Shown here piece after piece: positions 1 to 64,000 of a stretch of DNA of 64,000 bases (within the stretch, counting starts at the first letter, position 1; the number at the start of each line of letters is the position of its first letter). The translations under genes and the position numbers were made by a program. Below the pieces are notes generated by a model that did not search any database, was not told where the DNA came from, and saw only the letters and a list, made by a program, of their open reading frames with translations. Source of the DNA: an uncultured Collinsella sp. (GTDB lineage Bacteria > Actinomycetota > Coriobacteriia > Coriobacteriales > Coriobacteriaceae); NCBI GenBank assembly GCA_900754445.1, contig CAAECW010000107.1, positions 14,643 to 78,642 on the forward strand. The letters are read 5' to 3'.

Positions 1-564
1 CCCCAGATGCTCCAGCAAAATCTTGAGGCCGATGAGGACGAGCACGACGCCACCCACGATGGTGGCGGGCTTTTCGTAGCGCGCGCCAAAGGTGTGGCCG
101 ATCGCTACGCCGGCAACGGAGAAGACAAAGGTCGTGATGCCAATGAGCGACACGGCGGGAACGATATCGACCGAGAGCGCGGCAAACGAGATGCCCACGG
201 CAAGCGCGTCAATCGAGGTGGCGATGGCAAGGATTAGATATTCGCCCAGGTCGATCTTTTCGGCATCCTTGCCGTCGCCTTCGTTCTCGTCCTCAGTAAA
301 GGCTTCCCACAGCATCTTGCCGCCGATAAAGGCGAGCAGGATAAAGGCGATCCAGTGGTCGATGGGGCTGATGATGCCCATGAACTGGCTACCAAGGGCC
401 CACCCAATTACGGGCATGCCGGCCTGAAAACCGCCAAAGAACAGGCCGAGCACCACGGCGACTTTAAGGTTGATTTTCTTCATGCCAAGGCCTTTGCAGA
501 TGGAAACGGCAAAGGCGTCCATCGAAAGGCCAACGGCGAGCAACACGAGCTCTGCGAGTCCCAT
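1..564 (-). CDS. mntP: Manganese efflux pump MntP (DUF204), C-terminal end runs off the window
   Basis: The reverse-strand translation begins MGLAELVLLAVGLSMDAFAVSICKGLGM with an ATG at 564-562. It is a repeated two-half membrane protein with SxDA motifs typical of MntP. Confidence 0.7.
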   Translation of the reverse strand, partial: MGLAELVLLAVGLSMDAFAVSICKGLGMKKINLKVAVVLGLFFGGFQAGMPVIGWALGSQFMGIISPIDHWIAFILLAFIGGKMLWEAFTEDENEGDGKDAEKIDLGEYLILAIATSIDALAVGISFAALSVDIVPAVSLIGITTFVFSVAGVAIGHTFGARYEKPATIVGGVVLVLIGLKILLEHLG

Positions 565-911
565 AGTCTGGCTCCCTCTCTGCGGGCGGGCCCGCGTGTA
601 CCTCTTGGGAGAGTAACAAAAAAGACCCGTGGCGTACGCGTTGTGCGCACAGCCACGAGTCTCGTTCATTAAGGCAAGCCAGACCGCATCGGCCAGTATG
701 TTGACTTGCCGCGCCACCGGAGGCGAACCCGGTCACGCGACTACTCCCTCATTTATGCGAACCCCGATGCTACCACATGAACAGCTCATTTGGATTGGGG
801 CTCTCGGCTGTGTTCGCTCATTCTGTAAGCATCGGATTTCGCAAGCGTTGCGGGGACAAACCGTGAGAAACTATTTAGCGTTTATGGAGCGTATACGATG
901 GGAGCGATGCC

Positions 912-1979
912 TTGGATAAGAACGAGCTGCAAAAGCGTATGGAACAGGCCATCCGCCTGACGGCACCTGGTCAGCCGATCCGCACCGCCCTCGACATGAT
1001 CATCGCCGGTCACCTGGGCGCCCTTATCTGCGTCGGCGACACCGAAAACGTGCTCGCTGCCGGTAATGACGGCTTCCCGCTCAACATTTCGTTTACCTCG
1101 AACCGCCTGTTCGAGCTCTCCAAGATGGACGGCGCCATCGTCATCGATGGCGACCTCACCCAGATCCTGCGCGCCAACTTCCACCTCAATCCCGATCCCT
1201 CGCTCGCCACGAGTGAGACGGGCATGCGTCACCGTACTGCCGCTCGCATGTCGGTGCTCACCGATGCCATCGTGATCTCGGTTTCGGCCCGTCGTGCCGT
1301 CGTCAACGTGTACGTCCACGGCAAGAGCTACGAGATCCAGCCCGTCACCACCATCATGAGCTCGGTCAACCAGCTCGTCGCCACGCTCCAGACCACCCGT
1401 CAGTCGCTCGATCGCTCCCTGCTGCGCCTGACGGCCCTCGAGCTCGACGACTACGTTACGCTTGCCGACATTACCGGTATTTTCTCGAGCTTCGAGATCA
1501 TGCAGCAGGCAAAGACCGAGCTTAAGGATTGCATCGTCAAGCTGGGTAACCAGGGTAAGCTCGTGCAGATGCAGCTCGAGCAGCTCGCGGGCTCCAGCAT
1601 GGATACCGAATACGACTTGATGATCCGCGACTACGCAAGCGATTCCTCTGAGGCCAACGCCGAGAAGATTCGCGCCGAGCTGAGCCGCATGACGCCTAAG
1701 GACCTGTCCGACCCGCAACACGTGGCGGCGGTTCTGGGCTACGACGACCTGGACGAGGACTCCGTCATGACACCGCTGGGCCTGCGCACGCTTTCGCGCG
1801 TGTCCGTCGTGCGCGACGGCGTGGCCGAGAAGATCGTCGACGAATACGGCTCGTTGCAGGAGCTCATGGACGACATCAGCGAGGATCCGGAGCGTCTGGG
1901 CGACTTTGGCGTCAACAACCCTGCCATTCTTGCGGACTCGCTGTACCGCATGAAGGGCACCAAACAGGGGAACGCATAA
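912..1979 (+). CDS. disA: DNA integrity scanning protein DisA (diadenylate cyclase)
   Basis: 355 aa with an N-terminal DAC domain (DGAIVIDGDL, RHRTAARMS) and a C-terminal HhH region. It sits upstream of ispDF-cysS as in the B. subtilis yacK locus. Confidence 0.88.
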   Translation: MDKNELQKRMEQAIRLTAPGQPIRTALDMIIAGHLGALICVGDTENVLAAGNDGFPLNISFTSNRLFELSKMDGAIVIDGDLTQILRANFHLNPDPSLATSETGMRHRTAARMSVLTDAIVISVSARRAVVNVYVHGKSYEIQPVTTIMSSVNQLVATLQTTRQSLDRSLLRLTALELDDYVTLADITGIFSSFEIMQQAKTELKDCIVKLGNQGKLVQMQLEQLAGSSMDTEYDLMIRDYASDSSEANAEKIRAELSRMTPKDLSDPQHVAAVLGYDDLDEDSVMTPLGLRTLSRVSVVRDGVAEKIVDEYGSLQELMDDISEDPERLGDFGVNNPAILADSLYRMKGTKQGNA

Positions 1980-2707
1980 TGGCGCCCGTATGCGCCGTGG
2001 TCGTTGCCGGTGGCAGCGGCCAGCGCTTTGGAAATCCCGGCGGCAAGCAGCTCGTTAACGTGGCGGGCCGTCCGCTCATGAGCTGGTCCATCCGCGCGTT
2101 CGATCGTAGCGATAAGGTCGGCCATATCGTCGTGGTTTGCCCTGCCGAGCGCCGTGCCGAGATGCGCCGCCTGGCCATCGACCCGTTTGACTATGACACG
2201 CCCATCAGCTTTGCCGATGCCGGCGATACCCGTCAGGATTCCACCCGTGCCGGCGTGCATGCGGTTCCGGCGGGTTTCGAATATGTCGCCATCCACGACG
2301 GCGCTCGTCCGCTCATTACGACCGAGGCCATCGACCACGCTATCGACGTGCTCGTGAGCGACCGTGCCCTCGACGGTGTCGTGTGCGGTCAGCCCGCGAT
2401 CGACACGCTCAAGATCGTTGACGGCGATAATATCGTCGAGACGCCGCCGCGTGAGCTCTACTGGGCAGCGCAGACGCCGCAGATCTTTAGCGTCGATGCT
2501 ATGAAGCGCGCCCACGCTGCAGCCATTGCCGAGGGCTTTATCGGTACCGATGATTCGTCGCTGGTCGAGCGCATGGGTGGGCGCGTCCGCTGCGTCCAGA
2601 GCCCACGCGATAACCTTAAGGTGACGGTGCCCGAGGACCTGCGTCCCGTAACCGCGATTCTGCTTGGCCGCATGGCCGAGGGAGAGGATCTTCCCCATGT
2701 TCAGTAA
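1979..2707 (+). CDS. ispD: 2-C-methyl-D-erythritol 4-phosphate cytidylyltransferase
   Basis: VVAGGSGQRFG N-terminal motif. Its ATG overlaps the disA stop, and it lies in the ispD-ispF arrangement. Confidence 0.88.
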   Translation: MAPVCAVVVAGGSGQRFGNPGGKQLVNVAGRPLMSWSIRAFDRSDKVGHIVVVCPAERRAEMRRLAIDPFDYDTPISFADAGDTRQDSTRAGVHAVPAGFEYVAIHDGARPLITTEAIDHAIDVLVSDRALDGVVCGQPAIDTLKIVDGDNIVETPPRELYWAAQTPQIFSVDAMKRAHAAAIAEGFIGTDDSSLVERMGGRVRCVQSPRDNLKVTVPEDLRPVTAILLGRMAEGEDLPHVQ

Positions 2708-3191
2708 CCTGCGCATTGGCCATGGCTACGACGTTCACCGTCTGGTGGAGGGGCGTCGATGTATTATCGGCGGTGTCGACATTCCCTACGAGCGCGGCCT
2801 GCTGGGCCACTCGGATGCCGATGTGCTCGCGCACGCCTTGGCCGACGCTATTCTGGGCGCCTGCCGCGGGGGAGACATCGGCAAGCTATTCCCCGATACC
2901 GACCCCGCCTATGAGGGTGCCGATTCGATGGTGCTGCTCGCTCGCGTGATGGACTATGCGCGCGAGCTGGGCTTTGAGTTTGTCGATGCCGATTGCACCA
3001 TTGCCTGTCAGCAACCCAAGATCACCCCGCACCGCGATGCCATGCGCGCCAACCTTGCCCATGCCTTGGGCGTTGACGTCGAAAACGTGGGCGTCGCCGC
3101 CACTACGACCGAAAAGCTCGGTTGGGAAGGCCAGGGCGAGGGAATCGGCGCCTGGGCCGTCTGCCTGCTACAGAAAACCGTTAAGGAGTAA
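2697..3191 (+). CDS. ispF: 2-C-methyl-D-erythritol 2,4-cyclodiphosphate synthase
   Basis: MFSNLRIGHGYDVHRL...GHSDADV signature. It overlaps the ispD 3' end by 11 nt. Confidence 0.9.
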   Translation: MFSNLRIGHGYDVHRLVEGRRCIIGGVDIPYERGLLGHSDADVLAHALADAILGACRGGDIGKLFPDTDPAYEGADSMVLLARVMDYARELGFEFVDADCTIACQQPKITPHRDAMRANLAHALGVDVENVGVAATTTEKLGWEGQGEGIGAWAVCLLQKTVKE

Positions 3192-3194
3192 CGA

Positions 3195-4661
3195 ATGCGT
3201 ATCTACAACAGCGCTACCCATAAAAAGGAAGAGTTCCAACCCATCGAGTCCGGCAAGGTCCGCATGTACGTGTGCGGCCCCACGGTCTACGACAACATCC
3301 ACATCGGCAACGCCCGTACGTTCATCAGCTTTGACGTGATTCGCCGCTGGCTCATCGCGAGCGGTTACGAGGTCACGTTCGCCCAGAACCTCACCGATGT
3401 CGATGACAAGATCATCAAGCGCGCCAACGAGCAGGGCCGCACTGCCGCCGAGGTCGCGACGGAGTTCTCCGACAAGTTCATCGGCGTCATGCGCGCCGCC
3501 AACGTGCTCGATCCGGATGTGCGTCCTCGTGCCACCAAAGAGATCGGCCCCATGATCGCCATGATCAAGACGCTTATCGAGCAGGGCCATGCCTATGCCG
3601 CCGATAACGGCGACGTGTACTTTGCCGTGCGCAGCGATCCCAACTATGGTCAGGTCTCGGGCCGCAACATCGACGACCTTATGGTTGGCGCGCGCATCGA
3701 GGAGAACGAGGACAAGAACGACCCGCTCGACTTTGCCCTGTGGAAGGCCGCCAAGCCCGGCGAGCCCAGCTGGCCGAGCCCCTGGGGCGAGGGCCGTCCC
3801 GGTTGGCACACCGAGTGCGCCGCCATGGTGCATCGCTACCTGGGCACTCCGATCGACATCCACGGCGGCGGCTCCGACCTTGCCTTCCCGCATCACGAGA
3901 ACGAGTGCGCTCAGGCCACCTGCGCCTGGCACCAGGGCTTCTCCAACACCTGGATGCACACGGGCATGCTGCTGGTAGACGGCGAGAAGATGTCCAAGTC
4001 GCTCGGCAACTTCTTTACGCTGGCCGAGGTCCTCGAGCAGCACTCCGCTGCCGCCCTGCGCCTGCTGATGCTGCAGACGAGCTATCGCTCGCCGCTCGAC
4101 TTTTCTTGGGAGCGCCTGGAGGGTGCCGAGAACTCGCTCACGCGTATCGCCGGTACGGTCGAGAACCTGCGCTGGGCCGCGAACCACGCGACGGCCGATG
4201 CCGATGCGGCTGCCGTCGAGGCGTTTACCGCCAAGGCCGCTGAGACTCGTGCTGCCTTTAAGGAGTGCATGGACGACGACTTTAACACTGCTGGTGCCAT
4301 GGGTGCCGTCTTTGGCTTTGTGACCGAGTGCAACCAGTACTTGGAGCAGGCGGGCGACGCTGCCGACAAGGCCGCAGCGCTTGCCGCCGCCGACACGCTG
4401 GCCGAGCTGCTCGATACGTTTGGCGTTGAGCTCCCCGAGCCCAAGGTCGAGCTGCCGCTGGGTCTGCTAGGCGTTGCCGCCGGCCTGGTCGCCTACACGG
4501 GCGACGACGTGGACGAGGCTGCTGCCAAGATTCTCGAGGCCCGCGCCGAGGCCCGTGCCGCCAAGAACTGGGATCTGGCCGACGCCATCCGCGACCAGCT
4601 CAAGGACCTGGGCCTCACCATTGAGGATACCGCCGCCGGCACCCGTATCAAATCTCTCTAA
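3195..4661 (+). CDS. cysS: Cysteine--tRNA ligase
   Basis: 488 aa with YVCGPTVYDNIHIGNART (HIGH) and KMSKS motifs. Confidence 0.95.
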   Translation: MRIYNSATHKKEEFQPIESGKVRMYVCGPTVYDNIHIGNARTFISFDVIRRWLIASGYEVTFAQNLTDVDDKIIKRANEQGRTAAEVATEFSDKFIGVMRAANVLDPDVRPRATKEIGPMIAMIKTLIEQGHAYAADNGDVYFAVRSDPNYGQVSGRNIDDLMVGARIEENEDKNDPLDFALWKAAKPGEPSWPSPWGEGRPGWHTECAAMVHRYLGTPIDIHGGGSDLAFPHHENECAQATCAWHQGFSNTWMHTGMLLVDGEKMSKSLGNFFTLAEVLEQHSAAALRLLMLQTSYRSPLDFSWERLEGAENSLTRIAGTVENLRWAANHATADADAAAVEAFTAKAAETRAAFKECMDDDFNTAGAMGAVFGFVTECNQYLEQAGDAADKAAALAAADTLAELLDTFGVELPEPKVELPLGLLGVAAGLVAYTGDDVDEAAAKILEARAEARAAKNWDLADAIRDQLKDLGLTIEDTAAGTRIKSL

Positions 4662-4847
4662 TCCCCGCGGGTTTCCCAAGCACCCGACCTTGCCGTTCAA
4701 ACCGTCGCTCGCGTACTCAAGTACGCGTCGCTCCTCTTTCACGGCAATCTCGGGCACTTGGAAAACCCGTACCGACCGCTTGAGCTATTCGTCTTAAGCG
4801 GTCGCTTCTTTTGTCCTGTTTGAAAAGTATTTAAAGGAGGCCGTTTT

Positions 4848-5762
4848 ATGGCCGACAATCGCAAGCGTGCATCGCGTGGAGGCAAGCAGGCTGCTTCTGG
4901 CTCGCGTCCGATTCGCCGCAACGACCGCGCTGCCGCTCCCAAGGGCCAGCGCGAGCGCTCACAGGCTGCTCGCCCGCAGCGCGAGCGTAGCCGCGATAAC
5001 GTCCAGGTTCCCAAGGGCGAGTTTATCGAAGGTCGCCGTGCTGCCGCCGAGGCGCTGCGTACCGGCTTTCCCGTCAAGTGCGCGCTCATCGCTGAGGGCG
5101 GGGAGCGCGATGCCGCCTTGTCGCGCCTGGTCGACGACCTCAACGCTGCAGGCGTCCGCATTAAGTATGTGCCGCGCGCGCAGCTCGATGCGCTGTCGAG
5201 CCATGGCGCTCACCAGGGCATTGCGCTCGAGGTGGGCAATTTCCCCTATGCCGATGTTGCCGATATCCTCGACCGTGCGGGCGACGGTCCGGCGCTCGTC
5301 GTCGTGCTCGACCATGTGACCGACGACGGCAACTTTGGCGCCATCGTGCGCTCCGCCGAGGTCGTGGGCGCGGCGGGCGTCATCATTGCCAACAAGCGCG
5401 CCGCCGGTGTGACCGTCGGCAGCTACAAGACTTCTGCCGGCGCTGTCATGCACCTGCCCATCGCGCAGGTTCCCAATATCGCCCGTGCGCTCGATGACCT
5501 CAAGGCCGCCGGCTTTTGGGTGGGCGGCGCCTCCGAGCACGCCGAAGGCAGTTGCTGGGACGCCCCCTTCGAGGGCCGCGTTGCGCTCGTCATGGGTTCC
5601 GAGGGCGACGGCATCTCGCGTCTTGTGCTCGAGAAATGCGACTTTTTGACCAAGCTTCCCCAGCGCGGCATGACCGAGAGTCTCAACGTGGCCCAGGCGA
5701 CCACCGCTCTGTGCTTTGAGTGGCTGCGCCGCAATGCCGGCGAGCTCATGGGGGAGGAGTAG
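4848..5762 (+). CDS. rlmB: 23S rRNA (guanosine-2'-O)-methyltransferase RlmB-like (SpoU/TrmH family) with an Arg/Lys-rich N-terminal extension
   Basis: SpoU motifs (VLDHVTDDGNFGAIVRSAE, LVMGSEGDGIS, ESLNVAQAT). Its position after cysS matches yacO in B. subtilis. Confidence 0.8.
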   Translation: MADNRKRASRGGKQAASGSRPIRRNDRAAAPKGQRERSQAARPQRERSRDNVQVPKGEFIEGRRAAAEALRTGFPVKCALIAEGGERDAALSRLVDDLNAAGVRIKYVPRAQLDALSSHGAHQGIALEVGNFPYADVADILDRAGDGPALVVVLDHVTDDGNFGAIVRSAEVVGAAGVIIANKRAAGVTVGSYKTSAGAVMHLPIAQVPNIARALDDLKAAGFWVGGASEHAEGSCWDAPFEGRVALVMGSEGDGISRLVLEKCDFLTKLPQRGMTESLNVAQATTALCFEWLRRNAGELMGEE

Positions 5763-5765
5763 CGC

Positions 5766-6443
5766 ATGTCCAAGAAGAACCGCGCCAAGTCCAAGGCCAA
5801 GCGCTTTGGCGAGGGCTCGGCCAAGCCGATTGTTTCGGCCGCGACCTATGGCGTGGGCGGCAATGCGTTTGCGCAGGCCATCGCCGATCCGGTCTCGACG
5901 GTGCACTCCAATAAGCCCGAGCTGCTGGTGGTCGACGGTTACAACGTGATTCACTGCACGCCGCGCTACGAAAAGCTCGTCTACGACCATTCCGACGATC
6001 CGTATTCCAGCGACGTCCACGATATGGCGCGAACTGCACTCATCAACGACGTCGCCGCGTTTGCCCAGGGCCGCTACGAGGCCGTGATCGTGTTCGACGG
6101 CGCGGGCAATATCTCCAGCGAGCGCCCCAACCTGCCGGCCCGCGGCGTGCGCATCGAGTTTTCGCCGACGGGCGTCTCTGCCGATACCGTGGTGCAGAAG
6201 CTCTGCATCGAGGCACGCGAGGAAGGTCGCGCGTGCTCCGTGGTATCGAGCGACGGCACGATCCAGGCCGTCGTCATGGGCAAGGGCGTTACGCGCATCT
6301 CGAGCCGTATGCTGGTGGACGAGATCAAACAGATCGATAACGACGTTCACGAGGCCGAAGAGGCCCCGCAGATCAAGATGACTCTGGGCAGTCGCCTGAG
6401 CCCCGAGGCGCTGGCAAAGCTCAAGGCCCTCCGCGGGAGGTAG
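5766..6443 (+). CDS. NYN-domain protein (YacP/Rae1-like ribonuclease)
   Basis: LLVVDGYNVIH...VIVFDGAGN is typical of the YacP NYN domain. Synteny after rlmB supports it. Confidence 0.7.
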   Translation: MSKKNRAKSKAKRFGEGSAKPIVSAATYGVGGNAFAQAIADPVSTVHSNKPELLVVDGYNVIHCTPRYEKLVYDHSDDPYSSDVHDMARTALINDVAAFAQGRYEAVIVFDGAGNISSERPNLPARGVRIEFSPTGVSADTVVQKLCIEAREEGRACSVVSSDGTIQAVVMGKGVTRISSRMLVDEIKQIDNDVHEAEEAPQIKMTLGSRLSPEALAKLKALRGR

Positions 6444-6444
6444 G

Positions 6445-6478
6445 GGAGTTGGCGGGGCGATGCTGTCTCGCTAACTCC
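6445..6478. terminator. Hairpin between convergent genes (bidirectional terminator candidate)
   Basis: GGAGTTGGCG...CGCTAACTCC forms a 9/10-bp stem directly after the rae1 stop and the HipA-like stop. Confidence 0.4.
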
Positions 6479-7811
6479 ATTCAGCGATGTCGATCATTCT
6501 TTTGAGGCGCCACGTTAGCGCCTCTTTTAGATAAGGCAGTCTCGCTGTTAGAGCATCGTTTTTAGACAGAATCTCGATTGCCTCGTCAACGAAGCCTTCG
6601 AGTTTGTCGCCGTCAAACCAGCCCATGTCCTCGACGAGCAACATCTGTTTGGCGGGGCTTGAATGAAATTGTGCGCTGGTAAAACTGTGCTCTCCTGCCC
6701 GAAGCTCCTCAAGAGAAATGTTGCACCAGAGCGATGAGCCCGAATCGAAGATGGGGGCAGGTCTGCAGGCTAGCGTGTTTACGTTTCGCACAAGGCCAAA
6801 GTTACGCCAATGACGATCGTAGTTGGCGATGATGCCGTCGCACACGATCATGCGGTCAAGGGCATCCTTGACGCCTGTCACCCCGAGCTCCTCGCAGTTT
6901 GCTACGTATCGCTCGTAGTCGGTTAGCCGTTCACCTGCGTTCGCGTACTGGTTTACATAGAACGCAGGGACATACTCTTCTTCATCAGTTAAGAAGACAT
7001 CGCATATGCTCAGGGCGGAAGTGCCCGTGCCCTCGAGCGAGTAAGGCACATAATCGCAGGTGTTTAGGATGCGACGGTGGAGCGTGGTCGCCACCAGCTC
7101 GTTATAAGGTTCCTGGTTCAGGTGCGCTCCTGCCTTATGCAGAATTCGACGCCCGCCCTCGCATGTCCAGTACTTTTGAAGATTGCCGTCCGAGGTGTTG
7201 TCGGGCTTTGCGGCAGCCACTTTTCCCTCTGGGGCGAAGGGTGCAATGGTTAGCGAGACGTCATCAAAGGCATTATTGAAGAAATTGATATCTTCCCACG
7301 CGAGGCCGGAGTCTTGGGGCCTAATCCAATACTGGTCGGATAAGGAGAGGCCAAGATTTCGCTGTACGAGTTCATCGGGAACATCGACTGCGGCTTTTGC
7401 AAGCAGGGAGGCAAGCCCAATGCGTGCGAGCGGGATACCGCGGCCGCGCCACCAGATGCGGAAGGAGTCGAGCGATATGGGGCTATTAGGGCCAAATACT
7501 CCAATAGGGGCGTGGGCGTAATCGATGTCGGCACCGATGTGGGTAAAGTCTTTTCGCGATGTGCTGTAGACCAGCTGAGCGACCTCGTGCGTGCGATTCA
7601 TGAGGGTGAACGCGATCTCGCTCTTACCGTGGCCGCGGCGGGGACGTCCCCCCGTTTTGGTCACGGAGCGGAGTCGCGTGTCGACGCTGTCTTTGTCGAT
7701 GAGCCATACACCAGAAGCCTTGCGGGCATCAAGTGCTCCGTTTTTTATGAGCTCCTGCACCCTGCGCGGAGTGATGCCGAGCAGCTCGGCGGCTTCCTTG
7801 GTAGTAAGCAT
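6471..7811 (-). CDS. HTH-fused HipA-like serine/threonine kinase (YjjJ/HipH-type single-chain HipA homologue)
   Basis: It has an N-terminal excisionase/MerR-like HTH (LTTKEAAELLGITPRRVQELIKNGAL). Its C-terminal HipA catalytic loop IANYDRHWRNFGL matches the HipA DxHxxN consensus. I prefer the start at ATG 7811 (or GTG 7814) over the ORF-track start at 7853, which would lie inside the operator palindrome. Confidence 0.65.
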   Translation of the reverse strand: MLTTKEAAELLGITPRRVQELIKNGALDARKASGVWLIDKDSVDTRLRSVTKTGGRPRRGHGKSEIAFTLMNRTHEVAQLVYSTSRKDFTHIGADIDYAHAPIGVFGPNSPISLDSFRIWWRGRGIPLARIGLASLLAKAAVDVPDELVQRNLGLSLSDQYWIRPQDSGLAWEDINFFNNAFDDVSLTIAPFAPEGKVAAAKPDNTSDGNLQKYWTCEGGRRILHKAGAHLNQEPYNELVATTLHRRILNTCDYVPYSLEGTGTSALSICDVFLTDEEEYVPAFYVNQYANAGERLTDYERYVANCEELGVTGVKDALDRMIVCDGIIANYDRHWRNFGLVRNVNTLACRPAPIFDSGSSLWCNISLEELRAGEHSFTSAQFHSSPAKQMLLVEDMGWFDGDKLEGFVDEAIEILSKNDALTARLPYLKEALTWRLKRMIDIAEWS

Positions 7812-7861
7812 CACGAAACCCTTCGTCAAAACGAATAGTTTTATATATAGCAATTGTAATT

Positions 7862-7889
7862 AAAACTATTCGTTCTGACGAATAGTTTT
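7862..7889. promoter_or_regulatory. Perfect 28-bp palindromic operator (12-bp arms, 4-bp centre) upstream of the HTH-HipA-like gene, plus an extra half-site at 7830-7841
   Basis: AAAACTATTCGT-tctg-ACGAATAGTTTT is a perfect inverted repeat. The half-site ACGAATAGTTTT recurs 20 nt closer to the start codon. I read this as autoregulation by the fused HTH. Confidence 0.55.
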
Positions 7890-7933
7890 GAGATTGAGGG
7901 CGAACCGACAGAAATGAACGGGCCTGGTACCTG

Positions 7934-7963
7934 TTGTTGCTGGTTTTTGCATATTTATATAAC
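7934..7963 (+). promoter_or_regulatory. Candidate sigma70 promoter for tRNA-Thr(UGU)
   Basis: TTGTTG, an 18-nt spacer, then TATAAC, about 70 nt upstream of the tRNA. Confidence 0.3.
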
Positions 7964-8035
7964 GCCGTGTGGCCTGTTGCGCCCCGTCCGTAATTCCTTT
8001 ATTCTTAACAGGCTTCGCGCGAAAGCGCCAAGTGT

Positions 8036-8110
8036 GCCAGTGTGGCGCAACGGTAGCGCAACTGATTTGTAATCAGTGGGTTGCAGGTTCGATTCCTGTC
8101 ACTGGCTCCA
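8036..8110 (+). tRNA. tRNA-Thr (anticodon TGT)
   Basis: Manual cloverleaf fold: acceptor GCCAGTG/CACTGGC, D-arm GCGC-AACGGTA-GCGC, anticodon loop TTTGTAA, T-loop TTCGATT, and an encoded CCA. Confidence 0.85.
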
Positions 8111-8116
8111 TGAGAG

Positions 8117-8156
8117 TTTCGGGCTCTGTTCCTTGTGGGACAGGGCCCGTTTCTAT
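8117..8156 (+). terminator. Terminator-like hairpin plus T-rich tract after tRNA-Thr
   Basis: GGGCTCTGTTCC...GGGACAGGGCCC hairpin followed by GTTTCTATTT. Confidence 0.4.
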
Positions 8157-8203
8157 TTATGTCGACATGTAAGTGGGTTTGACTCCCACCAAGCTTCAGG
8201 TTT

Positions 8204-8420
8204 GTCTCGATCTGTAACACGGGTGGGCTGAAAACCCTCCTTATAGTTACAGATCGAGACAATGCCAAAGGACGGCCGATAACGTCTCGATCTGTAACAC
8301 GAAGAGGCTGAAAACCGTTCTAGCTGTTACAGAGTGAGACGTAAGCCGGGGTCGCCGCGTAGTATCTCGATCTGTAACAGATAGGAGAGGAATGACCCTC
8401 TTACTGTTACAGATTGAGAT
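8204..8420 (+). repeat. Array of three 57-nt long-hairpin repeats at an exact 80-bp period (units 8204-8260, 8284-8340, 8364-8420)
   Basis: Each unit is TCTCGATCTGTAACA-N27-TGTTACAGATCGAGA. The 15-bp outer stem is conserved. The inner 27 nt differ between units but each still forms its own inner stem. Units 1 and 2 share the apical loop CTGAAAA. Confidence 0.8.
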
Positions 8421-8663
8421 GAAAACGGTGAGGCCCCTGGTCTACTTGATTGCACCGGGGAAGCTCCGATCTCGACCTATATATAGGTGCAAATAGGCTG
8501 TTATCGAAGCTCGATCCTGAAGGTGTACTCTACTACACCAAAGTGTTACCTTGGGAAACGTCACCTCAGTATCCAAAACCACCGTCCCTCATATCCCAAC
8601 TCAACAAAACAGCAGGTCAAAGGTATATAGATACGCCCGGGGCCGTGTATCTAGAGGTTTTCG

Positions 8664-8693
8664 TTGACAGCCCCCAAGGTTGCATCGTATTAT
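8664..8693 (+). promoter_or_regulatory. Strong sigma70-type promoter for the tRNA-Tyr/Thr/Met-tuf transcription unit
   Basis: Consensus TTGACA, an 18-nt spacer, then TATTAT, about 60 nt upstream of tRNA-Tyr. It follows an AT-rich low-GC stretch (8440-8660) that contains the ACCTATATATAGGT palindrome. Confidence 0.6.
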
Positions 8694-8755
8694 CTTCTTC
8701 GTTCGCGGGGGCGGCGGTCCAAAAGACCAAAGAACCTGCGGATACTTGAACGATT

Positions 8756-8839
8756 GGGAGTTTGCCCGAGTGGTTAATGGGGACGGGCTGTAAACCCGTT
8801 GGCTCTGCCTACATAGGTTCGAATCCTATAGCTCCCACC
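8756..8839 (+). tRNA. tRNA-Tyr (anticodon GTA), long variable arm
   Basis: Anticodon loop CTGTAAA, long variable arm, T-loop TTCGAAT, acceptor GGGAGTT/AGCTCCC. Confidence 0.8.
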
Positions 8840-8847
8840 CGTCAAGT

Positions 8848-8923
8848 GCCTGTATAGCTCAGTCGGTAGAGCACTTCGTTGGTAACGAAGAGGTCACCAG
8901 TTCAAGTCTGGTTGCAGGCTCCA
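8848..8923 (+). tRNA. tRNA-Thr (anticodon GGT)
   Basis: GCCTGTATAGCTCAGTCGGTAGAGC...; anticodon loop TTGGTAA; T-loop TTCAAGT; CCA encoded. Confidence 0.85.
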
Positions 8924-8926
8924 TCC

Positions 8927-9003
8927 GGCGGTGTAGCTCAGTTGGTTAGAGCACACGGTTCATACCCGTGGCGTCACTGGTTCGAATCCAGTCACCGCTA
9001 CCA
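8927..9003 (+). tRNA. tRNA-Met (anticodon CAT; elongator or lysidine-modified Ile2 type, not initiator)
   Basis: GGCGGTGTAGCTCAGTTGGTTAGAGC...; anticodon loop TTCATAC. The G1-based acceptor stem and the anticodon stem argue against an initiator. Confidence 0.8.
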
Positions 9004-9099
9004 TAGGTAACACGGTGGCTTCTCAATAGTATGTTGAGAGGCCACTATGGTATAAAGGCAAAGTCCCGTCCGGGGACGACCTGTTAAGAGGAGGGCTTT

Positions 9100-10290
9100 A
9101 TGGCCAAAGAGAAGTTTGAGCGCACTAAGCCGCATGTTAACATCGGCACCATTGGTCACGTCGACCACGGCAAGACCACGCTGACCGCTGCCATCACCAA
9201 GGTTCTCTCCGAGACCGAGGGCTGCAAGGCTGACTTCACTGCGTTCGAGAACATCGACAAGGCTCCCGAGGAGCGCGAGCGCGGCATTACGATCTCCGTC
9301 TCCCACGTCGAGTACGAGACCGCTTCCCGTCACTACGCTCACGTTGACTGCCCGGGCCACGCTGACTACGTCAAGAACATGATCTCCGGCGCTGCTCAGA
9401 TGGACGGCGCTATCCTGGTCATCGCCGCTACCGACGGCCCCATGGCTCAGACCCGCGAGCACATCCTGCTCGCCCGTCAGGTCGGCGTTCCCTACATCGT
9501 CGTCTTCCTGAACAAGTGCGACATGGTCGACGATGACGAGCTCATCGACCTCGTCGAGATGGAGACCCGTGAGCTCCTCTCCGAGTACGATTTCCCCGGC
9601 GACGACATCCCCGTCATCCGTGGTTCCGCTCTGGGCGCTCTCGAGGGCGACGCCAAGTGGATGGACGCTATCCGCGAGCTCATGAATGCCGTCGACGAGT
9701 ACATCCCGACGCCTGCTCGTAACAACGACCTCCCGTTCCTGATGGCCGTTGAGGACGTTATGACCATCTCCGGCCGTGGCACCGTTGCTACCGGCCGTGT
9801 CGAGCGCGGTGAGCTCAAGCTCAACGAGCCCGTCGAGATCGTCGGCATCAAGGATACCCAGAACACCGTCGTTACCGGTATCGAGATGTTCCGTAAGTCC
9901 ATGGACTTCTGCGAGGCTGGCGACAACGTCGGTCTGCTGCTCCGCGGCATCAAGCGCGAGGACATCGAGCGCGGCCAGGTTCTCTGCAAGCCCGGTTCGG
10001 TTACCCCGCACACCAAGTTCACCGGCGAGATCTACGTTCTGACCAAGGAGGAGGGCGGCCGTCACACCCCGTTCTTCGATGGTTATCGTCCTCAGTTCTA
10101 CTTCCGTACCACCGACGTTACCGGTACGGTCAAGCTCCCCGAGGGCACCGAGATGGCTATGCCTGGTGACCACATCACCATCGAGGGCGACCTCATCCAC
10201 CCGATCGCCATGGAGGAGGGCCTGCGCTTCGCTATCCGCGAGGGTGGCCACACCGTCGGTTCGGGCATCGTCTCCACGATCATTGAGTAA
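9100..10290 (+). CDS. tuf: Elongation factor Tu
   Basis: 396 aa, [32 protein letters not shown]. Confidence 0.97.
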
Positions 10291-10316
10291 ATTAGCTCTT
10301 TGATATAGCTGACTTA

Positions 10317-10355
10317 GAGAACCCGGCACTTATATGGGTGCCGGGTTCTTTTCTG
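10317..10355 (+). terminator. Rho-independent terminator after tuf
   Basis: GAACCCGGCAC-ttatatgg-GTGCCGGGTTC followed by TTTTC. Confidence 0.8.
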
Positions 10356-10492
10356 CAATGGATATTGAGCCGTTGCTGGTGTCGAGAGGATCGATATTGG
10401 TCCTGGATGCACCGTCGATTAGCTCTCGATGGCTTCATTGATGTGTTCCAAATATGAATGGATCCACCGAGAACCAATTGACTCGAGGTTTT

Positions 10493-10527
10493 CATTGACA
10501 GCACTTACGTGGAGCTGATAAAGTAAC
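10493..10527 (+). promoter_or_regulatory. Candidate promoter for rpmG-tRNA-Trp-secE-nusG
   Basis: TTGACA, an 18-nt spacer, then TAAAGT, upstream of rpmG. Confidence 0.35.
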
Positions 10528-10569
10528 AACTCGTGCCCGTACGGGGCGGAAATGAAAGGTTCAGGATAC

Positions 10570-10719
10570 ATGCGTACTCTAGTTACTCTTGCGTGCACTG
10601 AGTGCAAGCGCCGCAACTATACGACCACCAAGAACAAGTCGACCATGCCTGATCGTATGGAGATCAAGAAGTATTGCCCCTGGTGCCGTCATCACACGCT
10701 GCACAAAGAGACTCGCTAG
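10570..10719 (+). CDS. rpmG: 50S ribosomal protein L33
   Basis: The 49-aa protein [49 protein letters not shown] is missing from the ORF track because it is under 60 aa. Confidence 0.9.
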
Positions 10720-10732
10720 TCTCTAGTCACAT

Positions 10733-10808
10733 ACGCCAGTAGTTCAATTGGTAGAGCATCGGTCTCCAAAACCGAGTGTTGAGGGTTCGAGTCCTTCCTG
10801 GCGTGCCA
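10733..10808 (+). tRNA. tRNA-Trp (anticodon CCA)
   Basis: ACGCCAGTAGTTCAATTGGTAGAGC...; anticodon loop CTCCAAA. Its position between rpmG and secE is conserved. Confidence 0.85.
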
Positions 10809-10884
10809 GTCATTATTCCGTAAGCTCCCACTTGGGGGCTTACGGTTTACTCATGTATAAGCGCATTGCGCGGAGGTAACCCAA

Positions 10885-11223
10885 ATGGCCAACAAGAAGA
10901 ACAAGAAGAAGGCTCAGCAGCCGGCACCTGCCAACAAAGCTGCCGCCAACTCCAAGGTTGAGGCCAAGAAGGCCGTTGCCAAGAAGAACGAGAAGGCTGC
11001 GAAGTCCAAGAAGAACGAGAAGCCTGGTTTCTTCGCCCGCACCAAGAAGTATTTCGCTTCGGTCAAGTCCGAGATGAAGCGTGTCACGTGGCCCGATAAG
11101 AAGGAGCTCGTGAACTACTCGGTTGTCGTTTGCGCTTCTCTGATCGTCGTCGGCGTCGTCATCGCTCTGCTCGATGCTGGCTTTGGCGAGGCTCTTGCTC
11201 TGTTCTCTGGATTGAGGGGCTAA
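10885..11223 (+). CDS. secE: Preprotein translocase subunit SecE with a Lys/Ala-rich N-terminal extension
   Basis: The C-terminal TM segment and KRVTWP motif are present. It sits upstream of nusG. Confidence 0.85.
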   Translation: MANKKNKKKAQQPAPANKAAANSKVEAKKAVAKKNEKAAKSKKNEKPGFFARTKKYFASVKSEMKRVTWPDKKELVNYSVVVCASLIVVGVVIALLDAGFGEALALFSGLRG

Positions 11224-11226
11224 ACC

Positions 11227-11763
11227 ATGTCTAAGCGTTGGTACGTCGTTCACACTTACTCTGGATACGAGAACCGCGTTAAGTCCGATCTCGAGCATCG
11301 CATCGAGACTATGGGCATGCAGGACCGTATCTTTGATATCGAGATTCCTATGGAGCGCGTCACCGAGATTAAAGAGGGTGGCAAGCGTGAGACCAAGGAT
11401 TCCAAGATCTTCCCGGGTTATGTCCTGGTCCGCATGGAGATGGATGACGATGCTTGGACGTGTGTTCGTAACACGCCTGGCGTCACCGGTTTCCTAGGCG
11501 GCAACGGCAAGCCCGCTCCGCTTTCCCGCGACGAGTACAACAAGATGACTCGTCGTCCCGGTAAGGGCGATTCGCCCAAGCGCACCTCGGTTGATATTGA
11601 GGTCGGCACGTCCGTCCGCGTCACCGATGGCCCGCTTACCGACTTTGATGGCAAGGTCTCCGAGGTTAACACCGAGGCTGGCAAGCTCAAGGTCACGCTG
11701 ATGATCTTTGGCCGCGAGACGCCGGTCGAGCTCGACTTTAACCAGGTCGCTGTCATCGCTTAA
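11227..11763 (+). CDS. nusG: Transcription termination/antitermination factor NusG
   Basis: NGN plus KOW domains ([11 protein letters not shown] ... GxV.V..GPF). Confidence 0.93.
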
Positions 11764-11883
11764 GTTTTCGTCCGTTCGCGCGAGCGTGCTTCTTCTGTGA
11801 CTGCTCATCTCAGGAGTGCTTCTAACACGTGCGTGCTTACGATATAGCAAGTACTTCACACTCGTGATTCGAAAGGAATGACC

Positions 11884-12312
11884 ATGGCTGAGAAGAAGGT
11901 TGCCAACGTCATTAAGCTCCAGATTCCTGCTGGTGCAGCTAACCCCGCTCCTCCCGTCGGCCCCGCCCTGGGCGCTGCTGGCGTGAACATCATGCAGTTC
12001 TGCCAGGCCTTTAACGCCGAGACGCAGGACAAGAAGGGCGACATCATCCCCGTTGAGATCTCTGTCTACGAGGATAAGTCCTTCTCCTTCATCACCAAGA
12101 CCCCGCCGGCGGCTCACCTCATCAAGAAGGAGCTGAACCTCAAGTCTGGTTCCGCTAAGCCCCAGGCCGACAAGGTTGGTCAGCTCTCCCAGGAGCAGCT
12201 CACCAAGATCGCCGAGATCAAGATGCCGGACCTCAATGCCAACGACATTGACGCCGCCAAGAAGATCATCGCCGGTACCGCCCGTTCCATGGGCGTCACC
12301 ATCGCTGAGTAG
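11884..12312 (+). CDS. rplK: 50S ribosomal protein L11
   Basis: [31 protein letters not shown] chose the second ATG (11884) on RBS spacing. Confidence 0.93.
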
Positions 12313-12429
12313 CGATTTCTTATGGTAACGACGGGTGCTCCGACCGGGGCGCCCGTTAAATGTGTGCAATAGGGCACACGATACGATGTGGGAGGGCTCA
12401 CGCCCGTTTAACCACAGGAGGTAATGCAC

Positions 12430-13137
12430 ATGGCTAAGCATGGTAAGAGCTATAACGCCGCTGCTGAGAAGATCGACCGCGCCACGCTCTACACCCCCCT
12501 TCAGGCTGCCAAGCTCATCAAGGAGCTCGACACCGCCAAGTTCGACGAGACCGTCGAGGCCCACTTCCGTCTGGGCATCGATACTCGTAAGGCTGACCAG
12601 AACATCCGTGGTTCCATCTCCCTGCCCCACGGCACCGGCAAGACCGTTCGTGTTGCCGTCTTCGCCGAGGGCGAGAAGGCCCGCGAGGCCGAGGCTGCCG
12701 GCGCCGACATCATCGGTTCCGACGAGCTCGTCGCCCAGATCCAGAAGGGCGAGATCAACTTCGACGCCGCTATCGCTACGCCGAACATGATGGCCAAGGT
12801 TGGCCGCATCGGTAAGATCCTTGGTCCCCGTGGCCTTATGCCGAACCCTAAGCTCGGTACCGTGACCATGGACGTCGCCAAGATGGTCTCCGAGCTCAAG
12901 GCCGGCCGCGTTGAGTATCGTGCCGACCGCTACGGCATCTGCCACGTGCCCCTGGGCAAGAAGTCCTTCTCTGAGCAGCAGCTCGTCGAGAACTACGCTG
13001 CCCTGTACACCGAGATCCTGCGCGTCAAGCCCTCTTCTGCTAAGGGCAAGTACGTCAAGTCCATCTCCGTGTCTTCCACCATGGGCCCTGGCGTCAAGGT
13101 CGATCCCGCTGTCCAGCGTGACTTCCTGGCTGAGTAA
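12430..13137 (+). CDS. rplA: 50S ribosomal protein L1
   Basis: [21 protein letters not shown]... AGGAGG lies 8 nt upstream of the ATG at 12430. Confidence 0.93.
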
Positions 13138-13174
13138 CTGCTAGTTACTGCCTGAGCAAAGCAAGCATTGCTAA

Positions 13175-13213
13175 AGAAACCCGGTTCCGCCTCGTGTGGG
13201 ACCGGGTTTCTTG
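13175..13213 (+). terminator. Rho-independent terminator after rplA
   Basis: GAAACCCGGTTCC...GGACCGGGTTTC followed by TTGC and T-rich sequence. Confidence 0.65.
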
Positions 13214-13219
13214 CTATCG

Positions 13220-13266
13220 CGTGCCAAAACCACCTCAAAGGGGACAGCGTCCCCTTTGAGGTGGTT
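13220..13266 (-). terminator. Terminator of the metallophosphoesterase operon (18-bp stem)
   Basis: AACCACCTCAAAGGGGAC-agc-GTCCCCTTTGAGGTGGTT followed on the minus strand by TTTTGG. It overlaps the stop codon. Confidence 0.7.
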
Positions 13267-13975
13267 ACCAGGGTGTTCTGGCGGTAGAGGACTCAATGGC
13301 CTCGTGGCGCTTGAGCTCGCGGCGCATGGTTTGCGAGTTGAGCCAGGCTGCCTGCCAGCCACGGATGGGGTAGCGCGTCTGGTCGAGCTCAAACTGCGTA
13401 TAGCCGCAGGCGTTGATGATCGTCGTTCCACACACATGCTGCCGCTCGCGCTGAAAATCGTAACCGTAGCTTTGGTGTACATGCCCATGCACCATGTAGT
13501 CGGCTCCCCAGGACTCAAGCGCCGTGTTAAAGCACTCAAACCCTCGATGCGGTAGATCGTCCAGATCACCCATACCGGCGGCGGGCGCATGGGTAAGCAG
13601 AATGTCGCACCCGCCGACCATCCTAACCTTACGCGACAGCTTACGCATACGCTTGGACATCTCGCGTTCGGTGTACATGTTGGCGCCGTCGCGATAACGC
13701 ATGGACCCGCCAAGGCCCGCAATGCGAATCCCTCGGTACGTGTACACGCTGTCTTCTACGCAGATACATCCGCCCGGTGCATGACGTGCGTAGCGGTCAT
13801 CGTGATTGCCGCGCACGTAGATGAGCGGTTTGTTGATGACCGTAACCAAAAACTCAAGATAGTCCGGGTCCAGATCGCCGGCGGACAAAATCAGGTCGAC
13901 GCCCTCAAAGCGTTCCTTGCGAAAGCACTCCCAAAGGCATCGTTCTTCGGTATCGGCTATGGCAAGGATTTTCAT
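13265..13975 (-). CDS. Metallophosphoesterase (calcineurin-like; YfcE/MPP family)
   Basis: Metal-binding motifs DxH...GDxxD...GNHD...H...GHxH are present (LILSAGDL, VRGNHDD, LLTHAP, HGHVH). Confidence 0.8.
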   Translation of the reverse strand: MKILAIADTEERCLWECFRKERFEGVDLILSAGDLDPDYLEFLVTVINKPLIYVRGNHDDRYARHAPGGCICVEDSVYTYRGIRIAGLGGSMRYRDGANMYTEREMSKRMRKLSRKVRMVGGCDILLTHAPAAGMGDLDDLPHRGFECFNTALESWGADYMVHGHVHQSYGYDFQRERQHVCGTTIINACGYTQFELDQTRYPIRGWQAAWLNSQTMRRELKRHEAIESSTARTPW

Positions 13976-15888
13976 AGGGCAGGGACTTTCGGCTCATCGT
14001 CGAGCTGCGGAATGGTGCCTACCACGTTATCCGCCAGCCAATTCATCTCGACAATCTGCGTGCTCGGCAGCGGAGGGAAGCCTTCGATCTGTACCACGCC
14101 GTTCTGACTGTGGAGCTCGCCGCCAAAGGGGTTGATGGATCCCTCGACAATGCCGTTGCGGAGCAACTGCACGAGTTTGCGCGTCTGGTAGGGTAGGCCC
14201 GGAGCGTAACGGATGTCGATAACGCCGGAGCTCATGCCGTACCAGTAGTTGACGGCGCGCACTTGGTTGTCATCGCTGGTCTCGTCCCACGTGCCGTGCA
14301 GAAGGCTGCGAACGATGAGCTCGTAGTAACGGCCCCAGTTCCATACCGGCATGGCGATGCCGGAAACCTTGCCATCGACCAGGCGGTGGAGTCCGTAGGC
14401 CGTAGGGTCTTCGAGCGACTTTGACATGTCAGCGCCGGTCATGACGCTCACGCCTTCGCGGCACATGGCCTCGGCAAGACCGCCGGCGGGCACATCGCCC
14501 CAGGTGAGGATAATTTGCGCGCGGGGGTCGAGCAGCGAGGCGCCGATGGCAAAGGCATTGATCTCGCTGAGCGCGCCGGATGCGAAGACCGACGCGTGGT
14601 AGCCGATACGATGGTTGTCCGCCATGCTGGCGGCAAGGGCGCCCAGGAGGAACTTGGCCTCGTACATCTTGCCAAAGTACGAACGGACGCTTTGGTGGGG
14701 AAGGCCGATAGAGCAGTTAAGGAACCGAACCTGGGGATACTCAACGGCAGCTCTGAGCGTGTATTCCATCAGGCGGTGCGAGGTCGAGAAGATGACGTTG
14801 TCTCCATGTTTGACAGCCGTTTCCACGGCGGCGTAGAACACGTCCGGATCGTGACAGTCCTCGAACGCCTCGGTGCGCACGATACCGTCAAAGTGCTCAT
14901 CGAGATACTGGCGTCCTTGGTCGTGCAGACTGTCCCAGCTCGACGCCGCACAGGGGAACTCATGGATAAAGGCGATACACAGGGGGTTGGCCGCCGAATA
15001 GACAGTCTTGCCCATAAAGAAGTTGAGCACGCCGGAGGTGGACTTGGTGGGCGACTCCTCCTCATCGACGCTCGGCGCTTCGACAAGATCGACCTTGTCC
15101 TCGTCATTTTTGCCGGCAATGACCAGCTCGCGCCAAATCTTGCACAGGCGGTTTACGACGATATCCGTCGGCGTATCCAGCAGGCGGTCCTGGTTGTACA
15201 CATTGAGGTAAACGAGCATGGCGTCGGCAGGCGTAATGTCCAGGTGGTCGCCGCCTGCGCGAAGGTAGGCGCGCTTAAAGAGCAGGAAGGTGTGGCGCAG
15301 GTAGTCGACCTTTTTCTGCGGCCATTTTTCGATAAGGTTCTGACCGAGCATCTTGGCGAGCGTCTCGTAGCTTCCCTCACGCGAGAACTCGATCTCGTAT
15401 AGGGGGCAGACACGCCAAAACGCGCAGAATTCACCGTACAGGCGGCTTTCGACGGAATCCCATGTGCCGGGGTAGAGACGGGTGACCCTGGCCGAAACCG
15501 TTGGAGCGTCCAGGAATTTGAGGACACTGACGCGTTTGTTGCCTTCCTGGACATAGAACCGATGCATGAACTCGGTGACGATGATGGGGTCGCGATAGCC
15601 CTCGGTTACCTGGATGTCGTAGAGGTTGGACCACTTGCGGGCGAACTCGGTGTTAAACGGCAGCAGAGGCATAAAGTTGCATGAAAAGGCGGACTGACGG
15701 CCTTTGGTGACCGTGCCGACGACCATTTCGAGCGGAATATCCCGCAGGCCGACGCTCACTCGCTGACCTAAGGGGAGCTGAGCAACCAAGCTATCGAGGT
15801 CCGTAAGGTATGGATGCTCGCTTTGGCTGATGGCGCGACGGCGTCCCTGCTCGCCGCGCTTGCGTGCTTGACGATAGGCCTCTTCCAT
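13972..15888 (-). CDS. Uncharacterised 638-aa cytoplasmic protein. The C-terminal half resembles a BMP/PnrA-like periplasmic-binding fold and the N-terminal ~300 aa are unknown
   Basis: The frame is long and intact with coding-like composition. It overlaps the phosphoesterase start by 4 nt, consistent with an operon. It has no signal peptide. The C-terminal region (VIFSTSHRLMEYTLRAA...GKMYEAKFLLGALAA...HASVFASGALSEINAFAIGA) recalls the basic-membrane-protein family. Confidence 0.6.
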   Translation of the reverse strand: MEEAYRQARKRGEQGRRRAISQSEHPYLTDLDSLVAQLPLGQRVSVGLRDIPLEMVVGTVTKGRQSAFSCNFMPLLPFNTEFARKWSNLYDIQVTEGYRDPIIVTEFMHRFYVQEGNKRVSVLKFLDAPTVSARVTRLYPGTWDSVESRLYGEFCAFWRVCPLYEIEFSREGSYETLAKMLGQNLIEKWPQKKVDYLRHTFLLFKRAYLRAGGDHLDITPADAMLVYLNVYNQDRLLDTPTDIVVNRLCKIWRELVIAGKNDEDKVDLVEAPSVDEEESPTKSTSGVLNFFMGKTVYSAANPLCIAFIHEFPCAASSWDSLHDQGRQYLDEHFDGIVRTEAFEDCHDPDVFYAAVETAVKHGDNVIFSTSHRLMEYTLRAAVEYPQVRFLNCSIGLPHQSVRSYFGKMYEAKFLLGALAASMADNHRIGYHASVFASGALSEINAFAIGASLLDPRAQIILTWGDVPAGGLAEAMCREGVSVMTGADMSKSLEDPTAYGLHRLVDGKVSGIAMPVWNWGRYYELIVRSLLHGTWDETSDDNQVRAVNYWYGMSSGVIDIRYAPGLPYQTRKLVQLLRNGIVEGSINPFGGELHSQNGVVQIEGFPPLPSTQIVEMNWLADNVVGTIPQLDDEPKVPAL

Positions 15889-15942
15889 GGTGTCTACTCC
15901 CTTAGTCGTTTAAACAACGATATGAACCATGGTACCACGAAT

Positions 15943-15980
15943 GAAAACCACTACAAAGATGCCTGTCCCCTTTGCGGTGG
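15943..15980 (-). terminator. Terminator hairpin of mscS
   Basis: CCACTACAAAG...CTTTGCGGTGG stem followed on the minus strand by TTTTC. Confidence 0.5.
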
Positions 15981-15981
15981 T

Positions 15982-16749
15982 TTAGGCGATGATGGGGGCG
16001 ATGGCGCGGATGCAGGCGTCGGCTGCCGTGAAAGTAGTGCTGTCGTCGCTGACGATAAAGATGATCTTTCCTTTGATGCCAAAGTCGCCGATTTCGCTAA
16101 AGAGTACGTAGGGCTCCTTGTCAAAGCCCGAGATGGGCGAGACGGCCGTTTTGGTTGCGCTCGTGAGCTCGTCTGCCAGCACGTCAAGGGAAGCCCACTT
16201 AGACGTGTCCTTTACGGCAACAGGCACAGCCACACGCCCAAAGGGCATGAGGTGCACGAGCGTGTTCTTGGAAATGTTGGAGTTGGGGACGATGATGGTC
16301 TGTCCACAGGCATCCTCAATCGTTGTATGGCGCCAAGTGATGTCTTGGACCACGCCGGATACGCCGCCGACCTCGATATTGTCGCCGGGTTTGATGATGC
16401 CCATAAAGGTCACTTGCATGCCGCCGATAAGGTTTGACAGCGTGTCCTGAAAGCCGAGCGAGATAGCGATGCCGCCGACGCCAAGAGCGGCGACGAGCGC
16501 GTTTGCGTTAATGCCAAAGCAGTTGTCGAGGATAAAGCTGCCGCCGATCATCCAGATGACGGCGCGCGCGATGTTGATGAAGATACTCGATGCCGGAAGC
16601 GGGTTATCGTCTCGGTTAAGCAGATGGTTCAGGGTCTTGGATACGACCTTGGCGGCGACGGCGGTGCCTATCGCCAAGATGACGGCCCAGATGATGTTGT
16701 GGACCCACCGTTGCTCAAAGAAATGAAGAATCGGCTCAAACAATTCCAT
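15982..16749 (-). CDS. Small-conductance mechanosensitive channel (MscS family)
   Basis: MscS TM3/beta-domain signature (ALGVGGIAISLGFQDTLSNLIGG...GDNIEVGGVSGVVQDI). I chose the start at ATG 16749, which is preceded by AGGAGG. Confidence 0.85.
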   Translation of the reverse strand: MELFEPILHFFEQRWVHNIIWAVILAIGTAVAAKVVSKTLNHLLNRDDNPLPASSIFINIARAVIWMIGGSFILDNCFGINANALVAALGVGGIAISLGFQDTLSNLIGGMQVTFMGIIKPGDNIEVGGVSGVVQDITWRHTTIEDACGQTIIVPNSNISKNTLVHLMPFGRVAVPVAVKDTSKWASLDVLADELTSATKTAVSPISGFDKEPYVLFSEIGDFGIKGKIIFIVSDDSTTFTAADACIRAIAPIIA

Positions 16750-16794
16750 GTAGGGAAAACCTCCTAATGATCGTCCAACCATGATACCCACCAA

Positions 16795-16826
16795 GAAGCC
16801 CGTCCGATCACATTCGGACGGGCTTC
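16795..16826 (-). terminator. Hairpin downstream of the 5'-nucleotidase gene
   Basis: GAAGCCCGTCCGA-tcacat-TCGGACGGGCTTC forms a 13-bp stem. The T-run is weak. Confidence 0.4.
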
Positions 16827-16878
16827 TGTGCTCGATATAAGGTTTACGCGGCGGGGCTGTAAGGCCCGGCGGTGTAGC

Positions 16879-18903
16879 TTAGCGTCGACGCTTCCAGATA
16901 ATGCCGAGCATGATGACGATGATGCCGCCGATAAGGCACGCGCCAACTACTGCCAGCGTGCGGTCTCCCGTTGCGGCGAGCTTACCGGTCGTCTTCTTGG
17001 TGATGACCTTCGTGGTCGTCGTGTCCGTCTTAGGCGAGGGCTTAGGCGTCGGGGCCGGTGTGGGCGTGGGGTCCACGGCAGCGGAGCCAAAGCTGATGGT
17101 GCCCGCGAGCGAGGTCATCTTGCTCTCCCAGCTGTCCTGCCCGATCAGCGCCCTTAGCGCTGACTCGCAGGTACCCCACTCGGTGCGCTTGGTGGCGTTT
17201 GCGAAAGTGGGAAAGTCAGTCGTGTTGGTGATGATGTAGTTGTTGATGGCGACGGTATAGGTCTTGGTGGGATCGAGCGTGCTGTCGTCTTTGGTGAGTG
17301 TGGCACTCACGATGCGCTTGCCTTCGGGCTGCGTCCAATCAATCGTCACGTTGATGCCGCCAAAGGAGAGGACGCTGCCAGAGTCATCGCGCCACTTGTA
17401 CTCGTCTTGCGCCTCCTGCTCGGTGTGACCGGCCGCCACGTAGGCTTGCTGAAGCTCGTAGCTGTCGTTGCAATCGTCGCTGATTTGTAGCGAGTGCTCG
17501 AGCGCTGCGAGGAAGTCCGCGCCGGTCATGGTCCAGGTCTCCACGGTGTTGCCGTAGGGCGAGATGGCGATGACGTTGCCGGCGGTCACGTTGCCCGCCG
17601 CGATGCCGCCGCGGATGCCGCCAGCGTTTTCGATAGCGAAGTCCGCGCCCGTCAGGGCAAGATAGGAGCCGCAAATCACGTGGCCGATGGTCTGGGCCTT
17701 GGTGGTGTCGCCCTCCTTGCTGGGGCGGAAATCGGTGGTGCGCACCATTTCCCAACCATGCGTGCCTGCGGCGTCCTCGCCGTAGAAATAGTTGGTGGTG
17801 GATGTGCCGAGCACCTTGTTCGATTCGTTTTCAAAGTCCTCGTCGAGCGGCTTGATCTTGTTGCGGACGGCTTCAAGGCGGCTTTGGTAGTCGGAGCCCT
17901 TGTCGGGGTCTGTCAAAAGGTCGTTGACGTTCTTGGCGGTGTAGAGCTTCTCGTCGCTGCCGTCTGCAGGGACCGTGACCGTGTCATCGTCGGTCGTCTC
18001 GGTGCCATTCGTGTCGTATTTGTACGGAATGGAAAGCAGCCCCACCTCGGCAAAGGCGCTGCCTGCCTCGACAACGTGGATCGTCTTGCCGTCGGCTCCC
18101 GTCACCTTCTCGTTAAGGTTGATGTGCTCGTGGCCTGCGATAAGGGCATCGACGCCACGGAGCCGCGTGGCAAAGGTCTTTGCGTCGAGCGTGTGCGCGA
18201 TACACACAACAACATCGCAGCCCTCCTTGCGCAGCTGCTCTGCCTCGGCATTGATGGCGTTCGCGGCACTCGAAAAGCTGGTGCCCGCGACCAGGTCCGC
18301 GCGCAGCGAGGAACCTAGCGACTCATCCATGGCTCCGACGACGCCGACCTTGATTTTGTAGTCGAATGTGGAGTGATCCTCGCTATCCTCCCAGGTGCGA
18401 TCGAGCGTCTTCGTGATGCTCGAGCTCCATACGCCGTTCGAGGACGTTGCATTCGCGCAGAGCATGGCGAAGGGCGTGCCGGTGGTGCTGTAGCCGGTCA
18501 TGGTGCGGAGTTTGTCCGCGCCGTAGCTCCAGTCGTGGTTGCCTGGCGTGGTTGCGTCGTAGCCGTCGGCGTAGAAGGTGTCCATGAGCTCGGCGATGCT
18601 CTTGCCCTCGCTCATGGTGGCGAAGGACTGTCCGTGGAAGGTGTCGCCCGCATCGAGTAAAAGATCGGGGGCGCTGCTTTGGGCGCTATAGAAAACCGCC
18701 AGTCCGTCAAAGCCCACAGTGCCGGTGCCCTTGCTTGCGTTGTAGCTGTACTTGTAGCTGCCGTGGATATCGTTGGTGTGCATGACGGCCACGGAGCCGT
18801 CAATAGCGGCGGGCAGGTTTCCCGCGAAAGCGAGGCTTGGGATGCCTGCGAGCGCGCCGGCAAACAACGCGGCGGCCAACGCAAAGCGGGGGAGTCTTTT
18901 CAT
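16879..18903 (-). CDS. Cell-wall-anchored 5'-nucleotidase/bifunctional metallophosphatase (UshA-like) with an LAXTG class-E sortase sorting signal
   Basis: It has a signal peptide, metallophosphatase motifs (HTNDIHG, GDTFHG, GNHD) and a 5'-nucleotidase C-terminal domain. It ends with a Pro/Thr-rich linker, then LAATG, a hydrophobic segment and KRRR. Confidence 0.85.
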   Translation of the reverse strand: MKRLPRFALAAALFAGALAGIPSLAFAGNLPAAIDGSVAVMHTNDIHGSYKYSYNASKGTGTVGFDGLAVFYSAQSSAPDLLLDAGDTFHGQSFATMSEGKSIAELMDTFYADGYDATTPGNHDWSYGADKLRTMTGYSTTGTPFAMLCANATSSNGVWSSSITKTLDRTWEDSEDHSTFDYKIKVGVVGAMDESLGSSLRADLVAGTSFSSAANAINAEAEQLRKEGCDVVVCIAHTLDAKTFATRLRGVDALIAGHEHINLNEKVTGADGKTIHVVEAGSAFAEVGLLSIPYKYDTNGTETTDDDTVTVPADGSDEKLYTAKNVNDLLTDPDKGSDYQSRLEAVRNKIKPLDEDFENESNKVLGTSTTNYFYGEDAAGTHGWEMVRTTDFRPSKEGDTTKAQTIGHVICGSYLALTGADFAIENAGGIRGGIAAGNVTAGNVIAISPYGNTVETWTMTGADFLAALEHSLQISDDCNDSYELQQAYVAAGHTEQEAQDEYKWRDDSGSVLSFGGINVTIDWTQPEGKRIVSATLTKDDSTLDPTKTYTVAINNYIITNTTDFPTFANATKRTEWGTCESALRALIGQDSWESKMTSLAGTISFGSAAVDPTPTPAPTPKPSPKTDTTTTKVITKKTTGKLAATGDRTLAVVGACLIGGIIVIMLGIIWKRRR

Positions 18904-19022
18904 GGCAGTTTCCTTAGTCCTTAGCCAGAATGTCTGGTTGAATATCGGATTATCGACATAATATGCGAAAACCGCCGCAAGGGCCTCTGTCCCTTTGCGG
19001 CGGTTTTGGCGTTTGCGCAGAT

Positions 19023-19058
19023 AAAACCTACCAAAATAAACCTGTCCCTTTTTGGCAG
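19023..19058 (+). repeat. Solo copy of the ~35-bp repeat AAAACCTACCAAAATAAACCTGTCCCTTTTTGGC (other copies at 45783-45818 and 47567-47602)
   Basis: About 31/35 identity to the other two copies. It lies in the 3' region of the ABC operon next to a GC-rich terminator hairpin at 18969-19012. Confidence 0.6.
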
Positions 19059-19061
19059 GTT

Positions 19062-19865
19062 TTAGCTTAGCAGCATGCGGTCGTTGGCGAGCTCGCCGCC
19101 CGAGACCTCCTCGAACTTCTGCAGCAGGTCGGCCACGGTGAGCGACTTCTTCTCGTCGCCGGCCACGTCGTAGATCACATGGCCCTCGTGCATCATGATC
19201 AGACGGTTGCCCAGACGGATGGCGTCGTTCATGTTGTGCGTGACCATGAGCGTGGTCAGGTGGTTCTCGTCGACGATCTCCTCGGTCAGGTTGAGCACCT
19301 TAGAGGCCGTCTTGGGGTCGAGGGCCGCAGTGTGCTCGTCGAGCAGCAGCAGGCGCGGCCTGGTGAGCGTGGCCATCAGCAGGGTGAGTGCCTGGCGCTG
19401 GCCACCCGAGAGCAGGCCGACCTTGGCGTTGAGACGCGTGTCCAGACCAAGGTCCAGGCGCTTGAGCAGCTCAACGTACTCATCTTTCTCGGCCTTGGTG
19501 ACGCCCCACGAAAGGCCGCGACGCTGGCCGCGACGCTTGGCGAGGGCCAGGTTCTCGGCAATCTGCATGTCGGCTGCGGTGCCGCGCATGGGGTCCTGGA
19601 ACACGCGGCCCAGGTACTTGGCGCGCTGCGACTCGCTCAGGCGCGAGATGTCGGTGCCGTCGAGCTCAATAACGCCCGAATCGAGCGGGTACACGCCGGC
19701 GATCATGTTGAGCAGCGTGGACTTGCCGGCGCCGTTGCCGCCGATCACGGTTACAAAGTCGCCGTCATTCAGGGTGAGGTCGACGCCGGTGAGCGCGCGC
19801 TTCTCGGTGACGCTGCCCTTGTTAAAGGTCTTCTTGACGTGCGAGAGCTTAAGCATCTGCCTCAT
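19062..19865 (-). CDS. ABC transporter ATP-binding protein (COG1101-type, uncharacterised ABC importer family)
   Basis: Walker A GGNGAGKST, signature LSGGQRQ and Walker B LLLDEHTAALD. I chose the start at MRQMLKL, overlapping the permease 3' end. Confidence 0.85.
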   Translation of the reverse strand: MRQMLKLSHVKKTFNKGSVTEKRALTGVDLTLNDGDFVTVIGGNGAGKSTLLNMIAGVYPLDSGVIELDGTDISRLSESQRAKYLGRVFQDPMRGTAADMQIAENLALAKRRGQRRGLSWGVTKAEKDEYVELLKRLDLGLDTRLNAKVGLLSGGQRQALTLLMATLTRPRLLLLDEHTAALDPKTASKVLNLTEEIVDENHLTTLMVTHNMNDAIRLGNRLIMMHEGHVIYDVAGDEKKSLTVADLLQKFEEVSGGELANDRMLLS

Positions 19866-20772
19866 CCCCCTTCGTGTAGGAGCTGCGGAGCTTATAGCGC
19901 TCCCAAACCACGGGTACGCACAGGGCCACAGCGACAATTACGGCGGAAAGCAGCTTCATGTCGTTGGCGTCCATGCCCAACTGCAGCACGATGGCGCGGA
20001 TAAGGAAGTACACCACGGAGCCAAAGACGGCGGAGGCAAGACGGACGCTAAACTGCGTGAGGCCGCCGGGCAGCAGACGGCCGAGCACCTCACCGATAAC
20101 AATGGCGGCAAGACCGATAACGATGGCACCGGTGCCCATACCAATGTCGGCATACTTTTGGCTCTGGCAGATGAGCGCGCCCGAAAGGCCGATGAGGGCG
20201 TTGGAGAGCACGAGGGCGATCATCTTGGTGGAGTTGGTGTTGACGCCCAGGGCGCGGATCATGTACTCGTTGTTGCCGGTGGCGCGCAGCGCCGAGCCAA
20301 TCTCGGTGCCAAAGAACCAATACAGGATGGCAACGATAGCCACGGCGAGCAGGATGCCCAAGATGATGGCAACGGTGGACTGCGGCAGGCCGGTCATATT
20401 GCTGACGGCCGAAAACACGGTGCCCTTGGCAAGAATGGGCGTATTGGACTTGCCCATGATGCGCAGGTTGATGGACCACAGGCTGATCTGGGTGAGGATT
20501 CCGGCGAGGATCGCGGGAATCTCGAAGACGGTGGTCAAAATGCCCGTGACGGCACCCGCGATGGCGCCGGCGCACATACCGGCCAGCACGGCGAGCAGCG
20601 GGTCGACGTTGTTATTGACGATGAGCACAGCGCAGACGCAGCCGCCGAGGGCAAAGCTGCCGTCGCAGGTCATATCGGGAATGTCGAGCAGGCGGAACGT
20701 GATAAACACGCCAAGCACCATAATGCCCCAGAGGACGCCCTGCGAAACGGCGCCCTGCAATGCAATGAGCAT
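19849..20772 (-). CDS. ABC transporter permease (COG4120-type)
   Basis: 307-aa polytopic membrane protein adjacent to the ATPase and the binding protein. Confidence 0.8.
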   Translation of the reverse strand: MLIALQGAVSQGVLWGIMVLGVFITFRLLDIPDMTCDGSFALGGCVCAVLIVNNNVDPLLAVLAGMCAGAIAGAVTGILTTVFEIPAILAGILTQISLWSINLRIMGKSNTPILAKGTVFSAVSNMTGLPQSTVAIILGILLAVAIVAILYWFFGTEIGSALRATGNNEYMIRALGVNTNSTKMIALVLSNALIGLSGALICQSQKYADIGMGTGAIVIGLAAIVIGEVLGRLLPGGLTQFSVRLASAVFGSVVYFLIRAIVLQLGMDANDMKLLSAVIVAVALCVPVVWERYKLRSSYTKGDEADA

Positions 20773-20874
20773 GCTTCATACCTCCTAGGATAGGGTGGAC
20801 ACGTGAGTCACCATGATAGCGGTAACAATGCATAAAAGAGCTGCGGCCGGATGTTTTGACTCATCCGAAACAAG

Positions 20875-20908
20875 CAGGGCGAACGCCGGTCTTTGGCGTT
20901 CGCCCCTG
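20875..20908 (-). terminator. Intra-operon hairpin (attenuator or partial terminator) after the substrate-binding protein gene
   Basis: GGGCGAACGCC-ggtctt-TGGCGTTCGCCC lies in the 205-nt gap between the binding-protein and permease genes. Confidence 0.4.
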
Positions 20909-20976
20909 TGGCTCAGATATTGAATAACACGTCAACGGCGCGAGTGCGTGCCCTAGACGCGCTACCGTGCATGGCG

Positions 20977-21957
20977 CTACTCGTCCAGAGCGGAAAGGTC
21001 GATGCCCAGAGCCTCGGCCATCTCGTCGTTCTTGACGACGACCAGGTCCTTGCTCGAGAGGTGTTTGATCGGCATGTCTTCGGGCTTGGCCTCGCCTTTC
21101 AGGATCTTAACGGCCATCTCGCCCGCGGCGTAGCCCAGGTCCTCATAGCTGATGGAGAGGGTAAACAGGCCGCCGGCCTTGCACATGCCCTCCTCGCCGG
21201 TCACAAAGGGAAGCTTGTTCTCCTTGCAGATCTGACCGACCAGCGAGGCGCCCGCGGCGATGGTGTTGTCGGTGGGGGAGTACAGCGCGTCGACCTTGCC
21301 CACGGCAGACTCGACGACGGACTGAATCTCGTTGGAGCTCGAGACGGTGAAATCGGTGTACTCCAGGCCCAGCTTGTCGAGTTCCTTCTTGGCGGCCTTG
21401 ATCTGGACGTCGGAGTTGGACTCGGCGGTGCAGTAGAGCAGGCCGACCTTCTTTACGTCGGGTAGGACCTTCTGCATCATCTCGAGCTGCTCGGCGACCG
21501 GGGTGAGGTCGGAGGCGCCGGTGACGTTGGTGCCGGGCTTGTCGTTGTCCTGGACCAGGCCGGAGGTGGCGTAGTCGGTGATGGCGCAACCCACGATGGG
21601 GATATCGGCCGTAGCGCCGGCGGCAGCCTGCGCGGCAGGCGTGGCGATGGCATAAATCAGGTTGACGTTGTCGCCCACAAACTTGTCGGCGATGGACTTA
21701 CACGTGGACTGGTCGTTCTGGGCGTTCTTCTTTTCGATCTTGACCTTAAGGCCGCTCTTCTTGATGGCCTTGGCAAAGCCGTTGTAGGCGGCATCGAGTG
21801 CAGAGTGCTCGGTGAGCTGCAGAACGCCGACGGTGTAGTCGGAACCAGCGGCAGCAGAGCCGGAACCAGAGTTGCCGCCGCATCCGGCGAGCGGAGCGAG
21901 CGCGAGCAGGCCGGCGGAGACCAGAAGGCTCCTGCGGCTGATGGTGATGTCCTTCAT
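20977..21957 (-). CDS. ABC transporter substrate-binding lipoprotein (COG2984-type; streptococcal homologues of this family import aromatic amino acids)
   Basis: Lipoprotein signal (RRSLLVSAGLLALAPLAGCGG). I chose the start at MKDITI (21957), which has a GGGGG RBS. Confidence 0.75.
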   Translation of the reverse strand: MKDITISRRSLLVSAGLLALAPLAGCGGNSGSGSAAAGSDYTVGVLQLTEHSALDAAYNGFAKAIKKSGLKVKIEKKNAQNDQSTCKSIADKFVGDNVNLIYAIATPAAQAAAGATADIPIVGCAITDYATSGLVQDNDKPGTNVTGASDLTPVAEQLEMMQKVLPDVKKVGLLYCTAESNSDVQIKAAKKELDKLGLEYTDFTVSSSNEIQSVVESAVGKVDALYSPTDNTIAAGASLVGQICKENKLPFVTGEEGMCKAGGLFTLSISYEDLGYAAGEMAVKILKGEAKPEDMPIKHLSSKDLVVVKNDEMAEALGIDLSALDE

Positions 21958-22019
21958 ATCGTTACCCCCAGTATAGAAATGGCTGGAAACACTGCACTTG
22001 GACAAAGTGCAAGTGGAAC

Positions 22020-22047
22020 TATAGTAGCGCGGATGTCCATTTTTACA
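22020..22047 (-). promoter_or_regulatory. Promoter of the ABC importer operon (minus strand: TTGTAA, 16-nt spacer, TACTAT). A downstream operator-like inverted repeat TGCACTTG...CAAGTGCA lies at 21993-22016
   Basis: The -35 and -10 hexamers are read on the reverse strand. The palindromic element sits between the -10 and the RBS. Confidence 0.45.
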
Positions 22048-22117
22048 ATAACCTGGCGGGTTTTTTAATACAGAACCGGATGGGCGGTACGGGTAGTCGA
22101 ATGGACGGCGGAGGTTC

Positions 22118-22912
22118 TTATGCGACAGAGGCGTCGTCTTCCTCGTCGAGGGCGGCGAAGAGCTTCTTGCCGTCGAGCAGGCGCGTGCTGACGTTTCTCA
22201 TACGGGCGATCTCGACGGTGCGCAGCGTATCGTCGGTGCCTCGGGCGTCGTAGACCGTTCCCAGCAGATACGAGATGCCATCGCGCTGCCTGATGGCAAA
22301 GGGACGGAGTGTCATCCGTGCTGCTTCGGTTTCGCCGCGTGTCGTGACACTCGAAATATCAAAACTCACCGTGGTTCCGTGGTCGATGGCCTGCTCGACG
22401 AGCTCGCACGTGTCGATGCGCTTGATGGGCGTGCGTGTTGCCTTGGTAGCCTTGCTGCCTGCGCTTGGAGCGGGTTCGGGTGTATCGAGGTAGCCGCGAA
22501 CGTCGGCGCTCGCCATGGCAACTAAGTGCTGCGCCATGCTCTTGCGGATAGCGATAGGCGTGGAGCGGTTGCGCATGACCATACCGTGGAGCCGGATGAT
22601 CTCTTCATCGGTGAGCGGGCGGGTAAGAAGTTTGTAGCCCACGCCGCGTTTGTACTCAATTTCGTATCCGGCATGGCGAAGCGCGGAGATGGCGGTGTAG
22701 ATGCTGCGCCGCGCCGCCGAGATGGGCATGCGGGCGGGGTCGTCGGGATGGGCGAGGCGCCGGATCAGCTCATCGGAAAGCATGGCCTTGTCTTCGCCGG
22801 TGTTTTCGCTCAAGAGCTGCAGGATACGAACGGCGCGATAGGCTGCCATCGAGGCGGCGCCCCTCGTCGTGGTGTCGTAGGTTTCAACAGCGGCTTCGGT
22901 CATGGTGCCCAC
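22118..22912 (-). CDS. WYL-domain transcriptional regulator (HTH plus WYL)
   Basis: N-terminal HTH (AYRAVRILQLLSENTG...RRSIYTAISALRHAGYEIEY) and C-terminal WYL-like region (ISYLLGTVYDARG...RTVEIARMRNV). Confidence 0.65.
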   Translation of the reverse strand: MGTMTEAAVETYDTTTRGAASMAAYRAVRILQLLSENTGEDKAMLSDELIRRLAHPDDPARMPISAARRSIYTAISALRHAGYEIEYKRGVGYKLLTRPLTDEEIIRLHGMVMRNRSTPIAIRKSMAQHLVAMASADVRGYLDTPEPAPSAGSKATKATRTPIKRIDTCELVEQAIDHGTTVSFDISSVTTRGETEAARMTLRPFAIRQRDGISYLLGTVYDARGTDDTLRTVEIARMRNVSTRLLDGKKLFAALDEEDDASVA

Positions 22913-23079
22913 GTCCTTTCCGTTTTGGGTGGCGACGGTATGGAGCCTAGGACGCGGGGCTTTTCCAGGGGCGCAGGGCGCTCTGGGCGGTCGGTAGTCG
23001 TCGGCAAACGGCGGGTCGAGTTTTCAACAGCCCTGCTCAACTGACCAAAAACTTGCCAAAAGCTTGACGGATGCTGTTG

Positions 23080-23116
23080 AAAAAAAGCGTCTCTCGACCG
23101 ATGTCGAGAGACGCTT
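23080..23116 (-). terminator. Rho-independent terminator of asnS
   Basis: AAGCGTCTCTCGAC-cgat-GTCGAGAGACGCTT forms a 14-bp stem with a T7 run on the minus strand. Confidence 0.8.
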
Positions 23117-23162
23117 ATGCGATGAGCGTTGGCGTGTGGCGACGCGAGCTAGCGTCCGACGA

Positions 23163-24578
23163 TTAGAAGTCGGCGTTGCCCACGGTGCGCGGGTGCGGCA
23201 GGACGTCGCGGATGTTGCCCACGCCGGTCAGATACATGACCAAGCGCTCGAAGCCCAGACCGTAGCCGGCGTGCTTGCAGGAACCGTAGCGGCGCAGGTC
23301 AAGGTAGTACTTGTACTGCTCGGGATTCATGCCCAGATCCTTGATGCGGGCCTCGAGCAGATCCAGGCGCTCCTCGCGCTGGGAGCCGCCGATAATCTCG
23401 CCGATACCGGGAACCAGGCAGTCGGCGGCGGCGACGGTCTTGCCGTCCTCGTTCATGCGCATGTAGAACGCCTTGATCTCGGCCGGGTAGTCGGTCACGA
23501 AGGTCGGGCGCTTAAAGTGCTCCTCGGTCAGGAAGCGCTCGTGCTCGGTCTGCAGGTCGATGCCCCAGCTGACGGGGTAATCAAACTTGTGACCGGCGGC
23601 GACTGCCTGCTCCAGGATCTCGACGGCCTCGGTGTAGGTAACGCGGGCAAAGTCGGAGTTGGCGACATGGTCCAGGCGCTCGAGCAGACCCTTGTCCACA
23701 AACTTGTTGAGCATATTGAGCTCGTCGGGGCAGGTTGCCATGACGTCCTTAAGGACATACTTGAGCATGGCCTCGGCGTTATCCATGTAGTCGTTAAGGT
23801 CGGCAAAGGCCATCTCGGGCTCGATCATCCAAAACTCGGCGGCGTGGCGCGTGGTGTTGGAGTTCTCGGCACGGAAGGTGGGGCCAAAGGTGTACACGTC
23901 GCCAAAGGCCATGGCAAAGTTCTCGGCATTGAGCTGGCCGGACACGGTGAGGCTTGCATGCTTGCCAAAGAAGTCCTGGCTCCAGTCGACCTCGCCGGAC
24001 TCGGTGAGGGGCGGATTTTTGGGGTCGAGCGTGGTCACGCGGAACATCTCGCCGGCGCCTTCGCAGTCGCTCGTGGTGATGATGGGGGTGTTGACGTAGA
24101 CAAAACCCTGCTCCTGGAAGAAGCGGTGGATGGCGGCAGCCGCGACAGAGCGGATGCGGAACACGGCGCGGAACAGGTTGGTGCGCGGGCGCAGGTGCTG
24201 CTGGGTGCGCAGGAACTCGACGGTTGCGCGCTTCTTCTGCAGCGGGTAATCCGGGGCGCTGACGCCCTCGACCTCGATGGAGGTGGCAGAAAGCTCGAAA
24301 GGCTGGGGTGCATCGGGGGTCAGTTTGACGGTGCCGGTGCAAATGAGTGCGGCCGAGACGTTTTGATGTGCGATCTCGTCGTAGTTGTCGAGTGCCTCGC
24401 GGTTCATGACGACCTGCAGGTCGCGGAAGCAGCTGCCGTCGTTGAGCGTAACAAAGCCAAAGTTCTTCATGTCGCGGACGGACTTGACCCAGCCGGCGAC
24501 GGTGACGGTCTGGCCGCCGAGCGACTCGGCATCGGCATAGAGCTGCGCGATTTTGGTGCGGTTCACGTATCCTCCCAT
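23163..24578 (-). CDS. asnS: Asparagine--tRNA ligase
   Basis: Class II aaRS motifs (FRAE...[16 protein letters not shown]) and an N-terminal OB fold. The start is uncertain among 24632, 24602 and 24578. The region upstream is AT-rich. Confidence 0.88.
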
Positions 24579-24663
24579 AACGGTTGAATGATAGTTATCC
24601 ATACAGTTCGATATTCTAGCAGCTCGGCTCATTTGGGCTATACAGATAAGGCATTGGCGGGAT

Positions 24664-24710
24664 GGTTTTTCAAACGAAAAGCGCCCGCGGCCAAATGGTC
24701 GCGGGCGCTT
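24664..24710 (-). terminator. Rho-independent terminator of crr
   Basis: AAGCGCCCGCG-accatttggc-CGCGGGCGCTT followed by TTTTCGTTTG on the minus strand. Confidence 0.75.
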
Positions 24711-24747
24711 GACGAGGTGCCTTTTGGCTGTATGGCGCGGGGCCTGG

Positions 24748-25311
24748 CTACTTGGTCTTGGCTACCAGCAGCGGGTCGCCCAGCTTGACGAGCGGGTTGC
24801 CGCCGATAAGCGTTCCAGATTCGCCGACATGGTCGATGCTCTTAAGACGATCGAGCTCGGAGACGATGACGGTCACGATGTCCTCGTGACCAGCGGCCTT
24901 AATGGCCTCGCGGTCGAAGCTGATGAGCGGCTGGCCTGCCTTGACCACATCGCCCATCTCGACAAAGCGGGCAAAACCCTTGCCGTTCATTTCCACGGTG
25001 CCCAGGCCAACATGGATGAACACGCGCAGGCCGTCCTCGGTAATCATGCCGATGGAGTGGTTGGTGACAGTGGTGGCACCGATGCGGCCGTTGGCGGGCG
25101 CATAGACGGTGCCGGTAATGGGCTCGATGCCATAGCCCTGGCCAAGCATGCCCGAGGCGATCGTCTCGTCGGGAACCTCGTCCAGGTTGACGAGCACGCC
25201 GTTGATGGGGGCATAGATGACGCCTTCGCGGGTAGCGAAGCTTGCTGCGGGCGGAACGGACGCCTCGCCGGTCGAGGTGAAGGTGGACTTAAGCGAATCG
25301 AGCAGACCCAT
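24748..25311 (-). CDS. crr: PTS glucose-family EIIA component (EIIA-Glc)
   Basis: EIIA-Glc fold with active-site histidines ([26 protein letters not shown]). I chose the start at MGLLDSL, which has a GGAGG RBS. Confidence 0.85.
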
Positions 25312-25554
25312 AGTTGCCTCCAACTTAAATAGGCGCATATCGCGCGTTTGGTTTGCCGGAAACGTTTCACATGTGTTTCGCGGCTTGGTCAACGCCTCTA
25401 TTCTACGCTGCTCAACGATACCTCTGAACTGGGATTATGTGATATATCAGTTGAAGGGAAACTTATTGCCGGAGTGTTTCTGCGCCACGGGTTCAAGTGG
25501 GGTACGCTTGAAGGCAAAAAACAAGGGCGCTTAATTTGCGCGAAGGGAGCACAT

Positions 25555-26454
25555 ATGATTGTCGAGAACCATGCGCTGTGGGGCGAGGAGCCGACCGAGG
25601 AATATCCGGCGACCTTTACGTATCTGGGTGCCGAGCCGCTGCCCGATAAACCGAATGGCCGCCGCCCTGCCGTGATTATCTGCGGCGGAGGTGCGTTTAC
25701 GCATATCGCTCCGCATGAGCAGGATCCCGTGGCGTTTGCGTTTTTGGATCACGGCTACCAGGCCTTTGTGCTCAACTATGTCACGAGTTCTACGGGTGAC
25801 GTGGGCTTTCCGCACCCCCAGGCAGATCTTGCCAAGATGGTCGCCACGGTGCGCGCCAACGCCGACGAGTGGCATGTCGATCCTAAGCGCGTGTGCGTCG
25901 TGGGATTCTCGGCGGGCGGTATGATCTGCGCCTCGCTGGCAACACAGTGGAAGACCGGCCCCTTCGCGGCACTTGCCGGGGCGCGTCCGGACGACATTCG
26001 TCCCGATGCCGTGGTGCTGGGCTATCCATTGCTCGACTTTGCCTATGTGCGTGACATGCAGACGCGCGATCCGCGCATTGACTTGCGTGTGCCCAAGACG
26101 GGCGGCAAGACGGGGCGCGATTTGCTCAACGACTACCTGTCGATGGTGACGGGCGGCGAGGCAACTGACGAGCATCTGGCCGACATCTGCCCCACCACGC
26201 ATGTTTCGCGTCAGATGCCACCGACCTTTGTGTGGGGCGTGTCCGACGACAAGACGGCGCCGATCGCGCAGGTCTACCCGTTTGCGCAGCGCATGGCCGA
26301 GGAGGGCGTTGCATGCGAGATGCACGTCTTCGACCAGGGTGGTCACGGCCTTTCGCTCGGCAACGCCAACACCGCGGTCGACAACGAGGACAAGCAGGTG
26401 GCGGTCCGCCCTTGGATTCGCCTAGCCTTCCGCTTCCTGGAGCGCCATCTGTAA
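25555..26454 (+). CDS. Alpha/beta-hydrolase (esterase/lipase family)
   Basis: The GFSAGG nucleophile elbow and the HGGGF-like oxyanion region (ICGGGAF) are present. The start MIVENHALWG has an AAGGGAG RBS. Confidence 0.75.
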   Translation: MIVENHALWGEEPTEEYPATFTYLGAEPLPDKPNGRRPAVIICGGGAFTHIAPHEQDPVAFAFLDHGYQAFVLNYVTSSTGDVGFPHPQADLAKMVATVRANADEWHVDPKRVCVVGFSAGGMICASLATQWKTGPFAALAGARPDDIRPDAVVLGYPLLDFAYVRDMQTRDPRIDLRVPKTGGKTGRDLLNDYLSMVTGGEATDEHLADICPTTHVSRQMPPTFVWGVSDDKTAPIAQVYPFAQRMAEEGVACEMHVFDQGGHGLSLGNANTAVDNEDKQVAVRPWIRLAFRFLERHL

Positions 26455-26486
26455 GAGGACGGGCATCCCAGCCCTTCAATAACTTG

Positions 26487-26550
26487 CGGTGAAATAGTTC
26501 CTATCTGGGGCATCAACCAGTCCATCCAGGAACTATTCCACCGCAACTTC
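26487..26550 (+). terminator. Rho-independent terminator after the esterase gene. Its stem base GTTGCGGTGAAATA is shared with the terminator at 30622-30690
   Basis: AACTTGCGGTGAAATAGTTCC-N27-GGAACTATTCCACCGCAACTT followed by CGTTTTT. Confidence 0.7.
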
Positions 26551-26566
26551 GTTTTTGATGCCCCGC

Positions 26567-26770
26567 CCGGAAACTGCATCCCAGTCCCCCCTTCAAGGTG
26601 GGACACGGTTTCCCATAGGGCCTCGACTGGGAAAGTGCGTCCCGTTTCGAGTGGGGATTCCGGGATGCATTTTCCGTAAGAGGCCTGTTTGGGAAACCAT
26701 ATCCCGTTTCGAGCCAGAATTCTGGGATGTAGTTTCCCCGAGAGGCCTCATCGGGAAACTATGGCCCTGA
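26567..26770 (+). repeat. About 3.3 tandem copies of a ~61-bp direct repeat (units 26567-26627, 26628-26690, 26691-26750, partial 26751-26770) upstream of feoAB
   Basis: The unit consensus is GGGAAAC.ATCCCGTTTCGAG...GGGAT...TTTCCCC.GAGAGGCCT. Each unit has nested inverted repeats, and unit 3 contains the perfect palindrome CCAGAATTCTGG. Confidence 0.7.
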
Positions 26771-26806
26771 ACTCTCCTGCCTGTCCCCATTGCGCCAATC
26801 TGCTGA

Positions 26807-26836
26807 TTGAACGTCATTGTGTGTTCACGCTATCAT
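26807..26836 (+). promoter_or_regulatory. Candidate feoAB promoter (TTGAAC, 18-nt spacer, TATCAT)
   Basis: Hexamers with good spacing about 90 nt upstream of the FeoA start. Confidence 0.4.
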
Positions 26837-26850
26837 GTAAGCTTAAAATT

Positions 26851-26879
26851 GGTTAGCCATGGCAAACGGTTAGCCATGG
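26851..26879 (+). promoter_or_regulatory. Two direct copies of GGTTAGCCATGG (17-bp period) in the feoAB leader. The GGTTAGCC part matches a DtxR/IdeR half-site
   Basis: GGTTAGCC equals the GGTWAGSC half of the DtxR consensus TWAGGTWAGSCTWACCTWA. I read it as a candidate metalloregulator operator between the -10 and the RBS. Confidence 0.35.
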
Positions 26880-26926
26880 TGAACATAAATGCAACGCCCT
26901 GTGGGCGCCGGGGGAGGAACACGGAC

Positions 26927-29287
26927 GTGAGGCTCGATACACTCGAGATTGGAAAGGACGCCGTCGTCGCATCGGTGACATCGGACGACCAGGCACTCCG
27001 ACAGCATATTTTGGACATGGGCCTAACGCCGGGCACCGAAGTCACCATGATGAAGTACGCCCCCATGGGTGACCCGCTCGAGATCCGCCTGCGTGGCTAC
27101 GAGTTGACACTGCGTAAGGACGATGCCGCTCGCATCGAGCTCGTGGGTATTCACGACACCGATACGGGTCCGCGCGCTAACGCCGCAATCGGCACGACGG
27201 AGCATCCGGCCCTGGGCGAGGGGACGTATTCGCCCCGTGCGGCAAAGACGGCCGTGCCCGAGGGCGCGCCGCTGCACTTTGCCCTCGCCGGCAACCAAAA
27301 CTGCGGCAAGACCACGTTATTCAACCAGCTGACGGGCTCCAACCAGCACGTCGGTAACTTTCCCGGCGTGACTGTCGACCGCAAAGATGGCACCATCCGT
27401 AACCATCCCGAGGCGAGCGTTACCGATCTGCCTGGCATTTACTCCCTGTCGCCGTACACAGGCGAAGAGGTCGTGAGCCGTCAGTTCATCCTCGACGAGC
27501 GCCCGGACGCCATCATCGACATCATTGACGCTACCAACATCGAGCGTAACCTGTACTTGACACTGCAGCTCATGGAGCTCGACCGCCCCATGGTCATCGC
27601 GCTCAACATGATGGACGAGGTGACCGCCAACGGCGGCGCCGTGGACGTCAACCTGCTCGAGAGCCTGTTGGGCGTGCCCGTTGTTCCCATTAGCGCTGCC
27701 CGCAACGAGGGTATCGGCGAGTTGGTGGACCACGCCCTGCACGTGGCGCGGTTCCGCGAGCGCCCTGGTCGCCTGGACTTTTGCGTGCCCGACGGTCCGG
27801 ACGGCGGTGCGCTGCATCGCTGCATCCACGGCATTGCCAACCTGATCGAGGACCATGCCGTGACGGCGCACATCCCGGTGCGCTTTGCGGCGACCAAGCT
27901 GGTCGAGGGCGATGAGCTGGTAACCGAGGCGCTTCACCTGGATCGCAATGAGCTCGACGCTATCGAGCACATCATTACCCAGATGGAGGGCGAGGCCGGC
28001 ACCGACCGCCTATCTGCGTTGGCCGATATGCGTTTTAGCTTTATCGGCGACGTGTGCGGGCGTTGCGTCGTCAAGCCGCACGAAAGCCGCGAGCACGTGC
28101 GCTCCGTCAAGATTGACCGCATCCTGACAGGTCGTTACACAGCCATTCCGGCGTTTCTGGTGATCATGGGCCTCGTCTTTTGGCTGACGTTTGGCGTGAT
28201 CGGCGCGGCGTTGCAGGGACTCATGGAGGACGGCATCGCTGCCATCATCGCCTCGGCCGATGCGGGCCTCAAGGCGTTCGGCACCAACGACGTAGTGCGC
28301 TCGCTGGCTGTCGACGGCGTGCTTACGGGTGTGGGCAGCGTGCTGACCTTCCTGCCGATTATCGTCGTGCTCTTTTTGTTCCTCTCCATTCTGGAAGACT
28401 CCGGATACATGGCGCGCGTGGCCTTTGTCATGGATAAGGTGTTGCGTCGCTTTGGCCTGTCGGGCCGCAGCTTTGTGCCCATGCTCGTCGGTTTTGGCTG
28501 CACCGTGCCGGCTATCATGTCGACCCGTACGCTCCCATCCGAGCACGACCGCAAGATGACGGTCATGCTCACGCCGTTTATGAGCTGCTCAGCCAAGTTG
28601 CCGGTTTACGGCTTGCTGTGCGGGGCGTTTTTCCCGCAGGCGACGGTTCCCGCCATGGTCTCGCTCTATCTGATCGGTATCGTGGTCGGCTGTATCGCGG
28701 CTTTGGTGCTCAACCGCACGGCATTTAAGGGCGACCCGGTGCCGTTTATCATGGAGCTTCCCAATTACCGCCTGCCGAGCGTCAAGACGACGGTGATGCT
28801 GGCATGGGATAAGGCCAAGGACTTCATCACCAAGGCCTTTACCATTATCTTTGCCGCTACGGTGGTCATCTGGTTCCTGCAGACGTTCGATATCCGCTTT
28901 AATGTGGTCGCCGACCAGTCGCAAAGCCTGCTTGCCGGTCTGGGTAGCATCATCGCGCCGGTGTTGGCCCCGCTCGGCTTTGGCGACTGGCGCGCCTCGA
29001 CGGCGCTCGTCACCGGACTTATCGCCAAGGAGAGTGTCATCTCGACACTCACGGTGCTTTTGGGTGCAACCTCGCCCGCGGCATTGTCAACCATGTTTTC
29101 GCCGTTTACCGCCTACGTGTTCTTGGTCTTTACGCTGCTGTACCCGCCTTGCGTGGCCGCTATCGGCGCTGTCAAGAGCGAGTTGGGCGCGCGCTATGCC
29201 GTGGCCGTATTCGCGTTTCAGGTCGCCGTTGCCTGGATCGTGGCGTTTGTCGTGCATTCGGCGGGCATATTGCTGGGGTTGGCTTAG
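26927..29287 (+). CDS. feoB: Ferrous iron transporter FeoA-FeoB fusion
   Basis: An N-terminal FeoA/SH3-like domain is followed by the FeoB G-domain (GNQNCGKTTLFN, DLPG) and a polytopic membrane domain. I chose the start at GTG 26927 with a GGAGGA RBS. The ORF-track extension back to 26807 would cover the promoter. Confidence 0.88.
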   Translation: MRLDTLEIGKDAVVASVTSDDQALRQHILDMGLTPGTEVTMMKYAPMGDPLEIRLRGYELTLRKDDAARIELVGIHDTDTGPRANAAIGTTEHPALGEGTYSPRAAKTAVPEGAPLHFALAGNQNCGKTTLFNQLTGSNQHVGNFPGVTVDRKDGTIRNHPEASVTDLPGIYSLSPYTGEEVVSRQFILDERPDAIIDIIDATNIERNLYLTLQLMELDRPMVIALNMMDEVTANGGAVDVNLLESLLGVPVVPISAARNEGIGELVDHALHVARFRERPGRLDFCVPDGPDGGALHRCIHGIANLIEDHAVTAHIPVRFAATKLVEGDELVTEALHLDRNELDAIEHIITQMEGEAGTDRLSALADMRFSFIGDVCGRCVVKPHESREHVRSVKIDRILTGRYTAIPAFLVIMGLVFWLTFGVIGAALQGLMEDGIAAIIASADAGLKAFGTNDVVRSLAVDGVLTGVGSVLTFLPIIVVLFLFLSILEDSGYMARVAFVMDKVLRRFGLSGRSFVPMLVGFGCTVPAIMSTRTLPSEHDRKMTVMLTPFMSCSAKLPVYGLLCGAFFPQATVPAMVSLYLIGIVVGCIAALVLNRTAFKGDPVPFIMELPNYRLPSVKTTVMLAWDKAKDFITKAFTIIFAATVVIWFLQTFDIRFNVVADQSQSLLAGLGSIIAPVLAPLGFGDWRASTALVTGLIAKESVISTLTVLLGATSPAALSTMFSPFTAYVFLVFTLLYPPCVAAIGAVKSELGARYAVAVFAFQVAVAWIVAFVVHSAGILLGLA

Positions 29288-29407
29288 TTATGAATTGACG
29301 GCGCAACCTCTGTGTATCGAATTGTTTTCGGCCCCGCATCTGTACTGACGGATGCGGGGCCGTTGCTATATAATCGCCTCCGCTCAAAACGATTGGAGAC
29401 GTTATAT

Positions 29408-30604
29408 ATGACTCAGACAAGGCAAGACGGCATCACGCTCAAGCAGTGGCTCCCACTCGTCGGGCTCACCTGCTGTGCGTTCGTGTTCAACACGTCGGAG
29501 TTTATGCCCATTGGCCTTTTGACTGATATCGCCGCGTCGTTCTCGCTCACCGAGGCCCAGGCGGGCATCATGATCTCGGTCTATGCCTGGGGCGTCATGC
29601 TGCTGTCGCTGCCGCTCATGGTGTTCGCCTCGCGCTTTGAGTTCAAGCGGATGCTGCTGGGCGTGCTGGCTGTGTTCTCGCTCGGTCAGTTCCTGTCCGC
29701 TGTGGCGCCGACCTATCCCATCCTGGTCTGCGCGCGCCTGGTGGTCGCTTGCGCACATGCCGTGTTCTGGTCAGTTGCCTCGATTATGGCCTCGCGCCTG
29801 GTCGACACTCGCCACGGCGCGCTCGCCATCAGCATGATCGCTACGGGCTCGTCCATCGCGCAGATCTTTGGCCTGCCGCTCGGTCGCGCCATTGGCTTGG
29901 CCGTGGGCTGGCGCATGACGTTTGCCGTGGTCGGGGGCCTCTCAGCCATCGCGGTCGTCTACCAGGCAGCGGTGTTCCCGGCCATGCCGGCGGGTGAGCG
30001 CTTTACTGTCAAACAGCTGCCCGAGCTGCTCAAGAACCCGCTCCTCATCGCGCTCTACGCAGTCACGGTCTTCATGGCGACCGGCTATTACGCAAGCTAC
30101 AGCTATATCGAGCCCTTCCTGGCGCAGGTCGCGCACGTCGATGCGGGCGCCATTACCATGACGCTGACGGCGTTTGGCTGCTCTGGTTTGCTCGGAAGCT
30201 GGCTGTTTGGCCGCCTGTTCGATGGGCATCGCTTCCCGTTCTTGGCTATCACGCTCTCCGGCGTGCCGGTGGCCCTGCTGCTCATGGGGCCGGCCGCATC
30301 GTCGCTCGTGACAGTGCTTGCCGTCTGCGCACTGTGGGGTTGCTGCGCCACGGCCTTTAACGTGGCGTTTCAGGCCGAGCTCATCAAGCACACGCCGGCA
30401 GATTCGTCGGCCGTCGCCATGTCGATCTTCTCGGGCCTGTTCAACCTCGGTATCGGCACGGGTACCGCGATCGGCGGAGCCGTGGTTTCGGGTCCCGGTA
30501 TCGCCTGGATCGGCTTTGTGGGCGGGGCGATTGCCGTCGTGGGCGTCATCCTCGCCATCACCGTGCTGTTTCCGGCCATCCGCCGCGCCAAGCCCGTCGC
30601 CTAA
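29408..30604 (+). CDS. MFS transporter (sugar-efflux SotB/YdeA-like)
   Basis: 12-TM MFS with the GxxxDRxGRR-like loop. I chose the start at MTQTRQDG. Confidence 0.75.
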   Translation: MTQTRQDGITLKQWLPLVGLTCCAFVFNTSEFMPIGLLTDIAASFSLTEAQAGIMISVYAWGVMLLSLPLMVFASRFEFKRMLLGVLAVFSLGQFLSAVAPTYPILVCARLVVACAHAVFWSVASIMASRLVDTRHGALAISMIATGSSIAQIFGLPLGRAIGLAVGWRMTFAVVGGLSAIAVVYQAAVFPAMPAGERFTVKQLPELLKNPLLIALYAVTVFMATGYYASYSYIEPFLAQVAHVDAGAITMTLTAFGCSGLLGSWLFGRLFDGHRFPFLAITLSGVPVALLLMGPAASSLVTVLAVCALWGCCATAFNVAFQAELIKHTPADSSAVAMSIFSGLFNLGIGTGTAIGGAVVSGPGIAWIGFVGGAIAVVGVILAITVLFPAIRRAKPVA

Positions 30605-30621
30605 CCATATCCCCTCATCAG

Positions 30622-30690
30622 TTGCGGTGAAATACGGATTGTTTAGCCCAATAAACCTGGCAAACAGTCCGTATTTCACCGCAACTTATT
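30622..30690 (+). terminator. Rho-independent terminator after the MFS gene. It shares the GTTGCGGTGAAATA stem base with 26487-26550
   Basis: CAGTTGCGGTGAAATACGGATTG-N25-CAGTCCGTATTTCACCGCAACTT followed by ATTTTGGGG. Confidence 0.7.
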
Positions 30691-30757
30691 TTGGGGAAGG
30701 GGGTGCACGCTGGGCATACAATGGATGTCGTTGTGTTGAGCTTACCGGGAGGTTGCT

Positions 30758-32134
30758 ATGTGGGCATACGAGACGACGTTCTATCAGATCTATCCGCTGG
30801 GCTTTTGTGGAGCTCCGCGCGAAAACGCCGCCCCTGTTGCCGAGGATGAGCTCGCCCAGGCCGCCGATGCCACAGCTAGCCCCGATGCGCCCATCATGAA
30901 GATTGCCAAATGGGCCGACTACCTGCAGGAACTCGGCGTTGGCACTGTGCTCATCAACCCGCCGCTCGAGTCCGATAGCCACGGCTACGATACGCGCAGC
31001 CTGCGCCATATCGACCGCCGCCTGGGTGGGGATGTCGACTTTGCCGCCGTGTGCGACACACTGCATGCCCACGGTATCCGCGTGGTGCTCGATGCCGTCT
31101 TCAACCACGTCGGCCGCGGTTTTTGGGCCTTCCGCGATGTGCAGGAGCGCAAGTGGGATTCGCCGTACAAGGATTGGTTCCACATCAGCTTTGACGGTGA
31201 CTCGTGCTACGGCGACGGCTTTTGGTATGAGGGCTGGGAGGGCCATTTTGAGCTTGTGAAGCTCAACCTGCAAAACCCCGCCGTGGTCAATTACCTGCTT
31301 GAGTCCGTGCGTCGCTGGGCCGAGGTCTTTGGCGTCGACGGCCTGCGCTTGGACGTTGCCTATATGCTCGACCGCGACTTCATGCGCCGCCTGCACGCTT
31401 TTACCCGTGAGCTCAAGCCCGACTTTGTGCTGATTGGCGAGACGCTCCACGGCGACTACAACCAAATCGTCAACGACGAGATGCTCGACTCCTGCACCAA
31501 CTACGAGTGCTACAAGGGCCTGTACTCCAGCTTTAACTCGGTCAACATGTTCGAGATCGCCCATTCGCTGCATCGCCAGTTTGGCGGCGACCCCTGGTGC
31601 ATCTACCGCGGCAAACACCTGCTGTCGTTTGTCGACAACCACGACGTGCCGCGCCTGGCGAGCATCCTCACCGACAAGTCGTGCCTGCGTCCCGCCTATG
31701 GCATGCTCTTTGGCATGCCGGGCATTCCGTGCGTCTACTATGGCAGCGAGTGGGGAATTGCTGGTGAAAAGGGCGGCCCCGATGGCGACTGGGCGCTGCG
31801 CCCTGCGCTCGATGAGCCTGCGCCCAACGAGCTGACGGCCTTCATCACGCAGCTGGCGCACCTGCGCTCGGCAAACGACGCGGCGGCCCGTGCTCTCAAC
31901 TACGGTGCCTATCGCAATGTGGTGATCCAGAACAAGCAGCTGCTGTTCGAGCGCGCCTGCGACGACGCGACGGTGCTCGTGGCGGTGAACGCCGTGGACG
32001 AGCCTTACACCTTTGGCGCCGGCGAGCTCAACGGCTCCTTTGTCGATTTGCTTGCCGACGGCGTGCCCACGGTCGAGCTGGCGGGCTCCCTTGAGCTTGC
32101 GCCCTACGAGGTGCGCTATCTGTTGAGGGCCTAG
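30758..32134 (+). CDS. Glycoside hydrolase family 13 (alpha-amylase-family) enzyme, cytoplasmic
   Basis: GH13 conserved regions: DAVFNHVG, GVDGLRLDVAYML, LIGETLHGD and FVDNHDVPR. Confidence 0.8.
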   Translation: MWAYETTFYQIYPLGFCGAPRENAAPVAEDELAQAADATASPDAPIMKIAKWADYLQELGVGTVLINPPLESDSHGYDTRSLRHIDRRLGGDVDFAAVCDTLHAHGIRVVLDAVFNHVGRGFWAFRDVQERKWDSPYKDWFHISFDGDSCYGDGFWYEGWEGHFELVKLNLQNPAVVNYLLESVRRWAEVFGVDGLRLDVAYMLDRDFMRRLHAFTRELKPDFVLIGETLHGDYNQIVNDEMLDSCTNYECYKGLYSSFNSVNMFEIAHSLHRQFGGDPWCIYRGKHLLSFVDNHDVPRLASILTDKSCLRPAYGMLFGMPGIPCVYYGSEWGIAGEKGGPDGDWALRPALDEPAPNELTAFITQLAHLRSANDAAARALNYGAYRNVVIQNKQLLFERACDDATVLVAVNAVDEPYTFGAGELNGSFVDLLADGVPTVELAGSLELAPYEVRYLLRA

Positions 32135-32137
32135 GCC

Positions 32138-32707
32138 ATGGCAGCGTCTGACGAGGGCTATCAACATATTGAGCATGGGTTTGAGCCCGTGTTCGACCAG
32201 CACTCGCGCGTTTTGGTGCTCGGATCGTTTCCCTCGGTGCTGTCGCGCGCTAATGCCTTTTATTACGGCAACCCTCAGAATCGCTTTTGGCGTGTGATGG
32301 CCACGTGCCTCGGTATGCCTGTGCCGCCCAACGAGGGCGATCCTTTGGCAAGCGGTGAGCCCGCGACGCTCGATGCCTCCATTGCCGCCAAGCGGGCCAT
32401 GCTGCTGAACGGCGGCGTGGCCCTGTGGGATGCAATCGAGAGCTGCGACATTAAGGGCTCGAGCGACGCGAGCATCCGCAACGTTGTGCCGGCACATATC
32501 GAGCGCATTACCGGCGCAGCTCCCATTGAGCAGGTGATATGCAACGGTGGTACAGCTGGCCGGCTCTACAAGCGCTATCTACAAGAGCGCACCGGGCTGC
32601 CGGCCATCGTTCTGCCGTCGACAAGTCCCGCCAATGCGGCGTGGCGTCTGGAACGCCTTGTCGAGCGTTGGAGCGGCGCCGCTGATTGGCAGGCTTTTTC
32701 GATTTAG
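32138..32707 (+). CDS. DNA-deoxyinosine glycosylase-like protein (UDG-superfamily hypoxanthine/mismatch glycosylase)
   Basis: VLVLGSFPSVLS...FYYGNPQNRFW N-terminal motifs are typical of this small UDG-family clade. Confidence 0.6.
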   Translation: MAASDEGYQHIEHGFEPVFDQHSRVLVLGSFPSVLSRANAFYYGNPQNRFWRVMATCLGMPVPPNEGDPLASGEPATLDASIAAKRAMLLNGGVALWDAIESCDIKGSSDASIRNVVPAHIERITGAAPIEQVICNGGTAGRLYKRYLQERTGLPAIVLPSTSPANAAWRLERLVERWSGAADWQAFSI

Positions 32708-33360
32708 CAGTTTGAGTGCTCGGCAAGATGCCTCATAACGGCGTGCCAGATCGGTGTGGGCAGTGCAGGCGTGGCGCGCACCATGCCGTCGGTGTCGACG
32801 CCGCCCGTTGCGGCGCCACTGAGCTTCTGCGCGTGTTCGACGGAACACCCCATACGAACGGCGCCCACGAGCTTGTCCATGGCCTCCGAAAACGGTCGCC
32901 GCAAGAGTCCCATGCGCGGGGAGCGACGAAGCGCCGCAATGCCGCTGCCAGCGCAGATGGCAACGCCGCCACACCACAATTGGTTATGGCGCTCACATGC
33001 CTTGTGCAGGCGAACGGCGGTCTCACGCGCCTGCTCAGTGCCCTGTTGTGCGGCTCGAATCGCGGCGTAGACACGCGTTCCCGTACCGCCAAAGCGCTCA
33101 AGCGCCTGCTCGATGGCTGTCAACGTCTTATCGTCAGCCACATCTTCAATGGCCAGCACGATGCCATCGGCAACGCTGCCGGCGTCATTTGCCTTCAAGT
33201 CGACCGGGTGGGGGAGTGCGGTGCCGGAAAGCTGTGCATAGGCGGTGATGGCATCCTGCAGGTCCCAGAGCAAAAACTCAAGATCGTCGCTATTGGGAAT
33301 GCTGATATACGCAATGGTTTGCAGTGTTTTTGGTACATCGCCGCGTGCGGTCGTCTCCAT
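32704..33360 (-). CDS. Hypothetical protein (218 aa)
   Basis: Protein-like composition and a good RBS (AAAGGAGG, 5 nt from the ATG). It converges on the glycosylase gene with a 4-nt overlap. The overlapping plus-strand ORF 32716-33429 is Arg-rich antisense noise. Confidence 0.55.
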   Translation of the reverse strand: METTARGDVPKTLQTIAYISIPNSDDLEFLLWDLQDAITAYAQLSGTALPHPVDLKANDAGSVADGIVLAIEDVADDKTLTAIEQALERFGGTGTRVYAAIRAAQQGTEQARETAVRLHKACERHNQLWCGGVAICAGSGIAALRRSPRMGLLRRPFSEAMDKLVGAVRMGCSVEHAQKLSGAATGGVDTDGMVRATPALPTPIWHAVMRHLAEHSNC

Positions 33361-33453
33361 GCTGCCTCCTTTCCGGTTGGTTTCCGTTTAGGTTACACCG
33401 TCTGGTGGCGCCCCGCCGCGCTATCCTAGTGCAACCCTTACGAAAGGAACGCC

Positions 33454-34590
33454 ATGCGTCTGCCCATGAATACCTCGCTTGCCACGCTCAAGCCCTCCGG
33501 CATCCGTCGGATTAACGCGCTCGCCGCCCAGCATCCGGGGTGCATCGCGCTCGCGCTCGGCGAGCCCGATTTTCCCACGCCCGATGTGATTAGCGCCGAG
33601 GTGACCGCCGCACTGGACCGCGGCGACACGCACTATCCGCCCAACAACGGTCGCCCCGCCCTGCGTGAGGCGTTATCTGCCTACATGGGGGATGCGGGCC
33701 TTACGTTTTCGGCGGACGAGGTCATTCTGACCGACGGTGCGACCGAGGCCCTGTCGGCAGCATTCATGGCTATGCTCAACCCAGGCGACGAGGTCATTAT
33801 TCCCACGCCGGCCTTTGGCCTGTACGAGAGCATCGTCGTGGCCAATCACGCCAAGGCGGTCTTTTTGGATACGGAGCCTGCGCAATTCCAGATTGACGAG
33901 GACGCACTTCGTGCTTACGTGACGCCGGCGACCAAGGCCATCGTCATCTGCTCGCCCAACAATCCTACGGGTTGCATCCTCAACACGGCGTCGCTCGACG
34001 CCGTGGCGCGCGTGGCGGAGGAGGCGGGCATCTACGTGGTCTGCGACGATGTATACAACCGCCTGGTCTACGTGGACGGCTACGAGCGCTTTGCCCAGCG
34101 CCACCCGGAGCTACGCGAGCAGACGGTAGTCATCGAGAGCTTCTCCAAACCCTGGGCCATGACCGGCTGGCGTTTGGGCTGGCTCGCAGCCGCAGCCCCC
34201 GTCATCGCCGAGATCGCAAAGGCCCACCAATACTTAGTATCGAGCGCCGTCTCCTTCGAAATGGACGCCGCAGCCCGAGCCCTCACCGTCGACCCAACTC
34301 CCATGCTCGAAGTCTACCGAGCCCGTCGCGAACGCGTACTCGCAGCCTTAGACGCCATGGGCCTCGACGTAGTAGAGCCCGCAGGAGCCTTCTACACTTT
34401 CCCGAGCATCAAAAAGTTCGGCCTAACCAGCGAAGACTTCTGCATCAAAGCCATCAAAGAGGCAAACGTAGCCCTAGTCCCGGGCGACTGTTTCGGAACC
34501 GAAGGCCACATCCGCCTAAGCTACTGCGTCTCCGACGAAAACCTGGACGAAGGCCTCCGCCGCCTGTCCACCTTCATTTCAACCTTGTAG
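33454..34590 (+). CDS. Pyridoxal-phosphate-dependent aminotransferase, class I (aspartate/aromatic aminotransferase family)
   Basis: The SFSKPWAMTGWRLGW PLP-lysine region is present with the fold-type I layout. Confidence 0.85.
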   Translation: MRLPMNTSLATLKPSGIRRINALAAQHPGCIALALGEPDFPTPDVISAEVTAALDRGDTHYPPNNGRPALREALSAYMGDAGLTFSADEVILTDGATEALSAAFMAMLNPGDEVIIPTPAFGLYESIVVANHAKAVFLDTEPAQFQIDEDALRAYVTPATKAIVICSPNNPTGCILNTASLDAVARVAEEAGIYVVCDDVYNRLVYVDGYERFAQRHPELREQTVVIESFSKPWAMTGWRLGWLAAAAPVIAEIAKAHQYLVSSAVSFEMDAAARALTVDPTPMLEVYRARRERVLAALDAMGLDVVEPAGAFYTFPSIKKFGLTSEDFCIKAIKEANVALVPGDCFGTEGHIRLSYCVSDENLDEGLRRLSTFISTL

Positions 34591-34652
34591 CCCTCAGGGA
34601 TGCAACACATCAGCCCACCGACTTAAGGCTTATGAGTGGGGGCGTCGGCCAA

Positions 34653-34852
34653 CGGGAAACCGGGCTGCCCCAAAGTCACCGCAGGCCGCGCCGCCGAAGG
34701 CCAGGCGCAAGGTTTTCGTAGATTCCGCACGAGCCGAAGAGCACTTAATGTGCTCTTCGTGCGAGCCCAGGACCTGACCGAGCGAAAACCTTGCGCCTGG
34801 CCTTCGGCGGCGCGGCCGGATGGTGGAATTGTGTGCAGCCCGGTTTTCCGTT
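34653..34852. repeat. Structured repeat element copy 1: nested long inverted repeats around the conserved core TTCCGCACGAGCCGAAGAGCAC-TTAAT-GTGCTCTTCGTGCGAGCCCAGGAC
   Basis: Outer 15-bp arms GGGAAACCGGGCTGC/GCAGCCCGGTTTTCC and perfect 35-bp middle arms (34688-34722 and 34788-34822). The central hairpin CGAAGAGCAC-TTAAT-GTGCTCTTCG is part of the core. A second copy is at 47627-47766. Confidence 0.75.
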
Positions 34853-34859
34853 GACCGAC

Positions 34860-35095
34860 GCCGGGGTCCCCGCCATAATACTTTCGGTTCACGCACGAAT
34901 CCGCTGCCAGAGACAGCCGGCGCAAACGGGTCTTACCCGCGAGCTTAATGGGACTTCCCGCCAGCCGAGGTGGTCGAGTAGATATGTCTTCTCGCCCCCG
35001 TCGCTCATGCAGCGCGGGGGCTTTCTTTTTGGACATGCCCCCGTCACGTCCTTGTGGCGGACCGTGCCCGGAAAGAATTCGAGGAGGTGTAATTC
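34860..35095 (+). promoter_or_regulatory. rplJ 5' leader (likely the L10(L12)4 autoregulatory leader and promoter region)
   Basis: A GC-rich untranslated region of about 235 nt lies directly upstream of rplJ. Its position matches the ribosomal-protein L10 leader found in many bacteria. Confidence 0.35.
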
Positions 35096-35617
35096 ATGCC
35101 CCAGCAGTACAAAATCGACAAGGTTGCAGAGATCGAGTCCCGTATCGCCGAGAACGCCGGTCTGTTCGTCGTCAACTACAACGGTCTGACGGTTAAGCAG
35201 GCTCAGGAGCTGCGTCATCAGCTTCGCGAGTGCGGCGCCGAGATGAAGGTCTACAAGAACAACCTGGTCAAGATCGCTCTCAAGAACCAGGAGCAGCCCG
35301 AGCTCGACGAGATCCTCGCCGGCCCCGTCGCTTATGTGTTCTACGAGTCCGAGCCGGTCGAGGCCGCTAAGGCCCTTAAGGACTTCTCCGCTAAGTCCAA
35401 GGGCGTCCTTGAGATCAAGGGCGGTATCTCCGACGGCAAGGCCGTTTCCGCTGATGATGTTAAGGCTATCGCCGAGCTGCCCACCAAGGATCAGCTTCTC
35501 GGCCAGATCGCCGGTCTCATCTCCGGTTTCGCTCGCGACATCGCTGTCTGCGTCAACGGCGTTTCCTCTGGTCTCGCTCGTTCGATCCAGCAGGTCTCCG
35601 AGCAGAAGGCAGCCTAG
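35096..35617 (+). CDS. rplJ: 50S ribosomal protein L10
   Basis: MPQQYKIDKVAEIESRIAENAGLFVVNYNGLTVKQAQELR. Confidence 0.93.
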   Translation: MPQQYKIDKVAEIESRIAENAGLFVVNYNGLTVKQAQELRHQLRECGAEMKVYKNNLVKIALKNQEQPELDEILAGPVAYVFYESEPVEAAKALKDFSAKSKGVLEIKGGISDGKAVSADDVKAIAELPTKDQLLGQIAGLISGFARDIAVCVNGVSSGLARSIQQVSEQKAA

Positions 35618-35719
35618 TTGCTGTTTTCACCCGCGGCGGCAACGCCGCACCCCTGGCGCATTCGCGTCGTGTTTTAACTGATCTCCGTGCATCCGCACGG
35701 AAACCGAAAGGACTTAGAA

Positions 35720-36097
35720 ATGGCTAAGCTTACCACCGATGAGATCATCGATGCTCTTAAGGAAATGACCCTTCTCGAGGCTTCCGAGCTCGTCAAGGCT
35801 ATCGAGGACACCTTCGGCGTTTCCGCCGCTGCTCCTGCCGCTGTTGTCGCCGCTCCCGCTGCTGGCGCTGCTGAGGCCGAGGAGAAGACCGAGTTTGACG
35901 TCGTGCTCGAGGGCTTCGGCGACAACAAGATCCAGGTCATCAAGGCCGTCCGTGAGCTCACCAACCTTGGCCTGAAGGAGGCCAAGGAGGTCGTCGAGGG
36001 CGCTCCCAAGGCTGTTCTCGAGGGTGCCAAGAAGGAGGACGCCGAGGCTGCCAAGGAGAAGCTCGAGGCTGCTGGCGCTGCTGTCACCCTCAAGTAA
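35720..36097 (+). CDS. rplL: 50S ribosomal protein L7/L12
   Basis: [41 protein letters not shown]... The Ala/Pro hinge and CTD are present. I chose the start at 35720. Confidence 0.93.
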
Positions 36098-36125
36098 TCA
36101 GGCTTTCTCGCCAGATTTCTTTGCA

Positions 36126-36165
36126 GACGGGGTTCGCATTGCGAGCCCCGTCTTTTTTGTTTTTC
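36126..36165 (+). terminator. Rho-independent terminator after rplL
   Basis: GACGGGGTTCGC-att-GCGAGCCCCGTC followed by TTTTTTGTTTTT. Confidence 0.85.
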
Positions 36166-36411
36166 GGTCCCTCGACATCGGTAGCTCAAACTGCCATGTT
36201 CTGTGATTTGCGTCGTATCGGGCACCCTGCCGTTGGGCAATAAAATTGCACCATTCGAGCAATAATTTGCGTTGACCTGCTGAAGAATTGTCTCTGCCTT
36301 GTAGCGACATATAGTTCCAGCGGTAAGATGCTTAGGTATCGCAATTTGGTCTGCGGCTGTGTGCCGCACGCATGGGGCGCTTTTGCGCCTGCGAAAGGAT
36401 CTTTGAATAAC

Positions 36412-37320
36412 ATGAAGGCAATCATCCCCGCCGCCGGTCTTGGCACGCGTTTTCTGCCTGGCACCAAGTGCACGCCCAAAGAGATGCTGCCGGTGCTCGA
36501 CAAGCCCGTCATTCAGTACGTCGTCGAGGAGGCGCTCGACCCCGAGGAAGTCGACGACGCCATCATCGTTACTTCTCCCGGTAAGCCCGAGCTACTGAAC
36601 TACTTCCAGCCCGATCGCTCGCTCGAGAACCTGCTGCGCGAGCGCGGCAAGAACGCCTATGCCGATGCCGTCGCCCACGCTGGCGGTATGCCGGTCGACT
36701 TCCGCTATCAGTACGAGCCCAAGGGCCTCGGCCATGCTATTCGCTCTGCTGCCGACGCCGTGGCAGGGGAGAACTTCCTGGTTCTTCTGGGCGACTACGT
36801 TGTGCCTAACCGCGACATCTGCGACAAGATGCTCGCCGTTTCCAAGGAGCACGGTGGCGCTTCGGTTATCGCCGTCGCTGCTTGCTCGCCCGAGGAAGTC
36901 AGCCGCTACGGCGTTATCGCCGGTGAGCGCGTCGGTTCGCTCGAGGGTGCCGAGGACGTTGCCGATGCAGAGCCGGGCGCTGTCTGGCGCATCGGCGGTC
37001 TGGTCGAGAAGCCCGCTCCCGAGGCGGCTCCGTCCAATCTGTACATCGTCGGTCGCTACCTGCTGAGCCCGCTGGTCATGGACCTGCTGGCAGATCAGCA
37101 GGCCGGCAAGGGCGGCGAGATCCAGCTCACCGACGCCATGGCCCGTTCGCTCGACCGCGAGGCCATGTATGCCGTCGTCATTGACCCGCTGTCGGGCTAC
37201 GACACCGGCACTCCCTCTGGCTGGATGGCCACCAACGCCCTCATGGCCGCAAGCGACCCCCGCTTTGCCGATGCCTTCTGGGATGCCATCGACGAGCGCG
37301 GCGGATTGATGCGCAAGTAA
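36412..37320 (+). CDS. galU: UTP--glucose-1-phosphate uridylyltransferase
   Basis: MKAIIPAAGLGTRFLPGTKCTPKEMLPVLDKPVIQYVVEEA. It is a monocistronic insert between rplL and rpoB with a terminator on each side. Confidence 0.9.
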   Translation: MKAIIPAAGLGTRFLPGTKCTPKEMLPVLDKPVIQYVVEEALDPEEVDDAIIVTSPGKPELLNYFQPDRSLENLLRERGKNAYADAVAHAGGMPVDFRYQYEPKGLGHAIRSAADAVAGENFLVLLGDYVVPNRDICDKMLAVSKEHGGASVIAVAACSPEEVSRYGVIAGERVGSLEGAEDVADAEPGAVWRIGGLVEKPAPEAAPSNLYIVGRYLLSPLVMDLLADQQAGKGGEIQLTDAMARSLDREAMYAVVIDPLSGYDTGTPSGWMATNALMAASDPRFADAFWDAIDERGGLMRK

Positions 37321-37340
37321 GCCTTCGGGCATCGACATTT

Positions 37341-37375
37341 ACGGGCGCGGACCTCGGTTCGCGCCCGTTTTTTAT
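37341..37375 (+). terminator. Rho-independent terminator after galU
   Basis: ACGGGCGCG-gacctcggtt-CGCGCCCGT followed by TTTTTTAT. Confidence 0.8.
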
Positions 37376-37607
37376 AAGAGCTGCGATTGCCGGCTCTCTG
37401 TTCACAGAAAATATATGAACAGATGTTCGATACACATACATCTACCTGCGTGTTTTCTGTCGAAAAACTTTGCTACTCCAAAAACTCAATCGCGTCAAGG
37501 CTTTTCTTGCCCAACGGTCGGTACCTGATAAACTATTAGGTTGCGATAACTGGCGAAGCTATGCCTCGCCAACCCACCGAGCATTTCCGTGAAGGAGGAA
37601 AAACCTG

Positions 37608-41099
<3,492 letters not shown>

Positions 41100-41105
41100 T
41101 TGACT

Positions 41106-45584
<4,479 letters not shown>

Positions 45585-45590
45585 CTAGTT

Positions 45591-45700
45591 CCGCCGTTCT
45601 AACGAACGGCGGCGACCTCCGTCGCTGCGCGGCCCCCAGAGCTACAATCTGTCATTCAAAAGGCAGGGCATGACCAAAAGGTCAATGCCCTGCCTTTTTC
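45591..45700 (+). terminator. Tandem terminator hairpins after rpoC (45591-45612; 45657-45700 with a T5 run), flanked by the 14-bp inverted repeat GCGGCCCCCAGAGC/GCTCTGGGGGCCGC (45629-45642 / 45715-45728)
   Basis: CCGCCGTTC-taac-GAACGGCGG, then AAGGCAGGGCAT...ATGCCCTGCCTTTTTC. Confidence 0.75.
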
Positions 45701-45782
45701 ATGCCACCTTGTACGCTCTGGGGGCCGCTCGCTTGCGTATGCTCAACCTGTTGCGTTCCGCTGATTCCTTGGGGATTTGCCA

Positions 45783-45818
45783 ATAAGGGACAGGTTTATT
45801 TTGGTAGGTTTTTCCTGC
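45783..45818 (-). repeat. Left ~35-bp inverted repeat bracketing the sigma/anti-sigma cassette (GCCAATAAGGGACAGGTTTATTTTGGTAGGTTTTT)
   Basis: It is the reverse complement of the repeat at 47567-47602 (about 31/35 identity) and of the copy at 19023-19058. Confidence 0.6.
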
Positions 45819-45902
45819 TTGAATTTGAAACATTTCGCCCGACAAGAGCGTATCTAAGGTGAGGGCCTCACCAAGAATTATTAACGTCACCGGGAGGTGA
45901 TT

Positions 45903-46421
45903 ATGGAAGAACAAGCATTTAGACAGGCGGTCGAAGACCACCGGGATGTCGTGTTTCGGATCGCGTTGACGTACCTGCGTGATCGCGCCGACGCCGACGA
46001 TGTCGCTCAAGACGTCTTTCTGAAGTTACTCAAAAACGATGCGCAATTTGAAAGCTGGGAACATCTTCGTCGATGGCTTATCCGGGTCACGATCAATGAA
46101 TGCAAATCGCTCTTTCGAAAGCCATGGAGGCGTGTGGAGGATATTGAGAACCTGGCCGATTCGCTTTCGGCGGCGCAGGATGAGACCAAGGCGGTCTTGT
46201 CAGACGTTATGCGACTTCCGGAGCGATTCCGCGTTCCCATCGTGCTCTATTACTATCTGGGCTTTTCGACCTCAGAGATTGCCGAGTTGTTGCATGTACC
46301 AGCCGCGACCGTTCGAACGCGTTTAGCCCGTGGTCGATCGAAGCTCAAATTCATCCTAGAGGAGGGCGACCGTGAAATCCAATCAAATCAAGCAGGCCTT
46401 CGAGTCCATCCAAGCCGATAG
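45903..46421 (+). CDS. ECF (group IV) RNA polymerase sigma factor
   Basis: Region 2 (DVAQDVFLKLLKN) and region 4 HTH (LGFSTSEIAELLHVPAATVRTRLARGRSKL). I chose the start at ATG 45903, which sits 5 nt from GGGAGG. A GAAAC-N17-CGTAT motif lies upstream at about 45833-45862. Confidence 0.85.
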   Translation: MEEQAFRQAVEDHRDVVFRIALTYLRDRADADDVAQDVFLKLLKNDAQFESWEHLRRWLIRVTINECKSLFRKPWRRVEDIENLADSLSAAQDETKAVLSDVMRLPERFRVPIVLYYYLGFSTSEIAELLHVPAATVRTRLARGRSKLKFILEEGDREIQSNQAGLRVHPSR

Positions 46422-47448
46422 CGACCTTGCAGATCGCGTCCTAAATACCGCTGCGGGTGAGCCGCTTCATCGAAAGGGCCACGCGAAGCCTCTCTATGTT
46501 GCCGTAATCGGATGTCTTGCCGGAGTTTTGGCGACTGGAGGGGTCGCCTACGCCGTTGTCAATTCCGGCTATTTTGCCTCAGCCTGGGGAAACCACGGCA
46601 ACGGGGATTCCATTACCTGGACCAACGGTGGCTCATCGGGGACTCAATATACCTACACCAGAGAGTTTGGTGACGGTATCGCGCCCCAAAGCCTGGAGGG
46701 CGCAGTCCAGAAGGTTGATCTGTCCGTCGAGGGTAATGGCTATACGCTCGATATCCATGAGATGGCTATTGACCAAAACGGCTGCGGAGCCGTGACGTTT
46801 ACGTTGTCCAATCCAAATGGCGTTAACTACTACAAGCCGGCAGCAGAGACAGGCGAACTTGTTCTCTATGGTGAAGAAGAACAAGGCATCGGCACGCCCG
46901 ATATGAAGTTCGGCGAGGAATGGCCTGACACACGCAGCACAATTGATAAGGACACATCAAGCGATACTGTCATTAATGGCACGATGTACTTTGCCGCTAT
47001 GGATCGCGAGCGAGATTTGCAACATGCGGTCACCTGGAATATCCACTGGACCGAGGGTGAAGGTGAGAGTGCGAGGCGGTTTGAGGCGTCGACACCCGAG
47101 TTCAATATTGGAGCGTACGTCGATACAAAGGAACTCCGCTCCGGTGACTCGCCTCTTGAGATTAGCCCGTTTTCCATCCAGACGCACATCGATGATTTGG
47201 GCTATGAAGCAGTTGATAATAAGCTGACCGTCAGCTACAAGGATGGATCGGAGCAGATTATCGAAGATGACGACGCAGGGGTGTTCAACTTATATTTTTC
47301 TTATGGGCGCAATAGCGGAGAGAACATCTGGGTGCCAACGAAGTTGATTGATGTCGAACAAGTGGTCTCAGTAACGCTTGAGGGCACGAGGTGCACGTCA
47401 ACAGGGGAGACCGAAACAAAAGTACCCTTTACCATCGTCTATTCGTAA
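46372..47448 (+). CDS. Putative membrane-anchored anti-sigma factor cognate to the ECF sigma
   Basis: GTG start with a GAGGAGGG RBS. It overlaps the sigma gene by 50 nt. It has a short cytoplasmic N-terminus, a single TM (LYVAVIGCLAGVLATGGVAYAVV) and a ~290-aa extracytoplasmic domain. Confidence 0.6.
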   Translation: MKSNQIKQAFESIQADSDLADRVLNTAAGEPLHRKGHAKPLYVAVIGCLAGVLATGGVAYAVVNSGYFASAWGNHGNGDSITWTNGGSSGTQYTYTREFGDGIAPQSLEGAVQKVDLSVEGNGYTLDIHEMAIDQNGCGAVTFTLSNPNGVNYYKPAAETGELVLYGEEEQGIGTPDMKFGEEWPDTRSTIDKDTSSDTVINGTMYFAAMDRERDLQHAVTWNIHWTEGEGESARRFEASTPEFNIGAYVDTKELRSGDSPLEISPFSIQTHIDDLGYEAVDNKLTVSYKDGSEQIIEDDDAGVFNLYFSYGRNSGENIWVPTKLIDVEQVVSVTLEGTRCTSTGETETKVPFTIVYS

Positions 47449-47566
47449 GGTCTGAGGCCGCTTCCTACTAGGGGAAGCGGCCTCTTTTGCGTTAAATGGA
47501 AACGCCGCCGATTTCCATGCGTCAGATGAGAGCAGATTACCTCTGGAGCGCGACGTTTCACCAGAT

Positions 47567-47602
47567 AAAACCGAACAAAATAAACCTGTCCCTTTTTGGC
47601 GG
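47567..47602 (+). repeat. Right ~35-bp inverted repeat bracketing the sigma/anti-sigma cassette (AAAACCGAACAAAATAAACCTGTCCCTTTTTGGC)
   Basis: Inverted relative to 45783-45818. Confidence 0.6.
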
Positions 47603-47626
47603 GTAGCGTTGCCCCGCCGAGCACGT

Positions 47627-47766
47627 CGGATTCCCGGCCCGGGCGGCCGGCGGCTTAAGTTTGTCGCGAGTTCCGCACGAGCCGGAGAGCACTTAATGTG
47701 CTCTCCGTGCGAGTCAGGACTGTAGAGCAGCAAACTTAACCCCCGCGCCGCCCGGTCCGGGAATCC
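47627..47766. repeat. Structured repeat element copy 2: core TTCCGCACGAGCCGGAGAGCAC-TTAAT-GTGCTCTCCGTGCGAGTCAGGAC flanked by self-complementary ~36-nt arms
   Basis: It shares the core with 34653-34852. An A:T to G:C compensatory pair change keeps the 10-bp central hairpin intact. The outer arms differ in sequence from copy 1 but still pair with each other (about 28/36). Confidence 0.75.
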
Positions 47767-47972
47767 ACCCCCGCGCACAGAAAGGGATTCCTTTTGTGTA
47801 GGCTTTGCGGAAATGTGCCAATTTTGGGATACGCCCGGCGGCGTGGTCTGTTGACGGCACAGCTAACGCCACGTATCCTATCGAACTGCGTGTTTCGTAG
47901 GGGGATGCTGACCCCTCGATTCAAGCCGTTGCACTTTACAGAAAGCTGGAATCATTCGAGAAGGAGTACGCT

Positions 47973-48350
47973 TTGCCTACTATTAACCAGCTGGTTCGCC
48001 AGGGCCGTCGTTCCGTGCCCAAGAAGTCCAAGAACGCTGCTCTGCAGCACAACTCCCAGAAGCGCGGCGTGTGCACCCGCGTCTTCACCACGAGCCCCAA
48101 GAAGCCGAACTCGGCTCTTCGTAAGGTTGCCCGTGTTCGCCTTGTCAACGGCATCGAAGTTACTGCTTACATCCCGGGTGAGGGCCACAACCTGCAGGAG
48201 CACTCCATCGTGCTCGTCCGCGGCGGTCGTGTCCGTGACCTCCCTGGTGTCCGTTATCACGTCATCCGTGGCGCCTACGACGCTGCTCCGGTCCAGAACC
48301 GTATGCAGGCCCGTTCCAAGTACGGTGCTAAGCGCCCCAAGGCCAAATAA
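47973..48350 (+). CDS. rpsL: 30S ribosomal protein S12
   Basis: TTG start with an AAGGAG RBS. (M)[12 protein letters not shown]...[11 protein letters not shown]. Confidence 0.95.
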
Positions 48351-48423
48351 GCCAGATAACGTTTTGATACTTTCGCCGTGTGCCGCCTAAGCGCCGCACG
48401 GTAGACACTTAAGGAGATTTCAC

Positions 48424-48897
48424 ATGCCGCGTCGTGCAGCAGCTAATCGTCGTGAGGTTCAGCCTGACGCCGTTTACAACAACCGCCTGGTGACTCAGCT
48501 CATCAACAAGGTCCTTCTTGACGGCAAGAAGGCCACCGCTGAGCGCATCGTTTACACCGCTTTCGAGATCGTTGCCGAGAAGTCTGAGGGTGGCGACGCT
48601 CTCGCTACCTTCAAGAAGGCTATGGACAACGTCAAGCCCACGCTCGAGGTTAAGCCCAAGCGTGTCGGTGGCGCTACCTATCAGGTCCCGATGGAGGTCA
48701 ACTCCCGTCGTTCCACCGCTCTGGGTATCCGCTGGATCGTCAACTTCTCCCGCGCTCGCAAGGAGAAGACCATGGCCGAGCGTCTCGCCAACGAGATCCT
48801 CGACGCTTCCAACGGCCTGGGCGCTTCCGTCAAGAAGCGTGAGGACGTCTTCAAGATGGCCGAGGCCAACCGCGCGTTCTCTCACTATCGTTGGTAA
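48424..48897 (+). CDS. rpsG: 30S ribosomal protein S7
   Basis: [36 protein letters not shown]. Confidence 0.95.
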
Positions 48898-48916
48898 GTT
48901 AAGGTAAGGAACTAAC

Positions 48917-51016
48917 ATGGCTAAGCCTAAGTACAAGCTTTCCGATACCCGTAACATCGGCATCATGGCCCACATCGATGCCGGTAAGACCACCACGACC
49001 GAGCGTATTCTTTACTACACCGGTAAGACCCACAAGATCGGTGAGGTCCATGAGGGCGCTGCCACCATGGACTGGATGGTTCAGGAGCAGGAGCGCGGCG
49101 TAACCATTACCTCCGCTGCTACCACGTGCTTCTGGAACAAGGACGGTAAGGACTACCGCATCCAGATCATCGACACCCCGGGCCACGTTGACTTCACCGC
49201 CGAGGTCGAGCGCTGCCTGCGCGTCCTCGATGGCGCTGTCGCCGTCTTCGACGCCGTTGCCGGCGTTCAGCCCCAGTCTGAGACCGTTTGGCGTCAGGCT
49301 TCTACCTTCAACGTCCCCCGCATCGCCTTCATCAATAAGTATGACCGCGTGGGCGCTGACTTCTTCAACGCTATCGAGACCATGAAGGATCGTCTCGACG
49401 CTAACGCCGTGGCCGCTCAGGTCCCGATGGGCGCCGAGGACAACTTCTGGGGCGTCATCGACCTGGTCACCATGACTGCATGGGACTTCAAGGCCGACGA
49501 GAAGGGTATGACCTACCCCGAGCCGATGGACGAGATCCCGGCTGAGTTCGCCGACATCGCTGCCACCAAGCGCGAGGAGCTCCTTGACGCTGCTGCCAGC
49601 TTTGACGACGAGCTCATGGAGAAGATCCTCATGGAGGAGGACTTCACCGTCGAGGAGCTTAAGGCCGCTCTGCGCAAGGGCGTTCTGGCCAACGAGCTCA
49701 ACCTCGTCTTCGTGGGCTCCGCCTACAAGAACAAGGGCGTTCAGGAGCTGCTCGACGCTGTCGTCGACTACCTGCCCAGCCCGCTCGACGTTGAGGCCGT
49801 CACCGGTACCGATCCGGACACCGGCGAGGAGATCCAGCGTCATCCTTCCTTCGACGAGCCCTTCTCCGGCCTGGTCTTCAAGATCATGACCGACCCGTTC
49901 GTCGGTAAGCTCACCTACGTCCGCGTTTACTCCGGCCGCGCCGAGTCCGGCTCCTACGTTGTCAACGCTTCCAACGGTCAGCGCGAGCGCCTCGGCCGCA
50001 TCCTCGAGATGAACGCCGCCGAGCGTATCGACCGTGACGACGCTGCCGCCGGCGACATCGTCGCTTGCGTCGGCTTCAAGAACTCCACCACCGGCGACAC
50101 CCTGTGCGCCGAGGGCAAGGAGATCGTCCTCGAGAAGATCGAGTTCGCTAAGCCCGTTATCGACGTTGCCATCGAGCCCAAGACCAAGGCCGAGCAGGAC
50201 AAGATGTCCATCGCTCTGACCAAGCTCGCCGAGGAGGACCCGACCTTCCAGGTGTCCACCAACCACGAGACCGGCCAGACCATCATCGCCGGCATGGGCG
50301 AGCTGCACCTCGAGATCATCGTCGACCGTCTGCTCCGTGAGTTCAAGGTTGACGCTAACGTTGGTAAGCCCCAGGTTGCCTACCGCGAGACCGCTGGTCA
50401 CGACGTCGAGAAGGCTGAGGGCAAGTTCGTCCGTCAGTCCGGCGGTCGCGGTCAGTACGGCCATGCCGTCATCAAGCTCGAGAAGATGGAGGAGGGCTTC
50501 GGCTACGAGTTCGTCAACGCTATCGTCGGCGGCGTCGTGCCCAAGGAGTACATCCCGTCCATCGACAAGGGCATCCAGGAGGCCCTGAACACCGGTGTTA
50601 TCGCCGGCTTCCCGGTCCTCGACGTTAAGGTCACCCTGTTCGACGGTTCTTACCACGAGGTCGACTCCTCCGAGGCCGCCTTCAAGATCGCCGGTTCCAT
50701 GGCTATCAAGGACGCCCTCAAGAAGTCCGATCCGCAGCTGCTCGAGCCGATCATGGCTGTCGAGGTCGAGACCCCCGAGCAGTACATGGGCGACGTTATG
50801 GGCAACCTCTCCGGTCGCCGCGGCAAGATCGAGGGCATGGAGGATCGCAAGAACACCAAGCTCATCCGTGCCAAGGTGCCGCTGGGCGAGATGTTCGGTT
50901 ACGCTACCGACCTTCGCTCCCAGACCCAGGGCCGTGCATCCTACACGATGCAGTTCGACTCTTATGAGCCCGCGCCCAAGTCCATCGTGGACGAGGTCAT
51001 GAGCAAGAACGCCTAA
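48917..51016 (+). CDS. fusA: Elongation factor G
   Basis: 699 aa, [20 protein letters not shown]... Confidence 0.97.
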
Positions 51017-51076
51017 GTTCGAGCTCCCTGTTACGTAATCCGCGAGAACATCTCTCGCACTCTTTGGAGGTTTAAG

Positions 51077-51385
51077 TTGGCTACCCAGAAGATCCGCATT
51101 CGCCTCAAGGGCTATGATCACGAGGTCGTCGATCAGTCCGCGAAGCTCATCGTCGAGACCGCTCAGAAGACCGGCGCTCGCGTTTCCGGTCCTGTCCCCC
51201 TGCCCACCGAGCGCAACCTGTACACGGTTATCCGCTCGCCGCACGTGAACAAGGACTCCCGTGAGCAGTTCGAGATGCGCACTCACAAGCGCCTCATCGA
51301 CATCCTCGACCCCACCTCGGGCACCGTTGATTCGCTCATGCGTCTCGACCTCCCCGCTGGCGTCGACATCGACATCAAGCTCTAA
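51077..51385 (+). CDS. rpsJ: 30S ribosomal protein S10
   Basis: TTG start with a GGAGG RBS. (M)[28 protein letters not shown]. Confidence 0.95.
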
Positions 51386-51404
51386 GCGATATCGCTCATA
51401 GCTT

Positions 51405-51446
51405 AAAGGGCCCCGCTGCCGTTACGGTAGCGGGGCCCTTTTGTTT
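51405..51446 (+). terminator. Strong rho-independent terminator immediately after rpsJ
   Basis: AAAGGGCCCCGCTGCCGT-tac-GGTAGCGGGGCCCTTTTG. No rplC follows. Confidence 0.85.
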
Positions 51447-51501
51447 AGCATGATGGGATTGGACCGCCGGATAAGGCTGCCGAGCGGCTGGCTGTGGCGC
51501 C

Positions 51502-52278
51502 CTATTCGCTCGCGGGACGCAGCGATGCCTCCTCAAAATGGAAGGATCGCAAACCGCCTTCCGTTTCGATACACGCGCGACCAAAGCCATCGACGGTTTT
51601 AAAGATGCCGCGTGCCAGCTCGTCGCCGGCAGGGGAACGGGCGATAACGTGCTCCCCAATCCAATTGAGGTGGGCGATATATTCGTCGTGGACGGGCGCG
51701 AGCGGACCGGCATCTTCTTCCTTGGCGTTGAGGCGCTCTGCCCAGGCATCTGCAGCGTCTATAACTGCGTGATAGACCTCATCGAGGAGCATGTCGACGG
51801 CAGGTACGCTCTCGTTGAGATCCGAGAGACCGATTGCCGGCAGGCCGCCATCGGGCACCTCTTGGGGCGCATAGTTCACATTGACGCCAATGCCGCAGAC
51901 GGCGAAAGGTTTGCCTTCGTTATCGCGTGCGGCCTCGACCAGAATGCCGCCGAGCTTGCGTCCTCGCGCGACAAGGTCGTTGGGCCATTTAAGGCGAATC
52001 TCGTTTGCAAGACCCTGCTTTTCGAGTGCTTCAAGCACCGCTAGGCCGCTGACGGCGGCAAGACCAGAGAACTTTGCAGGATTAACGCATGGGCGCAGGA
52101 CAATCGAAAGCAATAAGTTGCCGACGGTTGAGTCCCACTTGTGCCCGCGCCGGCCGCGTCCTGCTGTTTGAGCCCGGGCGGCAAGTCCTGTGCCGTGCGG
52201 CGCTCCCTGTTTTCCTGCTTCGAGCAGGTCATCGTTGGTCGATCCGGTTACGTCGACTATCGTTAATTTGGCATCCAT
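51502..52278 (-). CDS. birA: Biotin--[acetyl-CoA-carboxylase] ligase (group I, no HTH)
   Basis: GRGRRGHKW motif and a BPL_LplA_LipB catalytic domain. It sits next to the acc/fab cluster. Confidence 0.85.
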   Translation of the reverse strand: MDAKLTIVDVTGSTNDDLLEAGKQGAPHGTGLAARAQTAGRGRRGHKWDSTVGNLLLSIVLRPCVNPAKFSGLAAVSGLAVLEALEKQGLANEIRLKWPNDLVARGRKLGGILVEAARDNEGKPFAVCGIGVNVNYAPQEVPDGGLPAIGLSDLNESVPAVDMLLDEVYHAVIDAADAWAERLNAKEEDAGPLAPVHDEYIAHLNWIGEHVIARSPAGDELARGIFKTVDGFGRACIETEGGLRSFHFEEASLRPASE

Positions 52279-52371
52279 AACGGTTGCTACCTCCTAAGTT
52301 AATAAGGCAATCGCGTAATGGTGTCGAGAGATAGACACAATGTGAAGCCTTTGTCGCATTTGGACAATTTA

Positions 52372-52438
52372 ATGTTAACACGTCAACAACGACTAAAATG
52401 CGCTATCCTCTCTTGGTCGATGTAAACACGTCAACAAC
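52372..52438 (+). promoter_or_regulatory. Two direct repeats TGT(T/A)AACACGTCAACAAC in the fabH leader (52372-52389 and 52421-52438)
   Basis: The 11-mer AACACGTCAAC occurs twice here and a third time at 20927-20937. It lies upstream of the fabH RBS, so I read it as a candidate operator for a fatty-acid-synthesis regulator. Confidence 0.4.
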
Positions 52439-52454
52439 TCAAAGGAGGCTAGTG

Positions 52455-53414
52455 ATGGGTTTCACGATTCTTGGAACAGGCTCGGCGCTTCCTGAGCGCA
52501 GTGTTTCCAATGACGAGCTGTCTGAGTTCCTCGATACCTCGGATGAGTGGATTTTTACCCGCACAGGTATCAAGAGCCGCCACGTCTGTACCACCGAGTC
52601 ACTTGACGACCTTGCCGTAGCGGCGAGCGAGCGGGCACTCCAGGTGTCCGGAATCGACGCGAGCCAGCTGGATCTGATCGTCTGCTCGACGACGACGGGT
52701 GACCACCTTGTTCCCGCTGAGGCGTGTGCCGTTGCTGAGCGACTAGGAGCGGCGTGCCCTGCCTTCGATGTCTCGGCGGCCTGTGCCGGCTTCGTGTTTG
52801 CGCTCGATGTCGCCGAGGGCTATATCGAGCGCGGTCGTGCCGAGCGCGTGCTTATCGTTGCTGCTGAGCAGATGACGCGCGCGCTCGACTGGACCGACCG
52901 CGCCACCTGCGTGCTCTTTGGCGATGGGGCAGGCGCCGCAGTGATTGGGGCTGGGGGAGACAGTCCCCTTGCCGTTGAGCTTTCGACGGCGCCCGACGTC
53001 GAGACGTTACACGTTCCCGGTCTGGTCGGCACCTCGCCGTTTAAGGCTTCCGCAGATAGCAAGAGCGTGCTGTCCATGAATGGCCGCCGCGTGTTCAAGT
53101 TCGGCGTCAACGCCATCTGCGACACGGTCCATAAGCTTGCGGGCGATGCGGGCATTTCGGTCGAAGACATCGACCATTTTGTATTCCATCAGGCTAACGA
53201 ACGAATCCTGAGTCAGGCGGTCAAGCGCCTCGGCGTGCCAGATGAGCGCGTGGTTCGAACGCTGCGCGAGACCGGCAACATTTCGAGCGCCTGCATTCCC
53301 TTTGCGTTTGACCGTCTGGCACGCACCGACGCACTGAATGCGGGCGACACCATCGCCCTCGTTGGATTTGGCGCCGGCCTGGATATAGGTGGCTATCTGC
53401 TTCGTTGGAAGTAG
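52455..53414 (+). CDS. fabH: 3-oxoacyl-ACP synthase III
   Basis: MGFTILGTGSALPERSVSNDEL... The C-H-N triad context is present (AACAGF, HQAN). I chose the start at 52455, which has an AAAGGAGG RBS. Confidence 0.92.
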   Translation: MGFTILGTGSALPERSVSNDELSEFLDTSDEWIFTRTGIKSRHVCTTESLDDLAVAASERALQVSGIDASQLDLIVCSTTTGDHLVPAEACAVAERLGAACPAFDVSAACAGFVFALDVAEGYIERGRAERVLIVAAEQMTRALDWTDRATCVLFGDGAGAAVIGAGGDSPLAVELSTAPDVETLHVPGLVGTSPFKASADSKSVLSMNGRRVFKFGVNAICDTVHKLAGDAGISVEDIDHFVFHQANERILSQAVKRLGVPDERVVRTLRETGNISSACIPFAFDRLARTDALNAGDTIALVGFGAGLDIGGYLLRWK

Positions 53415-53463
53415 TTGCACATAGGAAAAAACGCCCCTAGGGCACAAACAAAGGAGAACTACC

Positions 53464-53700
53464 ATGGCAGATCAGAAGACCTTCGAGCGCGTTTGCGACG
53501 TTATCCGCGAGACCGCCGGTCTTGACGATGTCGAGATGAAGCCCGAGTCCACGCTCGAGGAGATTGGTCTCGACAGCCTGGGCACCGTCGAGATCCTCGT
53601 CGCCGTCGAGGACGAGTTTGGCATCCAGCTCGATACCGAGGAGAACCCCAAGACGGTCGGCGAGTTCGCCGATACGGTCGAGGCGGCATTGGAGAAGTAG
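53464..53700 (+). CDS. acpP: Acyl carrier protein
   Basis: 78 aa with the phosphopantetheine-attachment motif LGLDSLGTVE. Confidence 0.92.
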   Translation: MADQKTFERVCDVIRETAGLDDVEMKPESTLEEIGLDSLGTVEILVAVEDEFGIQLDTEENPKTVGEFADTVEAALEK

Positions 53701-53702
53701 AG

Positions 53703-54647
53703 ATGCTCAAGACTCCTCTCTGCGATCTGCTCGGCATCGAAAAGCCCGTGTTCCAGGGCGGTATGGCCTGGATTGCCGATGCCTCGCTGGCGTCCGCAGT
53801 GTCCGAGGCGGGTGGCTTAGGCATCATCGCGGCCATGAACGCCGACGCCAACTGGCTTCGCGACCAGATTCATGAGCTGCGCGCCAAGACGGATAAGCCC
53901 TTTGGCGTCAACGTCATGCTCATGAGCCCGTTTGCCGACGAGGTCGCGCAGGTCGTGATTGACGAGCGAGTGCCGGTCGTCGTGACGGGCGCCGGCAATC
54001 CCGCCAAGTACATGAAGGCGTGGAACGAGGCGGGCATCAAGGTCATCCCGGTCGTTGCCTCGGTGGCGCTGGCGCGTCTCGTGGCGCGTCGCGGGGCCAC
54101 GGCGGTTGTTGCCGAGGGTACCGAATCGGGCGGCCATATTGGCGAGACCTCGACGATGGCACTGGTGCCGCAGGTCGTCGATGCGGTCGACATTCCCGTT
54201 GTGGCCGCCGGCGGTATTGCCGACGGCCGCGGCGTGGCGGCCGCCTTTATGCTGGGCGCCGAAGGCGTGCAAGTGGGTACGCGCTTTCTGGTCGCAGACG
54301 AGTGCACCGTCTCGGAGCAGTACAAAGAGATGGTCCTGAAGGCCAACGACACTTCGACGCGTGCGACCGGTCGCTCGACGGGACATCCAGTGCGCGCCCT
54401 CAAGAGCCCCTTCACCAACGCCTATGCCAAGAGCGAGGGTTCCGGCGCGAGTGCCGAGGAGCTCGGTGCTATGGGAACCGGTGCGCTGCGTAAGGCCGCC
54501 AAGGACGGCAACTACGAAGAGGGTTCGTTTTTGTGTGGACAGATTGCCGGCATGGTCAACGAGCGCCAGAGCGCACGCGAAATCGTTGACGACCTGGTCG
54601 ATGGCGCCGAGCACGTCCTGAAGGGTGCGTGCGCATGGGTGGCGTAG
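53703..54647 (+). CDS. fabK: Enoyl-ACP reductase II (FMN-dependent, NMO family)
   Basis: GGMAWIADASLASAVSEAGGLGIIAA...ESGGHIG; its position follows acpP as in streptococci and clostridia. Confidence 0.88.
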   Translation: MLKTPLCDLLGIEKPVFQGGMAWIADASLASAVSEAGGLGIIAAMNADANWLRDQIHELRAKTDKPFGVNVMLMSPFADEVAQVVIDERVPVVVTGAGNPAKYMKAWNEAGIKVIPVVASVALARLVARRGATAVVAEGTESGGHIGETSTMALVPQVVDAVDIPVVAAGGIADGRGVAAAFMLGAEGVQVGTRFLVADECTVSEQYKEMVLKANDTSTRATGRSTGHPVRALKSPFTNAYAKSEGSGASAEELGAMGTGALRKAAKDGNYEEGSFLCGQIAGMVNERQSAREIVDDLVDGAEHVLKGACAWVA

Positions 54648-55561
54648 CGTTTTTGTTTGCCGGCCAGGGTGCCCAGCACCCCGCGATGGGCGTCGACTTG
54701 ATCGAGACATCGCCGGCGGCTGCCGAGGTGTTCGCCATTGCCGATGAGGTGCGCCCGGGGACGAGCGAGCAGTGCCGGAGCGCCTCCAAGGAGGAGCTCT
54801 CGCAGACCGAGAACACGCAGCCTTGCGTGTTCGTGCACGACCTGGCAGCGGCTGCCGCCCTGCGTGAGCGCGGCGTGGTACCTGCCGCCTGTGCGGGATT
54901 CTCGCTGGGCGAGGTCGCCGCGCTCACCTTTGCGGGGGCGTTCGATACGCGAGCGGGCTTTGAGCTCGTGTGCGAGCGCGCGGCGCTGATGGCCGCGGCT
55001 GCCGAGCGCCATCCGGGCGGCATGCGCGCCGTCATCAAGCTCGATGCGGCGCAAGTCGAGGGCCTGGCAAAACAGGCCGGCGAGGACTGCTGGCCAGTCA
55101 ACTACAACAGCCCACAGCAGACGGTTGTGGCCGGAGCGCCCGAGGCGCTGCAGGAGCTCGACGTCCTAGTAAAAGAGGCTGGCGGCCGCGCCATGAAGGT
55201 CGCGGTGTCGGGTGCATTTCATAGCCCCTATATGGCCGAGGCGACCTGTGGCCTTGCCGCATATATTGAGGCCGGTCACGCGCCGTCCCCGTTGCTCATT
55301 CCTGTTTTGGCAAATATGACAGCGGCGCCCTATCCGGCGGATCCCCAGACGGCATCGGATGTCTTGGCCAATCAGGTGAGCCATGCCGTACGCTGGGTCG
55401 ATACGCTGCATGCTCTGCAGGATCAAGGCATCGACACATTTATTGAGGTCGGCCCCGGCAAAACGCTGTCCGGCCTGGTCAAGCGTACGCTGAGCGACGT
55501 TCGTGTGTATTCGTGCGAGACGGCCGAGCAGGTCGCAGCTATTGCCGACGAGCTCGCATAG
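54635..55561 (+). CDS. fabD: Malonyl-CoA:ACP transacylase
   Basis: FLFAGQGAQ...GFSLGE active-site serine motif. Confidence 0.9.
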   Translation: MGGVAFLFAGQGAQHPAMGVDLIETSPAAAEVFAIADEVRPGTSEQCRSASKEELSQTENTQPCVFVHDLAAAAALRERGVVPAACAGFSLGEVAALTFAGAFDTRAGFELVCERAALMAAAAERHPGGMRAVIKLDAAQVEGLAKQAGEDCWPVNYNSPQQTVVAGAPEALQELDVLVKEAGGRAMKVAVSGAFHSPYMAEATCGLAAYIEAGHAPSPLLIPVLANMTAAPYPADPQTASDVLANQVSHAVRWVDTLHALQDQGIDTFIEVGPGKTLSGLVKRTLSDVRVYSCETAEQVAAIADELA

Positions 55562-55591
55562 TCCACAGGGCTGTAACCCGAAAGGAATGAC

Positions 55592-56365
55592 ATGGGCAAC
55601 TTGAACAATGGCGCGCTCGAGCGCAACGACTCACGTCGCGTGGCACTGGTCACGGGCGGCTCGCGGGGTATCGGCCGCGCCTGCGCTATCGGTCTGGCGG
55701 AGGATGGCTACGATATCGCCGTCGTCTATGCCGGCAGCGTCGATGCGGCGCGCGAGACGTGCGACGCCTGCGAGGCGGCTGGCGCCACGGCGCGCTCATA
55801 TCAATGCGACGTGGCCGACCCCGCTGCCGTCAACGCGTGCGTGGAAGCGGTCCTCAACGACTTTGACTCCATTTGGGCGCTCGTCAACAACGCTGGCATC
55901 ACCCGCGATGGCCTGCTCATGCGCATGGGCGATGACGCCTTCGATCGCGTGCTCGATGTCAACCTTAAAGGAACGTTTAACACGACGCGCGCGCTCACCA
56001 AGACCTTTATGCGCCAGCGCGGCGGCTGCGTCGTCAACATGAGCTCGGTTGTGGGCCTGATGGGCAATGCCGGGCAGGCCAACTACGCTGCCTCCAAGGC
56101 GGGCCTGATCGGCCTGACCAAGGCGGTGGCGCGCGAGCTTGCGCCCCGCGGTGTACGAGTGAACGCGGTCGCCCCCGGGTTTGTCGAGACAGATATGACG
56201 GCAAAGCTTTCGGAAAAGGTTCGTGCGGCAACCGAGGAGCAGATTCCCCTTAAGCGCATGGCGCGCCCCGAGGAAGTGGCCGGCGTGGTGCGCTTTTTGG
56301 CGAGCGATGCGGCTTCCTACATTACGGGCGAGGTTGTACGCGTTGACGGCGGAATGGCGATGTAG
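55592..56365 (+). CDS. fabG: 3-oxoacyl-ACP reductase
   Basis: SDR with TGGSRGIGRA, NNAG and YAASKAG. Confidence 0.92.
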   Translation: MGNLNNGALERNDSRRVALVTGGSRGIGRACAIGLAEDGYDIAVVYAGSVDAARETCDACEAAGATARSYQCDVADPAAVNACVEAVLNDFDSIWALVNNAGITRDGLLMRMGDDAFDRVLDVNLKGTFNTTRALTKTFMRQRGGCVVNMSSVVGLMGNAGQANYAASKAGLIGLTKAVARELAPRGVRVNAVAPGFVETDMTAKLSEKVRAATEEQIPLKRMARPEEVAGVVRFLASDAASYITGEVVRVDGGMAM

Positions 56366-56404
56366 AAATCAGGGCCGAAGAACGGCTTGGATGAGGAGAC
56401 CATG

Positions 56405-57652
56405 ATGGAACAGAGAGTTGCAATCACCGGCATAGGTGCCGTATCGCCGCTCGGCAACACCGCGCTTGCCACCTGGGCGGCAATGTGCGCTGGCACGTGC
56501 GGCATCGGCCCGATTACGCACTTCGATACCGATGCATTTGCCGTCAAGGTGGCGGCCGAGGTCAAGGGCTTTGACGGCAACGAGTACTTTGGCAAGCGTG
56601 ACGCCAAGCATCTGGACCCCTGCGTTCAGTTTGCGATGGCGGCTTCGGACGAGGCAATGCACGATGCGGGCTTTGATGCCGAAGGCGCCATCGATCGCGA
56701 GCGCCTGGGCGTCTACGTGGGCTCGGGCGTGGGCGGCATGACGACGCTCGTCGATAACGTCCATACGATTGCCGACCGTGGGCCCCGCCGCGCATCGCCT
56801 TACATGATCGCGATGATGATCCCCAACATGGCATCGGGCAACATCGCAATCCGTCACAAAGCAAAGGGGCCGACCCTGCCCGTGGTGACCGCGTGCGCCA
56901 CCTCGGCCCATGCGGTGGGCGAGGCGTTCCGCGCCATCAAGCACGGCTATGCCGACGCGATCCTCGCGGGCGGCGCCGAGGCTGCAATTATCCCCGATGC
57001 CGTTGCGGGCTTTACGTCCTGCCGCGCATTGACCACCAACCCCGATCCCGCGACGGCCTGCCGTCCGTTCGATGCAGACCGCGACGGCTTTGTGATGGGC
57101 GAGGGCGCCTGCGTGCTCGTGCTCGAGAGCATGGAACATGCGCAGACGCGCGGTGCGCACATTTATGCCGAGGTCGTGGGCTACGGCAACACCGATGATG
57201 CCTATCACATCACGAGCCCTGATCCCGAGGCTGCCGGCATTGCCCGCGCGATATCGCTGGCGGTGACCGAGGGCGACGTCAAGCCATCCGAGGGTCTCTA
57301 CATCAATGCCCACGGCACATCGACCAAGCTCAACGATTCGTCCGAGACGGCGGGCATTAAGCGTGCGCTCGGCGAGGACGCGGCGCGCGCCGCGCACGTC
57401 TCGTCGACTAAGTCGATGACCGGCCACATGATCGGTGCCACGGGCGCCATCGAGGTCATGGCCTGCGCCATGGCGCTCGAGCAGGGCGTGGTGCCGCCGA
57501 CCATTAACTACCGCACGCCCGATCCCGCCTGCGATCTTGACTACACGCCCAATCGCGCAGTTCGCGCCGACCTTACCTGGGCGCTTTCGACCAACCTAGG
57601 CTTTGGCGGGCACAACGCCGCCATCGCGCTGCGTAGATATACGAGGAGCTAG
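56405..57652 (+). CDS. fabF: 3-oxoacyl-ACP synthase II
   Basis: KAS I/II with the C-H-H triad context (ACATSAHA, HGTSTKLND, GHMIGATG). Confidence 0.92.
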   Translation: MEQRVAITGIGAVSPLGNTALATWAAMCAGTCGIGPITHFDTDAFAVKVAAEVKGFDGNEYFGKRDAKHLDPCVQFAMAASDEAMHDAGFDAEGAIDRERLGVYVGSGVGGMTTLVDNVHTIADRGPRRASPYMIAMMIPNMASGNIAIRHKAKGPTLPVVTACATSAHAVGEAFRAIKHGYADAILAGGAEAAIIPDAVAGFTSCRALTTNPDPATACRPFDADRDGFVMGEGACVLVLESMEHAQTRGAHIYAEVVGYGNTDDAYHITSPDPEAAGIARAISLAVTEGDVKPSEGLYINAHGTSTKLNDSSETAGIKRALGEDAARAAHVSSTKSMTGHMIGATGAIEVMACAMALEQGVVPPTINYRTPDPACDLDYTPNRAVRADLTWALSTNLGFGGHNAAIALRRYTRS

Positions 57653-57655
57653 AGC

Positions 57656-58129
57656 ATGGATTCCAAAAGACTTGCCGAGATAGCCGATGTTATGGAGGAC
57701 CGCGGCCTCACGCGCGTACGCGTTGAGGAGCCCGATGGCACCGCGGTCGAACTCGAGCGCGCGAGCGCCGCACAGCCGGTTGCCGTGCCCATGCCCATGC
57801 CGAGCGCTATGGCCGCTCCAGTTGCAGCTCCCACAGTCGCGCCTGCCGCACCGGAGCCCGCCGCGCAGACACCTGCCGCCGCACCGGAGCCCAAGGGCAC
57901 CGAGGTGACCGCTCCCATGGTCGGCGTTTTCTATGCTGCCCCGGCGCCGGGCGACGAGCCGTTTGTGCACGTGGGCTCTAAGGTCAAGGCCGGCGAGACG
58001 CTCTGCATCATCGAGGCCATGAAGGTTCTCAACGAGGTAACGGCAGAGGCAGACGGCGAGGTGCTCGAGATCTGCGTGGCCGACGGCGACCTCGTGGAGT
58101 TTGGCAGCTGCCTCATGAGGATCGGATAG
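57656..58129 (+). CDS. accB: Biotin carboxyl carrier protein of acetyl-CoA carboxylase
   Basis: EAMKVLN biotinyl-lysine motif and an Ala/Pro-rich linker. Confidence 0.9.
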   Translation: MDSKRLAEIADVMEDRGLTRVRVEEPDGTAVELERASAAQPVAVPMPMPSAMAAPVAAPTVAPAAPEPAAQTPAAAPEPKGTEVTAPMVGVFYAAPAPGDEPFVHVGSKVKAGETLCIIEAMKVLNEVTAEADGEVLEICVADGDLVEFGSCLMRIG

Positions 58130-58561
58130 GTGATATCCATGAACAAAGAAGAGCTTAAGGAACTGTTGCCGCATCGCGAACCGATGCTTTTGCTCGACGA
58201 GGCCGAGCTGGTGGGCGACGAGGCCCACGGCAAGATCACGATTACGGGCGACGAGTACTTTTTGCAGGGGCATTTTCCGGGAAACCCGGTGGTCCCCGGC
58301 GTGATTCAGTGCGAGATGCTCGCCCAAAACTGTTGCGTGCTGCTGATGGGCGATGAGGAAGCGCGCGGCGCGACGCCGTTCTACACGAGTCTGGACAAGG
58401 TGCGCTTTAAGCGTCCGGTGCGCCCGGGCGACACGGTTGATCTGGTGTGCACCATCACGCGTGCGCGCGGGCCGTTCCGCTTTGCGACGGGTACTGCGAG
58501 CGTCAACGGTGAGGTTTGCTGCCGCGCCGATATGTCTTTTGCACTCATGCACGAAAGTTAA
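58130..58561 (+). CDS. fabZ: 3-hydroxyacyl-ACP dehydratase
   Basis: LPHREPMLLLD...HFPGNPVVPGV hot-dog fold. The start is either GTG 58130 or ATG 58139. Confidence 0.9.
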   Translation: MISMNKEELKELLPHREPMLLLDEAELVGDEAHGKITITGDEYFLQGHFPGNPVVPGVIQCEMLAQNCCVLLMGDEEARGATPFYTSLDKVRFKRPVRPGDTVDLVCTITRARGPFRFATGTASVNGEVCCRADMSFALMHES

Positions 58562-58571
58562 GGAAGGCTTC

Positions 58572-59901
<1,330 letters not shown>

Positions 59902-59915
<14 letters not shown>

Positions 59916-61626
59916 AAAAGCGAAGACGGTCAACGTCCTCGAGGGGCCGATGACCGAGTCGTGCGCCGAGTTTCCCGCGCGCCACGTGTTTATCAAGTGC
60001 CCGGAGTGCCGCCGCGTGATCGATGAGGCGCGCCTGCACGACAACCTCGAGGTCTGCCCTCGTTGCGGCAAACACTTTCGCGTGAGCGGGCGCGACCGCA
60101 TGCGCATGACGATTGACGAGGGCACGTTTGAGGAATGGGATGCCAGTCTGGCGCCGGAGGACTTCCTTTCGTTTCCCGGCTATGCCGACAAGCTCAAGAG
60201 CGTGAGCGAACGTTCGGGCGAGCGCGATGCCGTTGTGTGCGGCAAGGGCAAAATCTGCGGTTGCGATACGGCGCTCTTCTTTATGGACGCCAACTTTATG
60301 ATGGGCTCGATGGGTTCCGTGGTGGGCGAGAAGATCTGCCGCACATTTGAGCGTGCGACCGAGCTGGGACTGCCGGTCGTTGGCTTTACCGTATCGGGTG
60401 GCGCCCGCATGCAGGAGGGCGTGACCTCGCTCATGCAGATGGCCAAAATCTCTGCGGCGGTTAGGCGCCATAGCGAGGCGGGCGGCCTGTATATCACGGT
60501 GCTCACTGACCCCACGACCGGAGGCGTAACCGCGAGCTTTGCCATGGAGGGCGATATTATCCTGGCCGAGCCCGATGCCCTGACGGCATTTGCCGGCCCG
60601 CGCGTGATCGAGCAGAACATGCACAAGCGCCTGCCCAAGGGATTCCAGCGCTCCGAGTTTTTGCTGGAGCACGGCTTTTGCGATGCCGTTGTTCCGCGTG
60701 GCGAGATTGCGCTCACGGTAGGCGAGCTGCTGGCGCTGCACGAAGGGCACGCGCCCGGCCTGGGGGCACCGCATGAGATCGTGCATACGGGTCGCCGCGG
60801 CAAAAAGCTGGGACACTTGTTCAAGCGCTCGGCCGCACCAAAAACCGCGCTCGAGATTGTCAAGCAGACCCGCTCGGCAGATCGCGCCACGGCAGGCGAG
60901 ATGATCTCGCTGGGCCTGGATGGATTTGTGGAGCTGCACGGCGACCGCTACTTTGGCGACGACGCTGCTGTGGTGGCTGGCATTGGCTGGAAAGACGGAC
61001 GCCCCGTAACGGTCATCGCCATCGAGCGCGGCACCACGACCAAAGAGCGCATGCGTCGCAACTTTGGTATGGCACATCCCGAGGGCTACCGCAAAGCGCG
61101 TCGCCTGATGCGCCAGGCCGAAAAGTTTGGTCGACCGGTTCTGTGCCTGGTCGATACTTCGGGCGCGTTTTGCGGCATCGGTGCCGAGGAACGCGGCCAG
61201 GGTGAGGCGATTGCCCAGAACCTCATGGAGATGAGCGGCCTTAAGACGCCGATTGTCTCGGTGGTGACAGGCGAGGGCGGCTCTGGTGGCGCGCTGGCGC
61301 TGTCCGTGGCCGACCGCATCCTGATGCTCTCGAGCTCGGCCTATTCGGTCGTGAGCCCCGAGGCCTGTGCGTCGATCCTGTGGAAGGATACCGAGCGCGC
61401 GAATGAGGCCGCCGAGGCGCTTAAGCTCACGGCCCCCGATCTGCTGGCGCTCGGCATCATTGACGGCATTGTTGACGATAAGGGCCTGTCGCATGAGGAG
61501 ATCGCCGGTGCCGTCATGTCCTCGGCATTTGATGCCTTCGATGCGCTTGGGCAGCTCGACGACGCGACCCTCACAAACCTCCGCTACGAAAAGTACCGCG
61601 CAATCGGTCAGTACCGCACGATGTGA
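59902..61626 (+). CDS. Acetyl-CoA carboxylase carboxyltransferase, fused beta (AccD) and alpha (AccA) subunits
   Basis: N-terminal Zn-ribbon CPECRRVIDE...CPRCGKH and the AccD domain are followed by the AccA domain in one 574-aa frame. Confidence 0.88.
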
Positions 61627-61642
61627 CAAAGGGGCAGCCCGC

Positions 61643-62881
61643 ATGTCACATTGGGAAAGGCGTTCCATGTCACAAGTTTCTAACACCACGTTTGCAACGA
61701 CGGTTTCATCAAACGCCATGGCCGTGGTGGACTATCTGTCCAAAAGCATGATGTCGGCGTTGCCGTTTATTGTCTGCGCGGCGTTGTTCCGCACCGTCGC
61801 CGTCATTATGGGCGAAGGCATGCTGGGCCTGTGGTCTGCCGATTCCGAAATCTATCGCCTGTTCTACAGTTGGCTCTATAACGCCGGCTACTACTTTTTG
61901 CCCATCTATCTTGGTTGGGCGGCCGCCCGCCAGCTCGGTTGCTCGGAGCAGCTGGGTATGATGCTGGGCGGCGTATTGATTGCGCCCGATCTGCTCAAGC
62001 TCGTCGATGCCGCATCGACGACGGGGGCATCGATGACTTCCGTGTATGGTCTGCTTCCCGCGCCGGTCAACGATTACACGACGACTGTTATTCCGGTTCT
62101 CATCTCGGTGCCCGTGCTATGGCGAGTGGAGTGTTTCTTTAAGCGCGTTATCCCTAAGGCCGTGGCGTTTTCGTTCGTTCCGTTTGCAACCATGCTTGTC
62201 ATGGTTCCGGTTTCGCTGTGCATTACGGCGCCGGCGGGCAGCTATCTGGGCATGCTGTTGGGCCAGCTTATGTTTATGCTTGGCAATTCCGGTGGCATCG
62301 TGTCGCTGCTCACGCTCATGGGGCTTGCCGCGGGTTGGGAGTTTCTTAAGATTGCAGGCGTCAGCAACGTTGTCCTATCGCTTGCCTATGCTCAGTTTAT
62401 GAGTGTGGGAACGGATTCGTGCATCCTGATCGCCGCGACGATGGCGACGTTCGCCGTTTGGGGCATGCCCTTTGGCGCGTCGCTCCGCGTTGCGGATAAG
62501 GACGAGAAGGCACTCATGCTGGGCTATTCAATCTCGGGTATTCTTGGCGGCGTAAGCGAGCCGGCGCTGTACGGTTGCGGCTTTAAATATGGCAGGTGCC
62601 TGACGTACATGGCCATTGGCGGCGCCGTCGGAGGCCTTGTTGCGGCCGTGGGCCACGTTACGGCCTATACCATCGGCATGACGAATGTCCTTATGGTCAT
62701 TGGCTTTGCCACGGGCGGCATCTCGAACCTGCTGTGGTGCTGCGTTGCCGGCGGTGTGGCATTTGCGGTGTCTGCGGCGCTGAGCTACTGCTTTGGCGTG
62801 GTGCCGGCGCAGGGACAGGCGGCAGAAGACGGGGCCGATTCACCCGAAACAGTGGCGAGCGCTGCTGAAGTAAGCGCATAA
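61643..62881 (+). CDS. PTS sugar transporter EIIC component (glucose-superfamily), stand-alone
   Basis: About 410-aa polytopic membrane protein with the EIIC signature GGVSEPALYG (G-[IV]-x-E-P motif). It starts 17 nt after accDA. The ORF-track 5' extension back to 61367 is spurious. Confidence 0.6.
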   Translation: MSHWERRSMSQVSNTTFATTVSSNAMAVVDYLSKSMMSALPFIVCAALFRTVAVIMGEGMLGLWSADSEIYRLFYSWLYNAGYYFLPIYLGWAAARQLGCSEQLGMMLGGVLIAPDLLKLVDAASTTGASMTSVYGLLPAPVNDYTTTVIPVLISVPVLWRVECFFKRVIPKAVAFSFVPFATMLVMVPVSLCITAPAGSYLGMLLGQLMFMLGNSGGIVSLLTLMGLAAGWEFLKIAGVSNVVLSLAYAQFMSVGTDSCILIAATMATFAVWGMPFGASLRVADKDEKALMLGYSISGILGGVSEPALYGCGFKYGRCLTYMAIGGAVGGLVAAVGHVTAYTIGMTNVLMVIGFATGGISNLLWCCVAGGVAFAVSAALSYCFGVVPAQGQAAEDGADSPETVASAAEVSA

Positions 62882-62888
62882 ACCTGTG

Positions 62889-62914
62889 CGACAAAAGGAC
62901 GATTCTTTTGTCAT
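62889..62914 (+). terminator. Hairpin after the EIIC gene (weak terminator)
   Basis: GACAAAAG-gacgatt-CTTTTGTC. Confidence 0.35.
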
Positions 62915-63031
62915 GCTCCAAGGCCGTGGCCCGTGCGGGCTGCGGCCTCTTTGTATCTGGGAGACAAAGTGGCTACACTACAATCCGTTTGAGCAATAGA
63001 TATATAGGTAGTACCGTGGGGGCGGATGCAG

Positions 63032-64000
63032 ATGGTCGAGTGGATAGTTAAGCGCGCGCAGGGCGATCGTGCGCGTGTGGGCACGTTAGCGGGCATGGTG
63101 TGTATTGTCGCCAATGTGGCGCTTTGTGCTGCGAAGGGCGCAATCGGTGTGGTTTCGGGATCGGTTTCGATTGTGGCGGATGCCATGAACAACCTGTCCG
63201 ATGCCAGCTCGAATATCGTGAGCGTGCTGGGCTTTAAGCTGGCGAGCAAGCCCGCCGACCCCGAGCATCCATACGGCCATGGTCGCTACGAGTACCTCTC
63301 GGGTCTTGTCGTGGCGGCGCTCGTGCTTCTCATTGGCCTTGAACTGGTGAAGTCCTCGTTTGAGCGTATCATCCACCCCGAACCTGTCGAGTTCTCGCTT
63401 GCCCTGGTGGCAGTCCTGGCGCTTTCGATGGTTGTTAAGCTGTGGATGGCGGCGCTCAACCAAAAGCTCGGCGACCGTATCGAGTCCGAGACACTGCATG
63501 CGACTGCCCAGGATTCCAAGAACGATGTTCTTGCCACAGGCGCCGTGCTGGCATGTGCAATTGTTTCGCAGGTGACGCACATCAATCTTGACGCATGGGT
63601 TGGCCTTGCCGTTGGCGCCTATATTGGCTGGAGCGGCTTTGAACTTATTCAAGATACGGTGAGCCCGCTTTTGGGTCAGTCGCCCGATCCTAAGCTGGTC
63701 AAGCACATTCGAGACAAGATCATGAGCTATCCCGGCGTTTTGGGAGTTCACGATTTGATGGTTCACGACTACGGCCCGGGCAGGAAGTTCGCAAGCGCTC
63801 ACGCCGAGATGGCAGCCGAGGCCAGCCCGCTGGAAAGTCACGACACGCTCGATAACATCGAGCAGTCGTTTAGGAACGAAGACGGCATGATTGTCACACT
63901 TCACTACGACCCCATCGTGACCGACGATCCAAAGGTGGCGAGCATGCGCTTGCGCATCAACGCTATGGCTCAAGAGATCGATAGCCGCCTTTCGATTCAT
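63032..64000 (+). CDS. Cation diffusion facilitator family transporter (3' end beyond the window)
   Basis: The plus-strand frame reads MVEWIVKRAQGDRARVGTLAGMVCIVANVALCAAKGAIGVVSGSVSIVADAMNNLSDA...HPYGHGRYEY..., showing CDF HxxxD/DxxxD motifs. It is missing from the ORF track because there is no stop inside the window. The minus ORF 63086-64000 is antisense. Confidence 0.75.
   Translation, partial: MVEWIVKRAQGDRARVGTLAGMVCIVANVALCAAKGAIGVVSGSVSIVADAMNNLSDASSNIVSVLGFKLASKPADPEHPYGHGRYEYLSGLVVAALVLLIGLELVKSSFERIIHPEPVEFSLALVAVLALSMVVKLWMAALNQKLGDRIESETLHATAQDSKNDVLATGAVLACAIVSQVTHINLDAWVGLAVGAYIGWSGFELIQDTVSPLLGQSPDPKLVKHIRDKIMSYPGVLGVHDLMVHDYGPGRKFASAHAEMAAEASPLESHDTLDNIEQSFRNEDGMIVTLHYDPIVTDDPKVASMRLRINAMAQEIDSRLSIH

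Follow-up and report, generated by a model that had tools for sequence, protein, structure and literature searches.

The array described here is located in a 64,000-nucleotide stretch of DNA from an uncultured Collinsella sp. (hereafter the window), and the genes neighboring it are housekeeping genes. On one side, the gene for tRNA-Thr(UGU) (8036–8110, + strand) is followed by a terminator-like hairpin (8120–8149, + strand) that lies between the tRNA and the array, and on the other side a promoter-like site at 8664–8693 precedes tRNA-Tyr/Thr/Met-tuf; all of these features are present as described in the original prediction. The array itself is made up of three palindromic 57-nt units, unit 1 at 8204–8260 (arms 8204–8219 and 8245–8260), unit 2 at 8284–8340, and unit 3 at 8364–8420, with start-to-start distances of exactly 80 and 80 bp, which bears out the 80-bp period noticed earlier. 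The units are joined by two linkers of 23 nt (8261–8283 and 8341–8363), the first of which is not conserved in sequence and is constrained in length. The central A-tract of unit 1 reads CTGAAAAC on the + strand, and in the minus-strand reading this unit fits the family consensus RTCTCRATCTGTAACAnnTAGnnnnnnTTTnnnnnnCTAnnTGTTACAGATYGAGAY. Unit 2 is 79% identical to unit 1, carries two mismatches in its right arm, and is probably an old tandem duplicate of unit 1. The distal edge of unit 3, at 8419/8420, coincides with the end of homology with other strains.

The neighboring gene encodes a HipA-like protein of 446 aa (6471–7811, minus strand), which joins an excisionase-type HTH_17 domain to a HipA_C region matched below threshold (E 6e-4). 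This gene is transcribed away from the array, and the array is therefore not downstream of it, contrary to what had been proposed. It was not called by a codon-usage gene caller trained on the window, which suggests an atypical composition and a possible horizontal origin. An 85-bp near-palindrome at 7810–7894, with 34-nt arms that are 85% complementary and the core AAAACTATTCGT/ACGAATAGTTTT, extends over the start codon of the same gene and the region upstream of it, and it looks like the operator of this gene. An Rfam scan of 7000–10000 at E ≤ 1 returned tRNAs only, together with chance miRNA matches on this near-palindrome.

The 15-mer TCTCGATCTGTAACA occurs six times in the array in strictly alternating orientation, exactly 40 bp apart and with 0, 1, 0, 2, 0, and 1 mismatches in order, in agreement with the near-identical outer 15-bp arm seen in the original prediction. 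Allowing ≤3 mismatches, the window contains 8 matches compared with 0.85 expected, a number reached by none of 100 shuffles, and the two matches outside the array are 3-mismatch chance matches. The array is real and non-random. On either strand each unit folds far better than shuffled sequence, with energies of −31.5, −20.5, and −33.8 kcal/mol for units 1, 2, and 3 (z −7.5, −3.6, and −8.9), and the whole array region folds with z −8.8. The inner stem that had been assigned to each unit holds up for unit 3, where the inner 25 nt stand out from shuffles (z −3.06), and not for unit 1 (z −1.07) or unit 2 (z +0.53), neither of which folds better than shuffled sequence. The motif CTGAAAA is indeed common to units 1 and 2, because the central A/T tract is conserved throughout the family.

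The array is one member of a Collinsella-specific family of dispersed extragenic palindromic repeats. An exact-pattern scan covering one genome per species found the family unit in at least 119 stretches of DNA, nearly all titled Collinsella (C. aerofaciens group), and a scan of viral-predicted contigs added approximately 12 further real matches, some of them beside tRNA-Glu. Three arrays in viral-predicted contigs (L030 5089–5165, L037 299–375, and L039 1467–1543) lie ∼100–170 bp from tRNA-Glu(UUC), which constitutes a second tRNA-adjacent site for the array family. Among the matches listed, arrays contain 1–8 units and fall into 59 flank clusters with approximately 39 context combinations (overall at least some 40 intergenic contexts), comprising 17 tandem, 14 convergent, and 8 divergent arrangements; all are intergenic, with none inside called genes. 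In the literature searched, no paper was found that contains the arm sequence, describes REPs of Collinsella, or links DUF559 to palindromic repeats.

The anatomy of the unit is rigid. Its length is invariably 57 nt, an arm-to-arm distance of 40 bp inside the unit holds for 375 of 377 cases, and the arm-to-arm spacing over linkers is 40 bp (149 cases), 41 bp (88), or 39 bp (7), the first two values accounting for 237 of about 250, so that the linker is usually 23–24 nt and units are stacked every 80–81 bp. Linkers have A/T edges and a G/C-rich middle and are otherwise not conserved in sequence. The oriented consensus of 315 distinct units reads wwT-RTCTCRATCTGTAACA-nn-TAG-n6-TTT-n6-CTA-nn-TGTTACAGATYGAGAY-Aww with the remaining positions near random, and it resolves into two inverted half-sites of ∼19–21 bp (wwT-RTCTCRATCTGTAACA-nn-TAG) that lie on either side of a central A/T tract, with a constant distance between them. 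Both arms, the TAG/CTA motifs, and the central T-tract, which is the sole asymmetry of the unit, are conserved in the family; loops and linkers are not. Whole units are found at both ends of 145 of the 154 arrays, and no decayed in-phase "ghost" arms were found beyond the array edges. The original prediction had considered that the 15-mer might prove to be a genome-wide REP consensus with no stable spacing; it is a genome-wide REP-like consensus, and its spacing is very stable. The copy number per genome seems likely to be in the tens, below the hundreds of classical REPs.

The stable hairpins had been taken as a sign of selection on RNA or cruciform structure with compensatory inner stems, and this does not hold across the family. 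In 91 diverse units, chosen to differ at ≥10 positions, 76.8% of the cells of the full hairpin are paired compared with 78.5% when the 3′ partners are shuffled, with 500 of 500 shuffles as high, and the covariation score of these units is likewise below that of the shuffles. Pairs 22–26/32–36 are unpaired in 50–66 of the 91 units, the variable arm positions 1/57, 5/53, and 6/52 change independently, and G-U is no more common than A-C. When RNAalifold was applied to the 91 units, only six pairs were kept, all of them near-invariant, and the covariation term was 0.02, giving no support for the fold. Within orthologous groups the per-site differences are 0.016 for the T-tract, 0–0.07 for the arm cores, and 0.2–0.4 for loops and linkers, the arm-core rate being partly biased by unit detection and the T-tract rate not. 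The T-tract occurs in both orientations within arrays and has no preferred orientation with respect to neighboring genes (17 vs 28). The occurrence of the T-tract in either orientation and of arrays in divergent promoter regions argues against a strand-specific RNA, and together with the lack of covariation and of a U-tract after the stems it argues against a strand-specific RNA or a terminator. These results favor an independent, sequence-specific reading of each arm in a fixed geometry. Conservation acts on sequence, not on structure.

A processed small-RNA array, as proposed in the original prediction, or a structured RNA, a 3′-end stabilizer, or a terminator would explain why every unit forms a very stable hairpin on either strand and why the whole region folds so well. 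However, such an RNA would be expected to show covariation and a preference for G-U pairs, neither of which is seen, the inner stems of units 1 and 2 are not significant, and the array is placed after a terminator, with the next promoter still to follow. With the random orientation relative to genes, the divergent promoter locations, the missing U-tract, and no Rfam match for the array, an RNA function is the most improbable of the explanations considered here. As a candidate Rfam-type structured RNA the array likewise fails, with only tRNAs matching and no covariation.

Comparison with several known classes of repeats places the array outside each of the following, which agrees with the original prediction as far as CRISPR, attC, and ToxI are concerned. 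CRISPR arrays consist of direct repeats with unique spacers and are accompanied by cas genes; the present repeats alternate in orientation, their "spacers" hold conserved motifs, and the neighbors are housekeeping genes. The ToxI RNAs of type III toxin-antitoxin systems are direct tandem repeats of ∼34–36 nt beside a ToxN-type gene, compared with palindromic units, a period of 80 bp, and no adjacent ToxN-type gene in the array. Integron attC sites carry RYYYAAC...GTTRRRY at their outer ends, contain extrahelical bases, and have an IntI integrase nearby, whereas AAC/GTT is located here at the inner ends of perfectly paired arms with no integrase in the neighborhood. Judged by eye, the array does not match the motifs of parS, DnaA-box, dif, or attC sites. 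MITEs possess terminal inverted repeats and a target-site duplication, and their near-identical copies are related to an autonomous IS. In the Collinsella family there is no direct duplication at the flanks, the interiors are saturated with change, and no transposase is associated. The array is neither an RNA array, CRISPR, attC, ToxI, nor a classical MITE, and of the earlier suggestion of a MITE-like hairpin family, in place of a one-off duplication, the hairpin family stands.

A broader form of the transposon explanation, in which the units are non-autonomous transposable hairpins of the MITE or REPIN type moved by a RAYT or an IS-encoded transposase, draws on the dispersal of the family over many loci, the terminal inverted arms, and the occurrence in either orientation. 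We regard it as improbable. The flanks extend the palindrome (wwT...Aww) instead of forming direct repeats, leaving no target-site duplication, the linkers are held strictly at 23–24 nt, and no transposase family recurs near the arrays. The loops are saturated with change while the arms are kept, and the units are therefore not recent copies of a master. A tblastn search with E. coli RAYT and IS200 TnpA queries, which is a weak test, found no Y1 transposase in ∼1.1 Mb of array-bearing loci.

Strain comparison shows that the distal edge of the array is a strain-variable junction (8421–8457). Ten metagenome contigs (L001–L010), all belonging to the same species, were obtained by looking up the protein next to the array. 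In L002 and L006 the homology to the window stops at 8419 and restarts at 8458, with 177 bp containing a second hairpin family held in between, and in L007 it restarts at 8455. L007, L008, and L010 hold a 4.2-kb RpiR-GH1-PTS island at the same 8419/8420 junction, and L009 contains an MFS island between duplicated arrays at the locus of the window. The two arrays enclosing this MFS-transporter island (L009 6917–7172 and 9273–9608) share near-identical units at 6916–7052 and 9392–9528, and the direct duplication of array segments fits a Campbell-type insertion or unequal exchange. L001 carries a separate large island at the 3′ end of tRNA-Thr, where homology to the window ends at 8116; within the 10-kb flank of L001 no hairpin array is seen. 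This island (L001 1–9700) encodes two N6_N4 methyltransferases, a ResIII/YagJ helicase, a DUF2958 protein, and a 396-aa protein with no Pfam match. Array edges are recombination junctions, and at this locus strain-specific islands begin exactly at the distal edge.

The same behavior is observed elsewhere in the family. Orthologous loci differ by growth or shrinkage in whole units of 80 bp, and adjacent units sometimes share loops and linkers, indicating tandem duplication. Single genes or small operons are often bracketed by arrays, including those for an Nramp transporter, an AAA ATPase, membrane proteins, an FHA-kinase pair, and the MFS island, and cassettes that are present or absent between strains are also bracketed. 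At L081 the "empty" allele of one bracketed gene has a single unit, and in the "occupied" alleles the gene lies between homologous units. The AAA-ATPase gene is present in L080 (4671–6230) and L089 (2359–3917) and absent from L094 (5723–5858), between direct repeats of >200 bp, each of which combines a two-unit array with a terminator-like hairpin and with the beginning of the flank of the next gene. This duplication runs past the array into the flank, as expected for homologous recombination. No transposase or integrase genes were found to recur near the arrays; GH1, PTS, LacI-type, and ABC families do recur. Genes for a GH1 phospho-β-glucosidase, a PTS EIIC component, and a LacI-type regulator adjoin arrays in several unrelated contexts (L045–L163), and arrays may preferentially border carbohydrate-utilization cassettes.

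Cassettes bracketed by arrays, the single unit of the empty L081 allele compared with units on both sides of the occupied alleles, the L009 island between duplicated arrays, and the break in homology at the array edge would suit site-specific recombination sites of the attC kind, capturing and releasing cassettes. However, no integrase is found near the arrays, the AAA-ATPase duplication extends far beyond the array, and attC core motifs are not present at the unit ends, making this explanation very improbable. In the reading we prefer, a DNA-level repeat of the REP/BIME kind, the arrays expand and contract by whole 80-bp units, and their edges serve as junctions for island gain and loss.

A candidate for the protein that reads the repeat is encoded by a gene that is itself enclosed by arrays. 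This gene (P0001, 358–374 codons, single-copy) is tightly bracketed by arrays of the family present in the window (family 1) in 11 species-level genomes, and genes of this type have arrays on both sides in 77 of the 77 metagenome loci for which both flanks were available. The protein-profile scan of metagenomes returned only close Collinsella orthologs, and the 77 of 77 therefore tests consistency, not breadth. At these loci a distance of 21 bp separates the last arm from the start codon, and on the downstream side the first arm follows the stop after 12–48 bp in most cases. The gene is syntenic and single-copy across species and vertically inherited. It is not located in the 64-kb window, and its tie to the array there is therefore only through family membership. 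Bracketing within Collinsella is not unique to the nuclease, since it is also seen for an Nramp transporter and an AAA ATPase, for example, and the argument for the nuclease is based on the cross-lineage pattern, sampled in ∼11 homolog loci.

Searches of P0001 against sequence libraries gave nothing above threshold, with DUF559 as a sub-threshold match and AbiEi_4 in 4 of 47 relatives. In the alignment of these 47 relatives Asp-266, Glu-280, Asp-282, and Lys-286 (D266, E280, D282, and K286) are invariant, within ELDGKGK, and the AlphaFold model of the protein is confident (pLDDT 89.2, pTM 0.85). The bracketed protein consists of an AbiEi-like winged-helix (wHTH) N-terminal domain and a Vsr/DUF559-type PD-(D/E)xK nuclease fold. 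Its family is large, with 13,556 clusters at 50% identity at E ≤ 1e-3 and 2,293 at E ≤ 1e-30. Among known systems, the Vsr-like homing endonuclease I-Bth0305I and DUF559 proteins are also close; the Collinsella gene differs in being syntenic and single-copy across species and not an intron- or intein-borne mobile gene.

In other Coriobacteriia, homologs of the nuclease have different palindromes at their flanks, each specific to its lineage and some of them also dispersed. P0209 (L166) has 62-nt hairpins on both sides, and arrays lie on both sides of P0173 (L167) with a 61–62-bp period and of P0163 (L171) with a 91-bp period. The family flanking P0156 (L170) recurs in two other intergenic regions, and the hairpin family at P0226 of Olsenella (L164) is also found 2.3 kb away. 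P0189 (L169), which is 52% identical to P0001 and has the same synteny, is flanked by units of 57–58 nt; their arm, GTCTACTTCTGGGACAG, agrees with that of the Collinsella unit in 12 of 17 positions. The homolog loci L173 and L175 are only partly convincing. The Collinsella paralog P0121/P0127 is flanked by the second hairpin family, with arms GAGCGTGGATAATCTCCCAC / GTGGGAGATTATCCACGCTC. Across these lineages the association appears to follow the protein and not the repeat sequence.

Copies of the second family, which is absent from the window, are found in L002 (9246–9360), L007 (5260–5323), L172 (2590–2705 and 4092–4156), L070, L090, and L095. This family brackets the paralogous nuclease gene and, in other strains, directly adjoins the family-1 array at the locus of the window; its arms resemble a DnaA box by eye. 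The closest nuclease ortholog outside Collinsella is P0204, with 57% identity and the same synteny. Downstream of it, L174 contains a degenerate cluster of short palindromes (3660–3870) built from GATGTTACAGATG / TGTAACATCTG and AGATGTCTG, and these palindromes and the Collinsella arm have the core TGTAACA in common.

A single-copy, syntenic gene bracketed by lineage-specific dispersed repeats is the signature that exposed the REP-RAYT and NTS-SsnA pairs, and repeat-nuclease-repeat arrangements are known for both RAYT and SsnA (PMC2817692, PMC3337134, PMC3116915, PMC11893778). The likeness to the REP/BIME/REPIN-RAYT systems of E. coli and Pseudomonas (PMC2817692, PMC3333891, PMC3116915, PMC3337134) includes extragenic, lineage-specific palindromes, regular clusters with alternating arms, vertical inheritance at orthologous sites, and a bracketed single-copy enzyme gene. 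Of the defining features of REP/BIME elements, the Collinsella family displays many loci within one lineage and regular alternating clusters. In contrast to RAYT, a Y1/HUH transposase flanked by REPINs, the putative enzyme of the array-flanked gene is a wHTH protein with a PD-(D/E)xK (Vsr/DUF559) nuclease. Nor does the Collinsella half-site form a small G+C-rich stem-loop of its own, preceded by GTAG on the 5′ side: the 15–16-nt arm is not self-complementary, and TAG at positions 19–21 is conserved with a G at position 18 in only 26% of units. The unit is moreover rigidly 57 nt, its copies are probably in the tens and not the hundreds, and there is no hairpin compensation.

The NTS/dRS3 (NIMEs)-SsnA system of Neisseria (PMC11893778) resembles the present one in that hairpin repeats cluster at particular genes, flank the cognate nuclease on both sides, and are located at sites that vary between strains, and in that each homolog from another lineage is associated with a repeat variant of its own. 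The nucleases differ in fold and domain composition, with a Vsr/DUF559 fold and an AbiEi-like N terminus instead of GIY-YIG, and the NTS repeat has a length of 28 nt and an oriented flank, so that only the arrangement is analogous and the array is not of the NTS-SsnA type proper. SsnA cuts single-stranded DNA only, whereas the features of the Collinsella system tentatively suggest double-stranded DNA. A further precedent is given by AbiEi, two monomers of which bind inverted repeats cooperatively and bend the DNA (PMC7319586), which fits two arms around an A/T tract. As for the antitoxin-repressors AbiEi and Rv2827c (PMC7319586), inverted-repeat binding is consistent with the two arms and with an array 21 bp from the start codon. 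The Collinsella protein differs from these repressors in having no AbiEii toxin partner and in its C-terminal nuclease fold with invariant catalytic-type residues, and its sites are dispersed genome-wide in arrays and not confined to one promoter.

The repeat-nuclease-repeat arrangement and the AbiEi precedent lead us to read the array in the window as three copies of a Collinsella-specific, REP/BIME-like element acting at the DNA level, with the wHTH-PD-(D/E)xK nuclease as its likely reader, an interpretation that is on balance favored. Each arm would be read by a sequence-specific protein, so that a unit would hold two subunits and be bent at its A/T tract, and the likeliest partner would be the single-copy, vertically inherited AbiEi-like/Vsr-DUF559-type nuclease, encoded elsewhere in the genome. 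By analogy to REP-RAYT and NTS-SsnA, the nuclease may bind or cut the units, which would maintain and spread them and stimulate recombination alongside. The computational results show the repeat family and its architecture, conservation of sequence in place of structure, the behavior of arrays as junctions, and the association of gene and repeat, whereas binding, cleavage, the direction of causation between nuclease and repeat, and the strandedness of the substrate are inferred. The wHTH domain and the arm-by-arm conservation tentatively point to a double-stranded substrate, and it is possible that single-stranded hairpins are recognized instead. The palindromes beside the AbiEi-like gene could also be simple autoregulatory operators.

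An alternative reader is another host protein, such as a nucleoid-associated or topology factor comparable to gyrase and IHF at the BIMEs of E. coli, with the units acting as its sites, a domain boundary, or an insulator, and the nuclease-like gene merely borrowing the palindromes as an operator. The arm-by-arm conservation, the fixed spacing, and the central A/T tract would suit such a protein, genes and operons are bracketed more often than the array density predicts, and BIMEs are bound by several host proteins (PMC2817692). This alternative leaves unexplained the lineage-specific palindromes on both sides of each nuclease ortholog or paralog, as well as their dispersal, and with no candidate host factor identified we consider it unlikely. 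In our preferred reading, the repeat family probably belongs to a previously undescribed partnership of repeat and nuclease. The wider proposal, to which we give a little less than even weight, is that members of the AbiEi-wHTH + Vsr/DUF559 family in Coriobacteriia each co-evolve with a palindromic repeat of their own, which brackets the gene, spreads as phased intergenic arrays, and marks the junctions of island exchange. Such a system would take its place beside REP-RAYT and NTS-SsnA as a third counterpart with a mechanism of its own, and it would probably act on double-stranded DNA at sites of ∼40–57 bp.

The repeat belongs to the REP/BIME kind, and the new enzyme partner proposed for it is plausible and can be tested. 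The genus Collinsella is prevalent in the human gut and is divided into hundreds of genomic species, and a repeat family that marks the entry and exit of accessory sugar-uptake and transporter islands would help to explain this diversity, as well as the assembly breaks at such sites. If the link to the nuclease is real, a new class of enzyme would join RAYT and SsnA as a domesticated nuclease persisting with genomic repeats, and the very large and unannotated "AbiEi/DUF559" protein family would gain a testable function. It would also provide natural nucleases with very long, programmable-looking palindromic sites.

Follow-up and report, generated by a model that had tools for sequence, protein, structure and literature searches.

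Two long hairpins in a 64,000-nt stretch of DNA from an uncultured Collinsella sp. (hereafter the window) are probably copies of a single Collinsella-specific, dispersed palindromic repeat that resembles REP and MITE sequences. The unit is ~130-165 bp in length and consists of two rapidly diverging homologous arms around a conserved asymmetric core, which as a single strand forms a hairpin of 15 bp with a bulge, on top of a short lower helix. On this best-supported reading, the element has three unusual properties, namely the conservation of a structured, asymmetric apex, the renewal and extension of its stems from the host flank, and a strict orientation relative to the adjacent open reading frame (ORF).

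Inspection of the window confirmed the hairpins that an initial annotation had proposed at both sites, each with long stems around a shared asymmetric core of ~65 nt. The perfect 35-bp arms described for copy 1 exist, although they lie at 34684-34718/34783-34817 and not at 34688-34722/34788-34822, an offset of 4-5 nt. The outer arms, given as 15 bp, do pair and are part of a longer 37-nt pair, 84% complementary, at 34641-34677/34826-34862. Copy 2 was read correctly as having the same core with an A:T to G:C double change in its apical hairpin. This hairpin is CGAAGAGCAC/TTAAT/GTGCTCTTCG at 34735-34759 in copy 1 and CGGAGAGCAC/TTAAT/GTGCTCTCCG at 47683-47707 in copy 2. The parts of the two copies are as follows.

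34641-34677, no strand assigned: left outer arm of copy 1, 37 nt, 84% complementary to 34826-34862; varies between strains, its partner being constant
34684-34718, no strand assigned: left inner arm of copy 1, 35 nt, 100% complementary to 34783-34817; arm columns covary across loci
34719-34782, + strand: conserved asymmetric core of copy 1, supported by the core fold test
34722-34726 with 34770-34773: lower helix of the copy 1 core, ATTCC with GGA(C)
34730-34734 with 34761-34765: middle helix of the copy 1 core, CGAGC with GCGAG, tandem G·A inside
34735-34744 with 34750-34759: 10-bp apical stem of the copy 1 core, loop TTAAT at 34745-34749, T 34760 bulged
34783-34817, no strand assigned: right inner arm of copy 1, pairs with 34684-34718
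34826-34862, no strand assigned: right outer arm of copy 1, ancestral promoter-upstream sequence that overlaps the -35 box
47628-47663, no strand assigned: left arm of copy 2, 36 nt, 86% complementary to 47731-47766
47664-47730, + strand: conserved core of copy 2, covariance model score 103.5 bits
47669-47674: lower helix strand of the copy 2 core, AGTTCC
47678-47682 with 47709-47713: middle helix of the copy 2 core, CGAGC with GCGAG
47683-47692 with 47698-47707: apical stem of the copy 2 core, loop TTAAT at 47693-47697
47731-47766, no strand assigned: right arm of copy 2, 36 nt, pairs with 47628-47663

In the 64-kb window, a 41-nt pattern for the core matches at exactly 2 positions, compared with 0 in 100 shuffles. 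Across the same 64 kb, a covariance model recovers the two copies only, both on the + strand and at 103.5 and 102 bits, where the reverse strands of these copies score 38.3 and 27.8 bits and the best match elsewhere in the window is a generic hairpin at 26.6 bits. RNA folding yields -177.2 kcal/mol for copy 1 (z -14.7) and -105.6 kcal/mol for copy 2 (z -6.4). Other inverted repeats are also present in the window. Those at 30617-30689 and 26481-26549 have a common motif, TTGCGGTGAAATA / TATTTCACCGCAA, and look like operator palindromes of a different family, while an AT-rich 34-nt inverted repeat (7810-7894) and a pair of 64-nt arms with 72% complementarity (8276-8428) adjoin a tRNA cluster (8036-9000 and 10733-10805).

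The genome-wide core search suggested with the initial annotation, which took copies without paired flanks as evidence against its reading, placed the core at at least 17 intergenic locus groups, or about 8 per Mb, in every Collinsella genome sampled, with flanks that pair in nearly all copies. All copies are intergenic and adjoin unrelated genes with housekeeping roles, among them pnp, valS, def, uvrD and tsaD. With one genome per species, the pattern CGNNGAGCACTTAATGTGCTCNNCG identified at least 120 loci that carry the core, and the matches listed all belong to Collinsella or Coriobacteriaceae, bar a few evidently mis-binned contigs. A typical Collinsella element with its flanks also occurs on CAVHBE010000073.1 (L033), a contig under the name Methanobrevibacter smithii that is probably mis-binned. 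A pattern for the lower core revealed at least 120 further loci in gut metagenomes, with at least 43 inner-core variants and two apical loop types among the matches listed. The window itself is C. aerofaciens-like, and in an annotated 900-kb record of C. aerofaciens that is syntenic with it, the element occurs at 7 places. This record (L125; NZ_OY725717.1, 537258-567494) is labelled 'plasmid 6'; since it carries rplJL-rpoBC-rpsL, it is a piece of chromosome mislabelled as a plasmid. It also holds an IS30 transposase between rplL and the NTP-transferase gene, where the window has no IS30. About 20 contigs of metagenome-assembled genomes (MAGs) end inside the element, which makes the repeat a systematic assembly break point in Collinsella. 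Such contigs include L010, L011, L014, L016, L025, L045, L049, L053, L059, L078, L079 and L090, and further L094, L096, L104, L107, L108 and L113.

Searches against known families and other replicons gave no counterpart. The Rfam check that had been proposed matched no family to the element: at both sites, with the gathering score and with E values up to 10, nothing relevant was found and only tRNAs reach the gathering score. Matches below threshold at the element were generic long-hairpin (miRNA-like) models only, and neither Collinsella-1 nor a ribosomal-protein leader model reached the gathering score. A phage or viral origin was rejected, as phage records gave a chance 46-nt match alone and viral contigs gave none, and so was a plasmid origin, for which the only match is the mislabelled chromosome piece. 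No described Collinsella repeat or hairpin corresponding to the element was found in the literature, and the core sequence is absent from the 200 of 408 supplementary files searched of the gut structured-RNA catalogue PMC8040213. The element is a previously undescribed repeat of the gut genus Collinsella.

To describe the conservation of the unit, 25 representatives were aligned. Approximately 50 core positions are invariant among them, and the arms differ yet pair. In the arm-plus-core alignment, 21 of the 37 predicted pairs have changed on both sides, and one-sided changes are almost nil. The core fold was tested separately with 24 distinct cores, 20 pairs and 500 shuffles, using slid registers as a control. 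At its base, the tested fold has a lower helix of AGT(T)CC with GGACT followed by a 3x2 internal loop; above these are the middle helix CGAGC/GCGAG with its tandem G·A, a bulged T, the 10-bp apical stem and the loop TTAAT. Inspection of the test results indicates that 89% of cells are paired, that 0 of 500 shuffles attain the score of the fold, and that pairing drops to 30-46% in slid registers. Double changes occur in 7 of the 20 pairs (37 doubly changed cells), such that the compensatory change noticed initially is one instance of extensive covariation. Of the 24 distinct cores, 4 have a fully Watson-Crick segment (CGCAA/TTGCG) in place of the tandem G·A in the middle helix. In Collinsella species that are more distant, the lower core is retained, but the apical stems are altogether different and a second type of loop (CC-AGY-GG) occurs. 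Together, the fold test and the double changes establish that the core is a genuine single-strand fold; the covariation is equally compatible with a fold in RNA and one in single-stranded or cruciform DNA.

Between orthologues, the cores have an identity of 0.83-1.0, and 12 of the 14 pairs compared reach 0.97-1.0. A core that is nearly invariant within each locus, in subtypes that are specific to a locus and maintained from one species to the next, suggests that it is under constraint; the near-invariance by itself points to a constraint at host level, which counts against the REP/MITE-like reading. The proposal of a real, conserved and structured element is borne out. The orthologue of the def-locus element in L002 (6782-6890) keeps its long palindromic arms with a degenerate core from which the 25-nt apical hairpin has been lost.

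The arms had been described as simply different between the two window copies and are in fact diverged homologues. They have a loose consensus across loci, ...CCCGG-GCGG...(C)ATA(T)AAGG-TYNA-TCGCGAG, which indicates that the whole ~130-165-bp unit is homologous between loci and that conservation declines outwards from the centre. Arm identity between orthologues is patchy and ranges over 0.63-0.98, compared with 0.80-0.90 at third codon positions. Hypermutation of the arms was considered and set aside, as the patchy divergence better fits diverged alleles and recombination. Exchange of arms between paralogues was rejected because no arm words are common to loci, and a diversity-generating (DGR), retron or CRISPR-like process was rejected because there is no reverse transcriptase, no adenine-specific mismatch pattern in the arms and no foreign arm match.

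Two observations address the level at which the palindrome arises. Stems under RNA-level selection normally accumulate G·U pairs. Here, G·T and A·C account for 22 versus 33 of 106 unique stem mismatches in class A and for 20 versus 39 of 139 in class B, so that wobble pairs are not enriched on either strand and the orientation classes are alike; for this reason wobble asymmetry was dropped as an indicator of an RNA strand. At at least 7 loci, moreover, the distal arm repeats in inverted form either a -35 box or, with some divergence, the coding 3' end of the neighbouring gene, and the extended palindromes stay in register to 90-140 nt from the core. The coding 3' ends copied in this way belong to a glycosyltransferase gene, tsaD, def, uvrD and valS, with z values of 5 to 11.6 relative to shuffles (L003, L022/L072, L031, L034/L077 and L106). 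The lack of G·U enrichment and the inverted copies of coding sequence argue that the palindrome is built at the DNA level, and on both counts the suggestion of an ncRNA does not hold for the long stems.

The rplJ locus reveals the direction of copying. Its right outer arm is invariant, overlaps the -35 box and is present in species without the element, where the empty sites of L121 and L124 contain GGATGGTGGAATTGTGTGC...TTGACC. The left outer arm, in contrast, is variable and is missing in these two species. This pattern and the copied coding ends identify the gene-proximal arm as ancestral and the distal arm as the copy. Since the distal arm copies a functional flank, inverted duplication at the DNA level is required.

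Comparison of orthologous sites provides evidence for gain or loss of the whole unit. A unit of ~165 nt including its arms lies directly 3' of a stop codon and upstream of a canonical terminator in L213 and L036 and is missing in L077 and L034. In L097, the unit sits inside a short GC hairpin with a T tract, and L114 and L048 have the short hairpin alone. At the rplJ locus, the unit is missing in L121 and L124 and present in L122, L123 and the window. Dispersed copies and presence or absence at orthologous sites make the MITE-like element the best of the three options offered initially, which also included an ncRNA and a protein-binding cruciform. An empty site could have arisen by deletion and need not represent the state before insertion, and these pairs are compatible with either gain or loss. 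No clear target-site duplication was seen at two filled/empty junctions or at 29 arm boundaries. No two loci have arms in common (no 12-mers beyond GC-rich chance matches), so no recent transposition is visible, and no transposase or other recurrent gene was found in ~1.8 Mb of flanks. Insertion into terminator loops was rejected as a general rule, as L097 alone fits and a U tract is missing from most copies; among 30 representative elements, L097 is the only one whose flanks contain T or A runs. In L036, inverted elements at 346-455 (-) and 2583-2693 (+) flank a 2.2-kb insert that is missing at the orthologous L034 and L077 sites. The insert has two ORFs of 287 and 342 aa, neither of which has a Pfam match.

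Recombination between copies has also left traces. Distinct arm alleles coexist at one locus, and three hybrids (L109 4549-4663, L070 1122-1232 and L068 5082-5192) combine arms from different loci or alleles that no longer pair; these are natural recombinants that crossed over within the core. In L142 (2150-2750), which was compared with L022 (6950-7650) and L001 (2707-2880), an inverted core connects the tsaD locus, represented by its right arm and flank, with the reverse-complemented flank of the rpsL-locus element, a junction indicative of a chromosomal inversion between two dispersed cores. On a smaller scale, L213 (5969-6018) and L077 (4540-4588) have identical arms and a middle helix changed from CGAGC/GCGAG to CGCAA/CTTGCG, which indicates a short gene-conversion patch between dispersed cores.

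The element follows a rule of position and orientation. With the core written as in the initial annotation, the nearest ORF boundary lies to its right at 46-68 nt, while the left side of the core is never nearer than ~69 nt to an ORF boundary and usually >110 nt away. At ~16-18 loci this boundary is an antisense stop codon, and the element begins 10-20 nt after it. The boundary is a same-strand start codon in L002 and L008, at 61 and 54 nt, respectively, and at the rplJ locus it is the -35 box at 78 nt. An independent metagenome sample has a stop codon 40-80 nt to the right in 9 of 24 locus groups versus 2 of 27 to the left. Inverted pairs of elements occur 100-280 nt apart between convergent genes, and each member obeys the rule, which excludes an explanation by replication direction. 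A polar insulator against rightward transcription was likewise rejected because it fails where both neighbouring genes run leftward. Candidate explanations are polar copying from right to left combined with selection against overwriting genes, or the choice of target by an enzyme. An RNA-level role fits the majority orientation class and not the same spacing at sense start codons. Strict orientation to the adjacent ORF is not what a simple model of selfish repeats would predict; it counts against the REP/MITE-like reading and may reflect function.

Both window copies fall in the minority orientation class, sense to both neighbours. Copy 1 is flanked by a class I/II aminotransferase gene (33454-34590) on one side and rplJ (35096-35617) on the other; the neighbours of copy 2 are a gene pair for an ECF sigma factor and a DUF4179 protein (end at 47448) and rpsL (47973-48350). 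Signals in these spacers, in which promoters are consensus predictions rather than mapped transcript ends, are as follows.

34851-34879, + strand: predicted rplJ promoter, TTGACC-17-CATAAT, 10 of 12 consensus matches with 0.2 sites expected in shuffles; outside the element core
34889-35036, + strand: weak match to the L10 leader (RF00557), 31.1 bits against a gathering score of 44; downstream of copy 1
47454-47484, + strand: intrinsic terminator that belongs to the DUF4179 gene, with a 13-bp stem and TTTT after it; upstream of copy 2
47851-47879, + strand: predicted rpsL promoter, TTGACG-17-TATCCT, from the consensus scan; downstream of copy 2

Neither window copy has a terminator-like site of its own, in that the GC-rich hairpin followed by a U tract that marks an intrinsic terminator was found at neither. 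A 2629-aa ORF antisense to rpoB/rpoC (37536-45425, - strand) is a GC-rich shadow ORF and not a gene.

Several readings of the element have to be weighed against these results. Both window copies precede ribosomal-protein operons, and they could in principle form a regulatory leader or attenuator specific to such operons within the two 5' UTRs. This is extremely improbable. The predicted promoters lie downstream of both copies, as does the weak L10-leader match at copy 1, which locates both elements in promoter-upstream spacers outside the leaders; the related species L121 and L124 have the rplJ promoter and leader without the element. At least 15 other loci adjoin unrelated genes, and the at least 17 loci as a whole mostly follow the stop codons of housekeeping genes. 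An element that adjoins so many unrelated genes is not a ribosomal-protein regulator, the association with ribosomal-protein operons is coincidental, and the window copies are most likely passive family members that at most insulate rplJ and rpsL from read-through. A broader RNA reading is that of a structured element acting in cis within mRNA, for the most part in 3' UTRs at 10-20 nt from the stop, maintained by RNA-level selection and serving as a protein-binding, RNase-processing or 3'-end-stabilising module. Strong covariation in core and arms is consistent with it, as are the conserved features other than Watson-Crick pairs (tandem G·A, bulged base and invariant loop), the ~16-18 loci placed right after a stop in fixed orientation, with inverted pairs between convergent genes conforming, and the copies located between a stop codon and a canonical terminator. 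We nevertheless regard it as unlikely. A cis-regulatory RNA is expected to keep one strand and tolerate G·U, and here there are two orientation classes, with no wobble enrichment in stem mismatches on either strand. The orientation to flanking transcription is reversed at ~7 loci, both window copies included, and some of these lie upstream of predicted promoters. The 46-68 nt spacing holds at antisense stops and at the sense starts of L002 and L008 as well, which an RNA role does not explain, the arms hold inverted duplicates of coding sequence, and no Rfam family matches. Covariation that supports the helices was indeed found, and it suits folded single-stranded DNA equally well.

BIMEs are bound by gyrase and IHF, and the Collinsella element might similarly be a host site at the DNA level, where a cruciform or duplex core at gene ends is bound by a nucleoid, topoisomerase or recombination protein to manage supercoiling or form polar barriers. 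Orientation and spacing to ORF boundaries that are independent of gene strand agree with such a site, as do stems that behave as DNA palindromes, a core constrained at every locus, and copies placed ahead of two strong promoters, those of rplJ and rpsL, as well as between convergent genes. A duplex operator, however, would need no compensatory changes in both half-sites, and presence/absence polymorphism is tolerated along with hybrids whose arms do not pair. Positive supercoiling between convergent genes, moreover, works against cruciform extrusion. On balance we consider a host DNA site quite improbable.

The dispersed REP/MITE-like repeat remains our preferred reading, and a mechanism for it can be proposed. 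Arm complementarity would be kept by intrastrand fold-back or template-switch copying seeded by the hairpin, and not by RNA-level selection. The core would stay near-invariant as the recognition hairpin of a trans-acting protein, either transposase-like or a host factor, with short gene conversion between copies helping to keep it uniform; the core hairpin is thus probably a protein recognition site, albeit a putative one. Most copies would be transcribed as long hairpins in 3' UTRs, where they may act in the manner of REP elements by blocking or processing mRNA 3' ends. In E. coli, REP elements have a stabilising effect on the mRNA upstream and, when no more than about 15 nt from a stop codon, can cause terminating ribosomes to stall; by analogy copies that follow stop codons could act likewise. 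A stronger form of this mechanism, in which a protein that recognises the core hairpin drives polar, recurrent fold-back duplication of the ORF-facing flank so that the element builds and renews its own stems, seems rather unlikely to us. Were it true, the repeat would be a bacterial element of a new, self-palindromising kind or a gene-end module domesticated by the host, and not a conventional MITE or REP.

Collinsella is an abundant genus of the human gut, and the repeat marks about 20 gene ends per genome. Because it breaks short-read assemblies and mediates inversions and hybrid junctions, knowledge of the repeat aids assembly, annotation and the interpretation of rearrangements. It also carries a warning for scans of RNA structure, namely that abundant compensatory changes in long stems can arise from palindrome maintenance at the DNA level. 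The reversal of the conservation known from REPs, the strict orientation and spacing to ORFs and the coding sequence copied into arms could together reveal a new form of protein-hairpin recognition at gene ends.

Comparison with known systems places the element among, and apart from, several families. The L10 leader (RF00557) also lies upstream of rplJ, but the leader-like region at 34889-35036 is a separate sequence, the element being upstream of the predicted promoter and missing from related species that keep the leader. Integron attC sites are variable imperfect palindromes that work as folded single strands and whose structure and extrahelical bases are conserved. They conserve the base (R and L boxes) and vary at the apex, whereas the Collinsella element does the opposite; conserved R/L boxes around a variable apex were not found, and neither were an integrase or a cassette array, the copies being scattered beside housekeeping genes. 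In quasipalindrome template switching and fold-back duplication, as in E. coli and Salmonella, a short hairpin seeds the inverted copying of one flank, a process that accounts for perfect arms containing coding or promoter sequence. It is known as a sporadic mutation and is not known to recur throughout a conserved repeat family with fixed polarity to the adjacent ORF.

MITEs (Correia, ERIC, RUP and BOX) resemble the element as non-coding units of 100-200 bp with inverted-repeat arms that are dispersed in intergenic DNA and present or absent at orthologous sites; co-transcription with genes is a further trait of MITEs that the element probably shares. Whole-unit presence or absence at such sites was observed here. 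In place of conserved terminal inverted repeats that match an IS, however, the Collinsella element has only a weak GG...CC signature at its tips. Its arms are loosely conserved between copies, conservation declines with distance from the centre, inverted duplication of flanking DNA, coding sequence included, has secondarily lengthened the palindrome, and no autonomous IS partner was seen in ~1.8 Mb of flanks, nor a clear target-site duplication at the junctions. REP, BIME and REPIN sequences of proteobacteria, which are associated with RAYT transposases, are likewise extragenic palindromic repeats with tens of copies and long hairpins, lie mostly 3' of genes and between convergent genes, often ~15-20 nt from the stop, and are substrates for rearrangements. 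The many extragenic copies of the Collinsella element are enriched at the same two kinds of site. They are fewer, at about 8 per Mb, no RAYT (Y1/HUH) gene was found in the ~1.8 Mb of flanks examined, and a conserved tagged stem is lacking, in that arms differ among the 17 locus groups and there is no general GTAG or CGTC tag, GTAG being confined to a 'TCGTAGA' subtype. REPs conserve the stem and vary the loop or spacer, whereas the Collinsella element conserves a structured, asymmetric apex of 55-75 nt and lets its stems diverge. The element is therefore closest to REPs and MITEs, yet departs from the sequence features that define them, and is best described as a variant rather than a conventional member of either class.

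Follow-up and report, generated by a model that had tools for sequence, protein, structure and literature searches.

The window, as we call the whole 64,000-nucleotide stretch of DNA analysed here, comes from a Collinsella genome and runs through rplJ-rplL and, further along, rpoB-rpoC, a sigma/anti-sigma cassette and rpsL-rpsG-fusA. The cassette encodes an ECF sigma factor and a DUF4179 anti-sigma factor and is bracketed by a 39-nt inverted repeat. The palindrome that is the subject of this work, copy 2, starts 27 nt past the right arm of that repeat (47562-47600). It occupies the spacer between the terminator of the anti-sigma gene and the promoter-like site of rpsL (Table 1), and 206 nt separate its end from the TTG start codon of rpsL (47973). 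An earlier note on this DNA had set the element just outside the right inverted repeat of the cassette and about 200 nt ahead of the rpsL start, and both distances bear this out.

Copy 2 is an imperfect palindrome, in which two outer arms of 36 nt, already recognized in the earlier note as imperfect inverted flanks, are 86% complementary and enclose two conserved boxes and an apical hairpin. When 47620-47775 is folded as RNA, the free energy is -96.2 kcal/mol, compared with -57.8 +/- 4.4 for shuffled sequences (z -8.8; 0/200 shuffles). As DNA, copy 2 has fold energies of -51.7 kcal/mol on the + strand (z -9.4) and -58.1 kcal/mol on the - strand (z -10.1).

A second copy, copy 1, lies 50 nt past the stop codon of an aminotransferase gene. 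The earlier note had given its extent as 34653-34852, and the palindrome in fact has the limits listed in Table 1. Apart from its hairpin, no strong structure occurs between the stop codon of the aminotransferase gene and the promoter of rplJ. The promoter-like site of rplJ (TTGACC-17-CATAAT, 34851-34879) has its -35 element inside the outermost right arm of copy 1, and the L10 leader is distinct from copy 1, matching Rfam below threshold at 34889-35036. The same 505-nt spacer with copy 1 is found in 10 of 10 genomes encoding an identical RplJ.

The two copies share a core of 50 nt. Written with one purine (r) and one pyrimidine (y) ambiguity, the 40-nt core sequence CGCACGAGCCGrAGAGCACTTAATGTGCTCTyCGTGCGAG has exactly two sites in the window, 34726-34765 and 47674-47713, both on the + strand, and none of 100 shuffles contained a match, so the common core reported in the earlier note stands. 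Internally the copies differ only at r/y, a compensated change in which the G-C pair of copy 2 is an A-T pair in copy 1. The covariance model built from the family likewise finds only the two copies in the 64-kb window, copy 2 at 102.5 bits (47653-47744) and copy 1 at 87.6 bits, with the next best matches, at most 23 bits, being their own reverse strands. The earlier note had argued from stem-preserving changes between two copies that chance was unlikely; this was an understatement of the evidence, as about 290 copies covary.

Table 1. Positions of the two palindromic elements, their parts and the neighbouring signals in the window
Feature	Position	Strand	Remarks
Copy 2, complete palindromic hairpin element	47627..47766	+	140 nt; fold and covariance-model match
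Copy 2, left outer arm	47628..47663	+	Locus-specific sequence; inverted repeat, 36 nt
Copy 2, left conserved box TCGCGAGTTCCGCACG	47664..47679	+	Alignments; box tabulation, 246 full-length copies
AGTTCCGCACG within left box of copy 2	47669-47679	+	Nearly invariant family-wide
Copy 2, variable apical hairpin	47680..47714	+	Mid-stem module AGCC...TGCGAGT; from the fold
Copy 2, apical stem, 10 bp	47683-47692 / 47698-47707	+	Loop TTAAT, 47693-47697
Copy 2, right conserved box CAGGACTGTAGAGCAG	47715..47730	+	Family alignments
CAGGACTG within right box of copy 2	47715-47722	+	Nearly invariant family-wide
Copy 2, right outer arm	47731..47766	+	Outer part CCGGGAATCC is the remnant in deletion allele L124
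Intrinsic terminator of anti-sigma gene	47454..47484	+	13-bp stem, then TTTTG; 140 nt upstream of copy 2
rpsL promoter-like site TTGACG-17-TATCCT	47851..47879	+	85 nt downstream of copy 2; sole candidate for rpsL
Copy 1, palindrome	34641..34862	+	222 nt; between aminotransferase gene and rplJ promoter
Copy 1, boxes	34716-34731 and 34768-34776	+	Second family member in the window

A Collinsella-restricted family of palindromes

Copy 2 belongs to a family of interspersed palindromes, 113-272 bp long, that is restricted to Collinsella. Scanning one genome per GTDB species for the exact 19-nt apex recovered at least 120 loci, with nearly all of the listed titles naming Collinsella or Coriobacteriaceae, and scanning metagenome contigs for the two-box pattern AGTTCCGCACG-N20-50-CAGGACTG also recovered at least 120 loci, from human-gut assemblies. 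Within 1.99 Mb of fetched DNA, nhmmer identified 287 copies, while the covariance model gave 114 matches in the 745 kb that make up the loci of the first scan. Clustering the copies by flanking sequence resolves 27-35 distinct loci, unrelated to one another and intergenic. The copy density is about 1 per 50-100 kb, or some 20-40 per genome, a rough estimate based on the small number of additional flank copies rather than a count. All copies are intergenic and lie beside housekeeping genes, namely pcrA/manA, rplC, guaB/leuS, murB, ptsH, metK/sdaA, gyrA, tsaD/cstA, rnj/pnp, clpX/valS, def/fmt, rlmD, polA, rplJ and rpsL, and contigs of metagenome-assembled genomes (MAGs) often break inside the element. 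The copies are homologous, hairpin-forming and non-coding and keep to the intergenic DNA of one lineage, which makes the family an interspersed palindromic repeat in the generic sense, the class that takes in REP, ERIC, TRIT, BOX and similar. Essentially no decayed copies were detected by nhmmer in ~2 Mb.

The family was previously unannotated, having no Rfam model and no paper that we could find describing it. At the gathering thresholds of Rfam (release 15) the window yields tRNAs only, and at E <= 10 both copies match only plant and animal miRNA-precursor models, far below threshold, an effect of generic long hairpins. A search of the literature on Collinsella or Coriobacteriaceae repeats and MITEs returned no description of the family, nor did the supplement of a human-microbiome structured-RNA survey contain matching sequence text. 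A phage or plasmid origin was rejected: in IMG/VR the element turns up on just three contigs, where it sits at host-like loci or at the edge of a prophage. The arms were also considered as guides to other targets, an idea that was rejected because, in ~1 Mb of Collinsella DNA, the arm sequences have no further matches except remnants.

The anatomy of the element is nested. The outer arms (25-100 bp) share no sequence relationship from one locus to the next, yet the two arms of any one copy are near-perfectly complementary, and the inner arms are often perfect (40/40, 42/42, 54/56). Inside the arms lie the boxes, TCGCGAGTTCCGCACG on the 5' side and CAGGACTGT(AG/CCG)AGCAG on the 3' side, which pair partially and thereby form an asymmetric internal loop. 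Across the 246 full-length copies tabulated, AGTTCCGCACG and CAGGACTG are almost invariant. The boxes enclose an apical hairpin of ~34 nt, built from one of three discrete mid-stem modules (AGCC...TGCGAG, CAAA...TCTTGCG or AACA...TCGTGAG) and from an apical stem that takes at least 12 forms, all self-complementary, with TTAAT, AGT, TGT, AGC or CTCT as the loop. Of the 43 pairs found by RNAalifold, 29 have double compensatory changes. The named structure has 89.6% of its cells paired (67.6% in shuffles), and the covariation score is 0.527 against 0.156 when shuffled (0/500), with slid controls at 0.21 or below.

Several features of these sequences bear on how the pairing is kept. Mismatches in the arms comprise 40 of the G·T type and 62 of the A·C type, plus many transversions. 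A wobble signature of RNA was rejected, as the mismatches, counted overall and by transcription direction, have no bias: neither strand is enriched in G·U, and the mismatch ratio is not related to the direction of flanking transcription. The outer arms extend into functional neighbours and contain an inverted copy of them, as with the rplJ -35 element and with the 3' ends of pcrA and def, for which the inverted copy on the opposite side has diverged. Core modules (mid-stem and apex) are mosaic between loci, and also between strains with identical RpsL, and three copies (L086, L090 and L093) have chimeric arms. A subfamily at the rpsL, rlmD and pnp-rnj loci has GGGGTTAAGTTTG arms in common. In 4 of ~240 copies, at only two loci, those with the longest arms, the core is inverted between unchanged arms, which could reflect recombination or an ambiguity of assembly. 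Two other ideas about the core were set aside. A K-turn does not describe the internal loop, which by hand analysis does not match the canonical 3-nt bulge with tandem G·A pairs, and a promoter carried by the element does not fit either, as inspection of the arms and core found no consistent TANNNT or -35 motif.

Boundary placement and known repeats

The element is found in both orientations relative to its neighbours (++ 38, +- 31, -- 21, -+ 5), and divergent spacers are rare. Its placement is polar. In ~20 of 25 locus classes it is the CAGGACTG side that comes closest to a gene boundary, lying 3-46 nt past the stop codon of a gene that reads toward the element in ~12 classes, and facing the front of a gene that reads away in ~9; about 15 locus classes are within 55 nt of a stop codon. 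In inverted doublets, the side facing the partner is the opposite of the CAGGACTG side. At tandem loci, at least nine including that of copy 2, the element follows a canonical terminator and precedes the next promoter, a tally that depends on an ad hoc, permissive terminator scan and is used qualitatively. At the valS, leuS and sdaA loci, the hairpin is ~25-90 nt from the start codon and could be part of the 5' UTR.

The element itself is not a canonical intrinsic terminator. No U-tract or T-run follows the arms in the 25 locus classes, and the terminator scan finds only 47454-47484 near copy 2 and none at copy 1. The flanks of the 25 class representatives have no evident direct repeat that could be a target-site duplication, and no transposase or recombinase is associated with the copies in ~2 Mb. 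The sole Y1_Tnp gene in these loci (L262) belongs to an ordinary IS200 with its own, unrelated hairpins.

Among known systems, the TRIT motif of mycobacteria offers a close parallel, being a genus-restricted, conserved palindromic hairpin at gene ends (Gardner et al. 2011, PMC3152330), for which a binding factor was inferred by its authors from sequence conservation (PMC3152330). Like TRIT, the Collinsella element is a hairpin motif of conserved sequence confined to one actinobacterial genus, is palindromic and hence present on both strands, and has tens to hundreds of copies that cluster at the ends of genes, many of them in contact with the stop codon. TRIT is short and conserved over the whole hairpin, however, whereas the Collinsella element conserves only its two internal boxes while the apex and the 25-100-bp arms vary, and many Collinsella copies precede promoters rather than lying at 3' ends. 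In vitro, hairpins without a U-tract did not terminate mycobacterial RNA polymerase, and it was suggested that they protect or define 3' ends instead (PMC3993855). Any claim that the Collinsella element is a terminator is tempered because such U-less hairpins failed in that assay (PMC3993855).

The likeness to extragenic palindromes of other bacteria is also partial. A proposed role for REP sequences is mRNA 3'-end protection, and another is the binding of DNA-structural proteins (discussed in PMC3993855). The Collinsella element shares with REP/BIME and REPIN sequences a position at boundaries, both orientations, inverted doublets and a tendency to break assemblies. REP/BIME and REPIN sequences are extragenic palindromes found at operon boundaries in either orientation, often as inverted doublets, and they break assemblies; REPs are units of 20-40 nt, conserved as a whole, with a GTAG tetranucleotide, present in hundreds of copies and mobilized by RAYT (Y1) transposases. 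Unlike these short units, Collinsella copies measure 113-272 bp, have arms that are not conserved and number an estimated ~20-40 per genome, flank copies being sparse at about 1 per 100 kb; no RAYT was seen near any copy in ~2 Mb of loci. ERIC/IRU elements, of ~127 bp, are imperfect palindromes with a conserved centre, a low copy number and orthologous positions in related species, and we know of no transposase or agreed function for them. Size, conserved centre, low copy number and orthologous positions are all shared by the Collinsella family, but ERIC sequences can be aligned end to end, while Collinsella arms are unrelated between loci and covary.

Mobile and recombining elements fit less closely. 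MITEs such as the Correia elements of Neisseria are likewise intergenic repeats of 100-150 bp that form hairpins, and they can influence transcription next to them. They have, however, conserved terminal inverted repeats, target-site duplications and a parent IS, whereas in Collinsella the termini are the least conserved part, the outer arms being unrelated between classes and conservation highest at the centre, the 25 class representatives are without target-site duplications, and a parent IS is likewise lacking. Integron attC sites share a logic of structure-based recognition, in which boxes with extrahelical bases adjoin a variable terminal stem-loop, and in some Collinsella strains a cassette lies between two copies. 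In attC, though, the boxes sit at the foot of the hairpin and nothing pairs beyond them, and the sites stand in arrays beside intI with a RYYYAAC/GTTRRRY consensus; Collinsella boxes are inside long arms, AGTTCCGCACG and CAGGACTG lack RYYYAAC...GTTRRRY, and copies are single or in inverted doublets, not in arrays. Nor does the family behave as an inverton, as 4 of ~240 cores are inverted, the arms are not conserved and the core has no promoter-like hexamers. In behaviour TRIT and ERIC or REP come nearest, and the Collinsella element differs from all of these in that only two internal boxes are conserved and both flanking helices are variable.

Readings of the conserved architecture

We consider it somewhat better than even (roughly 0.55) that the family is a REP/ERIC/TRIT-like interspersed palindrome whose complementarity is kept at the DNA level, that persists at transcription-unit boundaries and that has a putative protein partner. 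According to this proposal, arm complementarity would be upheld by templated repair or recombination within the palindrome rather than by selection on RNA structure, core modules would be swapped between copies by gene conversion, and whole hairpins would now and then be duplicated into new spacers. Copies would then persist at transcription-unit boundaries, as a rule with the CAGGACTG side against either a stop codon or the front of the gene that follows. In read-through transcripts the very stable hairpin may act as a barrier, defining the 3' end or insulating the next unit. A host protein that recognizes the folded strand is suggested by the strict invariance of the boxes. DNA-level maintenance, the boundary or barrier role and the protein partner are all points that we infer from comparing sequences.

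Covariation alone cannot separate the RNA from the DNA level. What appears to favour DNA-level maintenance is the perfection of the inner arms, the placement between terminator and promoter, the overlap of arms with functional sequence, the mosaic cores and the chimeric arms, patterns that would fit templated quasi-palindrome correction, inter-arm recombination and conversion of one copy by another. Strong folding of both DNA strands may be counted as further support, as may the many MAG contigs that end within the element. The invariant boxes, together with the scarcity of decayed copies, point toward purifying selection for a specific function, and a protein reading the folded strand would be the simplest idea for such sequence-specific selection.

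Parts of the evidence sit awkwardly with an interspersed palindrome maintained as DNA. A repeat that is merely tolerated or selfish leaves the invariance of the boxes, and the lack of decayed copies in 2 Mb, unaccounted for. The polarity toward the CAGGACTG side in ~20 of 25 classes also stands against it, as does the want of target-site duplications, conserved termini or a nearby transposase that would account for new copies. Moreover, the barrier role cannot be general, because the tandem copies that sit between a terminator and a promoter (at least nine) may be untranscribed. More tentatively, the boxes in the internal loop may dock a putative Collinsella protein on a folded single strand, either ssDNA at the fork or RNA, and so constitute a site for hairpin-directed recombination or mobilization, or for an RNA 3'-end factor; we hold this to be unlikely.

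An alternative that we would likewise call unlikely is that the copies are structured RNAs of one family, serving as small RNA genes or as UTR modules, in which the internal loop would be the site for a dedicated RNA-binding protein or processing enzyme and the helices would need only to pair. Invariant unpaired or bulged boxes between freely covarying helices are a typical architecture of protein-binding RNAs, decayed copies are absent, and where the element starts shortly after the stop codon of an incoming gene (~12 classes) it is always the CAGGACTG side that does so; the valS, leuS and sdaA hairpins, being possible 5' UTR elements, could be read in the same way. This reading has difficulty, however, with arms that are more perfect than RNA folding requires, with the lack of G·U enrichment and with mismatch types that are unlinked to transcription direction. 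The strand transcribed by the flanking genes also varies by locus (the ++ and -- counts given above), several copies, copy 2 among them, have a terminator on one side and a promoter on the other, the arms have no shared promoter-like motif, and no Rfam family matches.

Less probable again is a ssDNA or cruciform site for recombination or mobilization, in which the boxes would be read by an enzyme specific for structure, such as HUH/Y1 or a tyrosine recombinase, which would copy hairpins into new spacers and bring about the gain or loss of cassettes beside them. Here the rpsL locus is informative, as it could be compared at ten genomic places that encode an identical RpsL protein. Eight of the ten carry the element, with differing core modules. 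In three (L121, L123 and L130), a second, direct copy of the ~200-bp hairpin unit stands between rpoC and the sigma gene, so that the cassette is flanked by direct repeats, and in L127 one hairpin is kept while the cassette is absent. Such alleles speak for a mobilizing site, and the sharing of related arms by different loci, the mosaic core modules and the attC-like combination of conserved boxes with a variable terminal structure all point the same way. In tandem contexts, moreover, the + strand is co-oriented with essential genes about 10 times versus 5, as expected if the lagging-strand template folds. Against this, ordinary homologous recombination can explain the duplication that flanks the cassette, no recombinase or transposase gene is associated with the copies in ~2 Mb (the Y1 gene of L262 being that of an ordinary IS200), and arrays, an R/L-box consensus, target-site duplications and conserved termini are all missing. 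The copies are orthologously fixed across many species (10/10 at rplJ) and their orientation is stable at nearly all loci; mobility is therefore rare at best.

The same set of alleles speaks to whether the element is a leader or operator that controls ribosomal-protein operons in cis by binding either a ribosomal protein or a regulator of growth rate. This has the appeal that three loci (rplJ, rpsL and rplC) are upstream of ribosomal-protein operons in the sense orientation and that many of the remaining neighbours serve translation or nucleic-acid housekeeping, yet it is very improbable and largely refuted. The predicted promoters lie downstream of the hairpins or at their edge (47851-47879 for rpsL, 34851-34879 for rplJ), and the element would therefore not be in the leader, the true L10 leader being a separate element. 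The family is not tied to one operon, as 24 or more further loci involve no ribosomal-protein operon and many copies are turned toward the 3' ends of genes. Nor is it retained: the element is absent from L129, and in L124 a deletion leaves the outer right arm only, while the rpsL promoter and leader sequence are essentially identical in 10 of 10 places, with or without it. Because the element-less strains keep the same RpsL protein, promoter and leader, the element would appear to be dispensable at rpsL, as judged from natural alleles. The tie to rpsL and ribosomal-protein operons that the earlier note implied thus gives way before at least 27 unrelated loci, a promoter-like site downstream and two element-free alleles. 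Its reading of a structured element was sound as regards a genuine hairpin with homologous copies, and too narrow in its rpsL-associated framing. Finally, a chance palindrome or low-complexity GC-rich artefact, for which the GC-richness of the arms and nothing more can be cited, is already refuted, as no shuffle reached the observed match (0/100) or fold energy (0/200) and the homologous, covarying copies number in the hundreds.

Meaning for Collinsella

Collinsella is an abundant human gut commensal, in which this family has been without annotation. The element breaks MAG assemblies and marks unit boundaries beside rplJ, rpsL, rplC, gyrA, pcrA, polA, pnp and tRNA synthetases, and a tempting but wrong annotation, that of an rpsL leader or regulator, is now removed. 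In design it is a MITE reversed, with invariant internal boxes and an apex and arms that vary with full compensation. The family is thus a clean natural case for telling the maintenance of a palindrome at the DNA level from selection on RNA structure, and a handle for discovering a structure-specific binding protein. If the boxes are indeed a docking site on the folded strand, the element would be a new structure-specified site and not a passive repeat, serving, for example, a new kind of hairpin-directed recombination or mobilization able to carry cassettes such as the sigma/anti-sigma pair, or a dedicated factor for RNA 3' ends.

A second dispersed repeat and the arrangement of hairpin copies

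Besides the palindromic hairpin family of Collinsella, the window carries another dispersed repeat, approximately 45-50 nt in length, with the core AATAAACCTGTCCCTTTTTG. The same repeat is present in five of the comparison loci (L001, L017, L074, L101 and L105), and at the pnp-rnj and clpX-valS loci the AATAAACCTGTCCCTTTTTG motif is found immediately to the left of hairpin copies. Within the window, two mutually inverted copies of the repeat (45779-45817 and 47562-47600) bracket the cassette that encodes the ECF sigma factor and its DUF4179 anti-sigma factor.

The hairpin elements themselves also occur as neighbouring inverted doublets, 120-250 bp apart, in which the AGTTCCGCACG sides always point towards each other and the CAGGACTG sides face outward, to the flanking genes.

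Coordinates and loci of the repeats, inserts and hairpins (window positions unless a comparison locus, L, is named)
Feature	Location	Strand	Context
AATAAACCTGTCCCTTTTTG core, second repeat	19034-19053	+	
AATAAACCTGTCCCTTTTTG core, second repeat	47578-47597	+	
AATAAACCTGTCCCTTTTTG core, second repeat	45780-45799	-	
Inverted hairpin doublets	L004, L008, L021, L035		glycosyltransferase/DmpA
Inverted hairpin doublets	L001		pnp/rnj
Inverted hairpin doublets	L027, L095		tsaD/cstA
Sigma/anti-sigma cassette region	45897-47448		compared with L121-L130
Alternative terminator hairpins after rpoC	45585-45730 versus L122:729-800 and L130:543-610		
MITE-like insert	L125:2390-2540; L127:2400-2530		upstream of rpsL
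GGATACGCCCG motif	47826-47836; L016		rpsL; upstream of rplC

The rpoC-rpsL interval among strains

Among the rpsL regions of other strains, the sigma/anti-sigma cassette in the rpoC-rpsL interval is variable: it is missing from L127, and in L121, L123 and L130 a hairpin-containing unit of ~200 bp is present as two direct copies, one on each side of the cassette. On the 3′ side of rpoC, two alternative and unrelated terminator hairpins are found, differing by strain. Some strains also carry a MITE-like insert (~130 bp) before rpsL with the terminal inverted repeats CGGAAGTATGCGGCAAAAT, which is absent from the window, and a deletion in L124 extends from within this insert to the hairpin's right arm.

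Mobile elements and an almost certainly misbinned contig

In one Collinsella genome, an IS200-type element with a Y1 transposase (L262:2250-2922) is inserted directly after the rplL terminator, its end hairpins being unrelated to the Collinsella hairpin family. A prophage-like region (L131:8379-13294) also has a hairpin copy at its end, beside two genes, one endolysin-like and the other for a reverse transcriptase, the latter possibly part of a diversity-generating retroelement. A contig labelled Methanobrevibacter smithii (L040, CAVHBE010000073.1) contains a Collinsella PTS/ptsH locus with the hairpin, and is almost certainly misbinned.

Sequences upstream of ribosomal-protein genes

Directly preceding rplJ is a sub-threshold match to the Rfam L10_leader (window 34889-35036; 31 bits, gathering score 44) with a terminator-like hairpin at its end, and this stretch is probably a diverged L10 leader. 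Rfam tRNA matches mark five clustered tRNA genes elsewhere in the window (8036-10805). In hairpin copy 1, the outermost part of the right arm includes the -35 hexamer of the rplJ promoter-like site (window 34851-34879), and the left arm holds an inverted, slightly diverged copy of that -35 (CCAACGG versus CCGTTGACC). A further motif, GGATACGCCCG, is common to rpsL and rplC, immediately upstream of each promoter-like site, and may be a shared control element of ribosomal-protein promoters.
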